This document shows positions 1 to 8,387 of a DNA stretch of 8,387 bases, piece by piece. The notes under the pieces were generated by a model. That model was not told the DNA's origin and did no database searches. It saw nothing but the letters and a program-made list of their open reading frames with translations. The position numbers and the translations under genes were made by a program. This stretch comes from Candidatus Iainarchaeum sp. (lineage in GTDB: Archaea > Iainarchaeota > Iainarchaeia > Iainarchaeales > 0-14-0-20-34-12), in NCBI GenBank assembly GCA_030649345.1, contig JAUSKK010000013.1, positions 1 through 8,387 on the forward strand. Reading direction: 5' to 3'. Position 1 is the first letter of the stretch. Each line of letters begins with the position of its first letter.

Positions 1-29
1 AACAAACACTAATACATATAGGTACTAAA

Positions 30-116
30 ATGCAAACAAAAAATAAACTTGAAAATAATCAATCTGATTCAAAATTTGTTTCATTTAGCAACCGCTTTTT
101 TAGCTATTGGTTTTAA
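30..116 (+). CDS. 28-codon mini-ORF MQTKNKLENNQSDSKFVSFSNRFFSYWF*. Either a candidate aromatic-codon-rich leader peptide or the C-terminal tail of an upstream gene cut by the window edge
   Basis: Hand translation: ATG 30-32, TAA 114-116. 7 of the last 13 codons are Phe/Tyr/Trp (TTT 75, 84, 96, 99, 111; TAT 105; TGG 108). Weak SD-like AGGT at 20-23. Caveat: this frame is open from position 3, so it may continue leftward out of the window. Confidence 0.3.
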   Translation: MQTKNKLENNQSDSKFVSFSNRFFSYWF

Positions 117-153
117 TCCACGGCACTAACAATCTTTTTCTTAGTTGCCCGGA
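117..153 (+). promoter_or_regulatory. Imperfect RNA hairpin directly after the mini-ORF stop. Its 3' arm runs into a GGAGG (151-155). The loop contains a T5 run (135-139).
   Basis: Manual pairing: 122-125 with 146-149, 126-129 with 141-144 (T145 bulged), outer 117-119 with 151-153, 11-nt loop 130-140. No U-run follows the stem, so it is not a classic intrinsic terminator. The T5 could act as an archaeal-style oligo-T terminator for an upstream gene. Confidence 0.25.
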
Positions 154-163
154 GGGATTCAAT

Positions 164-182
164 CTATAAAATTAAATAATAT
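164..182 (+). promoter_or_regulatory. A/T-rich TATA-like stretch (ctataaaattaaataatat); possible operon promoter (archaeal TATA box, or bacterial -10 TAATAT at 177-182)
   Basis: Position only: about 20-35 nt upstream of the SD/ATG at 189-203. AT-rich background makes such matches common. No convincing BRE or -35 found. Confidence 0.2.
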
Positions 183-200
183 TAAATTGAGGTGGAAAAT

Positions 201-344
201 ATGAAAACAGGAAAACAAAAAATAAATCAAATAAAAAAAGTCAGTAGTAAAGAAATGAACTTAGTGGAACAAGCTCAAAGTCAAGGTCTTTGGCAGTCGT
301 GTCTTTATCAACAGCCCTGTCTTTTTGGCGAACATTGTAATTAA
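201..344 (+). CDS. 47-aa small ORF MKTGKQKINQIKKVSSKEMNLVEQAQSQGLWQSCLYQQPCLFGEHCN*. Unknown function; candidate leader or translational-coupling ORF for the operon
   Basis: Hand translation: ATG 201, TAA 342-344. Strong SD GAGGTGG at 189-195, 5 nt before the ATG, as good as any SD in the window. Overlaps the next gene's TTG start (325) by 20 nt. Lys-rich N-terminal half. C-terminal tail has three L-aromatic...Cys units (LWQSC, LYQQPC, LFGEHC). Confidence 0.5.
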   Translation: MKTGKQKINQIKKVSSKEMNLVEQAQSQGLWQSCLYQQPCLFGEHCN

Positions 345-1110
345 AGTCGGTGGTTCTTGTCTTAAAACAAAACAAGACTTTGAACAAGTCAGTCGAAAAA
401 TAAAAAATTTAATTCAAAAAGGACTGCGTCCTATTTTAGTTGTTTCAGCGGTTAATGGCACAACCAATAGTTTATTGAATATTTTACCGGATTCACAAAC
501 CAAAAAAGAAAACGAATTGCGGGACTCTGTTTTAGCCGAAGGGGAAATTTTAAGTGCTAAAATTCTTGCAGCTCATTTATCCAATCATCAAATTTTAACT
601 GAAACTATTTTGCCCAATGATTCAAATTGGTTTATTGTAACCAATAATCAACACGGGGATGCTGAGATTTTAGCTAATATTACTGAGAGAAAAGCTCAAA
701 AAGCATTGAATGTTTTATTGGCTAAAAATATTGTGCCTGTAATACCGGGTTTTATTGGAATTACTTTAAGTGGAAAACTCACTACTTTGGGCCGCGGTGG
801 TTCGGATACTACTGCCATTGCGATTGGTAATGCTCTTCACTGCAAAGAAATTATTTTGCTAAAAGATGTTGAAGGCATATGTGCTGTGGACCCTAAGAAA
901 AACAAGAATGCTAAAGTTATTTCCAATTTAAGTCCAAGCCAAGCCATTGAAATTTCGTTGAATGGCGGAAAAGTAGTTCATCATAAAGCTTTGGCATTAA
1001 AACGCCAAGTTTCCATTCGCGTTGTTAGCAAAGATAAAGAAAATATTTTGTCAGGTGGAACTTTGATTGAAGGAGTTCTTGAAACTAAATTAATTATAGG
1101 GGGCAATTAA
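325..1110 (+). CDS. Aspartokinase-like amino acid kinase, catalytic domain only (261 aa, no C-terminal ACT domains)
   Basis: Aspartokinase-type motifs: IVIKVGGS (N-terminal KxGGS), LVVSAVNGTTNSLL, AEGEILSAKILAAHL, PGFIG...TLGRGGSDTTAIAIG, LLKDVEGICAVDPKK, GGKVVHHKAL, GGTLIEG near the C-terminus. TTG start with no SD. Stop TAA 1108-1110 abuts the next ATG. Full-length aspartokinases are about 400-470 aa with two ACT domains. Confidence 0.8.
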   Translation: MANIVIKVGGSCLKTKQDFEQVSRKIKNLIQKGLRPILVVSAVNGTTNSLLNILPDSQTKKENELRDSVLAEGEILSAKILAAHLSNHQILTETILPNDSNWFIVTNNQHGDAEILANITERKAQKALNVLLAKNIVPVIPGFIGITLSGKLTTLGRGGSDTTAIAIGNALHCKEIILLKDVEGICAVDPKKNKNAKVISNLSPSQAIEISLNGGKVVHHKALALKRQVSIRVVSKDKENILSGGTLIEGVLETKLIIGGN

Positions 1111-1887
1111 ATGTTAGGAAAACAAATTCGCTTGAAACGGATTACCAAAAAAGGAAAAGCAGTTATTATTCCTATGGATCACGGAACTACAGAAGGGCCT
1201 ATTCCTGGTTTAGAAAACATGGAAAAAATGGTGAAAAAAATTGAAAAAGGAAAAGCCACAGCAATCCTAGTTCATAAAGGTATTTTGCAAAACTTAAACC
1301 ATGTGCCCAATTGTGGTGTAATTCTGCATTTGTCGGCATCCACTAAATTAGGTCAAGATCCAGAGCATAAAGTTTTGGTGGCCAGTGTACAAGAAGCGAT
1401 TCATTTGGGTGCTGATGCTGTTTCCATTCATGTAAATATTGGGGGAAATATTCATGAAAACAGTATGCTGGAATCTTTGGGAAAAATTTCCAAAGACTGT
1501 CTGGAAAATCAAATTCCCTTGCTGGCTATGATGTACCCTAGAGGCAAAAATATTGCCAAAATTGATCCGGAAACAATTTCGCATATAGCTAGAATTGGCG
1601 GAGAATTGGGTGCAGATTTAGTGAAAACGGTTTACACTGGAAATGAAAAGTCATTCAAAAAAATTGTAGATAGTTGTCCTGTGCCTATCGTAATTGCCGG
1701 CGGCCCAAAATGTTCGACGGATCAAGAAGTATTGGAAATGGTGAAAGGAGCAATGAATGCAGGTGCAATTGGAGTATCTTTAGGACGAAATGCATTTCAG
1801 CATAAAAATCCTGTGGCCATGGTTCGTGCGATTCGAGAAATTGTTGTAAAAAATGCAGAAGTAAAAGATGCATTGGAATTGATGTGA
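1111..1887 (+). CDS. aroA': 2-amino-3,7-dideoxy-D-threo-hept-6-ulosonate (ADH) synthase, DhnA-family class I aldolase (archaeal-type step 1 of shikimate pathway)
   Basis: DhnA/class I aldolase motifs IIPMDHG, GADAVSIHVN, LLAMMYPRG, GADLVKT (Schiff-base Lys region), VIAGGPK, GVSLGRN. Lies directly upstream of DHQ synthase II. G-rich SD AGGGGG at 1098-1103. Context argues against a glycolytic FBP aldolase, but sequence alone does not exclude it. Confidence 0.8.
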   Translation: MLGKQIRLKRITKKGKAVIIPMDHGTTEGPIPGLENMEKMVKKIEKGKATAILVHKGILQNLNHVPNCGVILHLSASTKLGQDPEHKVLVASVQEAIHLGADAVSIHVNIGGNIHENSMLESLGKISKDCLENQIPLLAMMYPRGKNIAKIDPETISHIARIGGELGADLVKTVYTGNEKSFKKIVDSCPVPIVIAGGPKCSTDQEVLEMVKGAMNAGAIGVSLGRNAFQHKNPVAMVRAIREIVVKNAEVKDALELM

Positions 1888-1896
1888 GGTGAAATC

Positions 1897-2823
1897 ATGA
1901 AAGCTGTGATGATAAAAACTAAAAATAAAGAAGTTCAACGAGATGCTGTATTGGCAGGGTTTCAAGTAATGACCAATCCTGTGCCTTTAGCAGTTATTGA
2001 AACTACGCAAGATGAAGACCAAGCAATTCAAGCAGCCAAAAATAAAGAATGTTTGTATGTAAAGTGTGCGAATTGGAAAATTATTCCTTTGGAAAATTTA
2101 ATTGCAAAGACTAGATCTAAAACAAAATTAATTGCAGTAGTAAATTCTGCAAATGAAGCTAAACTTGCATTAAATGTAATGGAAATTGGAGTGGATGGAA
2201 TATTGTTGGAAACAGAACAGTCTAGTGAAGTAAAAAAATTGCAAAAGATTCTAGAAGAATCAACTGCATTAAAACCAATGCAATTAGAAACTGCTACAGT
2301 TATCCAAGTTTTGCCTTTGGGGAATGGTGCACGGTCTTGCATTGATACTTGTACTTTAATGGAAGAAAACCAAGGCTTGTTGGTAGGCAGTTCATCTCAA
2401 GGCATGTTATTGATTCAAGCTGAAGTAACTGTTAATTCTTTGGTAAATACTCGTCCCTTTCGAGTTAATGCAGGTGCAGTTTCCCTGTACACTTTGATGT
2501 CCAATGCTAAAACTCAGTATTTGGAAGAAGCTAAAGCTGGAGTTGAAGTTTTAATTATTGACAAAAAAGGGCAATGCATTCAATCCAATGTGGTTCGAAA
2601 TAAAATTGAAATTAGACCTTTAGTTTTAGTTGAAGCACAATCAAGCACTGGAAAAATTGCGAAGGTTATTCTTCAAAATGCTGAAACTGTTCGCTTAATG
2701 ACACCTCAGAAAAGCAAGGCTGTAACTGAACTAAAAAAAGGAGATACTATTTTAGGTCATTTTGAAGAAGGCGGACGCCATTTTGGAATGTTGTTGAAAG
2801 AAGAAACCATTATTGAAAAATGA
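1897..2823 (+). CDS. aroB': 3-dehydroquinate synthase II (archaeal-type, oxidative deamination/cyclisation of ADH)
   Basis: 308 aa. Contains RPFRVNAGAV, which I recall as conserved in the DHQS-II family. Sits between the DhnA aldolase and the downstream shikimate genes, with no classical AroB present. SD GAGGTGA at 1886-1892. Confidence 0.8.
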   Translation: MKAVMIKTKNKEVQRDAVLAGFQVMTNPVPLAVIETTQDEDQAIQAAKNKECLYVKCANWKIIPLENLIAKTRSKTKLIAVVNSANEAKLALNVMEIGVDGILLETEQSSEVKKLQKILEESTALKPMQLETATVIQVLPLGNGARSCIDTCTLMEENQGLLVGSSSQGMLLIQAEVTVNSLVNTRPFRVNAGAVSLYTLMSNAKTQYLEEAKAGVEVLIIDKKGQCIQSNVVRNKIEIRPLVLVEAQSSTGKIAKVILQNAETVRLMTPQKSKAVTELKKGDTILGHFEEGGRHFGMLLKEETIIEK

Positions 2824-2833
2824 GGCTGAAAAA

Positions 2834-3925
2834 ATGAATATTGTATTAACTGGATTCATGGGCTGTGGAAAAACTACGGTTGGAAAAGCTCTTGCTGAAA
2901 AAATAAAAAAAAGATTTATAGACACTGATGAATTGATTCAGAAAACTGCAGGAAAAACAATTTCAGAAATCTTTGCGGAACAAGGGGAAAAAAAATTTCG
3001 AAAATTGGAATCCAAAACCATTTCTCAGGTAAGCAAATTGGATAACCAAGTAATTGCTACTGGCGGAGGTTCTGTGTTAAATCCTGAAAACTTAAAAGTA
3101 TTAAATCGCAATGGTGTAATTTTATTTTTGAACACTAGTAACGATGTTATTTTGAAAAGAATTGAAAATCAAAAGAATCGACCATTGATGTCTGTGCAAA
3201 ATCAAAAAAAACAAGTTCAGAAATTAATGAAAAAACGAATGCCGTTTTACACACAAGCAGATTATATTTTAGATGCCAATTGTTCAATAACTGAAATTGT
3301 AAATGAAATACAGCGATTGCTTTGCAATCTCCAAGTATGCACAACTGTAACCAATAAAAAAGAACTGGCAAAAGCACTTGAATTTGAAACAGATTTAATT
3401 GAATTACGTTTAGATCAATTGCATGAAAACTTGAATGAACTGATAACCATATCGAGTGTTCCAGTAATTGTAAAAGTGCAATTTTTGAATCAATTACCTG
3501 AAGTCATTCGTTCACCTGCCGCTATTGTGGATTTGGATATTGAACAAGCAGATGATTTTGCAATTCAACAAATTCGAAGAAAACAAAAATTAGTATTGCT
3601 TTCATTTCACGATTTTCAAAAAACACCTTCCCTTGCTCAATTGACTAAAATTTTGAATCAACAAATGCAGAATGCAGATATTGGGAAAATTGTTACGTTG
3701 GGAACTAACACAGAAGACATTGATGCCATTATTGGTTTGCTAAAAATTGCAAAGAATGCCGGTTTTCCTTTAATTGCATTTTTAATGGGCGAATCTCAAA
3801 AACATACACGTACATTAATGTGCTTGAAGGGAAGCCTGCTTACGTACGCTCATGTAAACCAACCACTCGCAGTAGGGCAATCTAGTTTACAAGAACTGAA
3901 ACAAAAGGAGGCTTGCAGTGTCTGA
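2834..3925 (+). CDS. aroK/aroD: Bifunctional shikimate kinase (P-loop AroK type) / 3-dehydroquinate dehydratase type I (AroD) fusion
   Basis: N-terminal half: Walker A GFMGCGKTT, IDTD, FRKLE, ATGGGS, NRPL (AroK motifs). C-terminal half from about nt 3326: DLIELRLD, LLSFHDF.KTP (catalytic His), ADIGKIVT (Schiff-base Lys). One uninterrupted frame with no internal SD or start at the junction. I prefer ATG 2834 (SD GAGG at 2822-2825) over the ORF-track TTG at 2813. Confidence 0.88.
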   Translation: MNIVLTGFMGCGKTTVGKALAEKIKKRFIDTDELIQKTAGKTISEIFAEQGEKKFRKLESKTISQVSKLDNQVIATGGGSVLNPENLKVLNRNGVILFLNTSNDVILKRIENQKNRPLMSVQNQKKQVQKLMKKRMPFYTQADYILDANCSITEIVNEIQRLLCNLQVCTTVTNKKELAKALEFETDLIELRLDQLHENLNELITISSVPVIVKVQFLNQLPEVIRSPAAIVDLDIEQADDFAIQQIRRKQKLVLLSFHDFQKTPSLAQLTKILNQQMQNADIGKIVTLGTNTEDIDAIIGLLKIAKNAGFPLIAFLMGESQKHTRTLMCLKGSLLTYAHVNQPLAVGQSSLQELKQKEACSV

Positions 3926-4775
3926 AGAAAAAATTTTTGGATTAATCGGAGAACACATTCAGCATTCTTTGTCTCCGGCAATTCATAATCACGCTTTTCA
4001 AAAAATTGGATTGAATGCGCATTATATTTTACTGGACACTCCAAAAAATAAACTTATTAAAACCATTGAACTAATTCGACAAACTCCAGTTACTGGTGGA
4101 AATGTGACTATACCATTTAAAACAGAAATAATAAATCATTTGGATCAATTAGATCCAAGCGCGCAAACTGTGGCAGCTGTGAATACCTTTGTGAATGAAA
4201 AAGGAAAATTGACTGGATACAATACCGATGGATTGGGTGCCATTAAAGCTATTCAGACTAAGTTAAATCCTAAAAATAAAGTTATAACTATTTTAGGCTG
4301 TGGCGGTGCAGGCAAAGCCATTGCTCATAGCTTGCAGTTAGCTGGAGTTTCTAAAATTAATTTAATGGATTTAAATAAAACAAAAGCGTGTGAATTAGCT
4401 AAAAAATTAGAAGAACATTCTAAACACAAACAAATTACGGTTGTAATTAATACTGAACAAGAATTACTGAATGAATTGAAAAAAACAGATATTTTGATTA
4501 ATTGCAGTCCAATAGGCATGAGTCCAAATGCGGATGATTCGCCTATTTCAAAACAATTATTGCATTCCAGTTTGACTGTTTTAGATATTGTCTACAATCC
4601 AATTCAAACAAAATTAATTACGGACGCAAAAAAACTTGGCTGCACCGTGATTACTGGTGAAAAAATGTTATTCGAACAAGCGTTAGCTTCTTTTGAAATT
4701 TTTACAGGAAAAAAAGCACCGCGTTTAGAAATGCTGCAAGCACTTGAAACGGAGTTGAAACGGAATGGAAATTAA
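3918..4775 (+). CDS. aroE: Shikimate 5-dehydrogenase
   Basis: Motifs HSLSPAIHN, GGNVTIPFK, GYNTDG, Rossmann GCGGAGKA. GTG start with SD AAGGAGG at 3905-3911. 8-nt overlap with the upstream gene. Confidence 0.92.
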   Translation: MSEEKIFGLIGEHIQHSLSPAIHNHAFQKIGLNAHYILLDTPKNKLIKTIELIRQTPVTGGNVTIPFKTEIINHLDQLDPSAQTVAAVNTFVNEKGKLTGYNTDGLGAIKAIQTKLNPKNKVITILGCGGAGKAIAHSLQLAGVSKINLMDLNKTKACELAKKLEEHSKHKQITVVINTEQELLNELKKTDILINCSPIGMSPNADDSPISKQLLHSSLTVLDIVYNPIQTKLITDAKKLGCTVITGEKMLFEQALASFEIFTGKKAPRLEMLQALETELKRNGN

Positions 4776-6042
4776 ACTTAAGTCTTCAGGTGTTTGTGGA
4801 AAACTAAATGCACCTTCTTCTAAAAGTCATACGCATCGCGCTATTCTTGCAAGTATTTTATCTGAACAAAAAACAACAGTGATTAATCCTTTGACTTGTG
4901 ATGATACTTTGATTTCACTTAAAATTGCAAAAGCATTAAATGTGCAAGTAGAAAAACAGAAAAATAATCTTTGTTTTAGTCGTGAACAATTTCAAACAAA
5001 TCAGACAAAAATTAATTGCCAAGGTTCTGGAACAAGCTTACGTTTTTTTACCCCTGTGTGCAGTTTGGGAACAAAACCTATGACTTTGACTGGCAATACT
5101 TCTTTGCTAAAAAGACCTATGGGTGATTTGATAATTGCTTTAAACACAATTGGAATTAGCTGTAAATCTATTGAAAATAATGGTTTGCCGCCTATTTTTA
5201 TTCAACCTGGAAAAATAAAAGGAGGTTCAATTGAAATTTCAGGAATGATTAGTTCGCAATTTATCTCAGCACTATTGTTTATAGCACCATTTGCTGAAAA
5301 TCCAACCAGAATTAATGTTATTGGTAATCTTGAATCCAAGCCGTACGTGCAAATGACTTTAGATGTATTGCATGAATTCGGAATTCGAGTTGTGCAGTCT
5401 GAAAATTTAAATCATTTAATAATTTCAGGGAATCAATCGTTTAAAAGTCATGCGATTCAAGTAGAAGGCGATTATTCTTCAGCTGCATTTTTGCTAGCTG
5501 CCGGTGCCCTGACTGGAAAAGTAATTGTAGATAATTTACTTAAACAATCCAGTCAAGGTGACAAACAAATTATTGAACTATTGAGCGAAATGAATGCACA
5601 AATTAAAGTAAATAAAAATAAAGTTCAAGTAGAAAAATCAGACCTGAAAGGAATTAACATTAATGTAGAAAATATTCCGGATCTAGTTCCAATTTTAGCA
5701 GTTCTTGGAACTCAAGCGCAAGGGAAAACAATAATTGAAAATGCAGCTAGATTGCGATTTAAAGAAAGTGACAGATTAAATGCCATTTGTACTGAACTCC
5801 AAAAAATGGGTGCTCAAATTGAAGAAAAACAGGATTCTTTGGTGATTTACGGGAAAACAAAATTAAAAGGTGCAAAAATTAATTCGCATGAAGATCATAG
5901 AATTGCCATGGCGTGTGCAATTGCTGGCTTGACAGCTAATGGAACTACAAAAATTCAAAATGCGGAATGTGTAAGCAAAAGTTATCCTTTGTTTTTTTCA
6001 GATCTTGAAAAAATTGGCGGTGAAATGGAATGCAAGAATTAA
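4765..6042 (+). CDS. aroA: 3-phosphoshikimate 1-carboxyvinyltransferase (EPSP synthase)
   Basis: 425 aa. LNAPSSKSHTHRAIL (archaeal-like N-terminal motif), LKRPMGDL, KESDRL, HEDHRIAMA. 11-nt overlap with aroE. Confidence 0.94.
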   Translation: MEIKLKSSGVCGKLNAPSSKSHTHRAILASILSEQKTTVINPLTCDDTLISLKIAKALNVQVEKQKNNLCFSREQFQTNQTKINCQGSGTSLRFFTPVCSLGTKPMTLTGNTSLLKRPMGDLIIALNTIGISCKSIENNGLPPIFIQPGKIKGGSIEISGMISSQFISALLFIAPFAENPTRINVIGNLESKPYVQMTLDVLHEFGIRVVQSENLNHLIISGNQSFKSHAIQVEGDYSSAAFLLAAGALTGKVIVDNLLKQSSQGDKQIIELLSEMNAQIKVNKNKVQVEKSDLKGININVENIPDLVPILAVLGTQAQGKTIIENAARLRFKESDRLNAICTELQKMGAQIEEKQDSLVIYGKTKLKGAKINSHEDHRIAMACAIAGLTANGTTKIQNAECVSKSYPLFFSDLEKIGGEMECKN

Positions 6043-7115
6043 ATAAATTGCGTGAAAAAATTGATGAAATTGATTCGGACCTAATAAAATTACTTGGAAC
6101 TCGTGCTCAGGTAAGCAAAGAAATTCTGAAAATAAAACAAAAGAAAAAATTAACTGTTTTAGATCCTGTTCGAGAAAAAAAGGTAATTCAACATTGCATT
6201 ACCTTGGCTAAAAAAGAAGGGATTGAAGAAGAAGTAATTTTGCCAGTGATTCAACAAATCTTGAATTTATCTAAATCAATTCAAAAACCAAAGATAACTG
6301 TTGTAGCTATTCAAGGAAAGCAAGGTAGTTTTAGTGCTTTATTGGCTAGTAAACTTTTCATTAAAACAAAGTTATTGGAAGAAGAACAATTTGAAGAAGT
6401 AGTTGAATATGTAGAAAAAAATATTGCTGAATTTGGAATATTGCCAGTTGAAAATTCAACGACTGGCAGAATTCAAGGAAATATTGAATTATTGGTAAAT
6501 GCGAATATTGCAATTACTCAAGAAGTAGTATTGCCTGTGAATCATTGTTTGATTGCTAAAGGAAAATTGTCTTTAAATCAAATAAAACAAGTATACGCGC
6601 ATCCGCAAGCATTGTTTCAATGTAAGAATTTTTTGAAAAAATTAAAAAATGCTGAAATTATTGCATTTAATGATGGTGCGGCTGCTGTAAAAAAATTGGA
6701 AAAAAAAGGTACTGCTTTGATTGCCAGCAAAGATATTGTTCGACATCACAAAGTTGCAATTGTTCAAGAAAGCATTCAAGATTCTGCTGTAAACCAAACA
6801 AAGTTTTTTGTTGTCCAAAACAGTAAAAATATGAGCTTAATTGGCACTAAAACAACTATTTTGTTTACAGTGTCTCATAAAACAGGTGCTTTGATGCGTG
6901 TTTTGAATGTATTTGCTCAACATAAAATAAATTTGATGAAATTGGAGTCTATTCCTTTAACTGGAATGCCTTGGGAGTATTTATTTTGGGTTGACTTGGA
7001 AGGAGATTTGACTAATAAAAATATTGCAAATGGAATAAAATTAGCAAAACAAAATTGTGGGATTTTGAAAATATTGGGAAGTTATAAAACACTTAAATTG
7101 GAAAATGAGGTATAA
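6030..7115 (+). CDS. pheA: Bifunctional chorismate mutase (AroQ type) / prephenate dehydratase with C-terminal ACT domain (P-protein)
   Basis: N-terminal LREKIDEIDSDLIKLL...R...K...DPVRE (AroQ). PDT core VAIQGKQGSFS, LPVENSTTG, VYAHPQAL, NQTKFFVV. ACT region GALMRVL...ESIP...YLFWVDLEG. SD GGTGA at 6019-6023. 13-nt overlap with aroA. Confidence 0.92.
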   Translation: MQELNKLREKIDEIDSDLIKLLGTRAQVSKEILKIKQKKKLTVLDPVREKKVIQHCITLAKKEGIEEEVILPVIQQILNLSKSIQKPKITVVAIQGKQGSFSALLASKLFIKTKLLEEEQFEEVVEYVEKNIAEFGILPVENSTTGRIQGNIELLVNANIAITQEVVLPVNHCLIAKGKLSLNQIKQVYAHPQALFQCKNFLKKLKNAEIIAFNDGAAAVKKLEKKGTALIASKDIVRHHKVAIVQESIQDSAVNQTKFFVVQNSKNMSLIGTKTTILFTVSHKTGALMRVLNVFAQHKINLMKLESIPLTGMPWEYLFWVDLEGDLTNKNIANGIKLAKQNCGILKILGSYKTLKLENEV

Positions 7116-7117
7116 AA

Positions 7118-7852
7118 ATGGAAATTGGAATTATTGGATTTGGGCGATTGGGCCAATTGCTGGCAAAACATTTAGCTAAACGCAATACTGTTTTTGTTAA
7201 TGATCGCAAAAATAAAAAAAGTTTAGTTCGCAAACTAAATGTGACTCAAGTGTCTGTTCAAGAATGTGCTAAAAAAGAAATGGTTTTGCTTTGCGTGCCT
7301 ATATCTCAACTAGAGTTTGTTTTGCAAAAATGTAAAAATTATTTTAAAGCCGGTTCTTTAATTATGGATACGTGTACTGTGAAACAATTTCCTTGTGCAG
7401 TTATGAAAAAAGAAATTCCAAAAAACTGTGAGATTGTAGGAACTCATCCTTTGTTCGGACCGGACAGTGCAAAAACAACTTTGAAAAACCATTCGATTGT
7501 TTTATGTCCTGTGCGAATTAAAAAAATTAAAAAAGTTAAATTGTTTTTTGAAAGACTTGGGCTTAAAGTGATTATTGCGAGTCCTAGAAAACACGATCAA
7601 GATATGGCCCGATCTGTTTGTTTGCTGCATTTTTTAGGAAAGGCTTTGAAAAAATTAAATCTAAAAAAAGTTCAATTAAGCACGCCTACGCATCAAGATT
7701 TAATTAAACTACTTTCTATTGTAGAAAATGATTCCAATCAATTGTTTCAAGATATGCATGTTTTTAATTTATTCTCTAAAAAAATTCGACAAAATTTGAT
7801 GAATGAACTCCGAATTCTTGATCAAACTTTGAATACAAAGGTGATTTCATGA
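7118..7852 (+). CDS. tyrA: Prephenate (or arogenate) dehydrogenase, short form without ACT domain
   Basis: N-terminal Rossmann IGIIGFGRLG and the TyrA-type motif GTHPLFGP. SD GAGGT at 7107-7111. Substrate preference cannot be read from the sequence. Confidence 0.82.
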   Translation: MEIGIIGFGRLGQLLAKHLAKRNTVFVNDRKNKKSLVRKLNVTQVSVQECAKKEMVLLCVPISQLEFVLQKCKNYFKAGSLIMDTCTVKQFPCAVMKKEIPKNCEIVGTHPLFGPDSAKTTLKNHSIVLCPVRIKKIKKVKLFFERLGLKVIIASPRKHDQDMARSVCLLHFLGKALKKLNLKKVQLSTPTHQDLIKLLSIVENDSNQLFQDMHVFNLFSKKIRQNLMNELRILDQTLNTKVIS

Positions 7853-8387
7853 CTTTTTCGTTTGGAACTTGTTTGAAAATGAAGTTATTTGGAGAAAGTC
7901 ATGGGCCTTGTGTTGGAGTAACGATTGAAGGTTTTCCTGTTGGTATTAAAATTAAGTTAGATCAAATACAAACTGAATTGGATAAACGCAAGCCAGGACA
8001 AAGTTTGTTGACTACCCAACGAAAAGAGCTAGACCAACTTGAAGTGCAAAGTGGTTTGTTTGAAAATAAAAGTACTGGTTCACCCATTACTATGTTAGTC
8101 AAAAATCAGGATAACATTTCAGCTCACTACGATGAACTAAAAATTACGCCTAGACCTGGACATGCTGATTTTCCTGCTCAAGTAAAATACAATGGATTAA
8201 ACGATCATAGGGGTGGAGGAATTTTTTCAGGTAGAATGACTGCAGGAATAGTCATGGCTGGAGCTTTAGCTAAACAATTACCCGAAATGCAAGGAATTCA
8301 AATAACTACTTACATAAAACAAATTGGATCCATTCGATCTGAAAACAATCAAGGGCTTACGCTGGAAATGGAAAAATTAATTTTGAA
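7849..8387 (+). CDS. aroC: Chorismate synthase, 5' portion (continues past the window end)
   Basis: Not in the ORF track. Hand translation from ATG 7849 (ATGA overlap with the tyrA stop, SD AAGGTGA at 7838-7844): MTFSFGTCLKMKLFGESHGPCVGVTIEG...RKPGQS...RPGHADF...HRGGGIFSGRMTAG. GESHG and RPGHAD are chorismate synthase signatures. No stop through 8387. Confidence 0.92.
   Translation, partial: MTFSFGTCLKMKLFGESHGPCVGVTIEGFPVGIKIKLDQIQTELDKRKPGQSLLTTQRKELDQLEVQSGLFENKSTGSPITMLVKNQDNISAHYDELKITPRPGHADFPAQVKYNGLNDHRGGGIFSGRMTAGIVMAGALAKQLPEMQGIQITTYIKQIGSIRSENNQGLTLEMEKLIL

Follow-up and report, generated by a model that had tools for sequence, protein, structure and literature searches.

We found that the ADH-pathway aro operon of a Candidatus Diapherotrites MAG (DPANN) is headed by ask, a gene for an aspartokinase (Ask) that lacks ACT domains. 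This is a real gene and a new form of pathway-linked aspartokinase; linkage of full-length aspartokinases to the same pathway is widespread, and we found no paper that describes it. From comparison of sequences and predicted structures, we consider it probable that ask encodes a working kinase cut down to its catalytic domain, which belongs to a lineage of aro operons and feeds L-aspartate semialdehyde (ASA) to ADH synthase.

An aspartokinase catalytic domain in an archaeal aro operon

The window, by which we mean the whole stretch of 8,387 nucleotides that was analysed, carries ten genes on the plus strand, tightly spaced or overlapping, that make up the operon. The most upstream is an ORF of 47 aa (201–344) that has a strong Shine–Dalgarno sequence (SD; GAGGTGG at 189–195), is also a gene call in the Logan record and extends 20 nt into ask, across its TTG start. 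We found no homologue of this ORF among the fetched loci and no Pfam match; it may be a translational-coupling or leader ORF. ask follows at 325–1110 (261 aa, stop codon TAA at 1108–1110); alone among the genes of the operon, it begins at a codon other than ATG and lacks an SD. In the MAG of the window (protein MDO8427904.1, locus tag Q7S92), ask is deposited as a 'hypothetical protein'.

Profile matches identify the next gene, aroA' (1111–1887, 258 aa), as encoding 2-amino-3,7-dideoxy-D-threo-hept-6-ulosonate (ADH) synthase (ADHS): the protein scores 318.4 bits with TIGR01949 (cut-off 299.45) and 339.8 bits with NF005556 (cut-off 241), and matches Pfam DeoC at 1.5e-56. aroB' (1897–2823) encodes a short form of 3-dehydroquinate synthase II (DHQS II) of 308 aa (Pfam DHQS, 6.2e-96, 321.7 bits) that aligns to positions 64–344 of the Pfam model, the first ~60 positions being absent; it falls below the NCBIfam equivalog cut-off (300 versus 392 bits) because its N terminus is ~60 residues shorter. 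The DHQS II proteins of relatives measure 303–306 aa. A fusion of an AroK-type shikimate kinase and a type I 3-dehydroquinate dehydratase comes next (2834–3925; Pfam SKI 3.6e-49 at residues 16–168, DHquinase_I 3.3e-26 at residues 181–364), which starts at ATG 2834 with a GAGG SD, the mechanical ORF running from TTG 2813. The remaining genes are aroE for shikimate dehydrogenase (3918–4775; Shikimate_dh_N 3.5e-26, SDH_C 1.3e-09), aroA for EPSP synthase (4765–6042; EPSP_synthase 2.9e-116), a pheA-type chorismate mutase/prephenate dehydratase gene with a C-terminal ACT (6030–7115; CM_2 8.4e-19, PDT 3e-49, ACT 2.1e-4), tyrA for prephenate dehydrogenase (7118–7852; PDH_N 1.5e-18) and aroC for chorismate synthase (7879–8387). 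The contig end cuts aroC after its N-terminal 169 aa (translation MKLFGESHGPCVGV...); it was recognized by PF01264 on the Logan gene call and shares 47% identity with the aroC segment of locus L094. None of the ten ORFs encodes a DAHP synthase or a type I dehydroquinate synthase, and no tRNA or Rfam element was found in the window. ask is presumably co-transcribed with the ADH-pathway aro genes.

The five motifs by which the 261-residue product had been recognized as an aspartokinase in an initial annotation are all present (KVGGS at residue 7, VVSA at 39, TLGRGGSDTTA at 154, DPKK at 189 and GTLIEG at 245). A single AA_kinase domain (PF00696) covers residues 4–233 (E 1.4e-44, 153 bits, model positions 3–230 of 234) and Pfam finds no ACT domain in the protein, as had been predicted for a profile search. 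Its best 23 NCBIfam matches are all aspartate kinase models, led by NF005159 (E 9.1e-58, model positions 1–257 of 406). The protein scores below the curated whole-protein cut-offs (196.2 versus 379 bits for NF005159, 193.1 versus 208.7 for TIGR00657); these models also span the ACT half, which window Ask lacks. Matches to sequences in the PDB are to aspartokinase catalytic domains (5yei 1–234, 3aaw 1–246, 3c1m 121–303). The AF2 model is confident (pLDDT 91.6, pTM 0.90), with disorder confined to residues 257–261, and the top 34 Foldseek hits of this model in the PDB are aspartokinases, with 5yei the best (TM 0.84, rmsd 2.2 Å).

Some amino-acid kinases of other subfamilies (acetylglutamate, LysW-aminoadipate, glutamate-5, isopentenyl phosphate and UMP kinases) are naturally ACT-less single-domain proteins of about 250–290 aa, and the product of ask might have been one of these. 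Profiles for ArgB (2.3e-12) and isopentenyl phosphate kinase (4.5e-9) do match it weakly, and structures of isopentenyl phosphate kinase, UMP kinase and NAGK appear further down the Foldseek list. Aspartokinase profiles, however, stand more than 40 orders of magnitude ahead of those of all other subfamilies (1e-57 versus 1e-12), the function-named proteins among the 120 closest listed are all aspartate kinases, the Ask tree puts the protein inside archaeal Ask, the conserved Ask positions are retained, and ACT-less relatives precede asd. We give assignment to another subfamily practically no chance: by sequence family, as initially annotated, ask is an aspartate kinase.

From about 209 Ask kinase domains we took the positions with a conservation of at least 85%; window Ask retains 38 of 41 (37 of 40 in another count). 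The retained residues include K7, G9, G10, S41, T47, E74, F143, R157, G158, G159, S160, D161 and D181, which cover the K-x-G-G loop, the S/T of VVSA..T, the E of GE, the F of PGF and R-G-G-S-D; we take their ligand-contact roles to be those in the structures of E. coli AKIII and the M. jannaschii enzyme. Three conserved positions are changed (D48N, G89Q and A173C). The protein looks functional by these measures, and we infer that it is catalytically active.

In an alignment with 11 relatives, window Ask stops 11 residues past the GTLIEG strand, close to where ACT domains start, as had been noted initially; ten of the relatives run on for ~150 further residues that form the ACT domains, and the eleventh, P0015, is also short. 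Canonical LysC-type aspartokinases (5yei, 3aaw/3ab2, 3c1m, 2j0w, 2cdq) share the catalytic fold and the conserved positions with window Ask but continue beyond the last strand of the catalytic domain into at least two C-terminal ACT domains, which bind Lys/Thr and provide an oligomer interface; solved aspartokinases oligomerize largely through them. Aspartokinases below the canonical 400–470 aa also exist in Thermococcales (TIGR02078, NF006234) and are of the same family. TIGR02078, 'putative Pyrococcus aspartate kinase subunit' (327 positions), matches window Ask at 6.7e-34 with 117.7 bits against a cut-off of 242.4, and NF006234 (338 positions) at 1e-39 with 136.7 bits against a cut-off of 237. 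Both models are, however, 65–75 positions longer than window Ask, and the Thermococcales genes are linked to threonine genes, not to aro.

Window Ask belongs to a short class of aspartokinases, those solved so far being α2β2 enzymes or related to them (5yei, 3aaw); ACT-only β subunits exist in this class. By analogy, the kinase might pair with a separate ACT-only protein that confers feedback in trans. Neither the window nor the 17 kb read of the 21-kb contig of L094 contains an ORF for a separate ACT domain, the kinase domain is not followed by ACT coding sequence, and the only ACT is that of PheA; moreover, in known α2β2 aspartokinases the α chain retains ACT domains of its own. Small ORFs upstream of ask (47 aa in the window, 75 aa in L094) were considered as a split-off ACT and rejected, because they match neither ACT nor any other Pfam family and are not homologous to each other. 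The 75-aa ORF appears AbrB-like by eye. A split enzyme is thus very improbable.

The ADH synthase junction and ACT-less relatives

The stop codon of ask directly abuts the ATG at 1111 of the ADH synthase gene, as initially annotated. An SD-like GGGGG for the latter (1099–1103) lies inside the tail of ask, within its last codons (GGN*) and 7 nt before the ATG; relatives have GGAGGG at an equal distance, there within the 3′ end of asd. The spacing from ask to the ADHS gene is 0 nt in the window versus 438–603 nt in 17 other linked loci. A Logan assembly of SRR13727527, which shares its reads with the MAG contig, matches the junction base for base, and the Logan contig found via the tyrA of the window breaks off where the window does, at the identical base. 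The abutting stop codon had been taken initially as proof that the short gene is no truncation artefact. Abutment alone is weak logic, but the conclusion stands on independent evidence: ACT-less homologues with stop codons of their own occur in other samples (L093, L094/L095, L096 and L007).

The closest relative of window Ask, P0247 (253 aa, 50% identity), comes from another sample and is also ACT-less; its gene is flanked by tyrA on one side and, on the other, by an ORF whose beginning resembles Asd (probable asd). In Ask trees (neighbour-joining, 200 bootstraps), the two proteins pair at 98.5% bootstrap; among 5.8 billion protein clusters, no further member of their clade is known. Two further ACT-less proteins, P0401 (259 aa) and P0405 (256 aa), are encoded at the head of ask–asd–ADHS–DHQSII operons and form a separate clade (99.5% bootstrap) that joined the clade of the window in 1% of bootstraps. 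The other ACT-less proteins retain 38–41 of the 41 conserved positions. With only 50% identity in the closest pair, synonymous sites are saturated; as the nearest relative is ACT-less at this distance, the loss of ACT must be old and the gene must have been retained since. Judged from these trees, ACT loss is recurrent in the aro-linked archaeal Ask lineage, and the window is no one-off.

We also considered that ask could be a decaying remnant, in which one deletion of ~1.5 kb took the ACT domains together with asd and left a kinase stub without a role, the first steps of the pathway being broken or bypassed. The closest ACT-bearing relatives have the order ask (404–441 aa)–asd (340–349 aa)–ADHS, and the end of ask, ATA GGG GGC AAT TAA, resembles the SD-bearing end of asd, CTG GAG GGA TAA, as a deletion junction would. 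The TTG start without an SD, the three changes at conserved sites and the terminal branch of window Ask, the longest in the Ask tree, also point in this direction. That branch is, however, no outlier when set against those of ADHS and DHQS II, and the Ask/ADHS rate ratio falls within the values seen for intact relatives, L088 among them. Further evidence against decay comes from the intact ORF with its 38 of 41 conserved positions, the complete and confidently predicted fold, and the ACT-less state of P0247 at 50% identity. Loss of ACT and asd in a single event is downgraded by two observations: P0247 is ACT-less and yet precedes a probable asd, and ask next to ADHS with no intervening asd, as in the window, is the more common arrangement, found at 10 of the 17 linked ADHS loci, where asd is placed elsewhere. 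We therefore regard a remnant as quite unlikely and favour a working kinase.

Linkage of ask to ADH-pathway genes

The survey of gene neighbourhoods proposed in the initial annotation revealed recurrent co-localization of ask with ADH-pathway genes. ask lies upstream at 17 of the 44 ADHS loci sampled; conversely, among the matches listed, which do not include the MAG of the window, 9 of 20 sampled ask loci from archaea and none of 60 from bacteria were linked to ADHS/DHQS II. Operons of the form ask(–asd)–ADHS–DHQSII occur in DPANN, Thaumarchaeota, Bathyarchaeia and one Asgard MAG. Linked Ask proteins in public genomes are almost always full-length and ACT-bearing (L002, L004, L008–L011, L015, L018, L019, L022, L088, L089 and L091). 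They share with window Ask the tree lineage, the position upstream of ADHS–DHQS II and the presumed role, but are 388–441 aa long and carry ACT domains, and the closest of them, from DPANN, have asd directly after ask and before ADHS. That the arrangement might already be widespread and annotated had initially been counted as a point against the idea. This reservation holds in part, in that linkage is widespread in public genomes with full-length Ask, whereas no publication describing it came to light.

In each of the trees of Ask, ADHS and DHQS II, the window falls next to one and the same DPANN group. The Ask tree thus tracks those of the two pathway enzymes, and linkage extends across four archaeal groups, which suggests co-inheritance of a single module rather than adjacency by chance. 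At the Bathyarchaeota locus L011, a single contig carries a pair of ask paralogues, of which one belongs to a lysine operon (dapA–dapB–ask–asd–lysA–dapF) and the other heads the aro operon. The comparative context, with its recurrent operons and the L011 paralogues, favours the initial proposal that ask serves to supply ASA to the ADH pathway, and suggests that these archaea make ASA for this pathway with operon-encoded enzymes.

These observations also bear on the possibility that ask is the sole housekeeping aspartokinase of a small genome, which would meet all needs for ASA (Lys, Thr, Met and aro) and sit in the aro operon incidentally. DPANN genomes are small, Ask is single-copy in many genomes, and a related organism has ask in the order ask–asd–thrB–thrC (L090), all of which would fit such a role. 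Against it stand the conservation of aro linkage over four archaeal groups with an Ask tree that follows ADHS and DHQS II, and the separate lysine-operon ask on the long contig of L011. An enzyme supplying Lys and Thr synthesis could, in addition, hardly afford to lose Lys/Thr sensing. We consider a general housekeeping role unlikely, and a kinase that serves the aro operon the better account.

A proposed supply of ASA and its implications

In the mechanism that we propose, Ask would phosphorylate L-aspartate to β-aspartyl phosphate, an Asd whose gene is not in the window would reduce this to ASA, and ADH synthase, encoded directly downstream of ask, would condense ASA with 6-deoxy-5-ketofructose 1-phosphate. 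There is no asd within the 8.4-kb window, a point passed over initially, although asd directly follows ask at each of three further ACT-less loci whose downstream sequence can be read. A search for Asd homologues, including the contigs of the best candidates, returned proteins that were all from other samples. asd presumably lies elsewhere in this genome.

With both ACT domains gone, control through binding of Lys/Thr to ACT domains cannot operate, and we propose that the supply of precursor is instead set by operon expression and substrate levels. Window Ask is accordingly predicted to be insensitive to Lys/Thr, its allosteric control is likely to be altered relative to the housekeeping enzyme, and its product would flow mainly into aromatic biosynthesis. 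One possibility for the full-length aro-linked Ask proteins is that their ACT domains sense aromatic end products. We found no paper that links the ADH/DKFP pathway to aspartokinase, and no report of activity for an ACT-less aspartokinase or of the stability of a lone catalytic domain. To our knowledge, every aspartokinase characterized so far carries ACT domains for regulation and oligomerization.

A precedent for a pathway-linked copy comes from Ask_Ect of ectoine clusters, for example in Pseudomonas stutzeri A1501, in which a paralogous ask is co-transcribed with a pathway that consumes ASA (PMC5924519). Its feedback is relaxed compared with that of housekeeping Ask, although ACT is kept and threonine still inhibits, and asd is usually absent from these clusters (PMC5924519). 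As proposed here for the window, the supply of ASA is placed under the control of the consuming pathway; unlike the bacterial Ask_Ect, window Ask is archaeal, has no ACT and would serve a primary pathway, the synthesis of aromatic amino acids. GriI and GriH of Streptomyces, homologues of ADH synthase and DHQS II, form 3,4-AHBA from ASA and DHAP, and ask is not mentioned for the ahb cluster (PMC10179220). The BagB and BagC models match window ADHS and DHQS II at 7e-60 and 1.3e-49, far under their cut-offs, and window ADHS passes the cut-off for ADH synthase instead; GriI/GriH belong to bacterial secondary metabolism.

A broader proposition, on which we are evenly divided, is that Ask and Asd form an integral part of the ADH pathway in DPANN, Thaumarchaeota, Bathyarchaeia and Asgard archaea, as its first enzymes encoded in the operon, and that the Lys/Thr-sensing ACT domains became dispensable in this setting and were lost on at least three separate occasions, giving rise to the first natural aspartokinases that consist of a catalytic domain only.

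A natural and conserved enzyme of this kind would represent a minimal aspartokinase and would place a feedback-free variant at hand for studies of the lone fold or for engineering. The presence of Ask, and often Asd, in archaeal aro operons would add two steps to the gene set of the ADH pathway. ask and asd in DPANN and other MAGs are easily misread as evidence for Lys/Thr/Met synthesis, and the operon context indicates that this reading can be wrong; if our proposal is correct, the two genes mark the synthesis of aromatic amino acids rather than of Lys, Thr and Met in reduced archaeal genomes. Repeated loss of ACT only in aro-linked copies would then constitute a clean natural experiment, in which a regulatory domain is discarded as an enzyme moves from a branched to a dedicated pathway.

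Family and integrity of the ACT-less aspartokinase

ORF calls with Pfam and NCBIfam searches placed all sizeable ORFs of the window, whose contig (G+C 33%) belongs to a genome assembly (MAG) labelled Candidatus Diapherotrites archaeon, in one tight plus-strand operon. A 47-aa ORF (201-344) precedes the aspartokinase gene, ask (325-1110; product named 'hypothetical protein Q7S92_01700', MDO8427904.1), followed by ADH synthase (ADHS; 1111-1887), dehydroquinate synthase II (DHQSII; 1897-2823), a fusion of shikimate kinase with type I dehydroquinase (2834-3925), aroE (3918-4775), EPSP synthase (4765-6042), chorismate mutase/prephenate dehydratase with ACT (6030-7115), prephenate dehydrogenase (7118-7852) and the start of chorismate synthase (7879-8387). 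The shikimate kinase is of the AroK (P-loop) type, not the GHMP type usual in archaea; the AroK-type kinase is unfused in the comparison locus L089, and the fusions at another such locus, L094, differ (aroE-aroK and EPSPS-chorismate synthase). DHQSII is short (303-308 aa) in the window, L002, L004, L088, L089 and L094, missing about the first 60 Pfam model positions and scoring under NCBIfam equivalog cut-offs, a form common to DPANN-like relatives. An independent Logan assembly (L097), built from the same run as the MAG contig, stops where that contig does, at base 8387 inside aroC, and also breaks at position 5706, which hints at a repeat or a fall in coverage there.

The initial annotation had read the ask product as an aspartokinase lacking ACT domains and abutting ADHS. 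All motifs that it quoted are found in the 261-aa product (residues 7, 39, 154, 189 and 245), and Pfam profiles detect one AA_kinase domain and zero ACT domains. The best 23 NCBIfam matches are all aspartate kinase models (top match 9.1e-58, covering model positions 1-257 of 406). The protein scores under the curated aspartate kinase cut-offs because the ACT half of each model finds no counterpart; matches to other families are weak (ArgB 2.3e-12; isopentenyl phosphate kinase 4.5e-9), and a different amino-acid-kinase activity is hardly credible. When aligned with 11 relatives, it ends 11 residues past the GTLIEG strand, where 10 of the 11 continue for about 150 residues; the remaining one, P0015, is short too. 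The TAA stop (1108-1110) directly precedes the ATG (1111) of a gene that exceeds the ADH synthase cut-off. A split enzyme in which this protein is only the catalytic subunit seems very improbable.

Matches in a PDB sequence search were confined to the catalytic halves of solved aspartokinases. The AlphaFold2 model, built from a 12-sequence alignment, is confident, at a pLDDT of 91.6 and a pTM of 0.90, with disorder only in the last five residues, and its top 34 Foldseek matches in the PDB are aspartokinases (best, Pseudomonas aeruginosa 5yei; TM 0.84, rmsd 2.2 Å). Among positions at least 85% conserved across about 209 aspartokinase (Ask) kinase domains, 37 of 40 are kept (a second count gave 38 of 41), including the K-x-G-G loop, the E of GE and the R-G-G-S-D motif; the departures are D48N, G89Q and A173C. 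Neighbour-joining trees of Ask, ADHS and DHQSII all place the window beside the same DPANN group, and its Ask branch is no outlier once scaled to its ADHS and DHQSII branches. Set beside these data, a decaying remnant appears quite unlikely.

Linkage of ask to ADH-pathway genes

Among the matches listed, a first homologue search returned only full-length, ACT-bearing aspartokinases (about 388-448 aa, identity at most 44%) from Nanoarchaeota, Korarchaeota, Bathyarchaeia and Nitrososphaerota, the closest in ask-asd-ADHS-DHQSII(-aroD-aroE...) operons (L002, L004/L005, L088, L089 and L091; asd, aspartate-semialdehyde dehydrogenase). Species-representative genomes were scanned for ask (at least 80 loci; 20 archaeal and 60 bacterial listed) and then searched by tblastn. 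The co-localisation proved recurrent: ask adjoins ADHS/DHQSII in 9 of the 20 archaeal loci listed, in none of the 60 bacterial loci listed and in no sampled methanogen or haloarchaeon. Linked loci with asd between are L008 (Thaumarchaeota MAG) and L009 (unclassified archaeal MAG); Borrarchaeum L010 and Bathyarchaeia L011, L014, L015, L018, L019 and L022 (without asd between) are linked too. A reverse survey of JGI metagenomes with ADHS gave 44 loci whose upstream sequence reached 2.6 kb or more; 17 of them carried a same-strand ask upstream, directly adjacent in 10 and with asd between in 7; one (L101) had asd only and 26 neither. At L101, asd-ADHS-DHQSII (4928-7868) lacks an upstream ask and the next gene on that side is unrelated and lies on the minus strand, so asd alone can be recruited to an aro operon.

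At L011 (Bathyarchaeota contig, 1175-15000), a complete-looking lysine operon, dapA-dapB-ask-asd-lysA-dapF, diverges from an aro operon with another ask at its head; a single genome can thus hold two pathway-associated paralogues. We consider it unlikely that the window ask is a sole housekeeping enzyme located at the aro operon by chance. Many full-length (~415 aa) aro-lineage Ask proteins (P0004, P0006 and many from Bathyarchaeia) have no precomputed Pfam ACT match, and their C-terminal regions are either ACT domains that have diverged greatly or of another nature.

The window contains no asd. This gene lies directly 3' of ask in the three other ACT-less loci where sequence past ask can be read, and in the nearest ACT-bearing DPANN operons. 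The ADHS Shine-Dalgarno (SD) sequence sits inside the last codons of the preceding gene in every locus compared: an SD-like GGGGG within the GGN-stop end of ask in the window (compared over 1081-1113), and GGAGGG within the LEG-stop end of asd, at the same distance to ADHS, in L002, L004, L088, L089 and L091. This placement may reflect a deletion or rearrangement, perhaps an old one, at the window junction, the matching stretch being too short for proof. In the wider family, the ADHS survey found ask directly upstream of ADHS more commonly than asd in between, so the missing asd need not mean a broken pathway.

Recurrence of the ACT-less form

When 1.84 billion representatives were searched exhaustively, P0247 (253 aa, 50% identity) was the best match; it comes from a different sample and has its own stop codon. 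Its 1.1-kb contig carries the tyrA 3' end, P0247 and an ATGA-overlapping ORF beginning MISVAVLGVT, which matches the Asd N-terminus at L094 and L096, both ACT-less ask loci. A profile search started from the window protein and P0247 added two further ACT-less proteins. P0401 (259 aa; at L094) lies on a 21-kb contig in the order trpEGDCBA, 75-aa ORF, ask, asd, ADHS, DHQSII, aroD, aroE/aroK, EPSPS/aroC, pheA, tyrA and aminotransferase; P0405 (256 aa) has asd next downstream. The end of P0015 (267 aa), another ACT-less copy, abuts a convergent lipoprotein gene. These other proteins keep 38-41 of 41 conserved positions.

In a neighbour-joining Ask tree (200 bootstraps), the window paired with P0247 (98.5%), P0401, P0405, P0256 and P0257 formed a clade (99.5%), the two groups joined in only 1% of replicates and P0015 fell with full-length proteins (99.5%). 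Within the limits of a distance method, these groupings suggest that the ACT region was lost on at least three separate occasions. The form is evidently rare, as none of the 17 ask genes of the ADHS survey in JGI metagenomes was ACT-less.

Translation start and probable role

Alone among the operon's genes, ask has a TTG start and no SD. The 47-aa ORF (MKTGKQKINQ...CLFGEHCN) is preceded by a perfect SD, GAGGTGG (SD and ORF together span 189-344), and overlaps the TTG by 20 nt; through coupling it may drive ask translation. It has no homologue among the loci compared and no Pfam match. In the equivalent place, L094 has a non-homologous 75-aa ORF (6042-6269) with an ATGA overlap with its ACT-less ask; this ORF includes RLVLPVLVREKLGL...LEGDRVIIKK, with a by-eye likeness to the AbrB/SpoVT-type DNA-binding fold and no Pfam match at E <= 0.001.

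The nearest known concept is Ask_Ect, a specialised aspartokinase co-transcribed with ectoine genes, likewise usually without an adjacent asd; its feedback is relaxed but, unlike the window protein, it retains ACT domains (PMC5924519). GriI/GriH form a homologous system that also starts from aspartate semialdehyde (PMC10179220). The full-text literature searched, with subscription titles largely outside it, held no report of an ACT-less aspartokinase and no link between the ADH pathway and an operon-encoded aspartokinase.

Taking family, fold, conservation, context and recurrence together, ask most likely encodes a working catalytic-domain-only aspartokinase, its activity being predicted. The initial annotation is thus partly supported: the ACT-less enzyme abutting ADHS stands and the aro linkage recurs elsewhere; dedication of the enzyme to the aro pathway and Lys/Thr insensitivity stay conjectural. 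With asd presumably encoded elsewhere in the genome, the enzyme would supply aspartyl phosphate toward aspartate semialdehyde, the substrate of ADH synthase, and would escape ACT-mediated control by Lys and Thr.

Follow-up and report, generated by a model that had tools for sequence, protein, structure and literature searches.

A short Shine-Dalgarno-bearing ORF overlapping the aspartokinase start of an archaeal aro operon, and its possible role as ribosome entry behind an aromatic-rich leader

Programmed +1 frameshifting is known from prfB, the gene for release factor 2, where it takes place at CUU UGA C with an upstream Shine-Dalgarno (SD)-like element; in prokaryotes such +1 shifts are uncommon. 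In bacteria, the sensing of amino acid supply through a leader peptide is a classic mechanism, and bacterial aromatic operons carry leader-peptide attenuators such as pheL, trpL and the pheST leader. The general principle of leader-peptide attenuation has been described (PMC1183508). Experiments have demonstrated termination-reinitiation coupling in archaea (PMC6728339, PMC10666635); the overlaps of natural coupled pairs concentrate at 1, 4 and 8 nt, and the efficiency of reinitiation drops steeply with distance for restart sites downstream of the stop (PMC10666635).

The stretch of DNA analyzed here (8,387 nt, hereafter the window) belongs to a contig labelled Ca. Diapherotrites and carries an archaeal-type (ADTH synthase/DHQS-II) aro operon, the first gene of which encodes an aspartokinase (AK). 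The start of this gene lies within a short reading frame, ORF0, preceded by a second short ORF and a hairpin:

30–116, + strand: leader ORF (LP) upstream of ORF0, 28 codons, product MQTKNKLENNQSDSKFVSFSNRFFSYWF, ending …FVSFSNRFFSYWF before the stop
115–159, + strand: hairpin beginning at the stop codon that ends the leader ORF (−10.6 kcal/mol, z = −1.7)
189–195, + strand: GAGGTGG, the SD of ORF0, 5 nt 5' of ATG 201, in motif and spacing like those of the other operon genes
201–344, + strand: ORF0, 47 codons, frame −1 relative to AK, with a second in-frame ATG at 255
286–326, + strand: GTCTTT three times, at 286, 301 and 319
325–1110, + strand: AK catalytic domain, 261 aa, TTG start, no ACT domains, in the +1 frame of ORF0
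339–344, + strand: AAT TAA, the end of ORF0, arising from the conserved AK-frame ATT AAA (Ile-Lys of V-I-K-V-G-G)

ORF0 is best read as a split-off 5' cistron feeding ribosomes to AK, by termination-reinitiation or by a +1 frameshift. Our preferred and still tentative interpretation, with a probability of about 0.42, is that ORF0 is a real translated cistron which serves as ribosome entry for the SD-less AK gene and forms the second stage of a two-stage leader.

The locus resembles prfB in its short ORF with an SD-AUG, its main ORF in the +1 frame and the conservation of this split, as well as in a slippery codon (CUU-U in the window, GGG-G within an invariant G6 run in relatives) and, in relatives only, an SD-like G-run 3 nt 5' of the candidate P-site codon. 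It differs in that no stop is present at the shift site, the A-site codons being those of Trp, Tyr and Phe (UGG, UAU, UUU), and in that slip motifs vary across lineages. A main ORF lacking its own start, as in prfB, is missing here: the window has TTG 325 and the relatives have at least one AK-frame start, and the existence of this TTG means that frameshifting is not required, unlike in prfB. At the first two CUU-U sites of the window coding character downstream is missing too, since the AK frame at 265–324 has an off-frame-like codon score (−18 bits). The likeness to pheL and trpL lies in the leader ORF at 30–116, not in ORF0; it is packed with codons for pathway products and followed by a conserved hairpin, and the differences are an archaeal host and the extra ORF (ORF0) between sensor and first enzyme gene. 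The tandem uORFs of ATF4 and GCN4 likewise combine a short first uORF with a second that overlaps the main ORF out of frame, but rely on scanning and ternary-complex levels, whereas the downstream starts here are SD-type or SD-less and, to our knowledge, scanning is not known in archaea. With the coupled overlapping pairs of Haloferax volcanii and E. coli (PMC6728339, PMC10666635) the locus shares two co-directional overlapping cistrons; as the downstream cistron has no usable SD, its translation would depend on ribosomes finishing the upstream one. The overlap differs from those pairs, at 20 nt (32 to 74 nt in relatives) and not 1, 4 or 8 nt, as does the upstream partner, a 47-codon leader ORF that is apparently the split-off 5' end of AK. 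In comparison with translational attenuation of the ermC/cat type (PMC5499644, ErmCL), hungry aromatic codons would take the place of a drug as trigger, and predicted pairing between SD and leader tail is weak, no better than in composition-matched controls.

ORF0 and the aspartokinase start in the window

The first-pass annotation had described a strong-SD ORF of 47 codons overlapping an SD-less TTG start, and its coordinates hold: GAGGTGG at 189–195 is followed after 5 nt by ATG 201, the frame ends at TAA 342–344, and the product is MKTGKQKINQIKKVSSKEMNLVEQAQSQGLWQSCLYQQPCLFGEHCN. TTG 325 is situated 20 nt inside ORF0, 17 nt 5' of TAA 342, and no purine-rich SD was found in the 20 nt preceding it. 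The other operon starts examined have an SD in 8/8 cases, 5–8 nt upstream (GGGGG, GAGGTG, GAGG, GGAGG, GGAG, GGCGGTG or GAGGT). TTG 325 is the earliest ATG, GTG or TTG in the AK frame 3' of the stop at 262–264. The encoded protein matches PF00696 (E = 1.4e-44), and in an N-terminal alignment MANIVIKVGGSCL falls on the first strand of the family. Leaderless initiation at TTG 325 from an internal promoter was considered and rejected, the sole TATA-like stretch (~302–311) being too near the start; the promoter scan that was run is of the sigma-70 type and does not apply to archaea.

Chance occurrence of ORF0 was assessed in 20,000 dinucleotide shuffles of all sequence 5' of 325 with the stop held fixed. 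In 183 of these an ORF with an ATG start reached 47 codons or more, and in 2 it also had an SD-like pentamer. In an independent Logan assembly the gene caller predicts ORF0 there too. The codon-usage score of ORF0 (+5 bits) is halfway between the true-frame and off-frame expectations. Among 5.8 billion proteins the 47-aa product matched only itself, and no Pfam match was obtained.

The C-x5-C-x5-C spacing reported for the ORF0 tail was verified (L30 from nt 288; C34, C40 and C46, the last at 336–338), as was the overlap of the Phe codon TTT 324–326 with TTG 325–327. Two details of the original description proved incorrect. Cys had been called rare in the proteins of the window, yet the enzymes contain 44 in 2505 residues (1.8%), a rate at which finding three Cys among 47 residues has no more than marginal significance (P about 0.05, Poisson estimate). 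Trp (0.16%) and Tyr (0.8%) are very low in the same enzymes. The three proposed units of Leu, aromatic residue and Cys are largely one DNA hexamer, GTCTTT, repeated, and are not conserved in relatives. As a significant repeat the hexamer was rejected, since about 1.3 hexamers tripled within 45 nt are expected per shuffled window. In the ORF0 frame the copies read CTT-TGG, CTT-TAT and CTT-TTT and so create three CUU-U sites (288, 303 and 321), the third within a T5 run that also holds TTG 325. CTT accounts for 3/4 Leu codons of ORF0 vs 10.7% of Leu codons in the operon.

Equivalent ORFs in related loci

The five nearest AK loci (L004, L008, L011, L012 and L019, hereafter the relatives) are Nanoarchaeota-like and come from different samples and assemblers. 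Their AKs are 67–79% identical to each other and 40–44% identical to that of the window. In searches for closer relatives, a scan of genome contigs gave bacterial matches only (34–38% identity), a metagenome scan gave five loci at 27–44%, and DNA-pattern and protein scans of viral contigs gave no matches. The window lineage is a singleton, and because no AK closer than 44% was found the conservation of ORF0 described here is positional.

A positional equivalent of ORF0 is present in 5/5 relatives, with an SD (GAGGTG or GGAGG, 6–7 nt 5' of the ATG), 24–25 codons in frame −1 relative to AK, and a stop at AAT-TAA in the identical place inside the V-I-K codons. The small ORF, its frame and its overlap thus recur in orthologous loci, while the L-aromatic/Cys pattern that had been expected to accompany them is not kept. 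Across the relatives' locus no other 30 nt are as conserved as the overlap, with 80% invariant columns, and AK-frame synonymous sites are invariant in 6/9 overlap codons vs 19/200 in the gene body, synonymous sites of the relatives being otherwise saturated. Indels within the relatives' ORF0 are multiples of 3, and its frame stays open while other frames have stops. Substitutions are silent in the ORF0 frame 5' of the Tyr codon and in the AK frame 3' of the Phe codon; the first nine ORF0 codons are coding-like, and the overlap zone, with 60–67% GC vs about 39% in the genomes, is a better fit to the frame of AK than to that of ORF0. These data support the proposal of the first-pass annotation that AK translation depends on ORF0, as the only SD/ATG before AK is that of ORF0, the arrangement recurs in all five relatives and the overlap is constrained. 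On this reading AK would need ORF0 in cis.

No position in the AK frame is conserved as a start. L012 has AAG where the other relatives have GTG/ATG, a start for which the G6 run could act as SD, and in L008 and L019 a TCG stands in place of the others' TTG; the length of the ORF0/AK overlap in the relatives (32 to 74 nt) varies with the start chosen. Measured from the VIK motif, the outgroup AKs L006, L013, L014, L015 and L016 have an in-frame SD-ATG at −57 to −63, and the relatives have the ORF0 ATG at −67 to −70. A further locus, L017, has no canonical AK-frame start and carries GGGGGG-8 nt-AUG CCC CCU UAA in the −1 frame.

At the peptide level little is shared. ORF0 and the relatives' ORF0 peptides did not score significantly in Smith-Waterman comparisons against shuffles (window P = 0.57), the last four residues vary freely among relatives, and the relatives' versions have one to four Cys (four in L011) at varying positions. 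Gating of AK by single Trp, Tyr and Phe codons, as first suggested, is not supported: 3/5 relatives' ORFs contain no Trp and a fourth has it at another position, LWQSC (the first unit) is without counterpart in the five, and only Y-x3-C-x-F is common. As its 47 codons include W, Y and F once each and the W is not conserved, ORF0 is not a leader enriched in end-product codons. Units 2 and 3 of the window (TGT CTT TAT and TGT CTT TTT, spaced 18 nt) align with CGC CCG TAT and TGC CCG TTC of the relatives, also spaced 18 nt.

The aromatic-rich leader ORF and its hairpin

Seven of the last 13 codons of the upstream leader ORF encode aromatic residues (5 Phe, 1 Tyr and 1 Trp). Because its frame extends without a stop as far as nt 3, at the end of the contig, ATG 30 is a presumed start. 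Equivalent leader ORFs with 6–9 aromatics per 12 residues occupy the same place in the five relatives (8–9 per 12 residues) and in L015, L016 and L021, and 5/7 stretches with at least 8/12 aromatics on the + strand of all loci are leader ORFs. At the corresponding position the relatives form a hairpin that starts no more than about 9 nt from the stop codon (z −2.7 to −5.2), although inner stems differ. The combination of leader ORF and hairpin is conserved in at least nine lineages: the window, the five relatives, L015, L016 and L021. The leader ORF is probably an aromatic-codon sensor, and a much better candidate for that role than ORF0. An aromatic stretch in L022 (Bathyarchaeia-like AK, called N-terminus MRLWFFLFGVFE…) was set aside as probably a miscalled T-rich upstream region, with no clear leader ORF.

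A T-run 3' of the leader hairpin is absent in every locus examined, indicating that no bacterial-type intrinsic terminator is present, and a terminator scan of window 1–600 found none at the hairpin. Rfam 15 gave no credible match on window 1–600, nor did Rfam on the leaders of the five relatives and the window, for which reason a T-box or riboswitch reading was dropped. RNA structure was rejected as the reason for the conserved overlap: folds of window 255–365, window 60–205 and L004 595–665 were no better than shuffles (z 0.05 to 0.69). RNAalifold predicts a hairpin in the GC-rich zone of the relatives, in which no compensatory changes occur on both sides of pairs. Long-range pairing of the 3' arm of the leader hairpin (CGGGCG) with the overlap zone (CGCCCG), judged by eye, was set aside for lack of covariation in L004 and L008.

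When folding was modelled with a ribosome 6–12 codons before the leader stop, SD/ATG accessibility rose in 6–7/8 loci, and one on the leader stop lowers it or leaves it unchanged. Of the pairing modelled for the SD, 40–99% involves the leader tail in 7/8 loci, though composition-preserving shuffled tails pair equally well; masking of the leader tail raises modelled accessibility, and the control with shuffled tails is not significant. In the proposed first stage, the leader ORF at 30–116 and its stop-codon hairpin would report the supply of aromatic aminoacyl-tRNA, a ribosome slowed on the aromatic codons giving a different folding around the ORF0 SD/ATG from one that reaches the stop.

An aromatic-rich mini-ORF and hairpin thus precede AK-led aro operons of ASA/DHQS-II type in at least nine archaeal lineages, and in two or three of these the 5' end of AK forms an ORF of its own, which is conserved and has an SD. 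No published archaeal precedent for leader-peptide sensing of amino acids was found in the literature searched. If correct, our interpretation would mean that ribosome-mediated attenuation operates with archaeal transcription and translation machinery. It would also give the ACT-less AK, which is without the usual allosteric domains, a possible regulatory route by which to be controlled.

Possible passage of ribosomes from ORF0 to aspartokinase

In the second stage of the preferred two-stage leader, ribosomes would load at GAGGTGG-ATG 201, read ORF0, halt at TAA 342 within the V-I-K codons and restart 17 nt upstream at TTG 325. The SD-ATG of ORF0 would be the ancestral AK start, which is in frame with AK at a similar distance in related lineages, and in the window lineage the N-terminal extension of AK would have been split off by one base. 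That the hand-over occurs by reinitiation and not by frameshifting is something we infer, as is the direction of regulation. A ribosome paused at F42 would cover TTG 325, so that under plain reinitiation starvation would lower AK output, not raise it.

Some observations run counter to such a relay. The overlaps in the window and relatives are long against the norm of 1, 4 and 8 nt, and the ORF0 stop is simply the first one forced by the conserved ATT AAA of AK; no sign of selection for an ORF0 stop nearer the AK start was seen. The Tyr and Phe codons of ORF0 would moreover slow the relay in the very starvation it should answer.

A somewhat unlikely alternative is that AK is one chain from ATG 201, reached by a programmed +1 slip into the AK frame inside the overlap. 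The slip in the window would be at CUU-U, most plausibly CUU UUU G at 321–327 with tRNA-Leu re-pairing on UUU as in prfB, and in the relatives at the invariant G6 run (GUG GGG GGU) or at CCG-UAU, 3 nt after the SD-like run; aromatic starvation would raise its frequency through an A-site Phe or Tyr codon that is hungry. Consistent with this are the location of the ORF0 SD-ATG where orthologues start in frame, a +1 relation common to the window and five divergent relatives, the lack of any AK-frame start kept in position and the lack of any canonical one in L017, although the latter is a single 1.9-kb contig that could carry an indel error and some AK-frame start exists in each of the six ORF0-bearing loci. 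In the zone open in both frames, every lineage has a homopolymer (T5, G6 or C5), and the G6 run is invariant despite saturated synonymous sites; such runs are prone to mutational frameshifts as well and may therefore be no more than a trace of the way in which the split came about. Across the zone the frame under selection changes from that of ORF0 to that of AK; in the relatives the first nine codons of ORF0 are coding-like and the zone is a better fit to the AK frame. In the window 3/4 ORF0 Leu codons are CTT followed by T (10.7% CTT in the operon), and yet the off-frame-like AK frame 5' of TTG 325 (−18 bits) leaves only the third CUU-U site usable. In the relatives the layout GGGGGGU-CGC-CCG-UAU resembles AGGGGG-UAU-CUU-UGA of prfB, but CCG is unable to re-pair on CGU. 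Slip motifs are unlike between lineages (CUU-U vs G-run or CCG-U), the A-site codons are ordinary sense codons that may not be decoded slowly, and the rarity of +1 frameshifting in prokaryotes gives a low prior. The aromatic residues that these A-site codons specify are rare in the enzymes of the operon. Rather improbable is the fuller version, in which the aro operon of these DPANN archaea is under a ribosome-sensed F/Y/W-rich leader and AK is recoded by a +1 slip from the ORF0 SD-AUG; no earlier example of leader-peptide attenuation would then be known from archaea. The slip (CUU-U in the window, the G6 run in relatives) would then be commoner when the aromatic A-site codon is hungry, and aromatic aminoacyl-tRNA would be read twice, for initiation and for reading frame. 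If ORF0 does feed AK, the locus would be a natural test case for long-overlap reinitiation vs +1 recoding in archaea.

The remaining explanations make less of ORF0 or give it a product of its own. There is only a slight chance that it is a neutral remnant of the old AK 5' end after a one-base insertion, with AK self-initiating at TTG 325 and translation of ORF0, if any, having no effect: the split is at a homopolymer, the ATG corresponds to the in-frame start of orthologues, the window lineage is a singleton with only intermediate ORF0 codon usage, and the similarity of its peptide to those of relatives is not significant, but SD, ATG and open frame are retained in five relatives with saturated synonymous sites, ORF0 indels are in frame, no stretch of the locus is better conserved than the overlap, and AK is without an SD where every other operon gene has one. 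Low probability likewise attaches to ORF0 as a regulatory nascent or arrest peptide (a second sensor) or as a repressive overlapping uORF, with ribosomes that pause or terminate over 325–344 occluding the AK start. Here IVGGRPY-x-G-x-CPF is nearly invariant in relatives, with all pre-Tyr changes synonymous in the ORF0 frame, Y-x3-C-x-F is common to window and relatives in synonymous codons (TGC/TGT, TTC/TTT), and a stretch like it, FRGHSF, occurs in L007 in a separate ORF that lies upstream without overlap. These similarities are not significant (P = 0.57 for the window, P = 0.14 for L007), and the invariance is equally explicable by AK-frame coding plus an RNA element. Bacteria offer a precedent for occlusion by upstream ORFs (PMC13285730); with a gene that lacks its own SD, it would make regulation run in the opposite sense.

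That ORF0 encodes an independent small peptide with a Cys/His-based metal-binding or redox role, offered as an alternative in the first-pass annotation, is very improbable. C-x5-C-x5-C with His45 in the window and four Cys in the L011 version are suggestive of one, but Cys34 and Cys46 are not conserved, leaving one Cys column across the window and five relatives, the freely variable last four residues of the relatives fit poorly, and the searches of 5.8 billion sequences and of Pfam gave no homologue. Equally little is to be expected of an assembly or sequencing indel in the T5 run, the true gene being a single ORF from ATG 201. Removing one T from 322–326 would join both frames; two assemblies agree in sequence, though possibly from the same reads, and the same frame split is present in five relatives from different samples and assemblers. 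The short upstream ORF was missed by gene callers in most relatives, and these programs assign SD-less TTG/GTG starts to the AK family, so that, if ORF0 does feed AK, annotated starts may be wrong.

ORF0 and the aspartokinase start in the window

The 8387-nt window is an entire contig, of which a shorter Logan assembly exists; its GC content is 33% and its proteins are labelled 'Candidatus Diapherotrites archaeon', a DPANN archaeon, at NCBI. Its forward strand carries an archaeal-type aro operon with the following features.

325-1110, +, aspartokinase (AK; amino-acid-kinase catalytic domain), 261 aa, without ACT domains
1111-1887, +, DeoC-family aldolase, presumably ADTH synthase
1897-2823, +, DHQ synthase II
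2834-3925, +, shikimate kinase/type I dehydroquinase fusion, one protein of 363-370 aa
further operon enzymes, +, shikimate dehydrogenase, EPSP synthase, chorismate mutase-prephenate dehydratase-ACT and prephenate dehydrogenase
about 7879-8387, +, partial ORF starting MKLFGESHGPCVGVTIEGFP and leaving the contig end, resembling chorismate synthase by eye only

End-product residues are strikingly scarce across the eight operon enzymes (325-7852), with Trp at 0.16% (4/2505), Tyr at 0.8% and Phe at 2.7%.

Re-checking confirmed every coordinate in the first-pass annotation for the overlap between ORF0, a 47-codon ORF at 201-344 preceded by a Shine-Dalgarno sequence (SD), and the AK start TTG 325. 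Dinucleotide shuffling of the upstream sequence, which kept the stop in place, gave an ATG-started ORF of 47 or more codons in 183 of 20,000 trials, and one with an SD-like pentamer as well in 2 of 20,000; ORF0 is far beyond chance in its context. TTG 325 indeed has no SD, whereas all other operon starts have one 5-8 nt upstream, and it is the sole canonical start in the AK frame past the stop at 262-264. AK read from this codon begins MANIVIKVGGSCL and aligns with the family N-terminus. No homologue of the ORF0 product was detected among 5.8 billion proteins searched, and the best matches to the window AK were only 44% identical, so that the lineage is a singleton.

Conservation of the frame split in related loci

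Loci of the nearest AKs were retrieved, and five were Nanoarchaeota-like (L004, L008, L011, L012 and L019), with AKs mutually 67-79% identical and the gene order AK-ASD-ADTH synthase-DHQS II. All five have an SD (GAGGTG or GGAGG) followed after 6-7 nt by the ATG of an ORF of 24-25 codons, which lies in the -1 frame with respect to AK (products MLKTITKIVGGRPYRGHCPFRRSN, MLKKLAKNIVGGRPYHGRCPFSRSN, MIRELKNKIVGGRPYCGHCPFCGCN, MWKKQSKNIVGGRPYQGHCPFCRNN and MLKKLAKNIVGGRPYRGHCPFHRSN). Each ORF stops, as in the window, at AAT TAA within the ATT AAA (Ile-Lys) of V-I-K-V-G-G. The ORFs are uninterrupted and differ in length only by 3 nt, with stops present in the other frames. The ORF0/AK overlap is the best-conserved 30 nt of the whole locus in these relatives (80% invariant columns), and AK-frame synonymous sites are invariant in 6/9 overlap codons versus 19/200 in the gene body. 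On the 5' side of the Tyr codon, changes are silent for ORF0 and alter the AK residue, whilst 3' of the Phe codon they alter the ORF0 residue and are silent or conservative (V/I) for AK. Judged by these features together, the split arrangement is constrained in the five relatives. Their overlap (L004 605-640 and equivalents) also forms a GC island of 60-67% against a genome GC of about 39%, with an invariant G6 run, which suggests an RNA-level element besides coding. The AKs of L004, L008, L011 and L012 are about 405 aa long, compared with 261 aa and no ACT regulatory domains in the window, and aspartate-semialdehyde dehydrogenase, directly after AK in all relatives, is absent from the window operon.

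These comparisons bear on the proposal that ribosome transit over one codon for each aromatic amino acid, in three L-aromatic...Cys units of the ORF0 tail (LWQSC-LYQQPC-LFGEHC), gates expression of the first operon gene. The Trp is unconserved and the first unit has no counterpart in the relatives; the units derive mainly from a GTCTTT hexamer present three times, about 1.3 such triples being expected per shuffled window. Only Y-x3-C-x-F is common to the window (TGT CTT TAT / TGT CTT TTT) and the relatives (CGC CCG TAT / TGC CCG TTC), with 18-nt spacing in both, and ORF0 peptide similarity between them was not significant. The alternative of a Cys/His metal- or redox-active peptide likewise fails on conservation across the relatives, and the first-pass claim of rare Cys fails, with 1.8% Cys in the window enzymes. 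A separate upstream ORF with SD and ATG at L007 1022-1087, MKSWSDCVFRGHSFYILVKGT, ends 72 nt before the GTG of an ACT-less AK (P0016); its FRGHSF resembles the relatives' YRGHCPF, a similarity that was not significant.

In more distant members of the same AK subfamily (L006/L014, L013, L015 and L016) the VIK codons are preceded, at a distance of 57-63 nt, by a conventional SD-ATG that is in frame with AK. Because the out-of-frame ORF0 ATG of the five relatives lies at a similar distance (-67 to -70), ORF0 looks like AK's own original start and N-terminal extension, separated from the body by one base. In a neighbour-joining tree the five relatives and the in-frame group were sisters (84% bootstrap), with the window outside both; either the frame split is ancestral or it has more than one origin. 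In L017 (470-560) the AK frame has no ATG, GTG or TTG upstream of VVIKIGG, whilst the -1 frame reads GGGGGG-8 nt-AUG CCC CCU UAA (M-P-P-stop, including a C5 run), which is due to an indel error or else marks a further recoded start. The in-frame outgroups L006 (about 3095-3110) and L013 (about 2945-2960) share a small-ORF start, ATGAATAAAACTA (MNKT...), just before the AK SD.

Possible routes of ribosomes into the aspartokinase frame

By either route considered, ribosomes would enter at the SD-ATG of ORF0. They may then terminate at TAA 342 and restart at TTG 325, the reading slightly preferred for the window (probability about 0.4). Termination-reinitiation coupling is established in archaea (PMC6728339); it is normally limited to overlaps of 1-8 nt, with efficiency falling steeply with distance (PMC10666635). 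Candidate AK-frame starts in the relatives are unconserved in position, L012 having AAG at one site and L008 and L019 TCG at the other. A +1 frameshift from ORF0 into the AK frame is a slightly less probable route. The window ORF0 contains three CUU-U sites (CTT-TGG, CTT-TAT and CTT-TTT); CTT accounts for only 10.7% of operon Leu codons. In the relatives the invariant G6 run lies within a layout, GGGGGGU-CGC-CCG-UAU, that resembles the prfB frameshift site. On the 5' side of TTG 325 the AK frame of the window has a non-coding look (-18 bits, against averages of +12 for true frames and -20 for off frames per 20 codons). Only the last CUU-U site, in the T5 run containing TTG 325, could be used. 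Slip motifs also vary among lineages, and mutational frameshifts too arise at homopolymers.

Parts of the locus resemble bacterial devices, namely leader-peptide attenuators, erm-type translational attenuation, coupled overlapping cistrons and the prfB-type frameshift, and it belongs fully to none of these classes. Rfam gave no match, and a literature search found neither an archaeal aromatic leader peptide nor a split aspartokinase. The main points of interest are the archaeal leader-peptide architecture and the conserved frame split of the first enzyme gene.

An aromatic-rich leader ORF and its hairpin

A far better candidate than ORF0 for an aromatic sensor is the leader ORF upstream of it; eight other lineages have equivalents in which 6-9 of 12 residues are aromatic.

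Leader ORFs (each peptide ending at a stop codon) and hairpin positions
window, leader ORF MQTKNKLENNQSDSKFVSFSNRFFSYWF, ATG 30-TAA 116, +, at the contig edge with the frame open back to nt 3; hairpin 115-159
L004, tail …SSVYSFFYQYFSFYF; hairpin 490-543
L008, tail …TDFTSFNFFGYFYFQ; hairpin 2870-2915
L011, tail …SVYVFFGYWFSFYF; hairpin 2838-2898
L012, tail …KYVFFNYQFSFYF; hairpin 1290-1339
L019, tail …AYNFYYFSSFYY; hairpin 178-229
L015, MSFVYTVFTFSYYTL
L016, MIMFFSFSYTYFY
L021, tail …TWQYFYSFSYGQ, after trp genes

The folded hairpin starts at most about 9 nt from the leader stop in 8/9 loci (z -1.7 to -5.2; L021 by eye only). At their bases the stems are rich in GC (GCGCCNGG…CCGGGCGC in the relatives), and their inner parts vary in sequence. 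Because the hairpin has no T-run after it, it is not a bacterial-type terminator. In folding models a ribosome stalled 6-12 codons before the leader stop made the next SD/ATG more accessible, and one on the stop lowered its accessibility or left it unchanged, a pattern seen in six or seven of the 8 modelled loci. Composition-matched shuffled tails act similarly, and for that reason the leader-to-SD step is one that we infer; the modelled effect, by which leader ribosome position may alter accessibility of the next SD/ATG, is consistent though weak. In L021 (1-2291) trp genes for an IGPS-TrpB fusion and TrpA immediately precede the leader ORF and the genes for AK, ASD and ADTH synthase.
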